Shown here: piece after piece, positions 1 through 64,000 of the stretch | Numbering within the stretch: position 1 is the first letter of the stretch | How the letters are laid out: each line of letters starts with the position of its first letter | Sequence record: MH494197.1 | DNA from: Escherichia phage CMSTMSU | Strand: one strand, 5' to 3' | DNA: 64,000 bases | The notes under the pieces: generated by a model | Told to the model about the DNA's origin: nothing | Database searches by the model: none | What the model saw: the letters and a program-made list of their open reading frames with translations, nothing else | Position numbers and translations under genes: made by a program

Positions 1-173
1 AAACGTTTCTTCAAATCTTCAGCATCAGTTTGGTTAAATTCATCTTCGATACTCTCCAATAAATGAATAACAGAGTTGATTGCATGATCTGCACGATTAC
101 CAAAACTCTGTAACGTATCTTTCTCTGGTGTATAGTCAACTATACTATCAAGTAGATTCTTTTATTGGATTTA

Positions 174-1698
174 CTAGACATTCATTATTTCCTTTGATTT
201 AACCATTGCTTCATTGCATTTACGATCAGTACCAATGTGAGGCTGTTGAGGCTGGGATTCAGTTTGTGTAGAAGTGATTGGATCACTATCTGTATTTAGT
301 GTTACGCTTTCAACACTCGGTGTAGTGCTTGGTTTAGGAGCACCAGAAAGCGTATGACGCAGTGTTTGCATTGTACTTGGTGGCATTGCCATGTTACCAC
401 CGCCGACCTTAGAGATGCCACTGTGACGGAATCCTGACCCATCAGTTTCGAATTGTTGGATTGTGGTTGCGTGGTCTAGTACACGAAGTGAGTCGATATC
501 ATATGACATACGCAAACGTGAACCAACTGCACTACTGTTACGTGTTTTCTGGAAGTCAAACCAAAGTTCGCCAGTTTCTTTACGTGCTTCAATGTAGATA
601 ACGTTATCCGCAGTATAGATTTTAGAAATACCACCAGCAATCTGACTTTGACTTTTCTTATCTTCATCCATACCACTACGGTTAAACTGTGACGCAGTGA
701 ATACGGTCAAATCCATTTTGGTTGCTAGTGCACGCAATTCTTCAGATACAAATTTATCTTTTGTAAATGTATTAGATTTATCATTAGGACCAAGACGATT
801 TGATGTTAATAGGTCAAGGTAGTCCACACAAACATAATCTAATTTGACTTCCATTTTAATTTGCAATTCACGAAGATAACTTTCAATATCATCAGTGGTT
901 GTTACGGATTCTGGTAAACGTTTAATACGCAATATACCACTATCCTTGCCTTCCATTTGAACTCGTAGACCAATCTTTTCAGCTTCGTTCTTAACGTTAC
1001 TTAGCTTAGATTCAGTCATCATACCATAGATACGAACGGCTACCAACTCTTCTGCTAGTTCTAGTGAAATGTATGCACCATTCATACCAGCCTTAGCAAA
1101 GTTAACTGCTAAGTTCTGTAGTACTACTGATTTACCACCACCAGACGCTGCTGCAAAGATTTCAAGTTCACGGCGACCAAAACCACCGAATAGTTTATAG
1201 TCAAGGGTTTCCCATCCACTCTTGAATGAACCTTGCATCGTGCTCAATGAACGAATGGTATCTTCTGGATTTTCAAAGATATCAAGACCAACTCATTCTG
1301 TACAGATACTAACATAGCTTCACGAATGAGTTCTTCGATGCCACCATATTTTTCTGATGTACTAATTCCATACCTTTCTCTGCTAGAGCTAGAGCTTTGT
1401 GACGGCAAAACTCACTACAGGTATCCAGTACTGCCTGTTTATGAAGTTCTTGTACTTCATAATGATCATACTGATAACCACCTTTCACTTCGATATCTTT
1501 CAGTGTAGGGGATGAACTATATTTTGCTGCATAATCATGAACGTACTGAATACTTTCATGAAATGTTTTATCAAAATATTCTGGCTTTAGAATATTTTTA
1601 CAACGTACAAATAAATCTGGATTACTGAAAACTTGGGATAGTAAGTATTGTTGTGCATTAATCCCATACTGTTTGACGTCCACTGTGCTTTGAATCAT
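174..1698 (-). CDS. Replicative DNA helicase, DnaB/gp41-like; frame break near 1248-1308
   Basis: C-terminal ORF has Walker A (AAASGGGKS) and RecA-like core; N-terminal ORF 1309-1698 resembles a DnaB N-domain; lies directly downstream of primase. Confidence 0.8.
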
Positions 1699-1724
1699 TT
1701 ATGTTCCCTCATTTATATCCTGTG

Positions 1725-2773
1725 TTACATCCACTTATCCGTTTGTGCTTTAATATAGAAAGGCTCGTCAACTATACTATCATGTATCAGTTGTAAACAA
1801 AATAATCTTCCAAATCTAGCACATGCTTCGTCAAAATCTTTAATGTGACGTATAGTACTTCCAACACGTACTGCCCCAAAATCTGGGAAAGAAACACTAA
1901 ATCCATATTCTAGTGCTTGTTCTATTGTTTGTAATCCATCCTTATCACGGTCAGGTACGATAACAATCTTTTTACCTTTTTCTTGTGCAGCTTTAAGTAC
2001 ATCTATTTGTACTGCTGACAATTTAAAGTTATTTGCAGAAACACCACCCATTAGTGCTGCATCCATTGGACCTTCACAAACTAATATAGTTTTAATTCGT
2101 TCATCTTGTAACAGATCATAATTATATAGAATATTAGTACTGACCTGATTAATAAAACGATAGGTACTTCCGGTCTTTAAGTTTGTGTCTAGCAGTATAT
2201 CCGATAATTTTACCGTTCATAACGTATGGTATGATAAATCGGTCATACATTTTATGTTCTTTAGCTGGACTCAATACAATTCTAAATCTAATAGATATGG
2301 ATTTCGCTCATTCACATGATTCAGAACACTAATAAATTCTTGTGGTATTTGCTCTTCTGGTAACGATGCCCATTCCCAGAATGTTTTTGAGTTCGGTGGT
2401 AATTCACGAACAGTTACACGTTGATATAGTTTAGATGCAGTAGTTTCTTGTTCTGCAAAGTCTCCACTATCAACCATTTCTTTAATGTAAAATTTAGCTA
2501 GTTCTATTTCCTTATCCTGTGCACCAAAGAAATGAGCAAAGACTCCATATCTTTGCTCATATATTTTCCAGTTGCCACCCAGTTTTTAGACTACAGTTAA
2601 AACAGTTATAAGAAACAGAACCATCTGCATTAAACATATGATTGCCGCGATTTTTAGTATCGGGGCGTGAATGACCACGGAACACACAAGCAGGACAATT
2701 GTGATGTGTCCACATACCAATTCGGTACTGGGTCATTCATGATTTGTGCCATGATGTTTTGTACAGCGTTCAT
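1725..2773 (-). CDS. DNA primase (zinc ribbon plus TOPRIM), several frame breaks
   Basis: Zinc ribbon HNCPACVF...YNCFNCS near the N-terminus in an alternate frame; TOPRIM motif KKIVIVPDRDKDG in ORF 1725-2066; SD and ATG at 2771-2773. Confidence 0.75.
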
Positions 2774-2802
2774 AATTTAATCCTTGTTATTTCTCACAAA
2801 TG

Positions 2803-2831
2803 ATTATAGCACAAACACTTGTTTTGTCTCA
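2803..2831 (-). promoter_or_regulatory. Early sigma70-like promoter for primase/helicase (TGAGAC, 17 nt, TGcTATAAT)
   Basis: Minus-sense TGAGAC (plus 2826-2831), 17-nt spacer, extended -10 TGCTATAAT (plus 2803-2808 = attata). Confidence 0.5.
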
Positions 2832-3185
2832 CCTGCGAATCAAAATTTTAGGAACTGACAGTAGTGGGTCATAGACTTTTCTTACTGCCGCATAGTCATA
2901 AGGAACTGGAACGATCTTAGGATGAATACAAACAACCAATCGCAACCACATGTAATTACCTTTAAAATTAAATGCTTGAATCCCATCTAACGCTTTAGGG
3001 AATCCATTTTCATCAATATCATTTTCGATATATTCTTTACCATCCAATTTAACAATAAACCATTTATAGTTTTCGTTATCAGTTGGTACGTTATTACACA
3101 AACATCCTTGTAATTGAATTCTACCAATAAATTTATCAAAGTACATTGCAATAGTACTAAGACCATCAACTAATCCGTACTGCAT
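2829..3185 (-). CDS. Hypothetical early protein (probably extends upstream after a frame break)
   Basis: ORF with phage-like composition in the early-gene block. Confidence 0.35.
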   Translation of the reverse strand: MQYGLVDGLSTIAMYFDKFIGRIQLQGCLCNNVPTDNENYKWFIVKLDGKEYIENDIDENGFPKALDGIQAFNFKGNYMWLRLVVCIHPKIVPVPYDYAAVRKVYDPLLSVPKILIRR

Positions 3186-3515
3186 TTGTGCAGGAAGGGA
3201 GATGTTGCCATTATATCAAATTCACCAATAACGCCACGAGCGATTGGTTCATGATAAAGCGTTTGATGGTAGTCCATGCTGGGTTTTATTAACAGATACT
3301 TCAATACTTGGCACAAACACAGGAGCAGCTTGGTCGGAAATGATCAATTCAGCAGAGGCTTCATAATCAAGACCAGTGTATAAGTACTGTGTAGGTTCAA
3401 TCAAGGAACCATCCATTGTTACTTTAGTAATACTCCATCTATATTTTGAACGGGACTAGTATCCTGAATTACACCAGCAGGAACAATACATCCATAATAT
3501 ACTTTTTACTATTAC

Positions 3516-3801
3516 CTAATGTTTGTCTTGCTTGTCCACTTTCTGATAGCCATGATGGTTTTGTTTATCCAGAACTACATCGAATAATTTAGTATTGTTT
3601 CTAGCATCAAAAATCATGAATGTTAGATATTCGTTATCTTTTAGTAATGTATATTTTCCATCAGCATTATGCACAGTGAATGATAAATTGTTATTTGCAC
3701 CTCTGTATATTGTAAGTTTCTCATTGCTGTATGGCATATTAAAATTGCCCAATGATACTTCTTGGTTATAAGGGTACATAAACACGCCGTGATGAGCCAT
3801 A
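3516..3801 (-). CDS. Hypothetical small protein
   Basis: Plausible start MAHHGVF at 3799-3801; the upstream part of listed ORF 3516-4034 is low complexity. Confidence 0.3.
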
Positions 3802-3857
3802 GTTTTTCCTTCCATAAATAATAGGTATAAATTTATACTAATATTTATGGAACTCAT

Positions 3858-4184
3858 ATGAATCAATATAATACTATTCCACCATTTATCACGGTAGTTC
3901 AGTGTGATGGTAAAACTTTCATTGGTATTATCAAGATAAAAAGTAAACAGTATACTACTCTTTACTGCTTTGATGATATGGATGAACCAATGCAAGATGA
4001 ATTGTTGGGTATAGCACATGATTGGTGGTGGCAAAGCAACAGGTCAATTCCAGTCTGTCTATTCTTCCAAGAAGAGATGGAGAAATTTGAACCTTACACA
4101 CAGAGATTCGATACCTGCGGTGAATTTCGTTTGTGGTCCAGTAGTTTCTTTATGATTTGCCACAAAACGCATCAAGCGTCGTAA
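3858..4184 (+). CDS. Hypothetical small protein on the opposite strand
   Basis: ORF preceded by ATAAATAA and TATAAAT late-promoter-like motifs at 3812-3835. Confidence 0.3.
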   Translation: MNQYNTIPPFITVVQCDGKTFIGIIKIKSKQYTTLYCFDDMDEPMQDELLGIAHDWWWQSNRSIPVCLFFQEEMEKFEPYTQRFDTCGEFRLWSSSFFMICHKTHQAS

Positions 4185-4192
4185 TGTGGCTC

Positions 4193-4860
4193 TTAAGAAG
4201 AAGTAAGATGTTCAACTAAAGCGTTAAGTTGAACTACAATCATTAAGCTGTATGCATACGCATGTGGCTTTTTGAAATATCGTAACTTATTTCCTGCTTG
4301 GTCTGTGCCAATAGTACTGTAATCCCATATAGTGGATTCAACTTCACTCCATGTATTCATACTTTGGCACTGCCTTTTCAGACGAATCATTGCAATAAAC
4401 ATTGCAAGTTCATCAATGGATTTAGGTTTCCACACATTTAATAATGTAACGTGTTTTTAATCTGTGAAAGATGTTCAACTATTTCTGGTTCTAACAGAAG
4501 ATCCCAATTAGGTTCCTGATTCATTAGTTCTTTTAAATGTGCTCTATCACGAACATACTGGTAAGCCGATTGTGACAGGATATCTACCTTTTGATATCCC
4601 AAGCGTTCGGCTTCTTTATATTGTATGCTGGCTAAACCAGTGATAGGGTCAATTGGTATATTATCAAAATGAACACCACTGTTATGGGGATTAAACCATC
4701 CTCCGTAATTTTTCTGTACTTCGCACACAAGGAAGCTGTGCAATCACTGACTTACTATCTTTAAAGTCAATGTCGATATCTGTTCGTGCTTTACGGTACG
4801 AATTAGAATTTGTCGAATCCTGCATTTTTGATTTGCTCCTGCAATTTGTTTACAGTGTTA
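4193..4860 (-). CDS. Hypothetical protein (~220 aa, frame-disrupted)
   Basis: ORFs 4193-4435 and 4438-4743 plus an upstream start MQDSTNSNSYRK read as one protein across frame breaks. Confidence 0.4.
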
Positions 4861-4882
4861 GATAATTTGGTTACCTGATTTT

Positions 4883-5131
4883 CTAACATTGTACACTTTG
4901 TTTGGTCTTTGACAACTCTTGACTTAGACCAAAGAATCTTTCCTCATGTCTTTCAACCATACTGATAATTTTTTCTACACGAACAGGATCGTGCACCTGA
5001 AAGGTTTTACCATCAAGTGTAATTTCAGTTATAGAACCCTGTCTAAGCAATGATAAAGATTTAGATTTATCTGCTTTTGGCACAGGTACATACCCTTCTG
5101 GTATTTTATTATATATACTTTTTCCATTCAT
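4883..5131 (-). CDS. Hypothetical protein
   Basis: 82-aa ORF. Confidence 0.35.
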   Translation of the reverse strand: MNGKSIYNKIPEGYVPVPKADKSKSLSLLRQGSITEITLDGKTFQVHDPVRVEKIISMVERHEERFFGLSQELSKTKQSVQC

Positions 5132-5134
5132 AAT

Positions 5135-5683
5135 CCAGCCTCACGTAGCATACTTTTTATTTCATCACATTCCTTTTTGTACTTTATAGTTTTAACCTCA
5201 AAGTAACTAGGATCAATGTATTTAAGTATATACTCGATTTCAGAGTTAGAGAGATTCTTGAAAAACTTATTAGTACTTTCTTTTGGTGCTAACCAGATAA
5301 TCCAAGGTGAAATCTTACCACTCTCAATCCATGCAATTGCACGGGCAGAACTAACATTGGAAAAAACTTATTCCACTCCAAGTTCAGATTCTGACCCCAT
5401 TCCACCATCGCAACAACACTACGGAAACCGCAGCATTGGGAGATTCAGAACGAATACAATCTAATATCCATTCATCCTTTGCTTTATAAGTACTCCATTC
5501 CATAATAGGACGGTTTCTTACAATTAGACTTTTTACAAAACCATCAATATCTAAAATATCACGGTTGTTCAAATAATAAATTGCAAAATCATAAAAATCA
5601 CTAAAGTACTTTGATTTTATAAAAGCCATTAATGGTTCAACACCCTTCTTGAAAGGGAAATGGTTTAACTCCATGAATTGCAT
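5135..5683 (-). CDS. Hypothetical protein (~180 aa, one frame break)
   Basis: ORF 5384-5683 continues in another frame to about 5135. Confidence 0.4.
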
Positions 5684-5835
5684 ATAATGCGAAAAGCCTC
5701 CCTCATGGGGCGGCTATCACGATCTTCGTAGCGGTCACGTTTAACACACTTATGTGTGTTAACTGTGTCTTCGCGTTTAAATTCTTTATCACAGAACTTA
5801 CATTTGTATACGGGACTACTTGATTTCTTTGCCAT
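5665..5835 (-). CDS. Small zinc-finger protein (56 aa, C-x2-C-x12-H-x-C)
   Basis: MAKKSSSPVYKCKFCDKEFKREDTVNTHKC...; start overlaps the stop of the upstream gene and its 3' end overlaps the next start. Confidence 0.4.
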   Translation of the reverse strand: MAKKSSSPVYKCKFCDKEFKREDTVNTHKCVKRDRYEDRDSRPMREAFRIICNSWS

Positions 5836-6659
5836 ATTTCTTACATTCTTCTTTAAATAATTTCATCATTGATTTCATTTCTTTCTCTTGTAAACCTATG
5901 TCTTCAAGGAAAGACTCGAATGTTTTTTGTTATATTGCAACAAAACAATTTTATATTCATCTTCGTTCATTTGAGTTGCGATTGAATCTGGCTGTGTACT
6001 TTTAATGAGTTCAAATAATTCATTATTAGCACGCTTAAAACTCTTGGAAAAGTTTAACCAGTTTCGTGGCAATTCCTTACCACCCAACATATCATGAACA
6101 GAACATAGTAGTTGATATACAAGTTCAGGGTGTTCTTTCATGTCCCAGAACCCATCATTAACCATATCATTCAACATAATCAACTGATAACGTACAACGT
6201 CACTGTCAACCAATGAGATGATCTGTCCACCAGCAATACTAAATTCAGTCATTGCGGCAATCAACTTGTTAGCATCATCATTGCTTTGTACGGCAAACTT
6301 GATACGCCAATCATAGTCACTGTGACAGTACTTAGTAACTGATGTTACATTAACACCAGTACTATTGAGTTCTTTGACAAGTTCAGTGAGTGCTTCTTTG
6401 CCACCAGCTTTCCACTTACCAAATACGTTTTCCACTTTACTACTAGGAAAGTTACTTGAAGTGAGTCATCAAGTGAACTTACCCAACGAAGTACAGTATA
6501 AGGCGTAAATTCCTTACGCTCATCTTCGGTCATGTCATTATAGTATTTGTAATCTGCACGGTCAATATGTTTTAGAAATTCAGCAATAGAAAATGTATGC
6601 TGGGTTGGTTTATCGTTTTCGTCTACTGACTTAGCTTTAATATTACTGAAATCTAACAC
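5823..6659 (-). CDS. Hypothetical protein (~275 aa, frame-disrupted)
   Basis: ORFs 6345-6659 and 5896-6435 plus a short C-terminal frame. Confidence 0.4.
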
Positions 6660-6669
6660 TATTACACTC

Positions 6670-7158
6670 CTAGATACAAATCTTGAATTTTCTCGTTCTC
6701 ATCTGCAAAGTAAACACAAGGTGGATTGTCACCACTGTGCAGAGGAACACATAGTAAGTTCTTCTTAGGCAACATAGGATCTGCCATTTAGTAGTGAGTG
6801 CGAATACACGCAGCACTTTTACAGGTTCGAACTTAGGATACATTGAGCGGATTGGATTGTAAACAAAAGCTTTAGGTTCTTTCATATTAAGAATGTTTTC
6901 AATGGTACACATCTCAACCATACCTGTCTCTTCATCACCCAACATGATTTGCCAACCCAATGGTACTTGGATAATCTTTTCACCAATCTGCAAATCAGCA
7001 CTGATACTATTAAATGACACAGTGTTTAAAATGTGGCGAAAATAAAAGTCAGAGTCACCGTTTGGACTCAAATCTAAAACACAATACATTTCTGATGGAA
7101 TGTGTTCAGTTACTAAATCCATATCAAATGAATTATTTTCTGGGGTTAATACGTTCAT
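6670..7158 (-). CDS. Hypothetical protein
   Basis: First ~115 aa plausible, then frame break. Confidence 0.35.
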   Translation of the reverse strand: MNVLTPENNSFDMDLVTEHIPSEMYCVLDLSPNGDSDFYFRHILNTVSFNSISADLQIGEKIIQVPLGWQIMLGDEETGMVEMCTIENILNMKEPKAFVYNPIRSMYPKFEPVKVLRVFALTTKWQILCCLRRTYYVFLCTVVTIHLVFTLQMRTRKFKICI

Positions 7159-7167
7159 CTCATCTCC

Positions 7168-7593
7168 TTAGTACTGGGAATCTTCATCTTCATCGTAGTA
7201 ATCTTCTTCATCTTCATCGGATGTACCATAGAATTCAAGACCATACGTTTCACACATTTCTTGAATCTTATCAACATCAGTATCTAAGTAAGAATCAAAA
7301 TTACCACTAAGACTAACAACATCAATAAACGTTGTAGTATCAGTACTTGCATAGATGATATCATATTTTAATGATTCAACTTTCGAGTCAATTCTGGTTT
7401 GCAATTCATAGATATTAATCCATGAATTAGTGTCAATATTACATCTCCAAACATTAGTATCGTCAGTTTCTAGTTCAGGTATATAGTCAAGTGAAGATAC
7501 CATGTCATCCATAATACCATCATTCAACAATACATCAATTACATCTAACGTTTCTTGGTCACAGATAAAAGCAATACTAGATCTTAATTCCAT
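7168..7593 (-). CDS. Strongly acidic small protein (141 aa)
   Basis: D/E-rich throughout; C-terminus SDEDEEDYYDEDEDSQY; own SD AAGGAAG. Confidence 0.5.
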   Translation of the reverse strand: MELRSSIAFICDQETLDVIDVLLNDGIMDDMVSSLDYIPELETDDTNVWRCNIDTNSWINIYELQTRIDSKVESLKYDIIYASTDTTTFIDVVSLSGNFDSYLDTDVDKIQEMCETYGLEFYGTSDEDEEDYYDEDEDSQY

Positions 7594-7628
7594 TTTTATT
7601 TTACTTCCTTGTTGTTGTCATACGACAC

Positions 7629-7660
7629 ATTATATCATGCACAGCGGATTATCCCGCTGT
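7629..7660 (-). promoter_or_regulatory. Early promoter (TGaTATAAT) with overlapping 7-bp palindrome
   Basis: Minus-sense TGATATAAT at plus 7629-7637; palindrome acagcgg/ccgctgt at 7641-7660 covers the UvsW-like stop and the -35 region. Confidence 0.4.
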
Positions 7661-9129
7661 ATTTTCCCAATCCTTAACATCTATGATACTATGAGGATAT
7701 TGTGCTTCCTTGTAGTATTGTAAACGTTCACGTAAGTGTTTTGCACTATATTTGTTTGTACCACTGATATCAAAGATTTCCACGTGGTCTTTGTCTTCTG
7801 CTCGACGCAACCCACGACCAATGGACTGTATGGTACGAACGAAGCTCTTTCCGGTTCGATTAGAACAACATTATACAAACGAGAAATACTGATACCAGTA
7901 CTTGCTACCCCATAGGTTGCAATGAGTATTTTGTTATCAGCCCAGCGAATTTCACCATATGAAGATTCACGATCTTTCTTTTGGTTTCACCACGAACAAA
8001 TTCTGACTTAGGAATACCCAAAAATTCACAAAGTAATTCACCAGCTTCAAGTCTATCAACCAGTACTAAAGTGTTTCCAGATTCTGCTAACGCACCTATC
8101 AGTGATGCTACATATGCCATTCTATCACGGTCAGTAACTAAGTACTTCAATTCTTCTGCATATGACGCGAACTTTAAATTACTTTTAAGTTTAATACAGT
8201 TCACATTACATGTGCTTAGTATTTTTTATCTTGTAATTCTTTAGCTGTGATTTTAAATATCACATCGCCAACGTTACATTTAATCTTCGCAGCGACAACT
8301 TGGTCTTTAGGATTGTACCAGTTAATCCCCAGCGAAGTGGGACGTTATTCATAACTTTAGAGAGTACTTGAACTAATGCATCACCACCAGCACCTTGACA
8401 CTCATCAACAATCACACAAACCACACCATCAATAAAGTCATGAACGTCTTGTTCAGTCAGTTCAATTTCACCTTTCTTTGTTTTCTTCCACAAAGAGTTG
8501 AATGACTGCCGTAGTGATTGTGTGTTGGTGACCAAAGTCTTTCTGTGCACCATAGAACACTCCAGTGTCAAGACCACACATAACATAGTCATCATATGTT
8601 TGCTGCACCAAATCAGTACTGGGTACGATAATCACAGAACGTCCATACTCCTGTACCTTCTTGGATAATGCTGCTGTGATGAGCGTTTTACCAGCCCCTG
8701 TAGCTGCTAATAATAAACCATGTGGGTTTGCAAGGCAAGCATTAACTGCGTTCACCTGATGCTCTCTGAGCTTGATTGACTTACCTTCCATGTGGTGTCC
8801 AGCACCAAACACAACATCACTAAAAATATCTTCATCAATTGGTTCAAAATTGAATCCGTAATTGACACGATGATCTTCAAGTTCAATATCAATTTTGCTT
8901 CATCTAAGATTGGCAACAACTTATCCAACATGTGGTAGTAAGTACTGCCACCTAAGTTCATAAACTGTACCTTACCATCCCAACGACCAATACGACCAGC
9001 AGGGGTGAACTTAGCGTATGGAAGTACATATTCTGTTGCACGAATCATCTTCTGACGAATTGAGGATCTAGTCCCTCAAATTTACAATTAACCTCGTCCA
9101 GTAAGGTTAGCTTACAAGTTTTCATCCAT
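7649..9129 (-). CDS. uvsW: UvsW-like SF2 DNA helicase (frame-disrupted)
   Basis: N-terminal GRIGRWDGKV, motif I AATGAGKT, DECQ (motif II), C-terminal IQSIGRGLR; pattern matches T4 UvsW from memory. Confidence 0.7.
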
Positions 9130-9140
9130 GAATACCTTTA

Positions 9141-9959
9141 TTAATTAGTTCGAGTATTATATTCGTACTCAAATGTATATACTAAATCTTTATCACAGTT
9201 TGGGTTACTTGCATCAAGAATATCACTGTTAGTAATCATCCATTCAATATAGTTCAATGGAACAGTTTCCATTGGTTCGCCTTTGTGTTTACCAAATGGC
9301 ATGAATTTATAACGCATTGGTGTATTACAGAATGTTACGATTTGTTCACCAATGTCACCATTAGGGTCAATATGTCCACGTTCAATCGCAACTTCAATCA
9401 ATTTGATTAGAACTTGATAACACATAAACACGTCATCTTTTGCTGCGTGAGCATTGACTGCACGATGTACATCACGATAGCAACCAAATTTATACCACAA
9501 ATAACTTAGAGTTAAGTTTTTGAATTCAGTGTCTTCTGCAAACATCTTCTTAGCTAAACGAAGGGTACAAATCCATTTATCTTCATCGAGCAAGTACTGC
9601 GAAACTGAGTTACGATATTTATATTCGTTATCTACCATCATTCGGCGGTCAAATTGAACGTTGTGTCCAATAAAATAATTACGACACCCCATTAGTGCGT
9701 CAATGTTTTCTAAGTCATCTTTATATCCAATGCAGTTTGCTACATCTTCAGTACTGATAAAATGCACAGCACTTGCTTCTGGTGGTATATCTTTTAGTGG
9801 TTTATAACGCAAAGTGTAGTTATCAATAGTATCAATATTCTCATGTGCACCGTGAGGATATGAAATACTAAATTCAATAATATCATCTTCACTTTCTACA
9901 CCAGTCGTTTCGGTGTCTAGTACTGATACGTTTGATAGGAACTCATCTAATTTTGTCAT
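9141..9959 (-). CDS. DnaQ-like 3'-5' exonuclease (DexA-like)
   Basis: Exo I motif VLDTETTG near the N-terminus, 272 aa. Confidence 0.65.
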   Translation of the reverse strand: MTKLDEFLSNVSVLDTETTGVESEDDIIEFSISYPHGAHENIDTIDNYTLRYKPLKDIPPEASAVHFISTEDVANCIGYKDDLENIDALMGCRNYFIGHNVQFDRRMMVDNEYKYRNSVSQYLLDEDKWICTLRLAKKMFAEDTEFKNLTLSYLWYKFGCYRDVHRAVNAHAAKDDVFMCYQVLIKLIEVAIERGHIDPNGDIGEQIVTFCNTPMRYKFMPFGKHKGEPMETVPLNYIEWMITNSDILDASNPNCDKDLVYTFEYEYNTRTN

Positions 9960-9975
9960 TTTATTCTCGATAGAA

Positions 9976-9996
9976 AAGGACGCGTAATGCGTCCTT
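9976..9996 (-). terminator. Palindromic hairpin between gene 10005-10462 and the exonuclease start
   Basis: aaggacgc-gtaat-gcgtcctt, 8-bp stem; weak U tract in minus sense. Confidence 0.35.
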
Positions 9997-10004
9997 ATGG
10001 ATAG

Positions 10005-10462
10005 TTATTCTAAACGTGCATCTTCAATACCCGCAGCACGTAGTCTCACAATATTGTTTAACTGAAAAGCTTTCATCTCTAAGGATTTAACAATACTGGA
10101 AAACGTATTACGGATATATGATACTTCATTTATTAGTTCGGATAATTCACAAACTTCTTTATCACCTTCAACATACTTTTACAGTCAGAAGATGATAGTG
10201 CTCGACGATATGCTTCAAGGAAATATTTAAACTTTTCAGCTTGTAGTTGACGCATTTCAATTTCTAGCATTTCAAGTACCGCTTTAGTTCTTGAAGCTGA
10301 CTGAGACGAGTCTCATGCCAGCCGAATCTCCTGAGCAATCTTTTCAATGATGCCAATCTTTTTAACTTCACGACGAGCTTCTTCAGTTTCTTTTTCGAAG
10401 TGTTCAATCATGTCGATTATTTTAGATTTATCATCTTTGATGATCCAATGCCAAGGTTTCAT
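10005..10462 (-). CDS. Coiled-coil protein, possible UvsY-like recombination mediator
   Basis: Translationally coupled (TAATG overlap) downstream of the UvsX-like gene; C-terminal pattern resembles T4 UvsY from memory. Confidence 0.35.
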
Positions 10463-10647
10463 TATTCCTCACTACTTCCAATATCAGTACCAAATGATTC
10501 ATCACCTTTTTCTTCTTCTTTGACTTCTTCAATCAAAGGGTGACGTTTGAATTGATTCATAACTAAATCAAGACAAGAATCTTCGTTACGCATCCATTCT
10601 TTACGATATTTTAGAATCTGTTCACCAGTGTCAATATCAACGTACAT
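10462..10647 (-). CDS. Small acidic protein (61 aa)
   Basis: ORF coupled to both neighbours by 1-nt overlaps. Confidence 0.3.
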   Translation of the reverse strand: MYVDIDTGEQILKYRKEWMRNEDSCLDLVMNQFKRHPLIEEVKEEEKGDESFGTDIGSSEE

Positions 10648-11579
10648 TAGACGTTACCCGATTTAACGATAAGTTCATATTTCTCGAACATATCTAGTAG
10701 ACCACTGCGTGGGTCCATACCTTTATCCCAAGGAATTTTAATCTCAACATCTTCAAATGGTTTGTTGTAACGAGTCTTCATGACTTTACATTTAGAACGA
10801 ATACCACTTACATCTGAAGTCTTGTTGCCTTCTTCATCTTCTTTAAGTTTTAGTTTACCCATTGCGATAACCATAGAAGATGCATAAATCAAACCACTAC
10901 CACCAGATACTTTTGGATCAGGGTTGAACATATCTTGGGATTCATAACTATGGTTTACACAAACCATACCAATGTTAAGTGAACCAATCGAGTTTACGCA
11001 GTTGGTGATGTAAGCTTTAAGCTGTTTAGGTTTGTGACCCATATCACCTTTCAAGTTACCAGCTTTCATCTGGTCATTAGCAACTTCAGTATTCAACATA
11101 CCAATTGAGTCGATAATGAATAATACTTTTTGACGTTCTTCTTTAGGAGTATTTTCGTATTCTTTACGATACCCTTCGATGAACTCATAGGTAAATTTAG
11201 CAACATCACCAATCATACCCATGTTTACTTTTAGTAGTTTTTCTTCTGAAGTGTCTACACCTAGTGCTTGTAGCCAATCTGAATCCAATGCGTTCTCGGA
11301 ATCAATCATAACAACAAAGATACCTTGTTGTTGTGCTTCACGGGCGATGTTTCCAGAAACGATAAATGATTTACCAGAACCAGATTCACCAGCAAACATT
11401 GTTACTTTACCCAGTGGAATACCACGGTCAAAATAACCACTAATACGATAGTTCAAAGCAAAGTTACCAGTACTAATCCATGTATCAGGATCATGAAAGC
11501 CTACGCTAACACCAGTATTCTTTTTAACGCTACCAGTACTATTTTTTAGAATGTTTGCAAAACCACTTGTCATTTTCAT
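10647..11579 (-). CDS. uvsX: RecA/UvsX-like recombinase
   Basis: Walker A FAGESGSGKSF, RecA-type FIIDSIGML, 310 aa. Confidence 0.8.
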   Translation of the reverse strand: MKMTSGFANILKNSTGSVKKNTGVSVGFHDPDTWISTGNFALNYRISGYFDRGIPLGKVTMFAGESGSGKSFIVSGNIAREAQQQGIFVVMIDSENALDSDWLQALGVDTSEEKLLKVNMGMIGDVAKFTYEFIEGYRKEYENTPKEERQKVLFIIDSIGMLNTEVANDQMKAGNLKGDMGHKPKQLKAYITNCVNSIGSLNIGMVCVNHSYESQDMFNPDPKVSGGSGLIYASSMVIAMGKLKLKEDEEGNKTSDVSGIRSKCKVMKTRYNKPFEDVEIKIPWDKGMDPRSGLLDMFEKYELIVKSGNV

Positions 11580-11643
11580 AATTCGCTCCTTGAATTTTAT
11601 GAATAAAACCGCAAACTCCGTTGCCCTTAACTTTCAAATACTA

Positions 11644-12687
11644 TTACTTACCTTGTTGTTTCAAACGAGCAACTAGTGCAGATGCAGAAAGTTGTTCTTT
11701 TGGAGCTTCAGCTACTGGTGCTGGTGCAGCAGCTACTGGTTCAGCAGCAGGAGTAGGAGTAGCTACTGGTGCTTGCGGTGCAGGAGTTTGTGCAGGAGCA
11801 GGTTGTTGTACTGGAGCTTGTGGAGCAGGTTTGTTTTCACTAATAGTACCAGTTGTTGGTTTTGTACACCTGCTGGACGGTAAGCGAAAGCCCAACGTGC
11901 AGGGTCATAAGGTTTACCATCAACAGATGCTTCGAACATTTCTTCGATAGCTTTTAGTTCTTCTGAGTTGGTTGTTTTGGCATAAAATCATTTAGATTAT
12001 ATAGACCAAACTTTTCAATCGCTGCCAGTTCTTCTTCATTGAGTGGACGCTCTGACATGGAGAATTGAGACATGTCATAGCTATTGTAACCACCACCATT
12101 CTTAGTTTTAACAATACCAAAGTCACGACCGTGAATGTAGTGAGTTGGTAGTTCTTTGATGCCCGGTTTAGCAGGATAGATTTAACTTTATCAAAGATAT
12201 CTTTGTTAGCTAGGATACGACGGATTGGGTTTTCTGGAGCAATATCGTCTTTTACTGCTACGCTATCAGAGCAACGAAACATTGCATTAGATAGGTTTTC
12301 TTTTCCAGTAACGACCAGCCATTGCTTTCAGTTCTTCGTTTCCAGTTTCATTCGCACTTTGGAACCATTGACGTACTTCTTTAAGAATTGGACATGATTT
12401 AGGAACCCACATTTCGTTACATGGTACTTGAACGGTAACTTTATCGGTGTGCATACCAACAATACCTTGGAACGTTAGGTTGATCATATCACGTTCACGC
12501 CAGAAGAATGGGTTAGACTCATCAGCATCTGGTAGAAAACGTAGGTTTAGTGGTTCATTGTAAGGGACATTCCAGAAAGCTAGGAAAGAATCGGCTTTAC
12601 GTTCACCTGTAAATGTACCATTCTTCTGTGCTTCTGCTTTTCTTGTTCAGCTTTTAGTTTTGCACGAATTTCAGCTAGAGTTTGCAT
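11644..12687 (-). CDS. gp32-like single-stranded DNA-binding protein (frame-disrupted)
   Basis: N-terminus ...NLRFLP... resembles T4 gp32 (IRFLP); ends in a Pro/Ala/Gln-rich tract. Confidence 0.65.
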
Positions 12688-12774
12688 ATTGGGCTTCCTT
12701 GTCATTAGTTTGTTTGTTAAGTTTTAACGGGCTATTAACGTTGATTTGTCTTCATTGACTCATCAACAATTTAC

Positions 12775-12803
12775 ATTATATCATGGGATTTTTAACCGTC
12801 CCA
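12775..12803 (-). promoter_or_regulatory. Early promoter for gp32-like gene (TGGGAC, 17 nt, TGaTATAAT)
   Basis: Minus-sense TGGGAC (plus 12798-12803), -10 at plus 12775-12780. Confidence 0.45.
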
Positions 12804-12841
12804 AGGTTTTTTACTCTGTTTGTCAAGGCTCATTGCCCTGA

Positions 12842-18073
<5,232 letters not shown>

Positions 18074-18078
18074 GATTT

Positions 18079-18148
18079 GATAAATAATATCATAGAGATC
18101 AGGGAATATTGCCTTAAATTTAAATGTGGTTTATATTTTTGATAAATA
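18079..18148 (+). promoter_or_regulatory. Two copies of late-promoter-like TTGATAAATAATAT
   Basis: Identical 14-mer at 18076-18089 and 18138-18151; core gATAAATA; followed by SD AAGGAG and ATG at 18195. Confidence 0.4.
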
Positions 18149-18194
18149 ATATTAAGCAGGGTGTTCCTGCACAAAATTTGACAAGGAGATTTTT

Positions 18195-18791
18195 ATGAGT
18201 CTTAATTCTTTTAACCGTAACTATGGTATGTCTGCTACTGCTCGTGAATACTGGGTGGTAACAATGGTTTCGTAACCATCGTTGTTGATCTACCAGCAGA
18301 TGTTGAAGTTGGTACTACCGCTGTTACTTCTGACGGTTCCGAAATTCAAGATGAAGCACTACAAACTGCAATCAGCAATGCTCAATACAACCAATTCATG
18401 ATTACCCAACTACTACAACAACGTGCAGTACTAGTTACTACTTCCGTACTAGCTCTAGACACCGCTGTTGTTATCCCTGCTGACTTTAAAACCGTTGGTG
18501 GTAACGTAATCGCGTTTGGTACTAGTGGTGCTGATGTTGCAGGTGGTGCTGGTTCTGTTGCTCTAACCTTCATCTGTGAACGTCAAGACGTATTTGACAA
18601 ACAAGAAGTTCGCCCGTGCTGCTTACTCTGTTCCAGTTGATCCAACTGTTGAACTAGCTAAAGCTATTGCACAAGCTAAATTCTTCCGTACCAAATCTTA
18701 TGTTGCTCTAGGTACTGATGGTGTTGGTGATGCTGCTGCCGCTGACGCTGTTGCAATTAAAGTTCGTGCTGCTCTACCAGTACAACTATAA
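18195..18791 (+). CDS. Late protein, tandem paralog A (likely virion protein; frame-disrupted)
   Basis: Plus-strand island within a minus-strand block; shares ...QQRAV..TS...VFDK... with paralog B. Confidence 0.5.
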
Positions 18792-18804
18792 TAGGGGACT
18801 ACAA

Positions 18805-19494
18805 TATGTCTAATACTAATACTTCTTTGAACGTATCAATGGTTATTCCTTTGATAAAATTCTAGGTTACTTCTGTGGCAAAAACGCCCTAGCATCTATC
18901 GCAATTAGTAAAATTGGTAATGTTAACGTGCGTGTTACTGGTGCAGTTGGTTCTTTCGCTGGTCTACAACGTTTCCTAAACACTGACGTAGCTGATGAAA
19001 TCGTTGCATATCTAAACGAAAAAGGTATCATCCGTATCGATGGTACTCCATTTGAAGCAGCAACTCTAGAAGCTGATTATAACGCTGCTTACGCTGCACA
19101 AACTAACGTTAAACGTATCGTTGATGTTGTTCAACAACGTGCAGTTATCATCGCTACTTCCGAAATCGCTGGCAACGACGCTGAACCATTTGCAGTTACT
19201 GGTTTTACCAACGCTGCTGACGGTATCCTAAGTGTTGGTGCTGTTGATATCGCTAGTGCTTCAGTAGTTACTTTCCTCGTTGAACGTGCTAACGTATTTG
19301 ATAAAGATATTCAATCTTTCCAAGGCGTTCCAAGTACTGAAATCGAAGAAGGCCGTCTACTAATCGATGACCTAACCGCAGTTCCACTACTTGCTAATGA
19401 TGGTGTTACTGAAGTTGTTCTACGTTCCCAAGCTGCTGATGCTGCGGGTGACTTCGGTATCAAACTATTCAAATTCATCCCAGCGATGGTTTAA
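18805..19494 (+). CDS. Late protein, tandem paralog B (likely virion protein)
   Basis: Paralogous to 18195-18791; one frame break near the N-terminus. Confidence 0.5.
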
Positions 19495-19511
19495 TAAATT
19501 AAAGATAAAAG

Positions 19512-19540
19512 AAAAGGAGAGCTTTTGCTCTCCTTTTTAT
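19512..19540. terminator. Bidirectional intrinsic terminator
   Basis: AAGGAGAGC-tttt-GCTCTCCTT flanked by A/T runs on both sides. Confidence 0.7.
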
Positions 19541-19576
19541 TTGTATGAACGAAACCCTTCAGGTAAACCGTAGATT

Positions 19577-20190
19577 CTCTAACCCTTCGTTCGCATTCAC
19601 TAGCTTTACGTCATAATCATCACTGAAATCATCCGTAGCTAGTTTACGCCCCATGTCTCTAACGAAGTTGTCAATAATTTCTTCTTCGTCATTGCGGATG
19701 ACCTTCCGCTTTTAACTTTTTCCAAAAGTATTCATTATAATCAAAACAAATTCAACTTCATTTGTTTCTGGATTAAGTACTACATCCAAATCAATCCAAG
19801 GTTCTTTACGTAAAGTAAAGATTTCCTTTGAATACTCTTGTTGTGTAATCTCTTCATAACGATATGCAAACTCGATAGCTTTAAGACGTTTGTCATCACC
19901 ATCAGGCATTAGTTCGATTACTTCCATATCATACTCTTTTGAGTAATTGCACCAGTACTTAATTTAGCATCAAGTAATTTTACATTATACTCATCACGGG
20001 TAATCTTGGAATACTTCAATTGTACATCTGCCTGTGCTATTAGATAATCAAGAGTTTCTAATACATTGTATTTCTTTTGATATCCAACTGTGCTATATCA
20101 ACTTCATATGGTGTTAGATATGTAAGTTCTGCAACTAACATATCAGCTTCATAATCATCGTTATAGTAGTATGCTTTCGCAATCTCTTTC
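19577..20190 (-). CDS. Hypothetical protein (frame-disrupted)
   Basis: ORF 19712-19927 plus flanking frames. Confidence 0.35.
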
Positions 20191-20193
20191 GCT

Positions 20194-20547
20194 TTACCAG
20201 AAAGTCCCCAGTGAGCGGGACCATCCAGAAAGGAATAAACCTTTTTTAGCCATTTGATTTCTTACCAAAATTTCTTCAATTTTCATCACATAATATGTGT
20301 CTTCACCACCACCAAGATCTTCAGTGATAGGAGTGTTTAGTGATGAACGACCAAATACAACCATATCACCAACACAAATATTATGTTCTGCAATTTGTCC
20401 ATTAGGTAGTACTTTACCTTCACCAACTGAAATCACCATACCAACACATGGTGGTTCAACGTTTCCTAGGATAATACCACCAGTACTTTTGTTCTGTGCT
20501 TCAATTTGACGAACCAGTACATAATCGTTAATCATTTTAATTTTCAT
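20194..20547 (-). CDS. GroES/Cpn10-like co-chaperonin
   Basis: MKIKMINDYVLVRQ...KSTGGIILG...GMVISVGEGKVLPNGQ...VGDMVVFG tracks bacterial GroES; SD GGAGG. Confidence 0.7.
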   Translation of the reverse strand: MKIKMINDYVLVRQIEAQNKSTGGIILGNVEPPCVGMVISVGEGKVLPNGQIAEHNICVGDMVVFGRSSLNTPITEDLGGGEDTYYVMKIEEILVRNQMAKKGLFLSGWSRSLGTFW

Positions 20548-20749
20548 ATCAGTAACCTCCAGTGTTTGCAAACCATTTACCACGGAAATAAAGATTAGCA
20601 CCTTTATCACGGGTAAAACTTCCAACTTCATAGTCTTCTCACCATTACATTGTGGACAATCATGAGGTTCTTCACGATTGGCAATTTTACAATCTTTTCT
20701 AAACTGTGTTTACATTCTTCTTTTCACAACGATATGTATATAATGGCAT
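20548..20749 (-). CDS. Small zinc-ribbon protein, FmdB-like (frame break)
   Basis: MPLYTYRCEK... then ...HDCPQCNGEK in a shifted frame. Confidence 0.35.
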
Positions 20750-20785
20750 TTTTGTCTTCCTTTACTTATTTTTAAATCAAAATTT

Positions 20786-20814
20786 GGGGAACTCCATGTT
20801 CCCCATTATTTATA
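20786..20814 (-). promoter_or_regulatory. Late promoter TATAAATA with adjacent hairpin
   Basis: Minus-sense TATAAATA at plus 20807-20814; hairpin ggggaac/gttcccc at 20786-20804. Confidence 0.45.
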
Positions 20815-21544
20815 TTAGCAACCAGTTACGTAAATCTTGTATACTGCAATACCAGTGTCTAGAGTTACGTTTAGCATACCAGTTTTGGTAATACCTAGGG
20901 TAACAGATTCTGCGTTAGAAACGCGGGATAGAGCTTGTAGAACACGGTCAATGTTATAACCAAAACCAAGACCTAGTTCACCTTCAGTTTTAGAGAATGC
21001 TAGTGCACCAACGTGGTTACTTTTGTTCTTCTCACCAACGTGGAAGTAAAGAGTATCACCTTCAGTGTATGGAGTTACTAGAGAACTGAAAGATTTAAAC
21101 ACACCAGAGAAGCTTTTAGTTCCTGAACTTTAGCTGCACTAGGTGTAACCTGTACGTCATATGGTTGTTCGTGGAAACGAGGCTGGGCTGGAATTAGTTT
21201 TTCTGGTTGAACCATGAAAGTAGTGCTTGCATCTTCTGCTTTGAATGCTAGGCTCTTAACTGCACCATCTTTCAAATTAGAAGTGATAGTAGTTCCTTCA
21301 GTACTGTAAGTTTTAGAGACATTAGACCCTGTAGAAGACCTAGGTTACCAAGACCAAAACGACCTTGAACTTCTGGTACGTCTTCTTTAGTGTGAGCACG
21401 CATAACTAGGGTGCGGTCATCGGTGTATGCTTCCATGTAAACACGCTGTCCATCACCACGGTCTTCACTGCTAACTGCGATACAAGAAAAGTCGATGCCG
21501 TTGGTAGTGTTAACTAGGTCACGTAGTACGTTGCGTAGATCCAT
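20815..21544 (-). CDS. Hypothetical protein, possibly sliding-clamp-like (frame-disrupted)
   Basis: ~240 aa over three ORFs; weak recalled resemblance to T4 gp45. Confidence 0.3.
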
Positions 21545-21610
21545 TATATAATTCTCCGTTTTATTTGTTAATCAAAAATGTTTTGTATGCTTCAGATTAC
21601 TACAAGCACC

Positions 21611-21639
21611 ATTATATCTCGTGAATGATGCTTGTCTCA
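21611..21639 (-). promoter_or_regulatory. Early promoter (TGAGAC, 17 nt, TATAAT)
   Basis: Minus-sense TGAGAC (plus 21634-21639), -10 at plus 21611-21616. Confidence 0.4.
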
Positions 21640-21645
21640 TTTTTA

Positions 21646-22089
21646 TCAGTATTTTGTGTTCCAACGTTTAAGGTACGGCTTATCAGCGTTTGCACCTGCA
21701 CCAATGTTGAATTTGTAACGTAGATGTTCTAAGTCTTTTAACGTGTTAACATCTTCAACAATGACAACTTTGCGTTTCTTTTCAATAGAATAGACGTCAA
21801 CAATCTCACCGTCGATTTCAACAGAACCAGTTCTGGTGAAACCAGCAGACATTAGAACAACTTCATCATCATTATTGTATGCAAGTACTGAATTTACGAT
21901 AGTACTATCTTCCAGTACTGCACCAACACGCTTATAGATATTTTCCATATTACTCTCCTTGGGATGCACTCCATAAAACGTACTGTTCCACGCCTCGTTA
22001 ACACTGTCCTCAGACAGTGCTAGTGATTCATCAGAGAATACGTCATTTACTTCGTCATATTTTAGTTTAGTTTCGTCTGCAATAATCAT
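21646..22089 (-). CDS. Hypothetical acidic protein
   Basis: 147-aa ORF with SD. Confidence 0.35.
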   Translation of the reverse strand: MIIADETKLKYDEVNDVFSDESLALSEDSVNEAWNSTFYGVHPKESNMENIYKRVGAVLEDSTIVNSVLAYNNDDEVVLMSAGFTRTGSVEIDGEIVDVYSIEKKRKVVIVEDVNTLKDLEHLRYKFNIGAGANADKPYLKRWNTKY

Positions 22090-22183
22090 AATATTTTCCT
22101 TACGGTGAAGAATCCGTTATTAACGGCTGCTGTACTTTTCTCATGAATACCAATATCCATATCCAGAATACCAAAAATGTTTT

Positions 22184-25094
22184 CTAATTTTTAGTTAGAA
22201 CTATTTCTTCCATTTTCTCTGTATCAAATGGTAGTTCTAGGAACCATTCAGGTAGATATTCCACACAGTCAATTGGATAACCTACTGCTTTGATACCCAT
22301 CGGGTTATCTTTTAAGTTACATACAATTACTTTTGTACCGTCAGTTACTTCAGGTACAGTTTTGTCATCATATACTTCACGTAGACGGTTCCATTGAATA
22401 CCTGCTAATACATGACCAACTTTACATTTACCAGAAACTTCATATTCTGCTTCTAAGTTGGTATAGTTCTTAACAGTTTTCGGTGAACCTTTTTCGTGTA
22501 CTGGCATGTCTTTAAATACCTCTTTAAAGTCACGTACACGCTGTTTAAGTTGAGCTTCAGACTCACCCACCAGCAATGCAATTAGAGTCTCTTCTAGGAA
22601 GTTCTGGATGTATTTTGGCGTGTCTGAACGTTTAATTTCAAGACCCATCGCTTTAATTTCACCGGCTTACCATCAACATCTTTACGGAAACCATCTTCCC
22701 AGTACTTGAGAATTGCATAACGCTTTTCTTCAGGAATAGACCACGGAACCGACCATCTCTAAGTCTGCACCAACAATCTTACCTTTCTCAATACCAGTAT
22801 TGAACATTTCGTTCATGAATGAAGGGAATGATTCGCCAACTTCATCACCGATTTTGATATACATGTCAACGATTTCTTCTTTAGAAAGATTATATGGAAT
22901 ACCTTGTTCTTTCAGGTAATGAGTTACACTGAAGTAAACGGAGTCAGTATCACCGTAAATCACAGAGCCACCTTGATGATTATAAACACCAGTAGTGATT
23001 TCATTGATACGGCTTGCCATATGTTTAGTCATAGAACGACCAGTTAAGGTAACGGACTGACCTAAACGCTTATCAAAGAAACGTGAACCTTTGTTCAATA
23101 GTGCACCATATAGACTGTTTAGAAGAATCTTACGAATTTGCTGGTTCTGTTTCCAGAATGCACTTTGCTGTTTGAAGTAATTCTTATCTTCCGGTGCACA
23201 GAAAATACGACCATCTTTCAGTACTAAACCATTTTCCACAATGAGTTTTGCAACTTCTTCCCATTGACCTTTACCAATAGCAATACGTAATAGATAAACA
23301 GGATCATTGTCATGTAAGTTTGTACGGAACATTGTACCACTTGTGTAGTTAGATAGCAAAGGTTCAACCTTCTCAGAACCATTGAATTCCCACCCATCAC
23401 TGTACATGTGTTTGTAGTCGATTACCATTTTTGTTGTGCTTTACGCTCAGAATACCATTGAGTAAGAATATCTGGAATTACACCATACTTAGACTTATCA
23501 AAAAGTGTTCCGTTAGCACTTAGTACAATAGTACTGTCTTCAGCAAAGATAATATCATACAATTCTTTACCAGTTGCATTGAACGAACTACCATCTTCTA
23601 AATCAACAATCAAAGTTTTGTCAGATTTTTCATGAACCATTGTAAATTCTACAGCAGCAAATAAACCATGCCATGCTGCGGTCCAATCAGGTTCAAACGC
23701 TTTAGATTTGGATTTAGCTTTTTGTTCTTGTACTTTAGCAGCAAGATATGCATCAGTGTAGTCTTGACGAAGTTGTCCAAGAATACATTCAGTACTCATG
23801 CCAAGTGTACGTAGTACAGTTGGATACAATGAGTTAAAGTCTGTACATCCCAAATCGCTAACAAGGCCAAGAACTGGATCTTGAACCCATGCACCAGCAG
23901 CTTTTGCACTGATTTTCTCATCTTCTTCATCACCTTCTTCACCATAGTACTCCATCTCTGGATCTAACTCAAAATCATCCTTCGGTGCTTTGTTAAAACA
24001 ACTTCACCGCGTGAGTGAGCGAGGTTGATAATAGCAGTGTCGATTAGTGCAACAGAACCCATTGTGGTACTAATTAGTACACATTCTTTATGAGCAAGAC
24101 GGTTATGCAGGTTGATAAAGTCACATTTAGCATCAATTTTCTTTAGAAGAATACTATCCTGCTTAGAATAACGCAAGAATGTAATGTAATCTTCTCGGTA
24201 TAATTTATCCAATGAACCTTCATAGGATACTTTGTTTTCTTTAGTTACTTTTTCAGCAATATAATCTAGTTTGTACGACTGTTCAACTTGACCAGCATGT
24301 TTCTTATAAAGAGCAAGATAGTCTAAGTGTACGCGACCAATAAGATCATACGTTACTACAGTTTTACCAAAGTTATCAGCTTCACGAGCATTTGGTTTTT
24401 ATTCCACAAGCACCAACGAGCAGTAGTTGCTTCATTGAAGATTTTCTTGGTACGGTTTACCATATATGGAATATCAAAGAATTCACTGTTCCAACCTGAA
24501 ATTACATCAGAGTCATCGATTAGACTAAAGAACTCCATAAACATTTCTTTCTCATCCGTATAAAGGATGACAGTACTGTTAGGTCGTTAGTTTCTTCGTT
24601 TAACTGACGAACAATATCTTGTGCTTCGTACATTTCCATATCAGTTGGTGGTAAAGTCAGTACATAATCCTTACCAGTCCATGATTGATATAGAGAAATT
24701 GCAGTTACACGGTTGAATGGATCTGATGGTGGAGCATAACCAAACTTCTTATGGAAGTCGGTTTCGATATCGAAAAATGCTACGTTCAAATCCGGCGAAC
24801 CTTTACCCATGTATTCTCTAGCCAACGTTTTGAAGGTAATGTTGCAATCACTTTCAAAAATACGTAGACCTTCATTTTTATGTTGCTCAACGCTTTTATT
24901 CATCTGTGATTGAGTTTCAAACTCCAAATGCTTTGCGTTGGTTCCATAAATTGTTTTGTGTTCACCAGTAGGAGATTCAACATAATATTCATATACTGGG
25001 TCCAACTGACGTAGAATACGTTTACCGTTTTACGTTCTGCTACGTGCAAAATATCACCAGTACGTTTACGTTCCATATAAGCATCGATATACAT
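22184..25094 (-). CDS. Family B DNA polymerase, gp43-like (frame-disrupted)
   Basis: Exo I FFDIETD, motif A SLYPTV, motif C YGDTDSVYF, thumb GLEIKRSD, spread over at least five ORFs. Confidence 0.85.
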
Positions 25095-25174
25095 CGTTTG
25101 TATTCCTTTACGTTTATTAAGTTAAAAATAAAGCCCCATTCATTGGAGGCTATAAAGTTTAGTTTTAGTACTTA

Positions 25175-25479
25175 TTAGTAATCGTCATCTGCTTGTGGCA
25201 AATTGTTAGTAACACTTAGGATAGTTTCGATGTTATCGAGTTTGTTTTGTTTGTCAAAGTAATCGCCTTTGTAGATACGTTGAGCGGCTTGTTTGATATC
25301 GGATGCATCAATACCTAGTTCATCAGAGATGGAACTAATGAAATCTGCATAGGATGCTTTGGTGTCGTCAATAAAAGTAAGTTGTACTACTGCGTTGTTT
25401 AGTGCATCACCTAGACGTTTACGTTGTTCATCATTTAGGTCACGAATTTCAACTTTAACTTCTTTTTAGCTTTTGCCAT
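25175..25479 (-). CDS. Small protein, possibly DsbA-like dsDNA-binding protein
   Basis: ~100 aa; ...DELGIDASDIKQAAQRIYKGDYF... resembles T4 DsbA from memory. Confidence 0.3.
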
Positions 25480-25659
25480 TTGTTTGCTTCTCCATGTGTT
25501 TTGAAAAAATGTCATCTCACAACCGCTGTAAGATGACTACATTGTATCACTACTTACGATTTTGTTCCAAAAACTTTTAAACAGGTTTAACAGGGAACGA
25601 AAACTTCTTCTTACTAAATTCAGATGTTGTTAGAGATGATAGCTCAAGAACATATGCTT

Positions 25660-26092
25660 TCAACTTAGAAACAGTTCTATTTCATAATCAGTTGCTACCT
25701 CAAGATCTATCGCCATCTTAATGTTATTCAACTCATTAATTGCTACGGTTCTTAATTCTTGGTGCTCAGATGATAGACGTTTGATCTTTTCATCAGTAGA
25801 TTCAACATAATCAGAAATTTTACTTCCATCATAGATTTTACCAACTACTTCATCTTCATCTCCATCATGCTCCAACTCAGAAACACTGTATCCATACGGT
25901 ACTAACAATGTTACATCATATGATGCTTGTGCAATATATCCATCGTCAGAGTACTGAACTTTTAAAGTATCTTGTCTGAATTCGCTTTGACAATCATACC
26001 AGTCAATACCCTCATCTGACAATAGATAAAGAACATTATCGCCATGTTTTTTCTACTGGGATATATTTTTGAAATTTTTATACGTTTTCATA
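25660..26092 (-). CDS. Acidic protein downstream of fibre gene; possible fibre chaperone
   Basis: Start overlaps the fibre stop (TAATATG). Confidence 0.3.
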
Positions 26093-27717
26093 TTAAGACT
26101 CCACTACTACGTTAGTCCATACACCATTTACTAGTTTTTGTGTATATCTCCAACTCAAACCTTCAACGTGTGTACCTGAACTACCATTTACTGAAATAAA
26201 CAACCCATCCAGTGTAGCACCTTCTGGTACATAGTTCCAAGAAGAATCAGGAACATTTCGCGTAGTTGTTCTTTTACTTAAACGAACATCTTGTACAGCA
26301 CCTAGTGTTAAAGTTACGTTACCGTTTGCATCAGCGTTGTTACCGTTAATAGATCTGACGATGTTTTTACTAGCAACAGTTGCTGTGTTTCCAGAAATAG
26401 ACAATGATGCACCAGTTACTGATGGAGCATAAAGTACACCAGAAGAGTTAATTGTAACTTCAGAACCACCATTACTTCTCAAACGTAATGTATTTGTTGA
26501 TGAACTGTGATAAATTGCTGCACGTTCAGTAGTTCCTGCCGCGTTACGGAAGTAAAGTACCAAAGATGTGTCGTCTGAACGAATTGTTGCACTGTTAGCA
26601 ATACTCAATGAACCAGACATTGTATCACCAGTTTTCAGTACATAACGGGTGTTTGCAACTTTTCACTCAACGCAACGTTGGACTCAGCAATGTTATATAA
26701 GTATGCCACATTGAAGTGTGGTACGTCAATATTACTAATTCCGTGGCTGTGTGCTTGACCACTACCAACAGTGTTCGTAGAGCCACTGAAACTATGCACG
26801 TGATCAGGTGCTTCGTTAATGTTATTAATTACAGTTGGGATTCCGTTGTCGTTACTGGATGTTAACGCATTAAGACCACTTCTGTCCATACCTTTAGTGC
26901 CTGACTATGACCATGACGACCAGCAGCACCAGTAGTTCCACTGAAACTAAATGAGTGCGGTGGAAGTTGAGCAATTGATATAGCAGTGCCACTAATTGAT
27001 GCACTACTTGCAATCACACTATCAGTTTTAGTTACGCCTGATGTGGTAATGCCTTTCAAGTATGCTTCTTGGTTAAGATTTGGAACTTGTTTTGTGATTG
27101 TACCATTTTCACCAGCCCATGTCCACCACATTCCATCAGCAAAACACCAACCATCAGAAGTTTTCCACGGAGAACCTTGTGAACCATTACGACCACTTTG
27201 ACCATTAGTTACACCAGACATCTGTTCACGAATACTAGCAACAGTTTGTCCAGAAGTCAATGAGTACTGGTAATTGCACGGGCTTCATTGAAGTATAAAG
27301 ACCTGTTGGGCCAGTACCGCTACTTGATGGAATAGGGAATACGATATTTAAATTCGTACCACTAATGCTCGCACTTGGAACAGCACTACTACTATATGTT
27401 ACTGTTTCAACTTTTAAATTCAGTTTACGGTTCACTTCATCGAGTGAAATACGGATTGGTTCAAGAATTGTATCAGTATCATATACTGCAATCCAACTTG
27501 TACCGTTGTGGTATTTTAACACCAACTCATTTCTATCAAATACCATCGCACCTTGCTCACCTGCTGGCAATGCCTGTACTGGTAAAATGACAGAAGATGA
27601 ATTAAAACGAATAGGTCTTGGATTAGTTGGTGTACCACCAAGCACTATTAGTTCTAAAGATCCATTAGCACCAGTACTAGTCATAGTATCCAGTGGGTTA
27701 TTAAAACTTATGCTCAT
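26093..27717 (-). CDS. Tail-fibre-like protein with HxH motifs (frame-disrupted)
   Basis: Ser/Thr/Gly/Asn-rich; HGHSQ, HVHSFSG, HSHGIS; AATAAATA upstream. Confidence 0.45.
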
Positions 27718-27758
27718 GTATAAATCCCTTTAATGATTAATATATACTATATTTATTA

Positions 27759-28067
27759 CTATAGCAAGTCGTTTTCCATATCGTCAAGAACAGAATCAAC
27801 GATGTTCGCTGCTATCTTCTTAGGCATCTTGAACCACTCGGTGTTAGGTTGCCTTACTGCGTTCATTTGTTTTAGTCTTTTGTGAATTTCTTTCTCTGCT
27901 AAACGTGCATCTTCAAAGTGTACTTCATGGTATACCACAAAATCTCTAAAAGGTGTAGCAGTTTGATATGTCCTTAAACGCTCTGTCATTTCAGATTTAC
28001 TGGTAAATCCTATCTTAACATAATCAGGCCATGCATCATTTACTATAACATAACATATCTGTGACAT
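27759..28067 (-). CDS. T5orf172 (GIY-YIG-like) domain protein
   Basis: CYVIVNDAWPDYVKIGFTSKSEMTERLRTY...TEWFKM matches the T5orf172 domain pattern. Confidence 0.6.
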   Translation of the reverse strand: MSQICYVIVNDAWPDYVKIGFTSKSEMTERLRTYQTATPFRDFVVYHEVHFEDARLAEKEIHKRLKQMNAVRQPNTEWFKMPKKIAANIVDSVLDDMENDLL

Positions 28068-28134
28068 AGAAAATATCTCCATCAGTAATATGAAGATATT
28101 TATTAATCAAGTAATTCGGAAATTTACCCCAGCA

Positions 28135-28466
28135 TCAATTAGGCGTTGGAATGGGTTTGTGGCTCGAATTCAGAAGGAGTTTTGAAATGTTCAGTACTGG
28201 AGCATCAGCATGTAACTTTGACATACGTTCTTTGTACTTATCTAAGTATTCTTCATATAACATATCTTCAGTGTTACTATTAAGTATGTCTTCGATAAAT
28301 GAATCAATACTATAGTCCAGTCTATCATCATTATAATACAAAGTTTCACTAGCTTCATCATAACCAACTAAAGTTCCGTATGGAACATTAATCTCAATTT
28401 TGAGTACTGACTCTTTAAGTACTCTTCTTTCTTAAAATGTATACAGTTAACATTGGTATCCTCCAT
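28135..28466 (-). CDS. Hypothetical small protein (frame break)
   Basis: ORF 28135-28341 plus upstream start with SD GGAGG. Confidence 0.3.
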
Positions 28467-28489
28467 AGTTTTATGTATTTAGAATTTTA

Positions 28490-28516
28490 GTCAAAGAAAA
28501 GGACTCGAAGAGTCCC
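28490..28516 (-). terminator. Intrinsic terminator after the capsid gene
   Basis: Minus-sense GGACTC-ttcg-GAGTCC then TTTTCTTT. Confidence 0.55.
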
Positions 28517-28559
28517 TATTGTTTTAATTTCTTGATTAAATCTTTTAAATCGATTACAA

Positions 28560-29732
28560 TTACATGAAAGTAACGTTTTTGATAGCGATTTTGCTGTAGT
28601 AGTCAGCAGCGTTACCAAGAGATGAAGTACTATCAGTCAATTGTACATAACCATAACGAGTGAGGAAGGTTGTGACCAATTCACCAGTGTTAGGGTCCAT
28701 TACAGTACCGGAAGCCATTAGTGGGATGTATGGGCAATAGAACACACCAGCATCAGTTTCAGCGTTACCTTTGTAACCAATTAGGATATCTTCAACATCA
28801 CTTGCATAGGTATCAACGAAGATACGCATGGTGCTGTTTAGAGTACCAACAAATTTAACGTTAGTTGGAGCTTCGAAAGTACCTTCAGTAGTACGTGCAA
28901 AACTAGAAGTAGTTGCAGACTGTAGAATGGTTAGAGCGGTTGGAGAAACAACAGCCCAGTTCGCAGCACCACGTTTGGTACGACGAGCAACTTCGTTCGC
29001 TTGACGGTTGATTAGGGTAGCTAGAGCAGCGTGCTCGTCACCAACGAAGGTCGCAACACCAGTAACTTTAGATTGGTCATAAGTTACAGCAGCAGCACCG
29101 TAGTGCACGTAGACGGCTTAGTAGCTCTTGGTCGATTTCAACGGTAACTTCTTGAGCGATTGCAGCCATTAGTTCAGCTTCAACGTCGATACCATGTTGG
29201 GATTGTGCATCTTGTGCAGATTCAACAGTCCAACGTGCAGATAGACGACGAGATTTCGCTTCAACAGTTTCACGTAGAATACGGATGTTAACGCGACGAC
29301 CCATAGTACCTTCTAGTTGGCTAGTAGGAGCAGCTTGTGGGTTGCTGTTGTCTGCGTTTAGGTCACCAGTATAAGACTTAGCGATTTTGTATGGAGAAAG
29401 CATTTCTTCACCAGCGATAACACCGGAGCGTTGTCAGCATATTGAACACGTAGGGTGTGGATCTGACCAACTGGGCCAGTCATTGGCTGAACACCGATGA
29501 TTTCGTTAGCGATTACGGTTGGCATAACACGACGCATAATTGGTAGAATCACTTTGTTTAGAGTAGCGATGTTACCAGCAGTGGTTGCACCAGAAGTAGC
29601 AGATTCGTTTAGCATTAGTTTACGATGGTTATCAAGTACGGTTTCCATTACGGACTTACGAGTACCTTGTAGACCTTCAACTAGTTTCTCTTTAACTGCT
29701 ACCCATTTGGATTCATTTAGTAGTTGTGACAT
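28560..29732 (-). CDS. Major capsid protein, gp23-like (three frame segments)
   Basis: ...IIGVQPMTGPVGQ..., ...RILRETVEAKSRRL..., ...YKGNAETDAGVFYCPYIPL... track T4 gp23. Confidence 0.9.
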
Positions 29733-29776
29733 TATTATCTCCTTAAAGATGTTATATTCGTTTTTCAGTATGATAT

Positions 29777-29784
29777 TATTTATA
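29777..29784 (-). promoter_or_regulatory. Late promoter TATAAATA for the capsid gene
   Basis: Minus-sense TTCTATAAATAATATCATACT. Confidence 0.6.
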
Positions 29785-29803
29785 GAACTGAAAAATTTGA
29801 TTA

Positions 29804-30931
29804 TTAAAATGCTTTAAAATGTTTATTTTTATTGATACCAGAAAGAACATCGAGTTCTTTTAGGAATGCCATATCGTCAGCGGTCATTTCTTCGCTTTCA
29901 ACAATAGCCTGACGGTTGCCAGTGATTACTTTACCTTCTGCAAGAGTTCTCTTAGCGGAAGACTGAACTGCTTGACGAGTGGTAGCAGATTCATTTACTT
30001 TAGTACCGTTAAGTACTGACTTATGGTACTTGCTGAAATCGTCTTTAAGCTTTTCTGTAGGAGAAGTAGCTAGAAGGGATTCCATAATTTGTTTCTGTTG
30101 TGTAGTTAGTGGCTTAACTAGTTCAGACATAATCGCATTACGAGCTTGTGAATCTTCCATAATACGTAGTTTGGTTTTAGCAGCTTTAACTTCACTTACA
30201 GTTTCATTTAGTTCTTTCTTAACTTGAGCAATTTCGTCTTCTTTAGACTTGATTGATTCAGTTAGGGAACGTAGTAGTGAATTCTCATTAAATTGTTTGA
30301 CATTAAACTCTTGAGCAAATGCTTCAAAGATTTTACGACCAAACATATTTTGTTTTGCTTCAACAAGATCTTCTTTCAAAGCGTATAGGTTTTTCTGAGT
30401 AGTTTCTGCAATATATTTAGCAGCACTTTCAGATGTACGTTTGATGAAGTTGTTACGTGCTTCAGCAATTTGACGGAGCCTTCAGCTAGTTTAACGCGAG
30501 TTTCAACTAGTTGACGTTTCTCGATGTGGAATTCTTTTAGCTCTTCTGCTAGGATACCGTTAGAGAAATTAACGAATTTATCCATGCATTCTTGAAGATG
30601 CTTACGTTCTTTACGCATTTGTTTAACTTCTTCAGCCAAAACAGAGTTAGAAAACGCAGAGAAATTACTTAGGGTTTTGCGGAGAGTTACACGATCTTCT
30701 ACAAGACGTTTTTCTCTTCATATACTGCACCCATTTCTTCAGCGATAACTTGAGTAACCATAGTATTTAGACCTTCGGTTAGCTCAGACAAATCTTGTTT
30801 GTAGCGGCCTTTCATTTCTTCACGCATTTCTGCGGCAAGTGTGTTTTTTCTTCATTCCATGCTTCCTGAATTAGCTGTTTTGCCTCATCAGAAAGAGATG
30901 ATTCTTTTAGAAGCTTTTCTAATTTAGACAT
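29804..30931 (-). CDS. Prohead scaffolding protein, gp22-like (frame-disrupted)
   Basis: Coiled-coil K/E-rich ~375 aa between protease and capsid genes. Confidence 0.5.
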
Positions 30932-31105
30932 TCGTTCTCTCCTTTAAGTACTGAAATATCTGTACTTCAACATACAAATATTTATATTTTTAAAATGTTA
31001 ACCTTTTAATTTCTTGAAAAAATCGTAAATTTCAGAATCTACATTATTTACTGTTTTAGATTCTGTGATTTTTTAGGACTATTACAAGGTGATCCGTACT
31101 ACTCA

Positions 31106-31615
31106 TCAGAGATTCAAAACCGCAGTAGGGTATGCCTCTGGAGCACTAGGTTGAGCAACAATATCAATTGTGATAATTTCAAAATCAGAAACTATTCCAT
31201 TGTAATCCACGTTACCGGAACCACGAGAACTTACACCAAGTTTCACACCAGCTTCTAGCATTTTACGAATATTAGTACCATGAGCAGTATCAAGTAGTTT
31301 GATTTCTGCCATGCCGTTAGCACCTTCCATCCAGACCTTAGTAATCATTGCTGCTACACGGTCAAGGTTAATTGTTAGTGTTTCAGGGTGGTCACATTCA
31401 ACTAGAATACTTTCACCTTTAGCCAAACGTTGAGCCATATTATTAACAGCTTTAGTAATTTCGGCTAAAGGGTAAATTCTCTCATTTAAATTTCTTTGAT
31501 CGGCTTGAATAGCAATACCACGAAGATAGCAATCACGCCCACCAAGTCCATTATCACGATGTTCCAAAACAACTTTAGAATCATTGAATGAAGACCATTC
31601 ACGAATCATACTCAT
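31106..31615 (-). CDS. Prohead protease, gp21-like
   Basis: ...ECDHPETL...LLDTAHG...LGVSSRGSGNVDYNG...IVAQPSAPEA parallels T4 gp21. Confidence 0.85.
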   Translation of the reverse strand: MSMIREWSSFNDSKVVLEHRDNGLGGRDCYLRGIAIQADQRNLNERIYPLAEITKAVNNMAQRLAKGESILVECDHPETLTINLDRVAAMITKVWMEGANGMAEIKLLDTAHGTNIRKMLEAGVKLGVSSRGSGNVDYNGIVSDFEIITIDIVAQPSAPEAYPTAVLNL

Positions 31616-31636
31616 AATGATCTCCTTTCCTTTTCT

Positions 31637-32478
31637 TTATTTAGTGTTAGATTTTTGGTTGTGATTTTGGTAGTGGAGAACGAGATTTAGAAGCGGTATT
31701 TTTGGCTTCGCAACATCTTTCATTTCGCCACGAGCATTTTTACCTAGGTCTTCATCAGTGTGGGACATAGCATCTTCGTTTTCAAAATCATAATCTACTT
31801 GTTTTTCGGAAGCTTTAGCGAATTTCACTGGAGCAACACCTTGAACTGGAGATTTAGCTTCTGGAGCAACTGGGGACTTGGTATTAACGCCAGCTTTTTC
31901 TTTCTTATCAACCGCAGCAACTTGCTTAAGTTTGAAAGACTCACCAACTTTCTCATCACCGAATTGTACATCAGCAAATTCGTCTTCAGATTCTTCACCA
32001 TCAGCACCGAATTCTTCTTCCGCACCAACTTCAACTTCTTCGTCGTCAGAACCTAGGTCAACTTCATCACCACCGATTTCGTCAAACATTTGTTGTAGGC
32101 CACGGAAAGCATCTTGAATAGATTCCCATTGGTCTTCGGAAGGAACTTCTGCACCAACTTCTGCTTCAGCGTCAACTTCTTCGCCATCAGCATCAGCAGA
32201 GAATTCAACTTCTTCTTCTGCACTTTCATCTTCTTCACCTAGGGTGTATTCGATTTCAGCATTTAGACCAGCGTCTGGTTGAACATCAAAGTCTTCGTCA
32301 AGTTTTTCTTCGTCTTTGACTTCAACTTCACATTCTTCTTCGTCCATGCTTTCTTCTAGTTCTTTATTGATTTCTTGAGCTTGCTCAACAAAGTACTTAC
32401 GCATTTTTTATCAGCAACATCTTGTTCGCCGTTTGCAAACGCTTCAATTGCTTCTTGTAGTAGTTTTAAATTCGCCAT
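31637..32478 (-). CDS. Highly acidic prohead core / internal scaffold protein
   Basis: Long E/D-rich tracts; between portal and protease; cTAAATAA upstream. Confidence 0.45.
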
Positions 32479-32595
32479 TATATCCTCCATAGATATATTA
32501 CATTCATATAAAGTATGATATTATTTAGTACTGAAAAATTTCGCCATTTTAAAAGCTTTAAAAGTGCGATTTTTGTTTACATTAATCCTGAACCA

Positions 32596-32802
32596 TCACC
32601 GGATGGTTGCTGCATAAACAACAGCGACAACATTTTTGCGTCGTTGTTCTTCATTAGCTTTAAATTCACGGTACTTTCTTAAATTATTAAGTACTTGTAA
32701 TGTTAGTTTTGGTTTTCTGGAATCAGTAATTTTATATACGTTCTGATCATCTTCAGGGTCGTATAAAGAATCACTGCTAGATTCAAAGATGTCCTTTAAC
32801 AT
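32596..32802 (-). CDS. Small protein in the prohead-core (gp67) position
   Basis: 68-aa ORF between portal and acidic core genes. Confidence 0.3.
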   Translation of the reverse strand: MLKDIFESSSDSLYDPEDDQNVYKITDSRKPKLTLQVLNNLRKYREFKANEEQRRKNVVAVVYAATIR

Positions 32803-32865
32803 TTCATCTCCTTTGAATATGCATTATAATGAGGGCAACTAATGTACCCTCATTCTTATACATTG

Positions 32866-34600
32866 TTATTTATGATTAAAAGAATCGCCTAAATTATTCG
32901 GGTTAAAACCTGCACTTCCTTGTTGTTCTTGGTATTCAGCATCGGCACTTTCTAAGTTACCGTCATCATCAATACCCAAATCCATACCGGGATCGTTAGG
33001 AGCATCTATACCAACAGATTGCAACCCAGCAGCATCTTCTTCACCACTTGACGGAGCGGAACCATCTTGTGGATTTTCTTGGAGCCACATTTGCTCATTC
33101 TTAACAATATCAGCTTTAGAAAGCCCATTTTTCAAGAATAGTTTGTTTTGCCATATATGGCAGATCGTTAAGTGGGAGATAGGTGTTAATTAGTTTAGCA
33201 TCTAGTTCCGCTTTACGATAAGCCAAGTTAATAGGTGGATTCATAATTACTTCAAAAGATGAAGTACTAATGTTATATCCATTTTAACCATAAAACGTTT
33301 AAATTCTGCATCAAATAGTTTTGCAACTAAACGTTGATAACGCATACATTGGTTATTAAAACGTAATTCACTTGCCATTGCTTGTGTTGCACCATCACCA
33401 AATAGTGATACACCACCATCATCTGGACCTTGCGGTAGATATGAAGCTGGGATTTGCAAACCACGAATCAATTTATTGTTGAAGTAACGCAAGTCATCAA
33501 TCTGACCTAAGTTATCACCACCGGAAGTGTTTGTACATCTGAACCACGACCTTCAGAAGTTTGTGGGAAGAAGTAATCTTCTAGAATACTTAATGGATTA
33601 TATGCTGCATCCATTAGAGAAGTACTGCCACCTTTATTTGAAGGAATACGTCTTTGGTGAATTTCATTTTTGAATCGTTCTACGTATGCCATTGCTTGGT
33701 GAGTTTGCATATCACCAACGTCAATTTTAAATACACGACGCTCTGGAGCACGTTGAACACGATAGATAATAATACTATCTTCAAGTAATTCTTTTGTTTA
33801 TAGACTTTGAAAACATCTTCAAGTATACTAGTACCAAAAGGCCAAACTCCATCTTGTCCTGTATTTAGGGTTAGATGAATTACATGTTCTGCACCAACTG
33901 GAATAACATCAAGACGACCGTTAGTACTGAATGGGTCAGCAGAGTTTCCTTGGTTAGTAAAGCCAGATGCACCACCTGCTGCCACTGAACCACCACCACC
34001 TAATGTGGTAGGGATTGCACCGGGTATGCAGTTTTATCAAATCCAACTTGTAAGTTACTAAACACTTTATCTTTAAGATTCAAAGATACGTCACGAATAT
34101 AATAAATTACAGGGTTTTTCCGGTTGCTTCGTTAACGAATACTTGTTCAACGTTTTTGGGCTTACCCAGTACCAGTCAAATGTTTCTGGGTCACGAATGA
34201 AGAATTGGTCACCATATTTTAATAGGCCACGTACAATTTCATACATTCTGGTTTTAAAATCATTTTGTTCAGTCCATGCATCCAAACGGTCTTCAATAGT
34301 AGTTACTTCTGTATCACCAATATCATCTTTATATTTGATTTTATATGGAAGACCAAAATCTTCAGTACTTTGTGTACAGAAGTCAGCAATGATATTAAGT
34401 GCTGTTCTAATTTCAGGATCTTGGTCCATCTGTTCATACTGACTATAACGTTCAGTACGGTTAGCTAAACCATTGTATACTACTGGAAGATAGGAAGCGA
34501 AATTTGTTTTCGTTCCTGTTGATTTGTTGCTATTACTGGACTGATTAGGGACGACCGATAACTTCGATCTCCCCATTGTCATATGTCGTTTCCAACTCAT
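32866..34600 (-). CDS. Portal protein, gp20-like (frame-disrupted)
   Basis: ...EDYFFPQTSEGRGSDVQTLP... and ...LRFNNQCMRYQRLV... parallel T4 gp20; acidic C-terminus. Confidence 0.75.
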
Positions 34601-34612
34601 TATTGTTCGTCC

Positions 34613-36790
34613 TTAACTGTTTCTCTCACCTTGGGTGTTTTCAGAGATAGTTCTTAGATAATTATTTGTCTGTTGTACAGCAGATAGTGATTGTTCATTA
34701 ACATCGGCAAGCTTTTTGAGTATTTCTTTCATTTCATCAGAAATCGGTGCTGGTGGTCCAGTTCTCGATGTCACTGCACTACCATTATTTATCATCTTCT
34801 TAATTGCCTCTGTATCGTCAGGTTTTGGTGGAACTGGTGGTTCACGGTGCCCATGCAGTTTTATCAAAATCTTTACGAGATACAGTTATTTCTGGAGCAA
34901 CGTTATTGGTTTTCAATAACAGGACGAATACGTTCTACTCGGACGGTTGAATAAACTGTCAGCATAATCAGATGGTAGTGGTTTTGGTTCTTTGTAGTTA
35001 CGTGAGGTGTTCCATTTGTTGAACTTATCCCACATCCCTGCAAAATAATCACTAACACTATTTACACCGTTGTCAATGATGTTGTTTACGCTTTCTGCTG
35101 GGGTTTCAGTACTGTTATTGAGTTTTATATCATTATCAGAACCACCACCGAACCAACTTTTAACAGAATTCCATAGGTTACCGGTAAATCCATTAAGTTA
35201 TTCATAAAGGTATCAAATGCTTCTGACACTTTAGAGTAACCTGAACCGAATATATCTGCACCCAATCCATCCAACCAAGCTGTAAATTCAGCACCAATAC
35301 GATCAAGGTAAGCAATTGCATCTTTAGCAATAGGTACTAACCCAAATCCATCAAGAGCCAATTCCCCAATAAACTCCCATGCACCATCAGTTCTGTCTGC
35401 AATGTCTGAAAGATAATCCACAATTGAATTTTGTGTATTAGCATACATTGTATTAAATGGTTCAGTGAATTCTTTACTAATCCACATATTGAAGCGGTTA
35501 GTAAATTGAGTTAATTTATCAGCGGGATTATTTTTAGGTTCATTTACGGTTGCTTCCATATCCAATAGTTGTTGGTAGAAGGTTGCAGCAGTTGTGTTTC
35601 CTAATTGAATCTGGTTAAGCAAATCTTGCTTAATTAATTCTTTATTCTTTTAACGAATTCTAATTGTTGGCGACGAATTTCTTGTGAATCAGTTACACCA
35701 CTACGTACAAGATTTTCACCTAAATCAGCGAACTGGTTCAGTACTGGAGTGAGTAGGTCATCCGGTACACCACCAATAGACAATCTGTGTGATATCAAAC
35801 GGAGGAAATCTGCACCTGCATCACCCATTGCACCCGCAGCTTCGTTGAACGCCTTAGATGTTGCTACAGCAGCTTTACTGGATAGTCCAGAGTAGTTCTG
35901 CAATGCAATTTGCATAGAACGCGTATCGAGTGATTTATCTAGGTTTTGTGTTTTGTTTAGTAATGCATCAACGGATTCACCCATGCTTTTACTGAATTTA
36001 GTCATGCTCATGATGAATTGTTCAGTACTTTTAGCTTGTCCATACTACGAAGAGCTTCACGACCACCATATTGTTTTGGAACTTAATGTTTCTTGCAGTT
36101 AAATCAGTTAATGTTTTTGAGAAATACCATAAAGGCCAAGTTCATTTTGAGCTTGTTGAACAGTTCCTAATAATTTACCAAAGGTAGCAACACCATCACC
36201 ATATGCCCCATCCAACTGAGCTACTACAGAACTATGTGTTTGTAGAGCTTCACTGAATCATCCATACTCAACATAGATGCACCTGCACCTTTCAGTACTG
36301 AACCATAACCTTCAGCCAATGCAACACCAGCACTGTTAATTCTGGTATATACTTCCAATTGTGCATTAAGTGCGTTATATACAGCAAGACCAGCACCAGT
36401 AACGAGTTTAAATGCTGCTGCCGCTGCACCAATTGGACGGCATCATTGCTAATGAACCAGCAAATGATGATGCACTAACGCCTAATGAGTTTACTACAGT
36501 ACTTACGTTCGTACTGGAGTTCATCATTGTTTTGCTTACATTGGAAACTTCAGAAGATAGTGATTTGAACAATTTACCAAATGCTTTCCCATCATCGGCT
36601 TGTGCACTTCCACGATTACTGGAAGAACTGGAACTGGAACCATTCTTTTTACCATTTGAACCTGATTTTTCTTATCATTCTTTATATTTTCAGCTAATAA
36701 CTCACGGATAGCAGTCAAACTATCATTGTTATCTTTAGTTTGATTAACCAACTGCTGTAGTAGGTAATCACTTGTATTGACAGCCATAAC
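34613..36790 (-). CDS. Large helical protein(s), ~725 aa total, frame-disrupted; possibly two genes
   Basis: Continuous coding across ORFs 34613-34867, 35125-35622, 35634-36011 and upstream frames; Ser/Ala/Gly-rich segments. Confidence 0.35.
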
Positions 36791-36930
36791 ATTCCCTTTT
36801 AATAGATGTATTATAGAAATATTTATGAATCTATAACGAATAAAAAGACCCATCTATAACATTTGTCCAATTTGTCCCATTTTTGGTAATAAATACTACA
36901 GAGACATTTATTACATGGAGATTTAATAAA

Positions 36931-38028
36931 ATGGCAATGAACCCACTAGCTAAGTATACTAAAATTGAAGAACTTGGTACAAAATTGGTCACAAATGGCG
37001 TGATTCCTTATAAAGAAGGAGTTCTTGGCTCTAAAGGTATCAAATGTGGCATTTGTGCTCGTAGTGCACGCGATGAAATGACACTCAATACACCAGATAT
37101 GCTTCTAAATGGTGATGCAATTGCTCGTGTTATTGAAAACTGCGTACCTAACGTACTTGATGCAGATGAACTTTATGTAAATGACGTAGAGCAACTACTT
37201 ATCGCTATTAAAGTAGCTTCTAAAGAAGAATCATATGATATTAATGTGACATGTCCTGAATGTAACAAAGAAGGCCGTTTTGAGCGTAGCTTATCATATC
37301 TACTAGAAACAGCACAAACTTTCAGTGAAGTTCCTACTGTACAATTGGATAATGGACTAAGTTTAGAGTTTAGACCACTTACTTGGAAGGAATATTCTAA
37401 CTTCGCAGAAAGAATGTTTACAGAACAACAAAAACTAAATTCCTTGAAACTGCCGAAATGGAGCAGGAAGAAAAAGTTAAAGTGTTTGGTGAAGTATTTG
37501 AAAGTATGGCACAACTCAACTTTGATATGATCGCAGGAGTTATTGCTAAAGTAATTACTCCTGAAGGTGATGAAGTAACTGAAAACGAATTCATTGCTGA
37601 ATGGCTAGGTCAGCAGTCCAAAGGAACACTTAAAATAATTCGTGAAAAAATGGATGAAGTACTTGAAATTGGTGTTTCCCATACTATGGAAGTTGAATGC
37701 AGTGACTGTAATCATCAATGGGAAATTAATGGACTGAAATATGACCCAAGTCATTTTTCGCATAATGCTTCTCCACTCATCTCCTGAAGAAATACAAGAA
37801 GTACTGAAGGAATTTGAGTTGAATAAGTCAGATATTAAAACTGCATTAATGGAGTGTTCTGTTTATATGGAAAGTGTTGATTACGGAACACTACTTAATA
37901 TGCCACTAATTGATAGAGACTTATTAGTTAAGTCTTTTAATAAGAAAATTAAAAACAAAACGAGAAGCACTAACTCACAAGGAGCCAGCACATTGTTGCT
38001 GGTTTTTGGTTTTAAACTACAGAATTGA
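36931..38028 (+). CDS. Late protein with three CxxC motifs (frame-disrupted)
   Basis: CGIC, CPEC, CSDC; late-promoter-like TAATAAATA at 36886-36894; SD GGAG. Confidence 0.4.
37984..38013 (+). terminator. Hairpin with T-run at the 3' end of the CxxC gene
   Basis: CCAGCA-cattgt-TGCTGG then TTTTTGGTTTT. Confidence 0.4.
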
Positions 38029-38029
38029 T

Positions 38030-38220
38030 TGAATTGAATTATGAAAGGAATTAATTATTTTATAGTGAACTCATCTAACTCATTTCATTCGTTAGCTGAA
38101 GAATATTCGTTACTACGTAACTCATATTCATTTCTTATAATTAATTATAAAGAACTTTAAAAGATTTAATACTTGACGGGATTTGTTGAAGACATTTTCA
38201 TCCCCACAGGGAATGAAGAC
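38030..38220. repeat. AT-rich intergenic stretch with short direct repeats
   Basis: AACTCAT x3, ATTCGTTA x2, GAATTGA x2, palindrome ATAATTAATTAT. Confidence 0.3.
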
Positions 38221-38675
38221 AATAAAAAGAGACAATTAAGTCTCTTAATTCTTGACGCTGATGGTTTCAGCATTTATTGTATTGCGAATTTCTTAAAATT
38301 CATTAAGAACGAAAGCGGGTTGCTCTGTTTCTCTCTATCGCAGTCATGTGCAACGGTCGTCAGTCTTAATCATCCTGACACTCACCTGAAAGTCTATACA
38401 ATCAAACTTCAGGCTGTTTATTAAATCACTTAATAAACTCCCTTAGCAAATCTGGTAAGGTGCGATCCTTATACATCTATCGAGGAACTCTCTGTATGCT
38501 TATCGGAGTTCTTTATTGAGCCGTGTCGCCGTGAGGGGTTCAAACTATGCCCACATCTAACGGGTTTCTTCTGCTCATCGCACTGTTGAACTGCTCATCT
38601 GCCATCTACATTTTCGATAGGATCAGGTTCTAATTTATATGCATTTCTGCATTCAACAGGATTGTCATCACTACA
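38221..38675 (-). ncRNA. Candidate noncoding transcript (~455 nt) bounded by early promoter and terminator
   Basis: Promoter TGAGAC-17-TGCTATAAT at 38681-38709; terminator AGAGAC-aattaa-GTCTCT with U-run at 38221-38246; longest minus-strand ATG ORF 35 aa; several local hairpins. Confidence 0.3.
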
Positions 38676-38680
38676 ATTAA

Positions 38681-38709
38681 CATTATAGCACCAAATTCAA
38701 AAGTGTCTC
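38681..38709 (-). promoter_or_regulatory. Early promoter (TGAGAC, 17 nt, TGcTATAAT) facing the ORF-less unit
   Basis: Same architecture as the primase promoter. Confidence 0.5.
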
Positions 38710-38802
38710 ACTATTATGATAAAAATTTATAAAAAGTACATAATTCTTGAACATTGAAGTAACGCATAAATATTTTGATAAGAATTAGTTTAGTGGGGAT
38801 TT

Positions 38803-39263
38803 ATGAAGAAAAGATTAAAAGATAGTAAAGAAGCTGCAAACTATCGAAATGAATTACTAAAGAAGCAAAAGGAATTGATCCTATAATTAAGGAACCAATA
38901 ACTAAGCCAGTACTTGATCACTATCACTTCGAGAATCAACACTGTCGTGAAGTTCTCCAGAACGAAGTGAACGCATGGGAAGGTAAAGTACAGAACAGCT
39001 TTAATCGCTATATGAAGCACTTAACCGATAAACCCTTATACGAGGTACTACGAAATCTTGCGGATTATCTGGAGCGTAATAACAGCATTCCTGAAGATGA
39101 GCAAGTTATACATCACACTGCACTAACAATCGATACGAATAAGTTTAAAAGGCTCCCAGCCGGACAACAGAATGCAATACTGGAAGAGTTAGGTGTTATC
39201 CACGTGCAAACAATGCTGCTCGTGTTAAGCAAGCCAGAAAGCTTATCAAGGAAGGTAAATTAA
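38803..39263 (+). CDS. Hypothetical protein (~150 aa, one frame break)
   Basis: SD and ATG at 38803; ORF 38967-39263. Confidence 0.4.
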
Positions 39264-39276
39264 ATATGGTAGATAT

Positions 39277-39305
39277 AAAAAGGGAGCTAAGGCTCCTTTC
39301 CTTTA
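39277..39305. terminator. Bidirectional terminator between convergent genes
   Basis: AGGGAGC-taag-GCTCCTT with A-run upstream and T-run downstream. Confidence 0.6.
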
Positions 39306-39306
39306 A

Positions 39307-41447
39307 TTAGAATACATCATCAAGAGTTGTATACTCAACAGTACTGAAACCATCCTCTTTAACTACTTTTAGGATTTTCTCAGTCTTAGAAAGCAATTCT
39401 TCTCTGTGAGAAATGGCATATACATTCTTACCACGCACAGCAGCCATATCTTGGAAGATAGACCACACGCGAAGAACACCACTTGAATCAAGACCTTGGT
39501 CAATCATCTCATCAATGATAAGAATATTGATACTTTGATACAATGACTCATATGTATCACGGAAAGCACAAGATAAAGCAATGTTTACCCTTGTACGCTC
39601 ACCACGACTAAGCTGTTTATAGTCAAAGTACTGACCACTTTTCTCAATTTCTACACTCAAATCATTCAAGAACACAACATTATGTTCAGAACCACACATA
39701 TCAATGTAATATTGAAGACGTGTATTCAGATACGAAATGTTTTGTTCAATAATACGCTTACGGACATAAGAATCCTTGTTTAACAACAATTTAACCAAGA
39801 AATCTTGGTGATTTGCCATCTTATCAAGGTTATTATAGTCACTATAGTCGATTGGTACTAATGAATCGGTCGTAAGTGTATTAATTTGTCCAATAAATGT
39901 GTTAGTAGTTTTCAATTCACGATCTAATTGCTGTGATAATGAAGTTACTGTCATTTCTAACTCTTTTACTTCAGATTTATTCAATGTATCTGGTACTTCT
40001 TGAAGAACATGTGCGTTCAGTTCTTCATATGATGACATAAGTTCATTAGCATAGATGTTAATTTGCTCTTCTTCACTCTTTTAATAAGTTCTTGAAGCTT
40101 ATGCTCATGCATTTGTGCTTCAGTTAGTGTAGAATAGAATGTCACAGGCTTAGGTGGCATATCAAAAATCTCAATACTATCAATTTCCTGAAGTATTGTT
40201 TCAATTTCAGAAGTGGAACTATCAATTTTCGATTGAAGTTCATTAATAGTATTTTGAATTTTATCTTTAATAGACGAAGTATGTTCATTATGTTCTAATT
40301 CGGACATACAAAGTGGACATTTACTACTCTCCACTGTTGCTAATTTGTCCACCTCAGCACGTAACGAACTCTCATGACCATTTAAAGCCACCTTTAATGC
40401 GTTAAGTTTTGTTCTTTGAAACGTTTTTGGTTATTATTCTCTTTTAGAATACCCTCCAACTGTTTCCATATCTCCAACTCATTGTGATTTTCTAATTCAG
40501 TACTGATATCAATAGTTTTTAGCTTATCAATACTTACATTTAATGCTAATTTTGCTGTTGCTAGTTCACGGTCATATGCATCATACTTCAAAGCTAACTC
40601 TTGCACACGTCTTTCTATTTGATCACGAGCAGCATTATGAATAAGAGCTTTCTCTTTCACTTCTGCCAAATCATAGAGATCGTTGAAGTCTAAAGTTTTG
40701 TAGATATTCAATTCTTCAGTCAACTTAGATACTCTATTATTTTTATCAATCTCAAATTGGTTAGCTTGTTCTTGTAATGATTCAATACTTTTTGAATACG
40801 TTCATTACTTGCAGCCACAGTTTCAATTTTGAACTTTTCTTGTTCAGCTAAACGTTTAGAATCTTTATACATATCCTTTAATAGTTCAGCTTTCTCTGTT
40901 AATTGTGTGATGCCCAGAAGTTCCTCAATCATATCACGTTGTTTCTGTGATGATAATGCAAGAAACGGCTCTACGTTAGCATTAAGTACTACAATATGTT
41001 CAAATAGTAGTTGAGAAATCCCAAGAATCTCGTTTAGATCTTCTTGTGTATCTTTCTTCTCCCCTCTTGACTCATCTTCGACCTTATTATCTTTACCTAA
41101 TGTAATAAAGTTGAAATACGTGGACTTCTCCCACGCTCGACGAGATATTGTACACCATCTTTCTCGAACTCAACAGATACTTCACAGTTTTAGCATTAGT
41201 TTTATTAACTAAGTTTGGAATTTTGATATCGTTACCAATACTTTTCCAAACAAACCAAAACTAAACCTTGAATGATGGCACTTTTACCAACACCATTACG
41301 GCGACCGGAACTATCACCACCTTCAATAACTGCATCATTGTTTTGACCAAGAACTAACGATATATCAGCACCAGACAAATCAATTACTTGTGGTGCATTG
41401 CCAAATGAAAAGAAGTTCCTCATTGATATACGTGTAATGTTTAGCAC
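39307..41447 (-). CDS. Rad50/SbcC-like recombination ATPase, gp46-like (frame-disrupted)
   Basis: Walker A GRRNGVGKS, coiled-coil middle, ABC signature LSRGER, Walker B LIIDE. Confidence 0.75.
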
Positions 41448-41459
41448 AATAAATTTCCC

Positions 41460-42503
41460 TTATAGTGATCTGTAAATTTGGATTAGAAGATTTTTATCGA
41501 ACATAGGTGAATCAATTTCCATGATTTGTTGTAACACAATCTCATCAACTGACTCAGTACTTTCAAAGCTTTCACCATCTTCAATAAGTTCTTTGATACT
41601 TTGCTTGCTAGTAACAACGTTAAACTCACGAATGTTATAAAGTTTAGTAAAAGTATCACGAATAAAACTAATCTCATCAGTAGTGATAGCAATATCAACT
41701 TGAACCTTTGAAATAGTATTGTCTTGAAGATAATAACTTGGATCTGTTAATAGTTCTGAAAGTGTAAATGTTCTATATTTTGGTGCTTCTGACCAAGAAT
41801 GGAAAGTTGGTTCTTTACCATGTTCTAAAATCATCACACCTCTTGCATCATCCCATGTATCAGAAAAGTTATGTGGAAACAGTTACCTGTGTAAATTACA
41901 CGAGTTCCTTTGGATGTTGTTTTGCTTGTCTCTTGTGGAAATGCCCACTAAAAACATACTCACAACCACCAAAAGAACCTTCAGTCTCTTTACCATGATC
42001 TGGCATCTCAACCATTTTATTGAGCAAGTAGCGTAACTCTAAGTGACCAAAACATACTTACTTTTAAGTTGAGGTAGAACTTTGTATTCATCTTCAATCA
42101 TAAATGGAATGAAAGTACAATCATCAAATGTTGTGATTTCATTAATGAACTCGATGTTCTCATAAACTTGTGCCATATTAATACTAGTAATGTCACGTTT
42201 ATTTTTATGATACATGTCATGGTTCCCAACTAAGAAGTAAACCTTATCAAAGTTGTCATTTAGTAATTGTAGAATTTGTAAACCATAGTTTAATGTTTGA
42301 ATGTTAATATTACTGCGGTTATGGAAGTAATCTCCCATAAACACGCATACAGTAATACCATTTTTCTTAGCAAGTTCAATCATAAACTTGATGAAGTTCA
42401 AACAATCTTCGTTGTGCTGCTTGCTGTTATTCTTTAATCCTAAATGAATATCAGTAAATGTAATTGCTTTATCAAATAGAGCCATCTTCGTTTTTCCTTT
42501 CAA
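41460..42503 (-). CDS. Mre11/SbcD-like nuclease, gp47-like (frame-disrupted)
   Basis: Phosphoesterase motifs DIHLG, GDYFH, GNHD. Confidence 0.8.
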
Positions 42504-42672
42504 TCATGTTCATTTCAATTTCGATTTGACGAGTGTGTGATGGTGTAAAACCATGCATCTCAAGTAAATCGTCTCGATGTTACGAACATTTTTCTCACTA
42601 TTAAGAATCGAACGGAAACTATTGTTAACGAACGAAGTATAGTAAGAGAAAGGATTCAACTGTACTGCTGGT

Positions 42673-43304
42673 TTATCTTTTTGTAAAGAATACTCTCTTT
42701 AAAGAGAAGTGCGTTTTAACTAATTGTATTCTGGCATCACCCATCATTTCATCCAAATATGTATAGTTTCTATAGTTGGATTTGTGTGAGATTTCCTCTG
42801 CCAGTTTAATGAACATTTTACCTAGTTCATTAGTGATTTTACCATGAACAGTGCTGAATTCTCCGTCTTCAAGATCACCTTTCCAGTGAGAACGAACGAC
42901 TTCGTACAGAATACCTTCTTCATCTACAATGTAATGTTTGAATGGTTCAAAATTAACTCTTGTATCTGCTGGGATATGTTCATCGGTAATTACACGAATA
43001 ACCACCTCATCGATAGGTACATCAGTCAGTACTAAATTGTGCTCATCTGCGTATTCCTTCGCTTTCTTCGCACTCATACCTTCTTTTCACGAATTGCATC
43101 AAGCATTTCATTGTTGAGACGTTTAATACGTGCTGCTTTAGCTTTATCTAAAAGTTCTGCTGTGATTTCGGATTCATCAAAACGATATAATCGTACATAC
43201 TGTAGCACTTATCAAGTAACCAGCAATATGAGATTTTACTTTTTGTATCTCACGAAGTAAATCAGCATTGTTAAGATACTTTTACGCTTCGGCCTATTTG
43301 TCAT
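42673..43304 (-). CDS. Late sigma factor, gp55-like (frame-disrupted)
   Basis: ...LGKMFIKLAEEISHKSNYRNYTYLDEMMGDARIQLVKT... parallels T4 gp55; sits next to gp47/gp46 as in T4. Confidence 0.55.
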
Positions 43305-43361
43305 TATTTCAACTCTCCATGTTTTAAATCCAATAGGTACATTCCTTGTACCATCAATGTT

Positions 43362-43399
43362 ATTATAGCACCAAAACGTCTTTGTCCCACGTATAAATA
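43362..43399. promoter_or_regulatory. Divergent promoters: early (minus, TGGGAC-TGcTATAAT) and late (plus, TATAAATA)
   Basis: Minus -10 at 43362-43367; plus TATAAATA at 43392-43399. Confidence 0.5.
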
Positions 43400-43417
43400 C
43401 ATCAAATGTTCCTTCTT

Positions 43418-44115
43418 ATGGAGAATCAAAAGATGATTGATCGTAGAATCCGATTAAGACCTAAAACCGCAGGTGCTAACTATGTGTATGGTGATTTTGG
43501 CAACAGTTCAGAGCCAACATTGCTGTCGTTTCTGCGTCCAACAAATGGTTTGGTTTGGACTGTAACCCCAACTGTAACTGAACAAAGGTCGGTTCAATAT
43601 GAAACACAGTCCCTATACATACTAACAGTAACTACAACAACTACAAGAATACAACAAACACAATTTTCACTATCCAAGGTGAGTTTTATGCAAACACTGC
43701 TGCTGAAGCAATGTATGCATTGGCTTGTGTTCATTTTATTCGTTCCGTGTCCTTAATGGACTTTGGTCGTCAAGCAGCATCTGCTAATAATCCCGAACTA
43801 GCAATTGCAGGTGCACCACCGCCAATTTTACTATTAAGTGGGTATGGTCGTTATACATATAATGATATTCCTGTTATTTTGAAAGCATATAATTTTACAT
43901 ATCCAAATGATGTTTCTTACATTCAGGTTCCATTGAATAGTAGTGATAGTACTTTTAATTTATCTGATATGGATAGTCGTCAATTCTTCGAACAGCTTAG
44001 AAGTACTGGATATATGAATCCACAAGATGAGGTATGGGTTCCACAGAAAATATCTGTAATGCTTCAACTTGAAGAACAACCAACATCTGATTACATGACT
44101 AAAAGTTCAACCTAA
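43418..44115 (+). CDS. Baseplate/tail structural protein (frame-disrupted)
   Basis: First plus-strand late gene after TATAAATA. Confidence 0.35.
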
Positions 44116-44161
44116 ATGCATTTAAGCGTGGTGAACTATTACGTAATGGAGGATTTATCTA

Positions 44162-44476
44162 ATGTCCAATTATAGTCAATACTCTCCTTATGCAAAGGTT
44201 AAACAAACGTGGTATCTTGGTTACAATTTACCACGTGATATGGTTCCTGCTGATACTGACGACTTCTATGTAATTCCATTGAAGTATGAGCATCAACCTT
44301 GGCGTTTAGCATACGAAATGTATGGTAATGAACGTCTGTATTATGTATTTGCCCTATTGAATCCTGATATATTAGGAGAAGACCCAATATACAATTTTAA
44401 TAGTGGTATCACAATTCGTGTTCCCTCAAATCAACGAGTGCAAAACTATTTGAACGGTACTCGTAACATAGGTTAA
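44162..44476 (+). CDS. LysM-like baseplate wedge protein, gp53-like
   Basis: ...YVIPLKYEHQPWRLAYEMYGNERLYYVFALLNPDIL...GITIRVP fits the LysM-like tail protein pattern. Confidence 0.45.
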   Translation: MSNYSQYSPYAKVKQTWYLGYNLPRDMVPADTDDFYVIPLKYEHQPWRLAYEMYGNERLYYVFALLNPDILGEDPIYNFNSGITIRVPSNQRVQNYLNGTRNIG

Positions 44477-44487
44477 TGGAGTAAAGT

Positions 44488-44930
44488 ATGGCAGATTTAC
44501 AAAGTTCTGTTGATAATTTTAAAATGATATTTCAAACATCACAAGTTCTGCAAAGGCAGCAAAAGAAACTGCAACAAGTACTATTGAAAGCTTAAAAGCC
44601 ACTGCTAATACTTTGCAAAATGATCTTGAAAAAGTAAAAACAATTTTAAAGCTAAGGTTAGTAACGTACAGTCTTTACCAAAGCAAAGTGCAAGCGTTGA
44701 CCAAGTGTATGAAGACTTGGATCTAAGTGAGTTTGTTATTCCTTATGACAATAAATTGTTAAAGTATGACAATCCAACTTGGCACTTTTCCCGCATTAGA
44801 CAAGGATGATTTCAAAACTTCTGGCTTTACCCAGATGCTGAAGTTCAACGTCATGTCATCTCTGAAAGTGGTGTAACTGGAAAGTATAATATCACAAGTG
44901 TTCAGATGACACAAGCTGGTCCTTCAACTC
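44488..44930 (+). CDS. Hypothetical structural protein (frame-disrupted)
   Basis: SD GGAG and ATG at 44488. Confidence 0.3.
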
Positions 44931-44933
44931 GGG

Positions 44934-45803
44934 ATGACAACCAACTATTGCTTCAACACAGCAGTACTGAACCTTTCAGAAAACAATAGTATGAGTTTAT
45001 ATGATGAACTAATTTCTTTAAGTAATAAACTAAGGTATCATAAGTTCATGGACTTACCTTTGATATTAGAATTGAAATTTATTGGATTCAATACTAATGG
45101 TGTACCTGAAACTATACCAGAAACAACTCGTAGATGGTCCGTGAAGATTAACAGTGTTACCGCTAGTGCATCACAAAGTGGTAGTACTATGCTGTATTCT
45201 ATGAGTCTTGTTCATAACCGTGCGGCTCTAGTGGATAATGTGGAATGGACTCTTAAAGAACCATTTACCTGCACAGCAGAAAACTTTGGTGATTTTTGTT
45301 TTGATTTGGAAGATAAATTGAATCAAATGGCAGACCAGCAATATGGTTATTTGCGTTATAAATTTGGTGAGTTAGCAGAAGGGAAGTTCTTTGAATTCAA
45401 AGTTGCACCAGATTTACAGGATTTGTTTATAAACTATGATTCTAAACAGATGGCAGAAGCTGGAGCTACAAAAAGTGGTGCACAGGGTTCTAAAACTTTT
45501 CATGGAATCCAAGTACTCCAATTTCTCGAATTATCGATGACGTAATAGATACCTGTACTGTACAGGCTGATGATAGTACTAGTGTTCGTCAATTTGTTAA
45601 TATAATCCCACTTAAACAGTATGTTGGATTTGATAATTACCGAAACACGTCAGTTTATAAAGTTGTTTTCTATATAGTTCGTTTTAAAATTGGTGATATT
45701 GTTCATGAATCCGATTTACAGCCAGAAAACTTTACATTTGAGTATTTCTTTGAAAATGCCGAGAAATATGTAGACCCAAATGACCAAAACCAAAGATTAA
45801 CAT
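44934..45803 (+). CDS. Hypothetical structural protein (frame-disrupted)
   Basis: ORF 44934-45545 continues in another frame to ~45803. Confidence 0.3.
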
Positions 45804-46727
45804 GAAAACTTACAATTATCAGTTTAGTGGACTCAATAGTGAGATTCTAGACCTTGATTTGAAGTTTGATCAGCAATTCTTTGTAGCTACAACTCGTAAC
45901 CCGGTCCAATACAGGACGTTGCGAACCATGCTGGTACACACATCACAAGAATTGAATATCCAAGGTGTTCAGTACAACAGTATACCAGATGCGTGGGCAA
46001 AACAAGTGATTTACGCGTCACACGTGATCTTGGTGGTATATTAACACAGGCACAAGAGCAACTTTTAAATCGAGTAGAAACTTTAGCAAGAGAACAAATG
46101 CAGGTTGGTAATGCTGAAGAACAGGATCGTTATAATAACTATCAAGTAAACGTTCTACCACAGTATATTGAAGATTATGTAACCACATATGAAGAAAATG
46201 ACGGTGGAACCGATGGAATTGGTCATCGATATGGTGAAGTATTCACAATGCCAACTGAAGCAACCAATAATGAAACAACATTATCTGCATCATTGAACGA
46301 TAACAGTAGTACATATGAAATGGACCGCCGTAAAATTCGTGACAACTATTACAATCGTCCATTCTTGTGTAAATTGGATATGCGTGTAGTTGGTGACCCA
46401 TATTGGTTAGGTTGGAGTGATTATTCATATATCCAATATCTTGAACAGGTAATTAATGGAGAAGATATGGAAATTAATCCAGAAGATTACCATGTAGCAA
46501 ACTACATTACATCTGAAGCATATCTTTTATTGAAATTACAACCTGTAGTTTCTATAAATGATAACACTGGTGTTCTTGATATTAATACCCCAACTACATT
46601 TAACCAAACTGTTTATCGTGTAAACAAAATTGTTCATGATTTTGGTGCAGGTGGATCATTTACACAACAAATTCAGGCTGCAATTGTAATTCGTGCACTC
46701 AAACGTCACGATAGTATAATTGAATAA
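45802..46727 (+). CDS. Baseplate hub candidate, gp27-like by position (frame-disrupted)
   Basis: ~310 aa immediately upstream of the spike gene. Confidence 0.3.
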
Positions 46728-46740
46728 GGAATAATTTAAG

Positions 46741-48255
46741 ATGGCAGATACAAGTAAGAAATATGCCCAACAACAGTTGGGTCGTTTTGACCCTTCGTAT
46801 CCACAACTAGCAACCGTGATGGATAACCGTGACCCAACTAAATCCGGTAAGCTAAAAGTGTGGATTCAAGGTTCACAAAGTGATAAAAATTCAAAAGAGT
46901 CATGGATTGAAGCATCATACATGTCTCCATTCGCTGGTAAAACTCGGGATACCAAGTGCTGATGCTTATGGTCAATATCCAAAGGGATATGGTTTTGGGC
47001 AGTTCCACCTGATGTCGGATGTACTGTTGTTGTTATATTTGCACAAGCAAGAACATTCCAAGCGTATTGGATTGGTTGTGTTTATGACCAACGTATGAAT
47101 ACGATGGTTCCGGATGGCTACTGAAATAAGCAATTATGCAGGTACTGATATGCCATTACCCGTAACTGATTATGACCGTAATACAATTTCTACCAGTACT
47201 CAAGACAAATATGCAAACGTTCCAATTATTGCAGGTCTGAAAAACAAAACTTACTTTATGATGAGGAAGCGGGTGTTGCTAACCGTAGCAGTACTCGCCA
47301 AACTACCAGTACTGTTTATGGTCTTTCCTCACCTCGTGGTAACAGTTTTATTATTGATGATGGTTACACAGAAGAAGAATTAACAGCACCTACATGGGAT
47401 CAAGATCCAGATGGTTATCAGGATACCCAATTCAATAACCCAGTGAACGATACTCGTGTTGGTTCTCGTAAAAATGAAGGCGTTGTAATTAAAACACGTA
47501 GTGGTGCACAGTTGTTGTTATCTGAAGCCTCTGGTGATGTTCTTTTAATTAACCGTGATGGTACTGCACGTATTAAATTCACTGGTGAAGGTGACATTGA
47601 AATGCACTGTGATAAGAATATTAACATTCGTGCAGGACAAGATATTAACATGGTTGCGGGTCGCTCATATAATATTGAAAGTGGAGCAGACTTCAATGCT
47701 CGTGTTGGTGCAAACACTAAACTAGATTTGGTTGGTGCATTGGATGCTAAAGTTGGTGGTCAGGTTGTTATTAACGCTGGAGCAGATTTACGTTTAGTAA
47801 CAGCAGCTTCATTACGTATGCAAAGTGGTAGCAGTACTGATATAACTGCTGGTTCTAATGCGTCAATCTCTGCTGCTACCAGTGCTAATCTTATTGGTTC
47901 TTCATCAGCTATTATTAGTGGTGGTGGTCAAACCCTTACTGTTAACAGTGGTGGTAATAGTGGTACTGCTGAATTTAATGCACCAAACTTCCGCACCCCA
48001 TCTGCTGGCTTGAATGATCATATACATGATATATCGGCTTGGGTTGATGCAGAGAATCACGGCAGTACTGTTGAACCTCCACGTCAAGGTGGTGGTAGTG
48101 GGAATAGTGAATCCCCAGTTCAACCCGAACCTGCTAATGATGTAGCTCCAACTTTAGCTCCAGTACAGGACACTGAAGCAATTCAATATGTAAATTATAC
48201 AACAGAAACAGAACAAGTTCAAACACAAGATTTAATGACTTCTGATCCGGCATGA
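46741..48255 (+). CDS. Baseplate central spike, gp5/VgrG-like (frame-disrupted)
   Basis: N-terminal ...DNRDPTKSGKLKVWI...; C-terminal beta-helix repeats; no lysozyme domain inside. Confidence 0.7.
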
Positions 48256-49393
48256 CTGGTTATAGCATTACGTATGAAGGTCTTCATATGTTCATGCCGT
48301 GTAGTGGAACCATTCGCCAATACGGTTATTGGGGAAAGGTGTCCCGACTAGTGGTGGTGGTAAAGCTGATAGAAGTGGCTGGGAAATACAGTGCAAGGGT
48401 GATGTTGTAGCTCCAGATGGCGGTGTAGTTGTTATCACTAATGGTGCTTTATTGGTTCAACATAAGTCTGGATATAAATCTGTATTTTATAATATTCAAT
48501 CAGATTTGCTCAATAAAGACGTTGTTCAAAAGGTCAAGTTATCGGGAAAGCAAATGGTGTTATACAATTTGAAATACGAGTAACTTCTGCCAACGTACTA
48601 GGATTTAGTGGTTCTGTTGACCGGATTATTTTATGCATCACAGACTGGCACAGGTTCTGAAGCGGGAAATAAAACATTAATTGCAGGACAAGCAACGAAC
48701 CAAGCAGCACCGAAAGCTGTTGTTCAACCTTCTGTTGATAGTGATGAATTAGTTGTCACAACTAAAATTAAAACTATCGGTACTGGGTATTCTCAACGTG
48801 GTTCTCGTCATGTCCCTCGTCGTAGAAGAACACAACGTTCAGGTGGTACTCCAGTACCTACGGCACAAGAATCATACAATGTGGGTAATGTTGATAAGAC
48901 TGCAATTGATTGGAAAGTTGTTCCGGGTGATTCACAATTTATTTCTGAATTGAAAGAATATGAAGGAACAATGGCGTATCAACAAGCTAAAGGATATTAC
49001 CGCAATGGTAAATTTTGGAGATATTTGGATAGTCGTGGATTCCCAACTATTGGTTACGGTCACTTGATTGTTAGTGGTGAAAACTTCTCTGGTGGGATTA
49101 CCGAACAGGAAGCCAATGATATGTTGGTGCGTGATAGTAGTAAGGCTATATATGACGCAAAATCCATTTACGCTTCTTATAAGATGAAAACACCTTACAT
49201 GGCACAACAAGTTCTATGTCAAATGGTATTCCAGATGGGTAAAGGTGGTGTAATGAAATTTAAGTCAATGCTATCTGAAATGGCAAAAGGTAACTACAAG
49301 CAAGCTGCTGCTCAAATTCGAAATTCAGCTTGGTATCGTCAAACTACACGCCGTGCTGAATTAATGGCACGTAGATTAGAGGCATGTCAATAA
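48252..49393 (+). CDS. Peptidoglycan hydrolase: M23-like N-terminal region fused to GH24 lysozyme (frame-disrupted)
   Basis: ATG overlaps the spike stop (ATGA); N-terminus has M23-like pattern but lacks canonical HxxxD/HxH; C-terminus ...TIGYGHL...QMVFQMGKGGVMKF...SAWYRQTTRRAE... is T4-lysozyme-like. Confidence 0.55.
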
Positions 49394-49430
49394 ATATTTC
49401 AGTACTATAAATAATAATGAGGAAATCTTT

Positions 49431-49913
49431 ATGAGTAAATGGGAAATCAAAAATACCGACGAACAATTTTTAAAGAAATTAAAGAATTTGAAGGTACTAT
49501 TGCGTATCAGAAAAACTTGGTTATTTTAAAAATGATAAGTTTTGGGTATATAAAGACAGTCTAGGTCTTGATACCATTGGTTACGTCACCTTGTACTTAA
49601 GGGTGAAAGTTTCAAAATGGACTCACTGAAGCAGAAGCTGATGCTCTCCTTATAAAAGATGCTCAGACCGCTTACAATGACGCAAAATCAATCTATGATC
49701 AATTTGGAATGACTGCTCCAGTACAGGTTCAGCGTGTATTGTGGTTTATGGTGTTCCAAATGGGTAAATCAAAAGTTTTAAATTTCAAAAAGCGATGGCT
49801 GCTCTCGGTCGTGGTGATTATAAAACTGCTGGTAAAGAAATGCGTGATAGTTCGTGGTACAAACAAACCACATCCAGAGCGGAGAAGATGGCTCGCATCG
49901 TCGAATCCGTATA
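49431..49913 (+). CDS. Second GH24 lysozyme paralog (frame-disrupted)
   Basis: ...FEGTIAYQKN...TIGYGHL...FMVFQMGKSKVLNF...SSWYKQTTSRAEKMA... Confidence 0.55.
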
Positions 49914-49928
49914 ATAAAGGAAACACAT

Positions 49929-50389
49929 AATGGCAATTGTTTTAAAGGTTTTTCAACTCCAGTGGTTGGAAGAACTGAAACATTGTATGACAGTGAATTG
50001 GTTCGTCAGGATTTAATGAATCATTTCAATACAAAAAAGGTGAACGTGCATTTGATGCTGATTATGGGTTCATTGCGTGGGATTTGCTATTTGAATTGGA
50101 TGGTTATAATACAATCAACCTTTTGGAAGCAGATGCCCGTAGAATTATTAGCTTGGACCCACGTTTAAGCTTAAAGAAACTTCAAATATCAAGAATTGAG
50201 TACGGTTATCAGATGGATATAGTACTTGAATATGTTATTCTCAATACTCTTGAAGAATTAACTATAGTTTTGATGCAAGAAGTAACAACAGAATGGCTAC
50301 CTATTCTGTATCATCTTTTAAATTATAAAAGCACTCTTCGGGTGCTTTTCTTTTGGATAAATATTTCTATATATAATTCCCAGTACTGA
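49929..50389 (+). CDS. gp25/GPW-like baseplate wedge protein (frame-disrupted)
   Basis: ...LVRQDLMNHFNTKKGERAFDADYGFIAWDLLFE... matches the gp25/GPW family pattern. Confidence 0.55.
50327..50356 (+). terminator. Hairpin with UUCG-type loop and T-run
   Basis: GCACTC-ttcg-GGTGC then TTTTCTTTTGG; lies inside the nominal 3' end of the gp25-like ORF. Confidence 0.45.
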
Positions 50390-50421
50390 ACTAGTACTTT
50401 ACTGATTTAAAGGAATAAATT

Positions 50422-52537
50422 ATGTCACAACAAAAAGGCAATCAAATTTATACGCTGGTGAAGATTGGACTCAAGTATATGAAAGCTTTTATAAGATCAA
50501 TCTAACAGCTTATGACTTTGATACAATCCGTCAAAGTATGATTGACTATCTACGTGCTACGTACCCAGATTCTTTCAACGACTGGATCGAAAACGACCAG
50601 TTCATCTTTATTCTAGATACCATTTCTATGCTAGGACAGAACTTAGCATTCCGTATGGATTTAAACACTCGTGAGAACTTCCTAGATACTGCTACTCGTC
50701 GTGCATCAGTACTGAAACTCGCAAAAATGATTTCTTATTCTCCACGCCGTTCATATCCAAACGCAGTTGCTAAATTAACAGAAATAAAACCAACCAAGAC
50801 GTTCGTAATAGTTTTAACGAATCACTTAAGGATAAAATCATTCGTTGGAATGACCCAATGGACACAAACTGGTATGAGAACTTCATTCTAGTTATGAACA
50901 GTTCATTTGTCAGTACTAACCAGTTTGGTAATCCGGTTAAACGTATCGATATCAATGGTGTTTCTCGTCAGCTATATCGTATGAATACAATTCCAATGTC
51001 AGCACCAAGTCTTCCATTCACAGCTACAGTTAATGGTGAATCGATGACATTTGAAGTTGTCAACCCTGATATTACAGCAGTTGGTGTTGAAGAGCGTCAC
51101 CCTGAACCACAAGAGCAAAAATATATCGTTTATCAGAATGATGGTAACGGATTTAGTTCACCAAATACTGGTTTCTTCGTTTATTTTGTTCAAGGGACAT
51201 TGACATACCAAGATTACCAATATAATATTCGTGAAGAAAACCGTATCCAAGACATCAACGTAGATAATATCAACGAAACTGATGTTTGGGTTCAGGAAAT
51301 CAACGAAGATGGTATTGTACGTACTAAATGGACCAAAGTTCCATCTATGGAAAGTATCGCATACAATACGGTTAACCGTCAACTAAAACAATCTTTGCTG
51401 TCACAACTCGTGATAAAGACCAGATTACTATTAAGTATCCTGATTCTCGTAGTGGTGTTGTTCCTCGTGGACGTATCGTGTATGGTATCGTGTTAGTAAT
51501 GGTGAAACATACAACATTAAAACGTCTGAAATCCAGAACAAAAGTGTAAAATACACCTATAGAACCAAAACACAATCAAGCTATGAATCCAGTACTTTGG
51601 ATATTCGTTTCACATTGCAATATGAATCAGATCGTGCACAAAGTGCAGAAACAATTGAACAAATTAAGGCTCGTGCTCCACAAATGTATTACACTCAAAA
51701 CCGTTTTGTTAACGGCGAAGACTATAACATTGCTCCGTTGAGTTTGGGTAACACAGTTCTTAAATCTAAAGCAATTAACCGTTTATATAGTGGACAGTCA
51801 CGATTCATTGATATTAATGATCCAACTGGTAAGTATCAAAACACTGATGTGTTTAGTGATGATGGTTCAATGTATCAAGAAAACACACAATTTAATAAAT
51901 CTTTACAATTACCAACTACCAAAACAAATGCTAGTATTGTAATTGATAATATTCAGCCATTGATTGGTGAGAATGCTGTAATCCAACGTTATCAAGCATA
52001 TCCACCGAATACAATTGGTATTGAAATTCAACAAAATGGACACCTGAATACAATTCTAATTACGCAACTAATACGTATGGTCGTATTATGGGAGCAACAG
52101 GTAACGTATTCGGAAATTATCAAGTTGGTACGTTGATTAAGTTTTCAAATGCCGGAACCACTGTGTGGGCTAGTATTGTTAGTGTTCTTGATAATGGATA
52201 TTACGTTCTAAGTACTTCAGTTTCATCAAATATGCAAGCACAAGAGTACATTTTACAATACAGAACACGTTTTAATAGTGTCGAAGTGCAAGCAATCGCT
52301 GCAATGCTTGATAAAAAGACAGATTTTGTTATTATTCATGATAAAGAAACAACTTCTTGGATTCCATTAGAAATCAGTACTGATGAAGATACTATTTCTT
52401 ATAATGGAAATGAAGTTCTTGTTATGATTAACATCAAATATACTGCTGAAACATGGGAATTTGATGCGAATGGCGTTGAATATGTGTTCGTTGGTGGTGA
52501 TAAAGTTCGTTTTACTTCGTTTCTTCTAAAAAGATAA
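50422..52537 (+). CDS. Baseplate wedge protein, gp6-like by position and size (frame-disrupted)
   Basis: ~700 aa over six ORFs immediately after the gp25-like gene. Confidence 0.4.
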
Positions 52538-52539
52538 CT

Positions 52540-53872
52540 GATATTAGTACTGGTAGTGTTCAAAGTGACAAAATTGAAATTTTATCATCAAATACCACAA
52601 GCAATAGTAATGCTGGGTTAACAAGTAACATTGATTTCCAAATTTATGATACAATTCAACAAGAAAACGGTTATCTTGATGGATCTCGTGTGATTATCAC
52701 CTCTGAAAATGTTGATAGTAATGGCATTCCACTAGAACCTAATCAATTCAGAGAAATTGTACCTAATTGGACTGGTGAAGATGCAGTTAAATATGGTGGT
52801 ATATTGGTTTTCCAAGAAAATGATGACTTCACTATATCAGTACTGTCATTACCGAGCGATACTTTCACTATTCTTGATTCTTCATGGGCTTATACAATGG
52901 ATCAGGCACTTGCAGAAACTAATGCGTATAAGAGAAGTGAATTTGTTCGCAACAATGCTATTCGCTCAACAACATTGAGTGGTATCTATAGTAAAGGTTC
53001 AGGCTTTATGGTTGGCTTTAAATACGATGGTAAATATTACTTCATAGAACAAACTGTTGGTAATAATAATGACCGTTTAAACCAATTAATTGAGAACTTG
53101 ACCTATTCTGATGATACAACTGCTGCAACTCCTGAACTTGCGTTTTATCGTGCTATTGTTAATATCGGTACTAATGCTGATGTTAACCAGAAGTTAGATT
53201 ATTATGGTTATAAAGATGTAACTTCACAATATACCGTAAAACGAATGCAAGAACTGGTATTGACTTCCACTGGAAACATTATGCACCAGATGATAATCGC
53301 ATTGACCCAAGTAGAACAAACTTGATTGACATGTATGTATTAACCAATTCATACAAAACTGAAGTTGATGTATGGTTGAAGAATGGAACACAAGGTAATA
53401 TGCCTAAACCGCCAACATCTGTTGAATTGAAAGACATTTTTAAAGAAGTTGAACAAAAAATAGTCATCAGTGACAGTATTATTTGGCATAGTGCAGAATA
53501 TCTACCATTATTTGGTGCGAGTGCTGCTGAAGATTATAAAGCAGATTTCAAAGTTGTAAAATTGCCTAACAGTACAATGAGTGATGATGAAATTCGTCAA
53601 AATGTCGTAGCACTAACTAACGAGTATTTTAATGTTGATAACTGGGACTTTGGTGAAAGTTTTATTACACAGACTTGTGTACATACATTCATTCCCAATT
53701 AGGACGACATATTAGTACTATTGTTATCGTAGCTCAAAATCCTAACTCTAAATTTGGTTCACTATTTGAAATACCTTCACGTTCTGACCAGATTTTCTTA
53801 AGTACTGCATCAGTTGATAACGTACAGATAGTCAATTCCTTGGCTAAGAGTAACATTAACATTGGTTCATAA
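52540..53872 (+). CDS. Baseplate/tail structural protein (frame-disrupted; may be contiguous with the previous gene)
   Basis: ORFs 52690-53325, 53322-53702, 53675-53872. Confidence 0.3.
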
Positions 53873-53878
53873 CACATT

Positions 53879-53916
53879 AAGGCGTTCTTCGGAACGTCTT
53901 TTTATATCATAAATAA
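53879..53916 (+). terminator. Intrinsic terminator followed by late-promoter-like cATAAATAA
   Basis: GGCGTTC-ttcg-GAACGTC then TTTTT (53881-53903); CATAAATA at 53908-53915. Confidence 0.55.
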
Positions 53917-53938
53917 ATCAAATGAATGAACGAATTAT

Positions 53939-54961
53939 ATGGAGTCCAAAATGACTAATAATTTTAAGTTTCAACCTACACAGATGGCTGAAGCAGTACA
54001 GAAGAAGCTTTTCATAAAAAGATTGCCTGAGTGGATGCAAGGCTTAGAAGATATTCAGAAAGTCAGTGATGATGTTATCCAACAATGGTTTAATCCGGCT
54101 GAAAACGAATTAGTTGACGGCTACATTGGTGACATGGGTTCTCCGGCAGCAGCAGGGAACATCTTCTTACACGAGTCAACAGTCGCACGTCAACTATATC
54201 AGTTGTCCTCTGCGTATGTCTCAAGAAATGATGACTCCAGCATTCGTTCAATTCAATTTTATGATGATCTAGTTGGTTATATGAATCATTACGGTGCACT
54301 AACCGAAAATGAAAGCCGTTTGTTTAATGGTAAGTTCTATTCATGGACCCACCAATTAACCCAAATAAAATGAACAACTACAGTTCATACCTATGGGATT
54401 CCAAGAATAGCTATAATATCACAACTCCAGATTATATTGTAATGGAACGTGGTGCAGAAAATGGTAACACTTGGTCACTACAAAACTTCTGGTACACATT
54501 AGGTGAAACTTTAGAAGATGGTACAATCCTAACTGAAGAACTAATGCAAGATTCCGTTTTGTTCGTGCTCGTGCTCCAATTATCGAATACAATAAAAATA
54601 TCGAACTAATGAACTACGGTACTAAATTCCGTGGACAGTTGATTTGTTCTCTGATATTATTAAACCTGAAGATATCGTACAAAAAGATATTAACAGCGGT
54701 ATACGTATTGATGGTATTATTCCACAAGATGGTATGCGTATTCTTTTCACCAGTATTGGTAACAATGGTGAAAACAACCGAATTTATAAAGTATATGTTA
54801 AACGTATGCAAGATGGAACACGTGTGTATGGTCTAGCATTAGACCCAGACGAAGAATCTGAAAGCCGTCCGAGTGGTGAACCACAAGATGGTGACGTAGT
54901 TCTTATTATCAAAGGTAATGAATTTGGTAACAGTTCCATGTATTGGGACGGTTCTCATTGA
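53939..54961 (+). CDS. Structural protein (~340 aa, frame-disrupted)
   Basis: ORFs 53939-54373, 54343-54609, 54644-54961. Confidence 0.3.
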
Positions 54962-55563
54962 TTCAAGCACAGTCTAAAACTTCTGTGAACGTATTTCCAC
55001 AATTCCAATTGTATGACCGTAATGGTGTTAAACTAAACAACACTACTACCTATCCATCAAGTACTTTTACTGGTTCTTCATTATTTGGTTTTAAAATTAA
55101 CTATAATTATGCAACCGATAGCGTTTATGGTTATAACATTGAACTGGGTGATTACAATTATTACACCTATGAGAATTTCCTACAATCAACTCGTTATACT
55201 TACGAGCATTTGGGTGTGGAAGTTGAAATTGATGGACTATATTACTATAACGTAATTGGTGAAGGTAATACAATGAACCTAGAAACTGATTGGGTTCGTA
55301 GTACTGAATACTCCAAACAATATGTTAAACAAACTCCACAGGTTGAACGTACAGTAATGTTCCGCGTGTTCAGTACTGTTTATGACATGGAAAGTTTCAA
55401 AGAACCAGTTGAAGGAATGTATGCTTATGTAATTGAAGTTGACCGAACTTATCAATATTACAAAGCAGAACGTGAAACATATCTTGATTGGCATGTTATC
55501 GTTGGTGATGGAGTACAAAGCGTTAAGTACAATCATACATTTGAATTGGCACAAAAGTACTAG
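54943..55563 (+). CDS. Structural protein (~205 aa)
   Basis: Tyr/Asn-rich ORF. Confidence 0.3.
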   Translation: MGRFSLIQAQSKTSVNVFPQFQLYDRNGVKLNNTTTYPSSTFTGSSLFGFKINYNYATDSVYGYNIELGDYNYYTYENFLQSTRYTYEHLGVEVEIDGLYYYNVIGEGNTMNLETDWVRSTEYSKQYVKQTPQVERTVMFRVFSTVYDMESFKEPVEGMYAYVIEVDRTYQYYKAERETYLDWHVIVGDGVQSVKYNHTFELAQKY

Positions 55564-55572
55564 ATAATTCTG

Positions 55573-58500
55573 ATGATATTATCGAACTAGTTGTTGATGG
55601 TGTGGAAATAAAAGAATACACCAAAACTGTAGTTAATAATCAAGTACAAAGTATTACAATTGATAGCTCTGTTGATTTGGATGAAGATTCTGTTGTACAA
55701 ATCAGAACTTATAGTAGCACTATCACTCCTAATAAAGAGTTGGGTGCATATGAAGTTCCAATTAACCTACAAAATAACCCATATAATTCAAACATTGAAT
55801 ACATCAACCAAGGTGATTACACCTGCACTTCCAAGATATTATTCAAAAGAATATTACATCTGGTTCTGCTGATGACTTTAACAATTACGAAGAACGTTTG
55901 GCTGCTGGTTTGGTTAATAATGGTGTAGGTACTAAAATTATTCAAAACGAAGCGTCTATGCTACCACTAATGGCACATACCGCTAATGAAGATATTGATT
56001 TGTTTGAATCAATCATGTTTATGCAAGCAGAATACTTCCGCTTCATCAACAAGTTCAACACTCAAATGCTTCGTTTGTATGAAGAAGACCCAAGTGCATT
56101 TCTTGGTAATAGTGCATCAAACATCGTAGATGCGATTCTAACAGCTATTAATATGGGACGTGATAGTACATTCCCATTCTACTATGACAACGTTGCAAGC
56201 ACTGCTGGGTTTATTCGTGCATTTGTCCCACCAACTCCACAGTTCTTGGGTATTTTGCAAGCTTATACGCCACAAAAAGCAACATTCTTAACTGCTGGTA
56301 GTAAATCTAGCTGGTATAATATCAGTCATACTGGTATTATTTCAAAAGCATACCGTGTTATCAATGGTGTTGATAAAATGGATGACGTTGTTTTCGAATT
56401 GGAGAATCGTATCTTTAATAGTATTGACCTTACTTTCAAGGATATTGATTATAAACCAGTACTAAACAGTGAAGACCTATTCCCAACTCCATATTTCACT
56501 GGTACTGATTATAGTGCAGAAGAAAAGAAAACTCTATTGCTACGTGGTTACATTAACTTCACAGCAACCAATGGTATTAGTAACAGTACTCATGATTATG
56601 ATGCAAATAACTGGAGAACTTGGAACTATACTGGTAGTTATTATGTTGTTGATGGTCAGCGTACTGAAATTCCTGCTCGTGGTTCATGGCGTGCAATCTA
56701 TACTGATCAATACGGAACATATCGTCCAGCAACCCACCCGTGGGAAATGATGGGCTTCTCTCAACGTCCTACTTGGTGGAACCAAGAATACGAACCAACC
56801 GCAGTTCAAGTTGGTGAACGTGAGGGTGATGTTGTTTATGTGTATGAAGCACTAGTAATGAATGAAAGTGGTGATTTGGTCCCAAGTGGATTGTGGGATA
56901 TTGATGGTACTATCGGTGACAGCAGCACTGGCACTATTTTGTCCGGTGAACGCCGTGGTCAATATGACAAATACAAGCGTTTCGGTGTACAGCCATTTAA
57001 AATCACTAAGACTGGCGAGAAAACCAGTACTGGTATTGATATTTGTGAAGTTGAGTATATTGCACCTGAAGTTTTAGGTCTTGTTAGTGGTAATTTGGAT
57101 CATCGTGCAGAACCGTGGGCTTATGGTGACATGGGTGACATGGAATTCACTTACATGAACACTGCGATGTTTGCTTATGACCAAATGCTTCTTCTATACA
57201 AAGCAAAACCAGCACAGTTTGCAAACTATTACTGGGATACCCGTAATGATAACCTTAAACCAGTTTATACTGATGGTTCACAGTTCCTTTATGGTGAAAC
57301 TCGTAAGCGTCTAAACTTTGACAGTACTACATTAGTACATGGTGAGAAAAACACCCGTACTATCGGTTATCAAATGTTTGTTAGTGACTATTTGATGTAT
57401 CAGAACAAGAACATTACCACCAAATACGGTGACGTTGTTCGTTCTTCTTATGTTAATGTTGCTCACAAAATTGGTGGCTTTACTAAAGCAGACCAATTGA
57501 CATTCACTGCTAAATCTTTCGGTTTGATTTCACAAGAAAACCAAACTATCGGTCTAGTTCGTTCCAATAACATTCGCGATGAGCAAATGAGTGCAGTAAA
57601 AATTACTTGGAATGGTAGTGCATATCAAATTGATGGTTATGATTTAGTTGGTGCTAAATTTAAATATAAAATTCCAGTTAAAAATGGAAGAAAAGTAACT
57701 CTTAAATTGGAAGACAGAACTGTTGTTCATTACAATGAATGGAAATCTGAAGGTACATTAGAATATGGTAAAATATTCAATACATACCAAGAAGTTTATA
57801 CTTTCATTTGTGGATATGGTGAATATCTAAAAGAACATGGCTGGATTTTTGAAGATGTAAATGATAGTGGTGCTCAACAAGACTGGACAACTATTGCTAA
57901 AGACTTTGTTATTTGGAGTCAGAATAATTTAAGTACTGGTGAGTTCATCTCCTGTACTCCAAGTGCAGCTAATGCTAAATTTGGTGCAGATTTTGGTTCA
58001 GTTCAATCTGTTACACAGAACAGTGGTGGTGTTTGGTCATTACTTGATGATGAAAACCAAGGTATCCGTCAATATGAAATCGAAACGTCGCGTATCGGTA
58101 ACGTATTCACAGTGAGAACTACATCCGAATCACAAAACGTATGGCGTTGATTCGTTTGAGCCTAAGTTCATATGAACACGCAGTTGTTTTGATGATAAAA
58201 CTATCTTTGGCGATTACATTTACCAACCAACTTATGGTGCTATTCAAGAATTGATTAAAATGTATGGTTACATTACTGGGTCATGGACTGGTCGCCTACA
58301 AGCACCGGTTTCATTATCCTAGAAGCAGGAACTTTACCATCATTTGAAAAATTAGTAACTGATTTTGAATTATATTATAATAGTGAAACTCCTGTGAGTG
58401 ATGTTCAGCTTCAAGAGTTATCAAATCACTTGATTGGCTATCAAACTCGTGATTATCTACAACGTATGATTAGTAGTGATGTTAGTCGTGTTGATTTCTA

Positions 58501-61500
58501 TAAAGGATTCATTCATGACAAAGGTACTAACCAAGTAATGGAAAAAGTACTCGCGTTTCTAAATCTTACGACACTGATGAATATAAAGCACTACAGGAAT
58601 GGGCATTTAAGATTGGCACTTATGGTAATATCAATGGTAAGAAAAATCTACAATTTAAACTAATCAATGACCAATTTAAACAACAACCACAGATGGTTTC
58701 GTTTGATGTTAATGCTACATCAAATGGTACTGGTAATGGTATTGTTTATTACGGTGAACAAGGGGTTGACTCACGCTGGATTACTCGTCCAAATGGTAAG
58801 TTTTCATTCCCAATGCGTAGTGGAAGAAGTGAGAATATCCAACTTCCAGACATTGGTCCTGTAACACTAGATGAAATTTCATACGTTACTAAAGATTTCA
58901 GTACTGCATATAATGATCGTATCAATTATATGAATAACAGTGGTGAAATCCCAGATTCTGTATGGATGTTTAAAGATGGTAATGATTTGTGGAATATTTT
59001 CGAACTAGTAGACACTGAAGTTGAGATGCTCTCTATCGTTCCAATTGAAAATACCGATGTATATGCAGAACAATTCTGTAAAGTAACTCTAAGTGATGAT
59101 ATCCCACTAAATGATGGTGATTATTATTACTTTGTTGATGAAACTAACTTTATGCCAGATACATTGACTATAGAAAGTCAATATTATACTGCGGGTAATG
59201 ACCCTAGAGTTATGGTAGTTCCGTTTGACACTTCAATCACTATTGACTTCACTGATCCTGATACTCGCCCACGCTTGTATCGTTATGTTTCACGATTCAG
59301 TACTGAAGAGATGCGTCAGGAATACATTGACAGAAAATATAGTTTTAAAGCTCCACAAAGTACTTTGTTTGACCGCCCAACCACATATGATGAGCGTACT
59401 AACATTACTGCGTTGTACCTAAACGTGTTTGACCCAATCAACGGTGTTATTCCGGTGCAGCGATGCAGAACGTTACCTACACATCTCCAGTTGACCCAGC
59501 ACAATACAACAGCAATGGTGAATTGATTCAAGCATGGGGTGCTGATAAAGTTGGTCAGGTTTGGTGGAACACCAGCACTGCTTTCTACTTAGATTACACT
59601 CGTGCAATCTATGATGCTGATGGTAATGTGGATGTTGATGCAACAAATGAATATAAACGTTATAACTGGGGCAGATTGCTACCGCACAGTACTGTTGATG
59701 TTCTTGAATGGGTATGTTCGCCAGTTGAACCATATAACTGGGACAAATACTGCAAAGACGTTGCTAACAAAAATAAAACAACACTATGTACCTACCAAGT
59801 GGAACCGCATTGGAAGATAATTATAGTACGTTCTTAGAATATGATAGCACAACTGATACTTATGTTACAAAATACTATTTCTGGGTACGTGATACAATCT
59901 ATGTACCACCATTGCATTCCAGAACTAAATCTTGTACTGATATTGCTCGTATTATTAAAGAACCAGCACAGCTTAACATTCCTTGGTTTGCACCAATCAA
60001 TGAAAGCTCGTTCATTCTAAGTAATATGCAATTTGAAGTCAACGATGACACAAGTATTTTAACTGTTTCTTATTACATGGATAATACTGAAGTTATTAAA
60101 CATGACCAGTATCAATTATGTAAAGAAGGTGATAGCTATAACTTCAATCCATCAATCTGGACTTCTATGTGGAATTCTATGATCGGTCAAGAAACTACTG
60201 AATCAGGAACTGTTATTGATTTACTATATCCTTTAGTACCAAACGGTTTAGGTTCTAATAAGACTTGGTTCCAAGATGTAATTGAAGCTCGTAGAAACTT
60301 TGTAGAAAGTGCAAATAACTATTATCGCTCACAGAATATAACAACTAACACTGTTCTAATGGACGAAGTGTTTAATGTTAAAACTACTGAAGTTAACCCG
60401 AATGAAGTATCATATCGTGTACTAACTTACAATAGTGAATTAGTCATTGCACCTGAAAGTGACAAGTTCAAAGAAAACGACGCAGTACTAGTAAGTACTA
60501 GTGGTGTATTACCTAACCCACTATCAACTAGCTCTGTATATTTTGTGCATATTGATGCTAATGGTTATATTCATCTAATGAATAGTCCATCAAGTGCTGG
60601 TAGTGTGGTTACCATTACATTGGAAAACCGTGGTGAAGGTCAACAGAAAATGATTAAACAATCAGACTATGTTGAAGCACTAGGAACTTCATTGGACATG
60701 ACCCAGTACTGGTCACTAGCAGATTGGTATGATATTGGCTACGATAAAAATACTGCATATACACAAGAATCCAGCCTAGAAGATGCAAACACTAAGAACT
60801 ATCAAGTTGGCGACATTATCAGAATTACAGATGTTGATGGCATCTGGACATTGTACATTAAAGCACAATCACGTGATTCAGTTTACTGGAAAGCAATTGG
60901 TCGTGAAAATAGTACAGTTGAATTGAATGATATGTTATACGCTGACTATACAGTTCGTGATGCTAATGGTTCGTTGAGTAATCGTGAGATTAACGTTCGT
61001 AAAGCACTAGCTTTATTGAAGAACTCATTCGACTTACATCAGAGTGAAATTGTGTTTGATATGGTTAAGTATGTTCACGTAGAACAAAGCGTTGTTGATT
61101 GGGTATTCAAAACATCTTACATTTATATTGTAGGTTTAGAACAATCATTAGTACAGAACTATTCCAACGACAACTTGATTAATCAAATCGTTGAGTACTT
61201 TGAAGAAGTTAAACCATATAGAACTAAGATTCGTTCCCAGATTGAACAGAAAACTTCAGATGATGATTTAATTAAAGGTTTGTGTAATGATTTAGATCCT
61301 AATGGCTATATATTTGCAGATGGGACTTGGGTTAAAACGGAAAAAGACATTTGGGATTATGAATATGCTCAATTCAATGAGGTAACTCAACGTTGGGAGC
61401 AAGTTGGTGAATTGCCAAGTGATTTCGTAGCACCTAATCGCCGTTTCCAAGAAATTGATGTTATCATGCACTACGACAACACTCAATGTAAACCAAATGA

Positions 61501-62035
61501 TAATTTGGCAAGTGTTGATGTATTGGAAGAAGTGAATAAGAAATATCAATCTAATGCACAAGATGTTGTTAGTAATTTTGAATTACAACGTTACAAATAT
61601 ACATTCCCAGAATACAGTGATGAAGATTTCGACCTATTGGTTGCTTATCAGATGCAATTGTATTACCCAGAATTGAACGTAACTCTAGGGATTGCTTACG
61701 GTGTTAACCAATGGTATGCAGACCATGCAGATGATTTGGTAGCAACCGCAGAATTCACAGAAACGTTGAATCGTGTATATAAAGAATCAACACAAAATGA
61801 AATGTTTAATGACGTAAATCATTACGTTCAGTATAACACACTCTCTAACCGTTTGAAATTGTACACAGGTGCAGATGATGAAGTAATTCATGATGAAGTT
61901 GGATGTGGATTTAGTGGGTTAACCTATGATGATAATCCAAGCACCAGACTACCGTTTGGTTATGCATCCAGTACTGATTATAACTTTGGTTACTTTGAAG
62001 TTAGTAGTGAGTTGTATAAAAGTATGTTTCTTTAA
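55573..62035 (+). CDS. Very large baseplate/tail-fibre structural protein(s), ~2150 aa if one gene (frame-disrupted)
   Basis: Sense-like coding across ORFs 55602-55928, 55898-58150, 58283-58663, 58693-59526, 59463-59837, 59786-62035. Confidence 0.4.
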
Positions 62036-62039
62036 TTAA

Positions 62040-63732
62040 AGAAAACAATACTACTGCAACTGATGATGAAGTTAGAATTATACTTGAAGTTGAATATGGT
62101 GTTTATTCATATCGCCATGTAGATGAAGATGGAAATCAACGATTCTACAATGACGCAATTCATGTATTGTCCGGTATGCGTGGTTTGTATGACAAAGATG
62201 CTACCGACCATTATGAAAAGGCTGAAGAAATACTAAGTAGAATGCCTATTGATATTCATGCATTTACTATGATGCCACGAAAATATGTTTATGTTAATGT
62301 TAATGGTGTATACGAGAGTATCCCAGATGACCAAAGCATTGATGATTTCATGGAAGACAAATTCATAACTGACGGTCAACTAGTTCAATTGGCAGAAATA
62401 AATCTTGATGACTTACCTCTTGATAGAAATAACCCAATGTACAGTGATTATCAGCACATCCTAGATAGCATCACCGATGCTAAGTACTACGATGATATGA
62501 ATGCATTTGATAACCTAGCACTTGAATCACAAACTTCCGAGTTAAAATGGGAAGTTGAAGGTGACGAAGTAGATCCGTACATAATCGACATTTCTGATAT
62601 TAACCCATCAGGAAGAAAGATTGGTCAGATTCGCTTCACAGTTGATGGTTATGGATTCAATAGTGTTTCACTAGTTCAATTGAGAGACAATAGTAGATAT
62701 AAAACTGAAGGTATGGTTATTATCAACCCTTATAAAACAACAGAAGCAATTGTTAGTATTCCTTCTTACGCTAAGATTGAAAATGATATTAGTAAATCAT
62801 ACAGTAAGTATGATGAAAAATACTTCTATAAAATTAAATCAATTGTTAGTGATACAGAAGCTGAAGTAATTGACAATACCCTATCTGATGGTGATAAGGT
62901 TATGATATTCACAACTGATGGTGAAGATTATGTGAGATACCAAAACAATGCATGGGAAACCATCTTGAGTGTATCAAAAATCAAAACTGACACCACACCA
63001 ACCTTGTACACAGTAAGAAACACTGCGAACGGAACTGTAGAACTACTAGATAGTACTGGAGTTGTACTTCGTTATGATAACATCACTAAACAACAACAGA
63101 ATGAACCAGCAATACCTCTAGCATTGAACATCGTTCGTATTAGAACCTTTGCTGATCCAGAATTCTTGGTTGATGGTGTTAAGTTGTATGAAACAAATAG
63201 AAACTATGCTATCGACGCAATGAACTATGAAGTATTCTACGACACAACACTATACGGTGGTTCTTATAATGATGGAATTACACCAGATGACGTTGATGTT
63301 TGGGTAGTGTCTAACGAGATATTTGAAGTTGATGGTGTTACCATTGATAACGGATATAACTTACCAATTACTGGTGCAGGTGTTCTTAGTGAGTTAGTGA
63401 GAACCAAAATGACTGATAGTGTGGAAATTAACGTGTTCGAGTATGATGTTGGTATTATTCAACCAGTACTGAATACTGAAGGGGTATGGGAATATGCATA
63501 TCCACTAGTTAGTGATACATATATTGGTGTAGTTGGTGGAACAGTAACTAACATTACTGCTATCAGTGAAGAAAATGCTACTTATGTTTCACAACCAGAT
63601 TCAGTTAGTCCATATAGTGTTACTAATAATGTTCTATCTGGTGCTGGTGCAAGTATGAATGATATTATTTCTCTTGGTTTTGAAAAAGTTGAAGTACGTT
63701 TTGCAAATAACTACTCCGTGGGTAATGTATAG
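62040..63732 (+). CDS. Large structural protein (may continue the preceding ORF)
   Basis: ORF 62167-63732 with upstream in-frame coding from ~62040. Confidence 0.35.
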
Positions 63733-63907
63733 TGCAGAACACGACTTTAAAGAGAATGTGACATATTCATTTAATGGCTTGAACTTAGGTAAAGTTAATT
63801 TACTAAAACGTTATAGTGTTAACAGTTATCCAATCGAACTATCTGTTTACTCCGATAGTTTGCAAATAAGTGGTAATGACATTAAAAATCTATTAGAAGT
63901 TAAATAA
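63725..63907 (+). CDS. Small protein (60 aa) before the terminator
   Basis: ATG overlaps the previous stop (ATGTATAG). Confidence 0.3.
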   Translation: MYSAEHDFKENVTYSFNGLNLGKVNLLKRYSVNSYPIELSVYSDSLQISGNDIKNLLEVK

Positions 63908-63908
63908 C

Positions 63909-63940
63909 AAAAGGAGAGCATTTGCTCTCCTTTTCTTTTT
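63909..63940. terminator. Intrinsic terminator, near-copy of the one at 19512
   Basis: AAGGAGAGC-attt-GCTCTCCTT then TTTCTTTTT. Confidence 0.7.
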
Positions 63941-64000
63941 ACGCAATAACTTTTTCTATTGCTTTAGTTCGTTTAGGTTTGATAGCCAATTTACCATCAA

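Follow-up and report, generated by a model that had tools for sequence, protein, structure and literature searches.

The window analyzed here, a 64,000-nucleotide stretch of Escherichia phage CMSTMSU (MH494197.1), comes from a RaK2/121Q-type jumbo myovirus, that is, a 121Q/RaK2-type jumbo coliphage. On its minus strand, a complete ORF (7168..7593, stop codon at 7168-7170) encodes a strongly acidic protein of 141 aa. This gene follows that of a UvsW-like SF2 helicase (minus strand, 7649..9126, the upper coordinate being approximate; stop codon TAA at 7649-7651), for which the intact orthologue in 121Q has Pfam matches to ResIII, DEAD and Helicase_C. The next gene downstream, the orthologue of 121Q gp12 (PHROG 11279, minus strand, 6670..7158), starts 10 nt past the stop of the acidic gene and is probably co-transcribed with it. 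Ahead of the acidic gene, and also on the minus strand, lie a Shine-Dalgarno-like AAGGAAG read from the sequence (7604..7610, 10 nt before the ATG), whose AAGGA motif is kept in relatives, an extended -10 element TGATATAAT (7629..7637, 41 nt upstream of the ATG), and a -35-region box GCGGGATA (7650..7657). An inverted repeat, ACAGCGG / CCGCTGT (7641..7660, unstranded), has two fully complementary 7-nt arms (100%; 7641-7647 and 7654-7660) set 6 nt apart. The ORF, the TGATATAAT box and the palindrome had all been named in an earlier sequence-only reading of this DNA, and all three are present in the window.

A comparison over 9.4 kb with phage Turkey3, which is 98% identical, reveals 43 deletions and 0 insertions in the window. 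The deletions fall mostly at homopolymers and CCWGG sites, a pattern that marks the window assembly as error-prone, and on this sequence comparison they are read as assembly errors rather than as real differences. Such errors split the UvsW-like gene into five ORF fragments; the 3' part of the 121Q gp12 orthologue is frameshifted in the window, and one G is missing within the palindrome. A CAT deletion near 7518 costs the acidic protein one Asp codon, which accounts for its length of 141 aa in the window against 142 aa in error-free relatives.

The acidic protein and its family

The protein contains 24 Asp and 14 Glu (27%) but lacks His, and its Lys and Arg together number only 6; the net charge is about -32 and the computed pI about 4.05. 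It ranks second in acidity among the 66 window ORFs of at least 100 aa and ends in ...SDEDEEDYYDEDEDSQY. The sequence-only reading had placed its D/E-rich composition in the range of DNA mimics, and the figures bear this out: its 141 aa include 38 acidic residues and 6 basic ones, compared with the 34 and 6 that PMC4872106 gives for the 116-aa Ocr monomer. Structurally, the model divides the protein into two parts. Residues 1-123 (7225..7593, minus strand) are predicted to form a globular domain of ferredoxin-like alpha/beta fold with a net charge of about -20 to -21, while residues 124-141 (7171..7224, minus strand) form a predicted disordered tail, TSDEDEEDYYDEDEDSQY, with pLDDT <50 at residues 125-141. 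This tail carries 11 D/E, no K/R and three Tyr, one of which is the last residue, and thus resembles on prediction an SSB-Ct-type tail, in which a disordered acidic segment at the C-terminus finishes with a hydrophobic or aromatic residue.

Full-length membership of PHROG 16541 is clear (E 5.7e-72, residues 1-141 against profile positions 1-143 of 145), as is 99% identity to family member P0001; orthologues include 121Q gp11, CBB_282, GAP32_277 and phAPEC6 gp199c, the last of which is absent from the text of the phAPEC6 virion-proteome paper. Across the family, the sequence of the tail varies while its composition is kept. In all 30 members examined, the tail has 4-16 D/E and 0 K/R, and the net charge of the globular part ranges from -14 to -24. 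Of these 30, 29 have an aromatic residue among roughly their last 10 positions, mostly among the last 5. Judged from these alignments, the conserved trait of the family is negative charge, which persists despite identities of 18-40%; the large acidic excess that characterizes DNA mimics as a class is thus conserved here. The most distant members have a tail of only 8-10 aa, so the tail may not be the essential part.

Sequence searches of Pfam, PHROGs and PDB, with the single protein and with profiles, returned nothing beyond PHROG 16541, which has no assigned function, and no sequence relation to replication accessory proteins was found. An exhaustive HMM search of 1.84 billion representative proteins and a second profile search recovered only stand-alone proteins of 128-156 aa, after two matches were discarded as spurious repeat proteins; neither yielded domain fusions, and IMG/VR scans with three distant family members gave no matches. 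A Foldseek search of the PDB with the predicted fold gave no match at E <= 0.001. The best fold match is Api92/YubB (Pfam DUF1281 and DUF1281_C, the latter a 'ferredoxin-like domain in Api92-like protein'), with 5% sequence identity. Homology to YubB/DUF1281 (PF06924 / PF18406) is not supported, there being no Pfam match and an hhalign probability of 1.4%, obtained with a DUF1281 alignment of low diversity. As modeled, the protein adopts a ferredoxin-like sandwich of a generic kind, and none of the solved structures is an informative relative.

Gene order, promoter and hairpin at the UvsW boundary

A tblastn search found the acidic gene family in 72 phage records. A UvsW with 60% identity or more likewise occurs in 72 records, and the counts by genus agree (Escherichia 33, Klebsiella 11, Salmonella 8, Erwinia 8, Yersinia 4, and others); every enterobacterial RaK2-like phage record carries the gene. 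Genomic neighborhood analysis reveals a constant order of SSB, UvsX, UvsY, exonuclease, UvsW and the acidic gene, then the following genes up to primase and DnaB. 121Q, Turkey3, GAP32 and Vibrio phage 2.275.O all share this order without change, as do two metagenomic lineages in which identity is down to ∼20-30%. Located roughly 228 kb into the ∼350-kb genome, the acidic gene belongs to the core of the replication/recombination block and is strictly syntenic there. It does not lie in a variable or host-takeover region, which counts against the early anti-restriction role first proposed for it.

The PA5oct-type relatives carry at the same position an unrelated, non-acidic ORF of 83 aa. It contains ISGDFD and appears similar by eye; as a homologue it was rejected (hhalign probability 0.7%), so that the RNA-seq timing available for PA5oct is not transferable. 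The function of the acidic protein is accordingly not universal among UvsW-bearing jumbo phages. As for the neighboring genes, 121Q gp11-gp14 are four consecutive genes of no assigned function that are conserved as strictly as the surrounding recombinase and helicase genes. The gp12 and gp13 orthologues have no Pfam or PDB matches, and their GenBank names disagree ('DnaB domain-containing', 'helicase', 'sliding-clamp-loader small subunit'), for which reason neighbor-gene names are not used as evidence.

The acidic gene appears to have its own promoter, as had been proposed: the predicted element is a conserved sigma70-like extended -10. The occurrence of TGNTATAAT alone is not significant (10 found, 6.1 +/- 2.4 expected). 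However, the TGnTATAAT box is invariant in 14 of 14 divergent relatives aligned, in which the flanks vary, and it forms part of a recurrent bipartite class, which together place the predicted promoter beyond chance. In the window, a TGAGACA-like box followed by N12-13 and TGnTATAAT is also found upstream of the primase (2803), SSB (12775, 12850), clamp (21611) and SbcD-like (43362) genes, and the same predicted class precedes an RNase H-like gene. The upstream box of the acidic gene, GCGGGATA, is a copy of the class box TGAGACA (in phage CBB, TGAAACG) that has diverged further than any other in the window phage, where the class consensus is GTGAGACA; once the missing G is restored, 13 nt separate it from TGATATAAT, the same distance as elsewhere in the class. 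The CBB 'Promoter 1' and GAP32 'divergent RpoD-like' predicted promoters share this architecture of box, 13 nt and TGnTATAAT, and the orthologous CBB promoter is Porf_282, TGGAATGAGTTAAATTTTTGTGATATAAT (PMC5259590, Table S6). By sequence, the predicted promoter of the acidic gene belongs to this RaK2-like 'divergent RpoD-like' class. The class (TGAAACG-like box, N13, TGnTATAAT) was published as phage-specific and concentrated before DNA-synthesis genes (PMC5259590). The class that clusters in the presumed early region is a different one, and this leaves the 'early' label of the sequence-only reading unproven; pre-replicative or middle timing would suit the acidic gene better.

Unlike the class norm, the upstream box of the acidic gene is embedded in a palindrome. 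This palindrome does span the UvsW-like stop, as had been stated, with the TAA (7649-7651) lying in the loop. The overlap claimed between promoter and palindrome holds only in part: the -35-like box GCGGGATA lies within it, whereas the -10 box is separated from it by a 3-nt gap (7638-7640). A 7-bp inverted repeat is in itself unremarkable. In error-free relatives, however, the arms are 10 bp long and the 3-nt loop is exactly the UvsW stop codon; in Turkey3, the palindrome reads TACAGCGGGA-TAA-TCCCGCTGTA (10-bp arms, -16.7 kcal/mol, z = -5.8), compared with -12.7 to -14 kcal/mol and z about -3 for the RNA hairpin of the window. The GC-rich hairpin of an intrinsic terminator is therefore present (-12.7 to -16.7 kcal/mol, z from -2.8 to -5.8), but a U-tract directly after the stem is not: the tail here is GCAUGAUAUAAU, and a terminator scan raised no flag. 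In the 121Q/G17 variant, the tail after the stem is UUUGUGAUAUAAU, and the G17 record annotates an ARNold-predicted terminator. The hairpin is located upstream of the predicted transcription start of the acidic gene and varies between lineages. The operator or attenuator suggested in the sequence-only reading is thus a candidate role, to be weighed against these two features and the terminator annotation. More probably, the palindrome represents a 3' hairpin of the UvsW mRNA that differs from lineage to lineage.

A DNA-level role, with the palindrome as an operator at which a dimeric regulator blocks the upstream promoter box and represses the acidic gene, is improbable. It would account for the perfect 23-bp palindrome with a centre of only 3 nt that overlaps the -35-like box in error-free relatives, and for the palindromes with a common core GGGAT..ATCCC found at the same boundary in three relatives (L019, L031, L033). 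However, many relatives with the promoter (L008, L011, L015, L020, L023) lack the palindrome or have only a very weak one, one of its arms codes for the UvsW C-terminus, and there is no candidate regulator. The ARNold terminator call in phage G17 also speaks against an operator. In L031 and L033, moreover, the hairpins sit where no promoter is recognizable, so that a role as RNA at the end of the UvsW message fits better. Annotations of both the promoter and the hairpin already exist in relatives.

Candidate functions of the acidic protein

Encoded after UvsW in every RaK2/121Q-type giant phage, the acidic protein looks for that reason like a replication/recombination accessory rather than an early anti-restriction weapon. 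The preferred reading, held at a probability of roughly 40%, makes it a polyanionic accessory to the machinery of recombination and replication, and a positional analogue of T4 UvsW.1. The T4 gene likewise lies directly after uvsW and encodes a small, net acidic product, which ends in ...ELEDSDDEVEESF where the acidic protein ends in ...DEDEDSQY, both combining an acidic run with an aromatic end. UvsW.1 has been called a potential partner of UvsW and described as trihelical (PMC7824862). The likeness is one of position and charge: UvsW.1 (PDB 2JPN) is a helical protein of 76 aa, whereas the acidic protein has a predicted ∼120-aa alpha/beta domain and is far more acidic. Homology between the two was rejected (hhalign probability 0.1%; the folds differ, and 2JPN is not among the fold-search matches). 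The window contains no T4-type UvsW.1 gene.

Under the accessory reading, the locus would be a transcription unit boundary inside the replication/recombination gene block. The UvsW message would end in the GC-rich hairpin with the UvsW stop as its loop, serving as a weak terminator or a 3'-end stabilizer, and the upstream box of the next predicted promoter overlaps, by sequence, the 5' arm and loop of that hairpin (mRNA sense). This predicted promoter would then drive, at a pre-replicative or middle stage, a core gene for a ∼120-aa ferredoxin-like domain with a disordered D/E-rich tail and an aromatic end. The acidic surface and the acidic-aromatic tail might occupy a basic nucleic-acid- or partner-binding surface of a DNA-metabolism protein, the candidates being the adjacent UvsW helicase, the phage SSB or UvsX. 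Each mechanistic step is proposed by analogy, the models being the acidic C-terminal regions of T4 gp32, bacterial SSB and T7 gp2.5, whose acidic tail is comparable.

The tails of T4 gp32 (A-domain) and bacterial SSB (SSB-Ct, ...DDEIPF) are likewise disordered and D/E-rich with a hydrophobic or aromatic tip. In T4, proteins are recruited through the C-terminal region of gp32, whose acidic end has been proposed to sit in the ssDNA-binding site (PMC11551737); more generally, the acidic tails of gp32 and SSB bring in partners for replication and recombination and can lie in the ssDNA-binding groove (PMC11551737; PMC13490951). Unlike these proteins, the acidic protein has no OB fold and is not an SSB, its tail being carried by a separate polyanionic domain. 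The gp32-like SSB of the window phage has no acidic tail and ends in ...SASALVARLKQQGK. A bolder version of the accessory reading, which must be regarded as speculative and doubtful, holds that the protein-recruiting, ssDNA-mimicking A-domain module of T4 gp32 is here a separate gene product: the acidic protein would act in trans, as a new kind of replisome/recombination accessory on an Api92/YubB-like fold, and would link the tail-less SSB with UvsW and UvsX in the role of an adaptor or regulator.

Conserved synteny is, however, also compatible with other roles. Lambda Gam and T7 gp5.9, two inhibitors of host nucleases, are encoded among DNA-metabolism genes as well, within the DNA-metabolism/recombination modules of their own phages. 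The main rival to the accessory reading is accordingly a Gam- or gp5.9-like protein: a DNA mimic that inhibits a host DNA-end nuclease, helicase or SMC complex (RecBCD-like) and protects recombination and replication intermediates. Such protection would explain the location among recombination genes, and expression together with replication genes would match the appearance of DNA ends. The Ocr- or gp5.9-like composition, with charge conserved family-wide, fits this role, for which there is a precedent in that gp5.9 and Gam are acidic DNA mimics targeting RecBCD, gp5.9 also targeting MukBEF (PMC9836394, PMC7617805, PMC5218532). On the other hand, the acidic protein resembles Gam, gp5.9 and Abc2 neither in fold nor in sequence. 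Furthermore, the gene stays strictly syntenic with UvsW across hosts from Vibrio to Enterobacterales and Xanthomonas, and this favors a partner within the phage itself. A host-nuclease inhibitor is rather unlikely.

The sequence-only reading had pointed to an anti-restriction DNA mimic or a binder of histone-like proteins; spelled out, this would be an early Ocr-, ArdA- or Arn-like mimic directed against type I restriction or BREX, or a protein titrating a histone-like protein such as H-NS. The acidic protein resembles the DNA mimics (T7 Ocr, ArdA, T4 Arn, lambda Gam, T7 gp5.9) in its acidic excess, small size and phage origin, with an acidic-to-basic ratio near that of Ocr. A further, weak lead is the setting of an Api92/YubB homologue in the F plasmid, which is flanked by the sop partition genes and a DNA methylase and has an annotated antirestriction gene within a few kb; this is an association only, and the profile-profile probability for DUF1281 (1.4%) is not significant. 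The comparisons do not otherwise support an anti-restriction mimic. None of the solved DNA mimics (Ocr, ArdA, Arn, Gam, gp5.9 and others) shows a sequence or fold relation to the acidic protein, and the Pfam models Ocr, ArdA, ArdB-KlcA and Antirestrict do not match it. Genes for anti-restriction usually belong to the first ones expressed and differ among related phages. The acidic gene, in contrast, does not look like an early or accessory gene of this kind; it is a syntenic core gene of the replication block behind a predicted replication-class promoter. An Ocr-like anti-restriction role is therefore unlikely, and the early-mimic proposal as a whole, including the titration of histone-like proteins, is very improbable.

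Significance for RaK2/121Q-type phages

At present, the acidic protein is an ordinary-looking conserved hypothetical protein. In RaK2/121Q-type jumbo phages, ∼80% of genes have no assigned function, and several of these phages are under development against E. coli, Klebsiella and Salmonella. A function for the acidic gene would fill a gap in the understanding of how they replicate. If the protein were a host-nuclease inhibitor, it would add a new fold to the DNA mimics and could be a trigger or target of defense systems. If it instead worked in trans on UvsW or SSB, as an acidic adaptor or regulator, these phages would show another way to organize the network of acidic-tail interactions described for T4 and for bacterial SSB.

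An acidic gene of the replication block

The acidic gene lies at 7168-7593 on the minus strand and encodes a 141-residue protein that is D/E-rich with an acidic C-terminal run, as the sequence-only reading had described it: 38 residues are Asp or Glu (27%), 6 are Lys or Arg, His is absent, and the chain ends in SDEDEEDYYDEDEDSQY. The protein belongs to PHROG 16541, a family with no assigned function (profile match, E 5.7e-72); sequence searches of Pfam and PDB matched no family and no sequence. A word-indexed search recovered 65 homologues (139-151 aa). Run against 1.84 billion representatives, an exhaustive HMM search yielded no more than ∼20 clusters (128-156 aa), and a broader profile search added nothing new and no fusions. 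By tblastn, the family occurs in 72 cultured-phage records; records with a UvsW of ≥60% identity also number 72 and show the same counts per genus. Vibrio phage 2.275.O also has a distant copy. The gene is already known as a hypothetical protein annotated in dozens of genomes.

Thirty family members, 18-91% identical to the window protein, have globular parts with net charges between -14 and -24; their tails (8-29 aa) hold 4-16 D/E and never K or R, and in 29 of the 30 an aromatic residue lies close to the end. In these sequences, charge is the trait that is kept, and the acidic composition speaks for a protein that works as a polyanion or nucleic-acid mimic. A still more acidic ORF (31637-32404, minus strand, 255 aa, 31% D+E, low-complexity E/D/V/G runs) is situated close to the head genes and possibly encodes a scaffold or internal head protein.

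Region 6600-8000 is matched by 45 phage records. The closest are Escherichia phages TH47, fEgEco12, Turkey3 and others (98-98.5% identity), with 121Q, PBECO4 and G17 at 85%; all of these are Asteriusvirus with genomes of ∼350 kb, and Klebsiella, Salmonella and Yersinia jumbo phages are also among the matches. Over the 9.4 kb compared with Turkey3 (window 2600-12000, 98% identical), the window shows 43 deletions, 0 insertions and 58 mismatches, the deletions falling mostly in homopolymers or CCWGG (Dcm) sites. The same pattern probably extends over the whole window; we take it for the mark of a long-read assembly left uncorrected, and not of pseudogenes. The deletions fragment the UvsW, SSB, UvsX, gp12 and gp13 ORFs. 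Two of them touch the feature: a CAT is absent, and with it one Asp codon, hence 141 aa here against 142 aa in relatives, and a missing G shortens the palindrome.

The gene order is SSB, UvsX, UvsY, exonuclease, UvsW, the acidic gene, a ∼165-aa ORF and further genes to primase and DnaB, and it is identical in 121Q, Turkey3, GAP32, Vibrio phage 2.275.O and two metagenomic lineages (∼20-30% identity). By this synteny, the acidic gene is part of the core of the replication/recombination block. The two conserved genes that follow it, orthologues of 121Q gp12 (6670-7158; 4065-4562 in compared record L002) and gp13 (5896-6659; L002 3215-4060), have no match in Pfam or PDB, and their GenBank names conflict ('DnaB domain-containing protein', 'helicase', 'sliding-clamp-loader small subunit'). 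Together with gp14, which has a zinc-finger-like N-terminus (CxxC...HxC), they form a block of unknowns conserved as well as the recombinase genes.

Promoter and palindrome

The extended -10 box TGATATAAT lies at 7629-7637 on the minus strand. By itself, TGNTATAAT is unenriched in the window (10 sites against 6.1 ± 2.4 expected), with 9 of the 10 on the coding strand. In 14 divergent relatives, TG-n-TATAAT is invariant 36-41 nt 5' of the ATG and is preceded by a G(G/A)AT(G/A)A box, while the intergenic remainder varies. At 6-7 window sites, all on the minus strand, the motif is bipartite: G(T/C)G(A/G)GA(C/T)A, 12-13 nt, TGnTATAAT. The pattern was drawn up post hoc from the sites, so its shuffle statistic is only indicative. 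The GTGAGACA-like sites at 2803-2832, 12775-12804, 12850-12879, 21611-21638, 38682-38711 and 43362-43390 (minus strand), mapped onto annotated Turkey3, include a tandem pair before SSB and one site each before the primase, sliding-clamp and SbcD-like genes; a weaker site, TGCTATAAT with a CTGGGAAA box (18045-18053, minus strand), precedes the RNase H-like exonuclease gene.

This motif corresponds to 'Promoter 1' of phage CBB, a class published for CBB and GAP32 as 'divergent RpoD-like' with the -35 consensus TGAAACG, 11 of whose 18 copies precede the block holding the DNA-synthesis genes; classic RpoD-like promoters instead cluster where small ORFs form a presumed early region (PMC5259590). 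Table S6 of the same study lists the CBB promoter Porf_282 as TGGAATGAGTTAAATTTTTGTGATATAAT (PMC5259590). Since UvsW is CBB_281 and the 145-aa homologue is CBB_282, this promoter is orthologous to the one examined here. The promoter is thus already described in a relative. Given its invariance, its bipartite class and the sites before replication genes, it is real by comparative criteria and ties the acidic gene to those genes. Of the proposal of an early gene with its own promoter, the promoter is borne out; 'early' is only putative, since the promoter's class is the one that precedes DNA-synthesis genes. PA5oct, a more distant phage with no demonstrable orthologue of the acidic gene, transcribes its DNA-metabolism genes at the middle and late time points (PMC7318152).

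The 7-bp palindrome over the UvsW stop is present as first noted: ACAGCGG and CCGCTGT occupy 7641-7647 and 7654-7660, with the TAA (7649-7651) in the loop. It overlaps the upstream box of the promoter (7650-7657) but not, as the proposed overlap would imply, the -10 box. As RNA, the hairpin (-12.7 to -14 kcal/mol, z about -3) must be part of the UvsW message, since it lies upstream of the acidic gene's predicted transcript start; no U-tract follows and a terminator scan raised no flag. Turkey3 has 10-bp arms, TACAGCGGGA-TAA-TCCCGCTGTA (-16.7 kcal/mol, z -5.8), and 121Q and G17 an 8-bp stem followed by UUUG, an ARNold-predicted terminator in the G17 record, so the hairpin is not new. Compared records L021, L024 (a Vibrio phage), L031 and L033 carry strong hairpins of other sequence at or just past the UvsW stop (-13 to -17 kcal/mol, z -3.6 to -5.1). 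The one in L019 is weaker (-8.4 kcal/mol, z -1.5), and GGGAT..ATCCC is a core common to several of them. These unrelated-looking palindromes lie at 4926-4949 (L024), 5950-5972 (L031), 5950-5970 (L033) and ∼3950-3975 (L019). An operator, one of the roles first suggested, is improbable: L031 and L033 have no recognisable promoter downstream of the palindrome, and L008, L011, L015, L020 and L023 have no hairpin or a very weak one though the promoter is kept. We read the palindrome as a lineage-variable 3' hairpin, a weak terminator or stabiliser.

Predicted fold and putative function

AlphaFold2 with a deeper alignment (pLDDT 82.3, pTM 0.72) predicts a beta-alpha-beta-beta-alpha-beta-beta-beta-alpha fold for residues 4-116 and a tail (125-141) with pLDDT <50. 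Foldseek returned no PDB match at E ≤ 0.001; in BFVD, the RaK2 and Vibrio-phage homologues came first, followed by weak matches to 'YubB ferredoxin-like domain' proteins. YubB/DUF1281 was found in the F plasmid, and an alignment built for profile-profile comparison gave a probability of 1.4%, so that sequence kinship is not supported and the link to the uncharacterised Api92/YubB family is a fold-level lead only. In the F plasmid record (L028 8811-9781), YubB reads as a pair of overlapping ORFs whose frames differ, and the PLSDB gene table does not list it; this copy is possibly a pseudogene or frameshifted.

Neither known DNA mimics nor any known replication accessory protein appeared among the fold matches. 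The acidic-to-basic ratio (38 to 6) is comparable to that of Ocr (34 to 6 in 116 aa; PMC4872106). An Ocr-like anti-restriction protein or histone-like-protein binder, as first proposed, is nevertheless very unlikely and the least compatible with a core, syntenic gene under a replication-class promoter. The main rival, a Gam/gp5.9-type inhibitor of a host nuclease, is doubtful but has precedent in Gam and gp5.9, acidic DNA mimics that target RecBCD (PMC9836394, PMC5218532).

Gene context indicates where the protein acts. Tentatively, at a probability of roughly 40%, it would serve the recombination-dependent replication machinery as an accessory and would use its acidic surface and tail on UvsW, SSB or UvsX, a role favoured by comparisons with gp32, UvsW.1 and the tail-less SSB. 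Judging by a title (Perumal et al., 2013), UvsW reportedly interacts with gp32 through the gp32 acidic tail. T4 gp32 attracts partners through its C-terminal region, whose acidic end is believed to sit in the ssDNA-binding site (PMC11551737). UvsW.1, the product of the gene that immediately follows uvsW in T4, ends in ...ELEDSDDEVEESF (identity with PDB 2JPN confirmed) and is seen as a potential UvsW partner (PMC7824862); the acidic protein would be analogous to it, not homologous (hhalign probability 0.1%). In the T4 RefSeq (L035 3678-5441), uvsW is still given as one fused ORF of 587 aa, the last 76 of which are UvsW.1, solved on its own as 2JPN.

The gp32-like SSB of these jumbo phages (window ∼11644-12700, fragmented; gp6 of 121Q, L025 5379-6431) lacks an acidic C-terminal domain and has a Pro/Ala/Thr-rich linker and the end ...SASALVARLKQQGK, which the Vibrio and metagenomic relatives keep; the conserved terminal motif ...S(A/T)S(A/D)L(L/V)A(R/K)L... 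occurs in these relatives and in PA5oct. In PA5oct, no orthologue of the acidic gene is demonstrable and the SSB carries an internal IEDDNDDLPWED patch, a two-lineage correlation that is only a lead.

Newly characterised here are a charge-conserved, predicted ferredoxin-like domain with an SSB-Ct-like tail, its strict synteny with UvsW, and the parallels with UvsW.1 and the tail-less SSB. We class the protein, tentatively, with those accessory proteins of phage DNA metabolism that are of the acidic-tail or mimic type.

Follow-up and report, generated by a model that had tools for sequence, protein, structure and literature searches.

An apparently resident gene for a single-domain T5orf172 protein, flanked by capsid and tail-fibre genes in a jumbo-phage group

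Introduction

The T5orf172 domain is treated as a subfamily of the GIY-YIG nucleases, and many of the proteins that carry it are homing endonucleases (PMC8263062, PMC10448857). One of them, Odn (Gp88) of phage ICP1, is a demonstrated nuclease that depends on a conserved glutamate (E180A; PMC8263062), and the original prediction for the locus described here was outdated in its view that proteins of this family lack an established function. Homing endonucleases of the T5orf172 type have been described with an architecture of zinc-finger repeats followed by a C-terminal T5orf172-like domain (PMC10448857). That jumbo phages of the present kind conserve T5orf172 proteins has already been remarked on, and an HJR-like role in recombination was suggested by Iyer et al. 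for the conserved T5orf172 proteins of the group 2.2 jumbo phages (PMC7824862).

In phage T4, segD sits between genes 23 and 24 (PMC2988022), a parallel that the original prediction had drawn correctly. The combination of a late promoter with a hairpin that hides the ribosome-binding site is known from I-TevI, I-TevII, I-TevIII and segB of T4 and from mobE of Aeh1, and the same control operates on T4 soc, e, 25 and 26, where translation is thereby confined to late transcripts (PMC2988022). The sequence ATAAATA has been reported as the late promoter of phages CBB and GAP32, and resembles the T4 late promoter TATAAATA (PMC5259590).

Here, we describe a T5orf172 gene located between the genes for the major capsid protein and a tail fibre in Escherichia phage CMSTMSU (MH494197.1). 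It had been predicted to be part of a two-gene cassette that might be mobile. Positions are those of the window, the whole stretch of 64,000 nt that was analyzed.

Results

Genomic setting

Since positions 27000–29800 share 98.7% identity with Escherichia phage fEgEco12 and about 87–88% with 121Q and PBECO4, the window is assigned by sequence to an Asteriusvirus-type (121Q/PBECO4/fEgEco12-like) jumbo myovirus, a coliphage of the RaK2-like group. Every gene near the T5orf172 locus lies on the minus strand, and the features of the region are as follows.

26093–27717, minus strand, tail-fibre gene (phrog_13229), split by indels into four ORFs in the record
27750–27756, minus strand, ATAAATA late-promoter-like box of the tail-fibre gene, directly past the T5orf172 stop codon
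27758–27787, minus strand, sigma-70-like promoter match (TTGACG-18-TATAGT) at the 3′ end of the T5orf172 ORF, a consensus match only and not above shuffle expectation
27759–28067, minus strand, gene for a T5orf172/GIY-YIG-type single-domain protein, 102 aa
28071–28101, minus strand, predicted RNA hairpin
28097–28103, minus strand, ATAAATA late-promoter-like box of the T5orf172 gene
28107–28453, minus strand, neighbour gene (phrog_15724), coding for a 116-aa acidic protein in relatives and broken here by four 1-nt deletions
28454–28498, no strand assigned, empty slot for a free-standing homing endonuclease gene of about 1.15 kb (121Q gp604 type)
28499–28517, minus strand, intrinsic terminator of the major capsid gene
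28560–29732, minus strand, major capsid protein gene (Gp23 family), split by indels into three ORFs in the record

Relative to fEgEco12, the window shows many deletions of 1–3 nt, mostly of single bases in runs of A or T. Because the capsid gene is essential and could not be broken in a viable phage, the indels are attributed to errors of sequencing or assembly, and the frameshifts in the record look like sequencing errors rather than biology. The T5orf172 ORF is free of indels relative to fEgEco12 (none from 27279 to 28154). Both predicted flanks were recovered, namely the capsid terminator, which relatives also keep, and the late box ahead of the tail-fibre ATG at 27717.

Conservation of the T5orf172 gene

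With tblastn and a limit of E ≤ 1e-12, 64 GenBank phage records were retrieved; 62 show 66–100% identity, and the hosts include Escherichia, Salmonella, Erwinia, Yersinia, Serratia, Cronobacter, Pectobacterium and Klebsiella aerogenes. The T5orf172 ORF is unbroken in all 64 records and in the metagenomic loci. Gene order was inspected in fEgEco12, 121Q, vB_Ec-M-J, PBECO4, BF, fHe-Yen9-03, Munch, PHA46, GAP32 and phAPEC6, and runs from the capsid gene through a variable slot, the small acidic neighbour gene, T5orf172, the tail fibre, a fibre-assembly gene and a small gene to DNA polymerase. The capsid gene lies upstream in 19/19 orthologous loci from IMG/VR, with the tail fibre downstream wherever the contig reaches that far, and even two more distant metagenomic lineages, represented by homologs of 56% and 48% identity, retain the capsid–fibre position. 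No presence/absence polymorphism was found among Asteriusvirus, Eneladusvirus, Mimasvirus, Munch-like phages and the IMG/VR ortholog loci, nor was an endonuclease-free allele of the site found among close relatives.

The gene is also very strongly constrained. Its dN/dS ratio is 0.015–0.10 (Nei–Gojobori, with synonymous sites saturated), and between genera its product retains 66–81% identity, compared with 45–54% for the tail fibre and 28–34% for the neighbour protein. The pairwise distances rank like those of the capsid protein, and none of the marks that selfishness would leave (a phylogeny at odds with the host genome, relaxed constraint, or decay after fixation) was seen. The gene was absent from Alcyoneusvirus (RaK2), PA5oct and one Vibrio jumbo phage; in RaK2 its site is taken by an unrelated 244-aa ORF (ORF097). 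Absence from Alcyoneusvirus and from the more distant phages points to one ancient gain or loss rather than ongoing mobility and, with a sister genus lacking it, the gene cannot be essential for this type of phage.

The proposal of a mobile cassette therefore fails on universal presence and strong purifying selection. The gene occupies the same position, between conserved flanks, in every examined member of four jumbo-phage lineages, and it was precisely universal presence under such selection that the original prediction had named as evidence against itself. From these comparisons, the gene is best described as a resident, vertically inherited component of the 121Q/BF/GAP32/Munch group of jumbo phages.

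The mobile endonuclease of the same locus

By sequence comparison, the true mobile element of the locus is a different gene, a homing endonuclease of the 121Q gp604 type. An extra stretch of about 1.15 kb separates the capsid terminator from the neighbour gene in 121Q, vB_Ec-M-J, phAPEC6 and others, whereas the slot holds no insert in fEgEco12, PBECO4 or the window. The 121Q protein (gp604) is 365 aa long and contains treble-clef zinc-finger repeats (DUF4379, DUF723, CapR-like) followed by a C-terminal domain with a weak Pfam match to T5orf172/MUG113; Munch gp284 and RaK2 ORF095, its relatives in the same slot (57% and 35% identity, respectively), gave Pfam matches of the same kinds. In GAP32, a 77-aa C-terminal remnant of such an endonuclease remains (gp251), and the PA5oct slot carries a gene annotated as a 'Hef-like homing endonuclease'.

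Sequence identity between 121Q, which has gp604, and PBECO4, which lacks it, is 99–100% on both sides of the locus but 87–94% over approximately 27756–28890 (window coordinates). In addition, over its final ~270 nt the capsid gene is a patchwork of synonymous variants whose patterns disagree among five phages. Such a patchwork, together with the drop in identity, would be expected as the trace of gene conversion associated with the endonuclease. That the 102-aa protein is a recent fragment of gp604 was rejected, as BLASTP found no similarity between it and 121Q gp604.

The neighbour gene

The second small gene of the original prediction is real, with intact orthologs of 116 aa in fEgEco12 (g351) and 121Q (gp605), but the boundary it had been given, 28466, belongs to a false ATG that lies over the true Shine–Dalgarno sequence. 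In the window, deletions relative to fEgEco12 at 28155, 28179, 28397 and 28433 split the gene into ORFs of 68 aa (28135–28341) and 32 aa. The protein is strongly acidic (pI 4.4–5.5), has no Pfam or NCBIfam match, and its AF2 model reaches a pLDDT of only 65, a quality that does not permit interpretation or a fold search. It evolves several-fold faster than the T5orf172 protein. There is no late-promoter box upstream of its gene; in BF, fHe-Yen9-03 and GAP32 the gene is preceded by TGGTATAAT, an extended −10 element of the host sigma-70 type.

The two genes can occur apart. RaK2, without T5orf172, carries a homolog of the neighbour (ORF096, 46–50% identity), and in the L014–L017 lineage T5orf172 stands directly behind the capsid terminator with the neighbour gene absent. 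Because each of these holds one gene of the pair, and because the promoter signals differ, the sequences describe two separable genes and not the single two-gene cassette that had been suggested.

A bare T5orf172 domain

The T5orf172 ORF, which carries CYVIVNDAWPDYVKIGFT...TEWF as predicted, is intact and can be read from either of two in-frame ATG codons, giving 107 aa from 28082 (27759–28082) or 102 aa from 28067. A Shine–Dalgarno sequence (GGAG, 28077–28080) lies 9 nt upstream of the second ATG and is overlapped by the first, and most orthologs begin at the second methionine, with 102 aa annotated for fEgEco12 g352 and 121Q gp606. For these reasons the true start is likely to be the second methionine, at 28067.

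Membership of the T5orf172 family was borne out by profile searches. The protein matches Pfam T5orf172 (PF10544) with 50.6 bits against a cut-off of 20 (E 3e-13; profile positions 2–99 of 101), Pfam MUG113 with 48.8 bits against 22.3 (E 1.1e-12), and phrog_15085 (E 2.8e-56), while an NCBIfam search with three proteins gave zero matches. The structure model (pLDDT 90.8) predicts a GIY-YIG-type alpha/beta fold for the protein, and its top matches among solved structures are GIY-YIG/URI domains, those of SLX1 and UPF0213. In a profile of 66 homologs, the pattern 'Y-V-x-x-N ... K-I-G ... R-L-x-x-Y' aligns with the GIY-YIG motif of UvrC. Residues invariant in 25 orthologs (107-aa numbering) are Y11, K23, I24, G25, R35, Y39, E63, E65, E82, W83 and N93. 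The catalytic positions of GIY-YIG enzymes (the strand-1 Tyr, the helix-1 Arg and Tyr/His, the metal-binding Glu, and Asn) correspond to Y11, R35, Y39, E82 (E77 in the 102-aa numbering) and N93. The second Tyr of the GIY-YIG motif is replaced by Lys (K23) in the orthologs, and this Lys is nearly invariant across the 66 family members. Profile, fold and catalytic positions thus agree in placing the protein within the T5orf172/GIY-YIG family.

The 102-aa protein consists of one domain only, with no zinc finger, NUMOD or HTH. It is acidic (pI 5.4–6.3), which, in a protein without a recognisable DNA-binding module, is unusual for an autonomous nuclease, and its conserved C-terminal tail is acidic and leucine-rich (LDDxENDLL). 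The nearest non-orthologous relatives share at most 47% identity and do not lie beside capsid or fibre genes; 46 of 61 have an N-terminal extension of 72–105 aa, and the extensions in the examples read contain CxxC...CxxC zinc-ribbon-like motifs. Judged by these alignments, the jumbo-phage protein looks like a zinc-ribbon T5orf172 endonuclease cut down to its catalytic domain. No second T5orf172 gene was found within the 64-kb window.

Two further roles were considered. A defence system (PADLOC PDC-S57, PD-Lambda-1) was rejected, as only the domain of about 90 aa matches models of 212–496 positions. The gene belongs to the genome of a lytic phage. A role as a virion protein is unsupported, the ortholog gp222c being missing from the 62 virion proteins of phAPEC6, although this is weak negative evidence, as small proteins can escape mass spectrometry.

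Late-promoter box and hairpin

Each of the orthologous loci examined has an (A/C)TAAATA box at a distance of 21–30 nt upstream of the start codon of T5orf172, within a spacer that is otherwise not conserved. In the window, it lies 3 nt past the stop codon of the upstream gene and directly precedes a short C/U-rich arm complementary to the Shine–Dalgarno sequence. Folding predicts a hairpin with a 5′ arm that begins in or at the box and a 3′ arm that includes GGAG (28077–28080), with a minimum free energy of −10.3 kcal/mol (z −3.1). The same architecture recurs in 16/17 lineages with differing stem sequences: UCUUCAU/AUGGAGA in the window, UCUCCAU/AUGGAGA in 121Q, CUUCC/GGAGG in Munch, CCCC/GGGG in BF and GAP32, and, in four further lineages, CUCCC/GGGGG (L025), ACCC/GGGU (L029), ACUCACC/GGAGAGU (L035) and CUCC/GGAG (L018). 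The sole exception is L014, where T5orf172 comes immediately behind the capsid terminator; this fits, since read-through is not expected there.

Start of transcription 6 nt after the late box is the rule in T4, and the position of the late start used here is inferred from it. In predicted foldings, read-through RNA reaches −11 to −20 kcal/mol with the Shine–Dalgarno sequence paired, whereas RNA starting 6 nt past the box reaches 0 to −7 kcal/mol (−4 or weaker except in Asteriusvirus sequences) and loses the hairpin. Support from per-sequence folding with a shuffle test is moderate, with z scores of −0.6 to −3.6 and a combined p of about 0.002 for seven distinct lineages. RNAalifold, run on the 5′ UTRs as aligned by MAFFT, found no structure, the stems being out of register in that alignment. 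Of nine genes with a late box in the window, two have such a hairpin, and the capsid and fibre genes are not among them; the box of the tail-fibre gene is kept in 10/10 loci compared, with no hairpin after it on folding.

These signals suggest that RNA running on from the upstream, non-late gene would fold the hairpin and hide the ribosome-binding site, and that RNA begun at the late box would be without the 5′ arm and open to translation, limiting production of the protein to late infection. In fHe-Yen9-03, a −35 signal comparable to that of the sigma-70-like match at the ORF's 3′ end is annotated inside g255. The conserved control by late box and hairpin, and the contrast with the gp604-type endonuclease, appear to be previously undescribed; both are of known kinds.

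Discussion

We consider it reasonably probable, on the sequence evidence, that the T5orf172 gene codes for a domesticated, late-made, single-domain nuclease of low sequence specificity that is probably targeted by a partner. Descent would most likely have been from small homing endonucleases made of a zinc ribbon and a T5orf172 domain, with domestication following. We infer nuclease activity, a substrate and a partner for the protein: it would act as a late DNA endonuclease, possibly structure-specific or nicking, on intermediates of replication or recombination or on competing DNA. Low specificity or dependence on a partner is proposed because the protein has no DNA-binding domain, and the partner would probably provide the DNA targeting.

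A more specific form of this proposal is speculative, and we regard it as unlikely. The bare domain, retained across genera beside the tail-fibre gene, would be a late nuclease tethered to its partner, possibly through the LDDxENDLL tail, and would serve perhaps as a second, SLX1-like processor of branched DNA before packaging of the genome (about 350–380 kb), or as a weapon that cuts the DNA of co-infecting relatives. SLX1, as the closest solved fold, is in line with the candidate role in branched-DNA processing. Phage CBB, and so presumably its relatives, encodes a homolog of T4 EndoVII (PMC5259590), which weakens the idea that the T5orf172 protein is the only Holliday-junction resolvase of the phage and, together with the absence of T5orf172 from RaK2, suggests that any role in branched-DNA processing or attack would be an auxiliary one. 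If the weapon version were true, inheritance of the linked capsid–fibre region would be driven by it, and either version, if true, would be the first cellular role assigned to a stand-alone T5orf172 protein.

The protein might instead be a non-catalytic binder of DNA or protein, for example a late or tail-fibre regulator that uses the T5orf172 fold as a scaffold. T5orf172 was first named as a DNA-binding domain and many UniProt names retain that label, adjacency to the tail-fibre promoter is conserved, and the protein is acidic and very small; moreover, CapR of PLE, a domesticated relative of T5orf172 endonucleases, is a repressor (PMC10448857). However, CapR binds DNA by a zinc finger (PMC10448857), which is missing from the 102-aa protein, and a scaffold would not need the Tyr, Arg, Glu and Asn residues that are invariant across orthologs. 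We regard a binder as unlikely.

Still less probable is a two-gene module, in which the 116-aa acidic neighbour would be the targeting subunit of the nuclease or its inhibitor or immunity protein. The genes are adjacent in most genomes, a nuclease without a DNA-binding domain might call for such a companion, and a pI of 4.4–5.5 is often seen in nuclease inhibitors and DNA mimics. An acidic protein is, however, an unlikely DNA-binding subunit; RaK2 has the neighbour without T5orf172 and L014–L017 the reverse; and the neighbour evolves much faster and has no late box, but the sigma-70-type TGGTATAAT in BF, fHe-Yen9-03 and GAP32.

The T5orf172 gene could also be thought an active, free-standing homing endonuclease, a selfish insertion like segD that cuts cassette-free genomes, and some GenBank annotators have labelled it 'homing endonuclease'. 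Its domain family is rich in phage homing endonucleases, which cluster beside capsid genes (PMC10448857). The gene itself adjoins conserved essential genes and, from sequence and folding, its expression would be delayed by a late promoter and hairpin typical of T4 homing endonucleases. Distribution and selection have already largely refuted this reading, which we rate as very improbable: there is no presence/absence polymorphism in the compared phages or the IMG/VR ortholog loci, a target-recognition domain is absent from the 102 aa, and a fixed selfish endonuclease would be expected to decay rather than show a dN/dS of 0.015–0.10 and divergence congruent with that of the capsid. The polymorphic endonuclease of the locus is the gp604-type gene.

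A decaying, functionless remnant of a homing endonuclease that has lost its DNA-binding domain does exist at the locus (GAP32 gp251), but for the T5orf172 gene this explanation is scarcely credible and was rejected on the selection data, the ORF being intact everywhere at low dN/dS, with catalytic residues invariant and dedicated expression signals kept.

Phages and giant viruses commonly encode stand-alone T5orf172 proteins, and we know of none with a tested role. The present orthogroup gives a clear example of an endonuclease domain that seems to be domesticated and not selfish, with a mobile endonuclease slot a few hundred bases away as an internal control, and would be a convenient system for learning what phages gain by retaining such nucleases. 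For annotation, this gene should not be labelled 'homing endonuclease'; relatives already carry 'GIY-YIG nuclease family protein' or 'T5orf172 domain-containing protein'.

Comparison with known systems

Within the locus itself, gp604, gp284 and ORF095 share with the 102-aa protein their position and nuclease-domain superfamily, but they differ in being 304–408 aa long with repeated treble-clef zinc fingers, in being present or absent among near-identical phages, and in having decayed in GAP32. Further afield, ICP1 Gp53, Gp121, Gp130 and Odn/Gp88 and the proteins of T5-like phages have the same PF10544 domain with the core Y...KIG...R...E-W-F. Adjacency to a capsid gene, seen in 31% of surveyed T5orf172 neighbourhoods (PMC10448857), is also shared. 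About 87% of the surveyed proteins carry CapR-, DUF723- or related zinc fingers and are sporadic in distribution (PMC10448857), whereas the 102-aa protein is a bare domain, fixed in its clade and under strong purifying selection.

The T4 gene segD is likewise a GIY-YIG-superfamily gene downstream of the major capsid gene, but it runs antisense to the genes beside it, is uncharacterised and has had no promoter identified, and the T4 seg proteins carry DNA-binding domains at the C terminus and occur sporadically in T-even phages. The T5orf172 gene, in contrast, is read in the same direction as its neighbours, has a late box of its own, codes for a single domain and is fixed. Compared with the hairpin-controlled genes of T4, late transcripts would in the same way lose the 5′ arm of the hairpin that hides the Shine–Dalgarno sequence; the box is TATAAATA in T4 and ATAAATA here, where the control is predicted from sequence and folding. 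The URI domain of SLX1 (which needs SLX4), the N-terminal domain of UvrC, the UPF0213/YhbQ-type proteins and T4 endonuclease II are single-domain or partner-dependent GIY-YIG nucleases and, like the T5orf172 protein, are small and have no separate DNA-binding domain.

Endonuclease slot downstream of the capsid gene

The site directly after the capsid terminator shows a presence/absence polymorphism for a 365-aa free-standing homing endonuclease with zinc-finger and T5orf172-like parts, which is preceded by its own promoter (TGTATAAT). The slot is empty in the window and filled in the relatives listed here:

Window, 28454-28498: endonuclease slot, empty
Locus L002 of a relative, 2979-4076: endonuclease slot, occupied
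Locus L003 of a relative, 2984-4081: endonuclease slot, occupied
phAPEC6 (L013), 2479-3576: endonuclease slot, occupied

Munch and RaK2 have homologs of the 365-aa protein at this position (gp284 and ORF095, respectively). PA5oct carries a 'Hef-like' endonuclease there, and a metagenomic relative (L018) a 535-aa DUF7487 protein. In GAP32, the 77-aa ORF gp251 (L012 2675-2908) shares 38–40% identity with the C-terminal part of the gp604/gp284-type endonuclease, and is a C-terminal remnant of a decayed copy occupying the same slot.

Phage 121Q, which has the endonuclease, and PBECO4, which lacks it, are only 87–94% identical near the slot (window ~27756-28890) but 99–100% identical elsewhere. Towards its 3' end (CDS positions 906-1131; window ~28600-28830), the capsid gene shows synonymous variants arranged as a mosaic, and their patterns disagree among the five phages compared. 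The divergence and the mosaic suggest either gene conversion driven by the endonuclease or variation of its target site.

The T5orf172 gene and its neighbours

Between the slot and the T5orf172 gene lies a gene (window 28107-28453; 5011-5364 in the related locus L009) for an acidic protein of 116–143 aa that is conserved from Asteriusvirus to RaK2 and has no family match. In BF, Yen and GAP32 it is preceded by a sigma-70-type extended -10 (TGGTATAAT) in place of the late box, and it is possibly an early gene. A second ATAAATA box abutting a Shine-Dalgarno-pairing hairpin is present at 36787-36826 (minus strand), upstream of an ORF that begins at 36787, is 83 aa as read, and is possibly truncated by a frameshift.

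The T5orf172 protein ends in a conserved acidic, leucine-rich tail, S-V-L-D-D-x-E-N-D-L-L (window 27759-27800), that in the model runs past the final helix, and a partner protein may dock on this peptide. Only in L035, an IMG/VR relative with an 85% identical capsid, were the T5orf172 and tail-fibre genes seen not to be adjacent, being separated by an insertion of ~520 nt (3313-3834).

Sequence and annotation quality

Compared with fEgEco12, window 25500-31300 has about two dozen small deletions, mostly of single bases within A/T homopolymers, and the same pattern probably extends across the whole window. The genes for the capsid, tail fibre, fibre assembly and scaffold are interrupted by them, as are small genes, so they appear to be sequencing errors and not marks of pseudogenes. 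A 68-aa fragment has 100% identity to a protein of Escherichia phage CMSTMSU, whose UNVERIFIED GenBank record is the probable source of the window. Annotation of phAPEC6 omits the tail-fibre gene and gives a single 150-nt ORF in its place (L013 1053-1756), so the absence of the tail fibre from the published virion proteome may be an annotation artefact.

Further downstream, all loci carry an equivalent small gene (~99 aa) between the fibre-assembly and DNA polymerase genes, and in one metagenomic relative (L018 8167-8466) its product weakly matches Phage_DsbA. T4 DsbA is a dsDNA-binding protein associated with late transcription.

Follow-up and report, generated by a model that had tools for sequence, protein, structure and literature searches.

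A multi-copy element of Rak2-like jumbo phages, shared with chromosomal islands, is very probably the gene of a large structured RNA

The window analysed here is a stretch of 64,000 nucleotides from Escherichia phage CMSTMSU (record MH494197.1). It aligns with positions 170304-234642 of phage fEgEco12 at 98.77% identity, with 271 gap openings over 64 kb, and is an error-rich copy of an Asteriusvirus jumbo phage genome in which indels fragment the neighbouring baseplate-hub, endonuclease VII and SbcC-like genes. The element of interest is a conserved unit on the minus strand (~38041-38710), flanked on the left by the baseplate-hub gene with a small ORF and on the right by the endonuclease VII gene, all on the plus strand. 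In every record examined, it is unannotated or overlain by spurious small ORFs. A first inspection from sequence alone (hereafter the sequence-only reading) had flagged the interval 38221-38716 as a leftward promoter-to-terminator unit of ~455 nt devoid of credible ORF, located where a head module meets a tail module and beside an AT-rich repeat stretch. The ORF-free minus-strand unit held (38710-38221), as did the remark that its longest minus-strand ORF, of 35 aa (38166-38273), runs through the terminator stem. The module junction failed as such, the flanks being those given above, and the AT-rich stretch had to be corrected, because 38041-38172 belongs to the conserved element itself, which thus exceeds the flagged interval. 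That reading had also missed the existence of a multi-copy family, the conservation past the terminator and the copies on bacterial islands.

Besides the 35-aa ORF, there is no minus-strand ORF of at least 25 aa between 38273 and 38841, and the clean fEgEco12 sequence likewise has none at the same stretch. Since 38247-38700 is 100% identical to clean fEgEco12, the absence of ORFs at 38221-38716 is not an assembly artefact. The best matches of the flagged stretch are to the Asteriusvirus Escherichia jumbo phages fEgEco12, EC.P1, and Ecwhy_1 (99-100%), and identity to 121Q and PBECO4 is 92-97%.

At the upstream end, the promoter scan retrieved GAGACA (38709-38704) and TATAAT (38687-38682) separated by a 16-nt spacer, with an upstream TG and 10 matches out of 12. 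Taken alone, this match is not above chance, as 14 promoter-like sites are found in 4 kb where 16.8 are expected. However, a TG(G/A)(G/A)ACA-N13-TGnTAnAAT promoter is seen upstream of 23 of the first 26 copies without any adjustment, and a further two (L021 and L033) show it once their start is relocated by hand. In fEgEco12, the strict motif has 15 occurrences that share a single strand (15:0), several of them ahead of replication genes; its four occurrences in the window are all on the minus strand. Because it precedes the copies and shows this strand bias, we consider it a genuine promoter class of fEgEco12. The criteria of a sigma-70 extended -10 promoter are met, with a TATAAT-like -10, a TG one base upstream, and a -35-like hexamer 16-17 nt away, all kept across homologues. 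Hence, the leftward early promoter initially placed at 38681-38709 is retained, on the strength of conservation and not of a single match. The transcription start near 38675 is inferred from the sequence, without 5'-end or expression data.

At the downstream end, the terminator belongs to a set of six terminator-like sites in the scan, against 1.4 +/- 1.2 expected. Its stem (38246-38227) has seven pairs and a 6-nt loop and is followed by a U run, and all five modelled stem pairs (helix 15) covary across copies. Every copy carries the same type of upstream promoter (two of them after the relocation by hand) and most carry a covarying terminator. It is this conservation across copies that makes both signals credible. 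The site at 38221-38246, described at the outset as a clean intrinsic terminator, therefore stands as a terminator, with a weak stem. Indeed, it contains only three G-C pairs and the hairpin is absent from two of the four paralogues (c3 and c4), so that read-through is likely. The features of the element are collected in Table 1.

Table 1. Features of the element in the window, listed in the direction of the predicted transcription.
Feature	Position	Strand	Sequence, pairing or basis
Promoter	38682..38710	minus	-35-like TGAGACA 38710-38704 and extended -10 TGCTATAAT 38690-38682; scan
Structured RNA body, short transcript form (~455 nt)	38221..38675	minus	Inferred start to terminator U tract
5' hairpin	38639..38652	minus	AUGCA-GAAA-UGCAU, GNRA-type tetraloop; MFE fold
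5' domain	38465..38631	minus	Helix table, 37 non-redundant copies
5' domain helices	38626-38616/38606-38599; 38594-38590/38584-38580; 38577-38573/38521-38517; 38511-38507/38489-38485	minus	3-6 compensatory pairs per helix
5' domain, nearly invariant unpaired blocks		minus	GAAAAUGUA, GAUGAG, GAAACCCGUUAG, CACGGCnAnnCGGC, AUAAAG, GAUAGA; invariant alignment columns
Block CUAAGGGAG	38438..38446	minus	AAGGGAG core at least 90% conserved
13-bp hairpin (cctgaag/ctttcagg)	38384..38415	minus	38415-38403 with 38396-38384; helix 11
Hairpin GUGUCA...UGACAC (gtcag/ctgac)	38356..38381	minus	38381-38376 with 38362-38356; 4 compensatory pairs
3' core	38283..38358	minus	Helices in the 25- and 37-copy alignments
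3' core element GACCGUUGC	38358-38350	minus	
3' core closing helix	38342-38338/38287-38283	minus	UGCGA/UCGCA
3' core, nearly invariant GAUAGAGAGAAACAGAGCAACCCGCUUUCG	38339-38310	minus	GAGAG/CUUUC helix enclosing a 15-nt loop
3' core helix	within 38283..38358	minus	UCUU/AAGA
First CGUCA box	38251..38263	minus	CAUCAGCGUCAAG; CGUCA invariant in 25 copies
Intrinsic terminator	38221..38246	minus	AAGAGAC-UUAAUU-GUCUCUU, then U tract; scan and covariation
G+C-rich hairpin, past the terminator	38197..38217	minus	UUCAUUCCCCUGCGGGGGGAUGAA in clean genomes; 3 nt shorter in the window
Second CGUCA box	38172..38185	minus	CAAAUCCCGUCAAG; nearly invariant
Tail domain, A+T-rich and purine-rich	38041..38172	minus	Tail sequences of 37 copies
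Tail helix	38101-38129	minus	GAAUAU/AUAUUC enclosing a hairpin
Tail hairpin	38072-38098	minus	CUAAC-GAAUGAAAUGA-GUUAG

In BLAST searches, the flagged stretch matches 71 phage records, at 2-5 places per genome. The window itself holds exactly one copy. Phage fEgEco12 has four, at ~59.9, 110.9, 196.0 (the window locus), and 307.3 kb, all in the same orientation and confirmed by the covariance model. Identity is 66-78% over ~400 nt in genera whose overall nucleotide identity to fEgEco12 is only 23-29% (ANI values from PMC13070987), and across Rak2-like phages the element is much better conserved than the sequences next to it. Lack of conservation in related phages, which would have refuted the RNA reading, was thus checked and is not observed. 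The copy of this locus lies between the hub gene with its small ORF and the endonuclease VII gene in Asteriusvirus, 121Q, Turkey5, A4, Munch, Yersinia fHe-Yen9-04, GAP32, and metagenomic relatives. A convergent terminator stands opposite the copy in most of these, and no gene follows downstream. RaK2 has a diverged full-length copy at another position. Copies were collected from IMG/VR, metagenomes, and species-representative genomes, first with pattern scans and then with a profile search, which gave 59 full-length hits corresponding to 45 distinct sequences, or 37 after merging those more than 97% identical. The family profile matches the window copy at E 2.5e-137 over 38174-38666. As most copies were found via one conserved motif, the invariance of that block is partly an effect of the collection.

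The comparison with related phages for compensatory changes, proposed with the sequence-only reading, was carried out with RNAalifold on 25 aligned copies. The consensus contains 76 pairs, and 44 of these are compensated, that is, changed on both sides with pairing kept, vs. 8-16 when the partners are slid. In these copies, 97.6% of the cells are paired, as compared with 82.0% in column shuffles and 40-45% with partners slid by 1-3 columns. Doubly changed cells number 274 vs. 16-36 with slid partners, and the covariation score is 0.436 vs. 0.05-0.07. The observed values were reached in none of 500 shuffles. The consensus structure was derived from the alignment that was also used for counting; nevertheless, the margin is very large. 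With the 37 non-redundant copies, ~21 helices are obtained, most of them with several compensatory pairs, including the terminator stem and the two local hairpins already noticed in the sequence (cctgaag...ctttcagg and gtcag...ctgac), which both hold as covarying helices. More than 15 helices are kept by compensatory changes.

The same alignments indicate the strand. G-U and U-G pairs outnumber A-C and C-A combinations by 203 to 20 in the 25 copies and by 315 to 77 in the 37 copies. Because G-U pairs would be mismatches on the other strand, the folded strand is the minus strand. Thermodynamic stability was uninformative as a strand test, both strands having z-scores of about -2.7 (MFE z-score of -2.75 for the RNA body and -2.68 for the opposite strand). 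Across 25 copies, no ORF is conserved on either strand, the longest ones differing in size, position, frame, and strand; a conserved small ORF, which would also have spoken against an RNA, is therefore not found. The proposal of a leftward, phage-encoded structured RNA is supported by covariation, by the G-U excess, and by the conserved promoter and terminator, its transcription being inferred. We conclude that the element is very likely a real structured-RNA gene on the minus strand, even if no expression data are available, and that its copies very likely form, as such, a new family of large structured RNAs, which Rak2-like jumbo phages carry in several copies and share with chromosomal islands.

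About 100 positions of the RNA reach a conservation of at least 90%, and many of these lie in loops or junctions. The 5' hairpin has equivalents in other copies with different stem sequences, many of them with a GAAA loop (alignment judged by eye). For the block CUAAGGGAG, a long-range pairing is predicted with an ambiguous partner, which differs between two alignments; no covariation is available for this pairing because the block hardly varies. Compensatory changes affect 11 of the 13 pairs of the 13-bp hairpin. Within the 3' core, the GAGAG/CUUUC helix is invariant except that copies from islands and soil have GGGAG/CUUCC and that of RaK2 has AGGGG/CCUCU, and a covariance model of this core scores 152 bits at the window copy. 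A hammerhead-like reading of the GAUGAG...GAAAC blocks was rejected by eye, as the sequence that follows the second stem varies.

The conserved sequence extends past the terminator. In nearly all copies, a G+C hairpin, a second CGUCA box, and an A+T-rich, purine-rich tail follow (38217-38041 in the window). The sequence of the G+C-rich hairpin is kept in all copies, including those of RaK2 and of the islands. RNAalifold pairs the second CGUCA box with the 5' GAUG (helix 2), without covariation available as support. The tail has 29% G+C (36% for the genome) with a G-C skew of +0.21, and the tails of related copies show GAACGnAGUGA loops and C(GAA)G mini-hairpins. Since the tail helices are almost purely Watson-Crick, a role as RNA and a role as DNA cannot be distinguished. 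Either a good share of the transcripts reads through, or the extension has a function at the DNA level; each of these remains a possibility.

Copies also occur outside phages. In Serratia fonticola GTA-SR07, the copy adjoins a large serine recombinase gene and two ParB-like genes, beside a duplicated rof gene. In Serratia sp. 2723, it directly follows a large serine recombinase gene, and in an Enterobacteriaceae MAG it lies between thiM with its TPP riboswitch and a CI-like repressor gene. Two of 5,426 complete E. coli genomes have copies. In E. coli LR-29-1, the copy is carried by a ~10.5-kb island between ffs and ybaA, which contains an integrase gene split by IS3, candidate defence genes (PDC-M45: DuOB and DUF488), an mSLOG-DUF4326 gene, and a resolvase gene. 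Recombinases and host flanks are seen in the four islands, of which only the E. coli one is fully visible; no recognisable replication gene was found in it. The island copies are full-length. They keep the promoter, all the conserved blocks, and compensatory changes, which argues that the fold is under selection outside phages too. No protein common to the four islands was found, and none common to islands and phage except for the DUF4326 domain, so that the RNA element is their common denominator. The plasmid collection contained no copy. In Pseudomonas, small islands with an integrase and defence genes were shown experimentally to be transduced by a jumbo phage (PMC12595487). By analogy, the chromosomal islands described here may be satellites; this reading is plausible but tentative, their mobilisation by a jumbo phage being inferred.

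The RNA was compared with known families. The Rfam search proposed at the outset was run and matched no family: at the gathering threshold, Rfam 15 (including GOLLD, ROOL, OLE, HEARO, group I/II introns, RNase P, tmRNA, and 6S) gave no hit in the whole window, and with E up to 10 only chance-level matches were seen at 37950-38850. Seven other family members and the islands gave no Rfam hit besides the host TPP riboswitch and SRP RNA, and ARAGORN found no tRNA or tmRNA. The conserved blocks share only an 8-nt match, at chance level, with E. coli 16S, 23S, and 5S rRNA, three tRNAs, and SRP RNA. In the literature searched, no description of the family was found; fragments of it could be present in a catalogue from 2023 that lists 10,006 candidate viral structured RNAs (PMC10690425). 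No RNA-seq data were found for Asteriusvirus or relatives.

GOLLD, ROOL, and OLE are large "ornate" non-coding RNAs of bacteria and phages that form Rfam families. Like them, the present RNA is several hundred nucleotides long, has many covarying helices and conserved unpaired nucleotides, is found on phages or mobile elements, and has no known biochemical function, as was the case for them when first found. In contrast, it has no sequence or structure match in Rfam, occurs as 4-5 diverged paralogues per genome that all have a conserved promoter of their own, has a conserved extension past the terminator, and is shared with integrative chromosomal islands. In phage PA5oct, a jumbo phage related to 121Q, RaK2, and GAP32, RNA-seq has defined four lncRNAs (ncRNA001-004) in ORF-free regions of 236-619 nt (PMC7318152). 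These resemble our element in being ORF-free. They are not homologous to it, as the profile HMM gave no hit at E <=0.01 and the covariance model, with filters off, at most 12.5 bits vs. 123-152 bits for true copies. The pRNA of phi29, a single-copy RNA of 174 nt with a role on the packaging motor, is likewise a structured RNA encoded by a phage; it is made from an early promoter and functions as an RNA. However, our RNA is ~455 nt long and multi-copy, and the likeness is one of general category only. Finally, ColE1 RNA II and the transcripts of T4 oriF and oriG are also promoter-driven and a few hundred nucleotides long, with a G-run and an A+T-rich region downstream. T4 has several origins per genome, as our phages have several copies of the element, and a T4-like replisome is encoded by the phage. 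In contrast to these transcripts, the present fold is far more elaborate and conserved and an intrinsic terminator lies inside the unit; unlike in ColE1, no equivalent of the antisense RNA I was found.

The explanation that we favour, with moderate confidence, is that of a large structured non-coding RNA gene acting through its fold. According to this model, the host RNA polymerase would use the extended -10 promoter and start near 38675. Some transcripts would end at the weak terminator, giving an RNA of ~455 nt, and the remainder would read through the G+C hairpin and the tail, giving RNAs of ~520-650 nt. The RNA would act via its fold and not via a product; its compact tertiary structure would bind a partner present in any infected Enterobacterales cell, and it would act in trans, as a free RNA or a ribonucleoprotein. 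A compact, partner-binding fold is proposed because of the many conserved unpaired nucleotides and of the frequent GNRA (GAAA)-capped 5' hairpins. A stand-alone RNA is favoured over a leader because the copy of this locus is conserved without downstream gene. Against the model, promoter, start site, and 3' ends are predictions without expression data, and a simple promoter-to-terminator RNA gene does not explain the conservation past the terminator. No partner protein or target RNA has been identified. Whether the RNA acts in trans or is part of a cis-acting origin element could go either way, the function being inferred. Indeed, four diverged paralogues at fixed, dispersed positions and copies on otherwise unrelated islands fit a role in cis at least equally well.

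The main rival, which remains possible, is a transcript-primed replication origin. By analogy with ColE1 RNA II and T4 oriF/oriG, the folded, promoter-driven RNA would form or control an RNA-DNA hybrid in the vicinity of the A+T-rich tail and the G-run/C-run hairpin, and would thereby prime the T4-like replisome; the purpose of a copy on an island would be to have the island replicated by an infecting jumbo phage. In favour of this view, the 4-5 copies per genome are dispersed, at conserved positions and in one orientation, and the promoter class is common to replication genes (polymerase region, primase, and topoisomerase). Past the terminator come the conserved G+C hairpin and the purine-rich tail, of 29% G+C, with C(GAA)G mini-hairpins including an exact GCGAAGC. 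The element is the sole thing common to four unrelated integrative islands and phages, the DUF4326 domain aside, and the fully visible E. coli island is devoid of recognisable replication gene. Plasmids bearing a T4 origin replicate after T4 infection without an origin-specific initiator. T4 therefore offers a precedent for origin-bearing DNA replicated by the infecting phage, and satellites of jumbo phages exist in Pseudomonas (PMC12595487). The gaps between the fEgEco12 copies (~51, 85, 111, and 106 kb on a 354-kb unit) also fit, but the statistic is weak: the probability that four random points have a smallest gap of at least 51 kb is ~0.08 by our own arithmetic. Other points speak against an origin. 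With about 100 positions conserved to at least 90% and over 15 covarying helices, the element holds far more information than known primer or R-loop transcripts need, no conserved antisense regulator equivalent to RNA I is seen, the tail hairpins are almost purely Watson-Crick, and there are no replication data. With regard to a promoter directed into an A+T-rich region, the promoter is present and the tail is poorer in G+C than the genome (29% vs. 36%), but the terminator and ~450 nt of folded RNA lie in between. The only plus-strand promoter site inside the element, TTGACG-17-TATTGT at 38252-38280, was rejected as an antisense promoter, its -10 being lost in paralogue c3 and in the Erwinia copy (by eye). 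In a bolder version, which is likewise no more than possible, the element is the cis-acting core of a new kind of origin, where a structured primer RNA of ~0.5 kb, the hairpin, and the A+T-rich tail mark 4-5 origins. It is possible, jointly with this, that small defence-carrying islands of Serratia and E. coli captured a copy for their replication and mobilisation by the jumbo phage.

The remaining alternatives are weaker. The folded RNA and its terminator could be a very large attenuator or antitermination element controlling a downstream gene. Most copies away from this locus indeed have a co-oriented gene within 100-200 nt, the terminator lies between fold and gene, and a TTGACA-hairpin-GGCAAAU motif is found just before the gene in many copies. 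However, in Asteriusvirus, Munch-like phages, GAP32, and phage BF, the orthologues of this locus are followed by a convergent terminator and not by a downstream gene, and are yet fully conserved, the downstream genes of different copies are unrelated, and the terminator hairpin is absent in two paralogues; a cis-regulatory leader is therefore unlikely. A DNA-level repeat without RNA function (recombination hotspot, protein-binding array, or decayed mobile element) would account for the multiple copies and for the fact that both strands fold equally well (z-scores of -2.75 and -2.68). We regard it as very unlikely, because the excess of G-U over A-C (203:20) is the signature of RNA on one strand and because the copies are ancient (~70% identical), syntenic across genera, and without terminal repeats. 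Finally, the product could be a small protein, encoded by the plus-strand ORF 38173-38424 (83 aa), which the sequence-only reading had kept as its alternative, or by short annotated ORFs. The former is present in the window and fEgEco12 annotates g340 and g341 over the stretch. However, the 83-aa ORF is gone in 121Q (96.7% identical), where the longest plus-strand ORF has 38 aa and lies elsewhere, indels among copies are not multiples of three, and the 83-aa ORF runs through the terminator stem. This alternative has thus failed and is practically ruled out.

Structured non-coding RNAs that are both large and rich in conserved nucleotides are rare, and new biochemistry has repeatedly come from their study. 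For the present family, the supporting covariation is unusually clear. Within a whole clade of 350-kb phages, which are under development for therapy, the element described here ranks with the best-conserved segments of DNA. It is also a candidate replication origin of Rak2-like phages, for which no description of origins was found in the literature searched. Through the island copies, jumbo phages are linked to candidate satellites or defence islands in a concrete way that can be tested, and the first demonstration of jumbo-phage satellites is itself very recent. If the bolder reading were true, the exploitation of jumbo phages by satellites would have its first explanation at the sequence level, with the element as the "handle".

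Small genes annotated as hypothetical proteins overlie copies of the RNA element in several GenBank records. They are not conserved and are probably spurious calls; examples in fEgEco12 are g160, g256, g257, g340, and g341. When the window is aligned with fEgEco12 over 64 kb, it shows 452 mismatches and 271 gap openings, and the genes for the baseplate hub, endonuclease VII, and an SbcC-like protein, each intact in fEgEco12, are each split into two to three ORFs, with similar breaks found throughout. These breaks could be taken for true pseudogenes; an error-rich assembly is the preferred and likely explanation.

Copies of the RNA also differ in their content. Some copies, but not all, contain optional hairpin modules, ~30-45 nt long and bearing a UACAAnnnAG-type loop, as insertions at two fixed sites. 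They are present in phage A4, in the E. coli LR-29-1 island, and in the loci L003, L018, and L026, among others, and are absent from the window copy. Their behaviour resembles that of a large RNA's variable peripheral elements. In the phage A4 copy, the 5' domain carries a short tandem duplication (CUAUCGAGGAAC..., L010 about 1440-1617), and the same part of the RNA is annotated as a “repeat_region” in the UE-S1 record (L002 2787-2944). C(GAA)G mini-hairpins occur within the tail hairpins of the window (38041-38172), of two further loci (L005 and L019), and of the E. coli island; the exact form GCGAAGC is found in several copies. GCGAAGC is an exceptionally stable DNA mini-hairpin known from some phage origins.

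The motif TG(G/A)(G/A)ACA-N13-TGnTAnAAT has 15 sites in fEgEco12, with a strand split of 15:0, and the genes 3' of it are often involved in replication or nucleotide metabolism. This single-strand distribution and this frequent position therefore suggest, tentatively, a distinct temporal promoter class, its timing being inferred.

Features located in the window and in related loci
Feature	Locus	Coordinates	Strand
Promoter motif	window	43389, 38710, 25569, 2831	minus
Broken gene stretches	window	36883-38028, 38803-39263, 39307-41450	
g340, g341 (over RNA element)	fEgEco12 (L001)	5942-6329	
g160, g256, g257 (over RNA copies)	fEgEco12		
Full-length RNA copy	Serratia fonticola chromosome (L041)	3697-4153	
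Full-length RNA copy	Enterobacterales chromosomal island (L040)	5399-5897	
Full-length RNA copy	Enterobacterales chromosomal island (L039)	6426-7025	
Full-length RNA copy	E. coli LR-29-1 island (L079)	19962-20542	
PDC-M45 (DuOB + DUF488), candidate defence system adjoining mSLOG-DUF4326 gene	E. coli LR-29-1 island (L079)	22999-24730	

Four full-length copies, each with its own promoter, reside on unrelated integrative islands of Enterobacterales chromosomes. When these islands were compared among themselves, no protein common to any of them was found. The E. coli island carries, 3' of its RNA copy and within an ORF-free stretch of 700 nt, iteron-like repeats that occur three times (TAACGATCGG / TATCGATCGTT; L079 20960-21025). 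A DUF4326 protein, as encoded on this island, is also found in the phage (fEgEco12 g240). The four islands can be regarded as candidate jumbo-phage satellites or defence islands.

Follow-up and report, generated by a model that had tools for sequence, protein, structure and literature searches.

When positions 46741 to 49914 of Escherichia phage CMSTMSU (MH494197.1) are read directly, they appear to hold a spike gene without a lysozyme, a separate lysin gene whose ATG overlaps the spike stop, and a second GH24 lysozyme gene downstream. This was the reading of the initial annotation, and it raised the question of whether the tail spike of this phage really lacks a lysozyme domain or whether one gene had been broken up in the record. 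The window below is the whole stretch of DNA that we analyzed (64,000 nucleotides), and all features discussed lie on its + strand. The phage is an Asteriusvirus-type (PBECO4/121Q/RaK2-like) jumbo coliphage with 98.7% identity to BF17, EC.P1, and fEgEco12, and PBECO4 has 84% nucleotide identity to the window. From sequence comparison with these relatives we consider it very likely that the locus represents two genes, not three, and that the spike/lysin split is an artefact of the assembly. The first would be a single gene for an 887-residue central tail spike/tail lysozyme (46741..49393), corresponding to RaK2 gp078, CBB_240, phAPEC6 Gp241, and PHROG 13211. The second is a separate 162-residue GH24 lysozyme gene (49431..49914; identified by Pfam and tblastn), the ortholog of LysUE1, RaK2 gp073, and CBB_239.

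The apparent overlap of stop and start (48249..48255) reads CC-GGCATGA in the window and CCTGGTATGA in relatives, in which the codons CCT GGT ATG ACT run in frame (P-G-M506-T). The window lacks the T of a CCTGG, and it is because of this single-nucleotide deletion at a CCWGG site that a false spike stop appears; the ATG at 48252, taken to be the start of an independent lysin, is the internal Met506 of the full-length protein. Residues of that protein across the fusion junction include DLMTSDPGMTGYSITYEGL, and residues 498-530 are DLMTSDPGMTGYSITYEGLHMFMPCSGTIR. With the relatives' genomes as a proxy for resequencing, the spike frame is thus found to continue through a lysozyme domain. A tblastn search with the BF17 protein tiled across 46741-48249, 48249-48338, and 48332-49390 in three frames, and an indel map against relatives placed eight frameshifting deletions in the spike gene: four in the N-terminal part of the spike (46946 [2 nt], 46993, 47112 [2 nt], and 47240), the one at 48249, and three more in the supposed lysin gene at 48252-49393 (48331, 48528, and 48623 [2 nt]). 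Restoring the 11 missing bases gave an 887-residue open reading frame that differs from the BF17 protein at two residues (99.8% identity); apart from these two substitutions and the assembly errors, nothing substantive sets the two spike-lysozymes apart.

The undivided form is also how the gene is annotated elsewhere. One CDS of 2,664 nt (887 residues) is present in WPEC3, PBECO4, and BF17, a single CDS is likewise found in RaK2 (2,661 nt) and XaC1 (2,643 nt), and overall the one-protein form occurs in eight of eight close genomes and in about 30 more distant annotated ones. The PHROG 13211 match to the intact ortholog covers residues 1-887 of 887 with 1768 bits. Full-length homologs, which form 85 clusters at identities down to 35%, had ~870-985 residues, mostly 880-900. 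The repaired spike was 79-87% identical to the next Asteriusvirus-level clusters (P0002 and P0003) and 51-63% identical to proteins of GAP32 and of Yersinia, Erwinia, and Xanthomonas phages. The likeness to the RaK2-like spike-lysozymes is colinear over the full length and extends to the four-part architecture and the neighboring genes. The gene order is a structural protein, the spike, the 162-residue lysozyme, a gp25-like protein, and a wedge protein, the exception being RaK2, which has four small genes inserted between spike and lysozyme. The 751-residue protein upstream of the spike, which we queried as a gp27-like hub, had no informative Pfam match. The spike-lysozyme architecture was already described in the RaK2 (2013) and CBB (2017) papers, which note both its uncommon order of domains and its weak match to M23 (PMC3622015, PMC5259590), so that the architecture and its 162-residue neighbor are conserved and already known rather than new.

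The breaks in the window fall where errors are expected. Over 36.8 kb aligned to BF17 we counted 139 deletions and a single insertion, and between 46000 and 50500 it is the window that lacks bases at all 20 indels, which with few exceptions lie at CCWGG sites or homopolymers. CCWGG is the Dcm methylation motif of E. coli. Within the aligned 36.8 kb every one of the 22 CCWGG sites was altered, compared with 1 of 48 GCWGC and 4 of 53 GATC sites; homopolymers of at least 6 bases were shortened in 33 of 36 cases, 5-base homopolymers in 49 of 115, and runs of 3 bases or fewer in under 1%. Deletions occur throughout the aligned part of the window, intergenic DNA included, and they also disrupt the reading frames for the major capsid, portal, and late sigma proteins and those of 19 further CDSs. 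All eight break sites in the spike gene are CCWGG or homopolymers of at least 5 bases; counting both genes, the one exception among 13 frame-breaking deletions is 49585 (GG to G), which is at neither a homopolymer nor a CCWGG. Such losses, of one or two bases at almost all CCWGG sites and at the majority of homopolymers of at least 5 bases, are what would be expected of uncorrected nanopore-type reads, and from the deletion pattern and the comparison with relatives we infer that the frame breaks are sequencing errors. In practice, an overlapping start and stop, a split gene, or a pseudogene in this assembly deserves distrust until relatives or polished reads have been checked.

Could the split nevertheless be real in this isolate, a frameshift mutation having left a lysozyme-less spike and a lysin translated independently from the overlapping ATG? 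The window does carry ATGA at 48252-48255, Met506 is a potential start, and shorter relatives of 500-580 residues with only the OB fold and helix occur in nature. Yet the open reading frame from 48252 as given ends after 52 codons, both halves need the further corrections listed above, and neither a Shine-Dalgarno signal nor a conserved split was found across 39 related genomes. The error-prone contexts of all eight breaks tell against it too, as does the equal damage to capsid, portal, and 20 other CDSs, a load that no viable phage could bear, and we give a real split almost no credence. Programmed frame changes, in which ribosomal frameshifting or transcriptional slippage at homopolymers would yield the fusion, are more improbable still: several breaks do lie within potentially slippery A or T runs, but genomes 98-99% identical to the window have an extra base at each of these sites and stay in one open frame, and the deletions extend to intergenic DNA and to non-slippery CCWGG sites. 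Both readings are rejected because the indels are one-directional and context-specific and because essential genes are frameshifted as well. A lysozyme-less spike with a separate lysin is very probably wrong, because the relatives encode one protein and the window breaks at error-prone contexts.

The domains that had been recognized in the fragments (OB fold, beta-helix, M23-like region, and GH24) are real, as judged by Pfam on the raw open reading frames and on the intact ortholog. The N-terminal OB fold of the gp5/VgrG type (Phage_base_V, PF04717; residues 23-116, 46807..47085) scored 29.8 bits on the intact ortholog against a cut-off of 23.8, and 20.1 bits on the raw window ORF (46741-46959), below the cut-off because that ORF is truncated. 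With the N-terminal half the best Foldseek matches were VgrG and eCIS spikes. A triple-stranded beta-helix with DUF2345-type repeats follows (PF10106, AF2, and Foldseek; about residues 250-420, 47482..47994). DUF2345 matched residues 278-329 of the intact ortholog and 47443-48252 of the raw window ORF (37.2 bits), and the helix was modeled with pLDDT of 86-95 in the AF2 monomer and matched 7aef_q, 9jg9, and 8gra in Foldseek. Directly after the helix, and 456 residues before the C-terminus, an alignment of homologs showed an HxH motif (H429-I-H431, 48019..48027) that is present unchanged in all 85 homologs and that probably forms a histidine cage or apex at the helix end.

The next domain (about residues 520-640, 48291..48649; Pfam, profile search, and AF2) is a degenerate LytM/M23-like domain without zinc ligands. 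An M23-like signal appears only with the intact ortholog or a family profile: Pfam Peptidase_M23 had no match in the fragmented window ORFs and matched residues 550-607 of the ortholog with 18.1 bits, below the 28.7 cut-off, so that of the HMM searches proposed for 48252-49913 the one for Phage_lysozyme was positive on the raw ORF and the one for M23 was not. The family profile matched solved M23 domains such as LasA (2.1e-6), SpoIIQ (2.6e-6), DipM (5e-5), and zoocin A (1.7e-4), and matched EnvC at 0.06; the domain had pLDDT of 85-93 in the AF2 monomer model. The suspicion that this region might be degenerate, HxxxD and HxH not being evident in it, was borne out by the alignment, in which R-S-G-W-E and V-I-Q take the places of the two motifs in this protein and both motifs are replaced in all 19 diverse family members displayed. 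We considered an active M23 metallopeptidase and ruled it out, as members throughout the family lack the zinc ligands. The dLytM domains of EnvC, NlpD, DipM, and SpoIIQ have likewise kept the M23 fold and lost the zinc ligands, but they belong to bacterial regulators or scaffolds (amidase activation, or the SpoIIQ-SpoIIIAH channel), whereas here the domain lies inside a phage spike.

The C-terminal domain (residues 735-887, 48932..49393; PF00959, PDB match, and Foldseek) is a T4-lysozyme-type GH24 domain. Phage_lysozyme (cut-off 22.3 bits) matched residues 765-882 of the intact ortholog with 42.1 bits and the raw window ORF at 48608-49390 with 45.4 bits, the best PDB match was to the lysozyme domain of T4 gp5 (1.2e-11), and Foldseek superposed the domain on T4 lysozyme (T4L) with a TM of ~0.70. 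Putative catalytic residues are E745, D767, and T773, E745 and D767 being at least 90% conserved. In a MAFFT alignment T4L, the spike domain, and the 162-residue protein agreed at the columns of T4L D20 and T26; the catalytic Glu was misplaced against T4L because of a 13-residue insertion, and we set the counterpart of T4L E11 by inspection and conservation as the Glu of the conserved E-G upstream of that insertion (E745, and E21 in the 162-residue protein).

T4 gp5 shares the N-terminal OB fold, the GH24 lysozyme domain, and the triple-stranded beta-helix, but in the order OB, lysozyme, helix, whereas here the order is OB, helix, dead LytM, and lysozyme (765-882, after the helix at 250-420). 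In addition, the helix here bears an HxH and that of T4 gp5 does not, T4 using the PAAR protein gp5.4, and the 13-residue insertion between catalytic Glu and Asp in the GH24 domains here is not found in T4. T4 too has a free GH24 paralog (T4 lysozyme, gene e), which is distant from gp5, while the paralog here adjoins the spike gene. The spikes P2 gpV and phi92 gp138, which have an iron-loaded apex, share the OB fold, the beta-helix, and a strictly conserved HxH, but the HxH of gpV is followed by ~12 residues, and that of the present spike by 456 residues with two further domains. "Evolved" T6SS VgrG proteins carry a C-terminal effector, e.g., VgrG-3 of Vibrio cholerae with its peptidoglycan-hydrolase domain. 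As in these, a DUF2345-type helix is followed here by a C-terminal cell-wall-degrading domain; the differences are that no gp27-like module is fused to the N-terminus, that the context is a phage baseplate, and that the GH24 effector stands after a dead LytM. The locus is a well-conserved variant of the phage tail lysozyme in which the muramidase follows, rather than precedes, the helix that pierces the membrane; those who study contractile injection systems may find it moderately interesting, but it is not new.

Published proteomes place orthologs of the spike in the particle. Mass spectrometry of virions detected phAPEC6 Gp241, with a listed mass of 95.9 kDa, as expected of the full-length fusion (PMC7247149), and also CBB_240 (PMC5259590); gp078 went undetected in RaK2 proteomics. 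The domain order that we propose is OB fold, beta-helix with its terminal HxH, flexible linker, dead LytM/M23-like domain, linker, and GH24 muramidase. A trimer of this protein would plug the tip of the tail tube, sheath contraction would drive the helix through the outer membrane, and three tethered GH24 domains would then cut peptidoglycan locally and let the tube pass. Where the C-terminal domains sit in the virion is argued here from homology, and so is the role suggested for the dead LytM, which may bind peptidoglycan or help in positioning but would not act as a peptidase. The P2 gpV paper gives HxH as the signature of an Fe-binding apex, and one might go further and suppose a true Fe-loaded apex in mid-chain, from which the chain exits at the tip with three tethered dead-LytM and GH24 "warheads" ahead of or beside the needle, the dead LytM recruiting or activating host amidases in the manner of EnvC, NlpD, or DipM. 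This is not described in the RaK2, CBB, or phAPEC6 papers, and we think it doubtful; if true, such an apex with warheads would be the phage counterpart of the evolved VgrG effectors, and the amidases drawn in would widen the hole, the dead LytM then doing more than bind peptidoglycan.

That a second GH24 gene follows was correctly seen. The 162-residue lysozyme gene begins 37 nt downstream of the spike gene and suffers from five one-base deletions of its own (49467, 49511, 49585, 49614, and 49787 in the indel map against relatives), and once repaired its product is identical to the BF17 protein. The protein matched PF00959 with 37.3 bits against the cut-off of 22.3, is a bare GH24 fold with no recognizable attachment domain, and is 50% identical to the spike GH24 domain without gaps. 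[quoted passage not shown] However, the published endolysin candidate of this phage group is yet another GH24 protein, the third in these phages, which has a transmembrane segment (CBB_187) and is encoded elsewhere in the relatives' genomes; tblastn found two GH24 loci only in the window.

The 162-residue enzyme might instead be a low-copy baseplate or tail component, an accessory tail lysozyme beside the spike and gp25. From coliphages to XaC1 its gene keeps a constant place in the late baseplate module, with the spike gene on one side and the gp25-like gene on the other, and the endolysin role may belong to the membrane-anchored protein. The missing detection in virions speaks against this weakly, because the gp25-like baseplate protein is likewise missing from the phAPEC6 and CBB lists. 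Also against it are the bare fold and the behavior of the purified ortholog LysUE1, which acts like a soluble Gram-negative endolysin and is lytic on EDTA-permeabilized E. coli (PMC12805682). On balance we regard a tail component as unlikely but credible and, arguing from homology, favor a soluble, unpackaged muramidase that would most likely act in lysis alongside the third, membrane-anchored GH24 protein.

A recent duplication, which had been offered as an explanation for the two GH24 domains, was rejected in view of their 50% identity and of the retention of the gene pair across genera. By sequence the duplication is old, because the two genes stay together even in a Xanthomonas phage: the order of spike, 162-residue lysozyme, and gp25 is kept in both Klebsiella phage RaK2 and Xanthomonas phage XaC1.

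An ORF listing of the spike/lysozyme region of the window returned many short ORFs, at 46741-46962 (73 aa), 47114-47383, 47443-48255 (270 aa), 48252-48410 (52 aa), 48329-48583 and 48608-49393 (261 aa), with further ORF fragments from 49431 to 49930. In the window as given a TGA at 48253-48255 is overlapped by an ATG at 48252, and the initial annotation had read this region as a spike lacking a lysozyme domain, followed by a separate, overlapping lysin. We found 39 phage records matching window 46000-50500, all of them Asteriusvirus or RaK2-like jumbo myoviruses of 320-385 kb; nine (BF17, EC.P1, fEgEco12, WPEC3, and others) were 97-99% identical to this region and about 30 (PBECO4, SP27, phAPEC6, and others) were ~84% identical. 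A single 2,664-nt CDS (887 aa) covers all of 46741-49393 (+ strand) in WPEC3, PBECO4, and BF17, and comparable single spike CDSs are present in RaK2 (2,661 nt) and XaC1 (2,643 nt); in annotated relatives the spike CDS is followed by a 489-nt CDS (162 aa; window 49431-49914, + strand) and then by a gp25-like gene. The junction in relatives reads CCT GGT ATG ACT, which encodes Pro-Gly-Met506-Thr in frame (residue numbers refer to the intact protein), and loss of the T of CCTGG from the window produced a false TGA and left the internal Met506 resembling a start codon. Adding back the deleted bases, with no other change, yielded an 887-aa ORF that departs from BF17 by two substitutions and a 162-aa ORF that matches the BF17 one exactly. 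Judged from this comparison and restoration of bases, the spike ORF continues in frame through a lysozyme domain and the apparent split is an assembly artefact, so the lysozyme-less spike with its overlapping lysin was not upheld. Both genes are ordinary components, described before, of the baseplate module of RaK2-like jumbo phages.

The missing T is one of many lost bases. In each close relative 4,524 bases aligned with 4,501 bases of window 46000-50500, and base-by-base comparison with WPEC3 gave 54 mismatches and 20 indels, every one of the latter a deletion in the window, nearly all in homopolymers of at least five bases or at CC(A/T)GG, the E. coli Dcm methylation motif. Over the 36.8 kb aligned with BF17 (window 27269-64000) there were 288 mismatches, 139 deletions, and one insertion. 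All 22 CCWGG sites of BF17 were altered in the window, 19 with a deletion, as compared to one of 48 GCWGC, one of 16 CGWCG, and four of 53 GATC control sites (no enrichment for the last). Homopolymers of at least six bases were shortened at 33 of 36 sites; those of five bases were altered or shortened at 49 of 115, and those of three or fewer at <1% of >26,000. Frameshifting deletions occurred in 22 of the 24 BF17 CDSs of this stretch (e.g., two in the major capsid protein, nine in the portal, and eight in the late sigma factor); one more CDS was absent and only two were intact. Since the base loss is one-directional and motif-specific and would inactivate every essential gene, a biological origin was ruled out. 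This deletion signature is that of uncorrected nanopore-type reads of Dcm-methylated DNA, and the systematic error probably spans the whole window, beyond 27269-64000. As frameshifts affect almost all genes of the aligned stretch, ORF-level findings there need comparison with relatives. The sole frame-breaking deletion of the two lysozyme genes without homopolymer or CCWGG context, at 49585 (GG to G within GGTTACGGTCACC), was probably a random read error.

The HMM searches proposed in the initial annotation, conducted with Pfam on the intact spike protein of an annotated relative, identified a Phage_base_V OB fold (residues 23-116; 29.8 bits, cut-off 23.8), DUF2345 helix repeats (278-329; 30.9 bits, cut-off 30.7), a sub-threshold Peptidase_M23 match (550-607; 18.1 bits, cut-off 28.7), and Phage_lysozyme (765-882; 42.1 bits, cut-off 22.3). 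Among 5.8 billion proteins searched, full-length homologs of 869-984 aa formed 85 clusters, the most distant at 35% identity, and included those of Cronobacter GAP32, Yersinia fHe-Yen9-03, Erwinia pEa_SNUABM_50, and Xanthomonas XaC1. Other relatives were shorter, mostly 500-580 aa, and aligned only with the N-terminal OB and helix part. An AlphaFold2 model built from the 85 homolog sequences had a mean pLDDT of 76.5. Block means were 85-95 across most of the helix, 85-93 in the LytM-like domain, and 81-90 in the lysozyme domain, and the linkers at 501-511, 660-663, and 701-718 were of low confidence. By Foldseek, the N-terminal half of the model resembles VgrG and extracellular-CIS spikes (7aef_q, 9jg9, 8gra, 7b5h) and the C-terminus resembles T4 lysozyme (TM ~0.70 on target). 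The best solved sequence relative of the C-terminal domain was the lysozyme domain of T4 gp5 (1.2e-11), and E745 and D767, the putative catalytic residues of this GH24 domain, are conserved at ≥90%.

When residues 508-645 of 22 family members were made into a profile, it matched solved M23/LytM domains, those of LasA (2.1e-6), SpoIIQ (2.6e-6), DipM (5e-5), zoocin A (1.7e-4), and EnvC (0.06). The family alignment has, in every member inspected, R/H/N-x-G-W-E/I/S/T at the place of HxxxD and V/I/L-x-F-E-I-R at that of the HxH zinc motif, with H577 the only histidine retained. Together these identify a LytM-like fold whose zinc site has been lost family-wide, confirming the earlier suspicion that the M23-like region might be degenerate. 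A different HxH, H429-I-H431 (window 48019-48027), lies immediately past the helix and is invariant in 85/85 homologs. In P2 gpV and phi92 gp138 such a motif builds the histidine cage that binds Fe at the apex, and apex domains are recognised by it (bioRxiv 10.1101/2023.02.25.529910); by analogy, H429 and H431 likely mark a putative apex or histidine cage. Whereas the HxH of those proteins is normally C-terminal, 456 residues come after that of the spike, and this mid-chain position with a long enzymatic C-terminal extension is the only mildly new point of the locus. Directly upstream of the spike is a 751-aa large virion structural protein (window 44488-46727; ortholog L001 1473-3728) with no informative Pfam match and only PHROG 11190, which by its position could be a gp27-like hub partner.

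The second GH24 paralog described in the initial annotation was confirmed: the 162-aa protein matched PF00959 (37.3 bits), gave a gap-free alignment with spike residues 728-886 (50% identity), and has, like that domain, the insertion that separates the catalytic Glu from the catalytic Asp. The suggested recent duplication did not hold, given this identity and the gene arrangement: the 162-aa gene is directly 3' of the spike gene in the coliphages and XaC1, and is separated from it by four small genes in RaK2, so the duplication is ancient. Its ortholog LysUE1 (Asteriusvirus UE-S1) provides the activity assay that had been proposed, being an active muramidase that, when purified, lyses EDTA-treated E. 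coli (PMC12805682). The LysUE1 forward primer ATGAGTAAATGGGAAATTAAA has one difference from window 49431-49451, which is silent, so the same N-terminus (MSKWEIK) is encoded. There are three GH24 loci per RaK2-like genome, and three lysozymes are listed for RaK2 (ORF029, ORF073, ORF078; PMC3622015). The third locus in the literature is a TM, LysM-like, and lysozyme protein (CBB_187, 121Q gp532, RaK2 gp506) and is proposed to be the endolysin, as CBB_187 is in the CBB paper (PMC5259590); tblastn found no copy of this type in the 64-kb window. As to packaging, virion proteomics is published for close relatives: CBB_240 (894 aa), described as having a gp5 OB fold at its N-terminus, a lysozyme at its C-terminus, and possibly an M23 domain (E 6.5e-4) in the centre, was detected in virions, while CBB_239, the 162-aa homolog, was never confirmed as structural (PMC5259590), and seven peptides of phAPEC6 Gp241 (95.9 kDa) were found in virions (PMC7247149).

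From these data we infer that a trimeric spike would plug the tip of the tail tube and that contraction would push the helix through the outer membrane. The tethered GH24 domains could digest peptidoglycan locally, and the dead LytM domain might bind the enzyme to the sacculus or position it there; the free 162-aa protein would act at lysis, either in the periplasm or in the cytoplasm.

Compared with BF17, a few indels were multiples of three that kept the frame and lay at short tandem repeats: CTT is inserted at 32035, and TAG (30487), AAG (33220), and the 9-bp unit TTCCACGAT (36608) are deleted. These look like genuine strain polymorphisms, not read errors. BF17 also has an additional 368-aa gene (L003 1191-2432) adjoining its major capsid gene, which is replaced in the window by ~90 bp (about 28453-28544); its weak, sub-threshold matches to treble-clef zinc finger, DUF723, and T5orf172 domains suggest a mobile insertion of the homing-endonuclease type.
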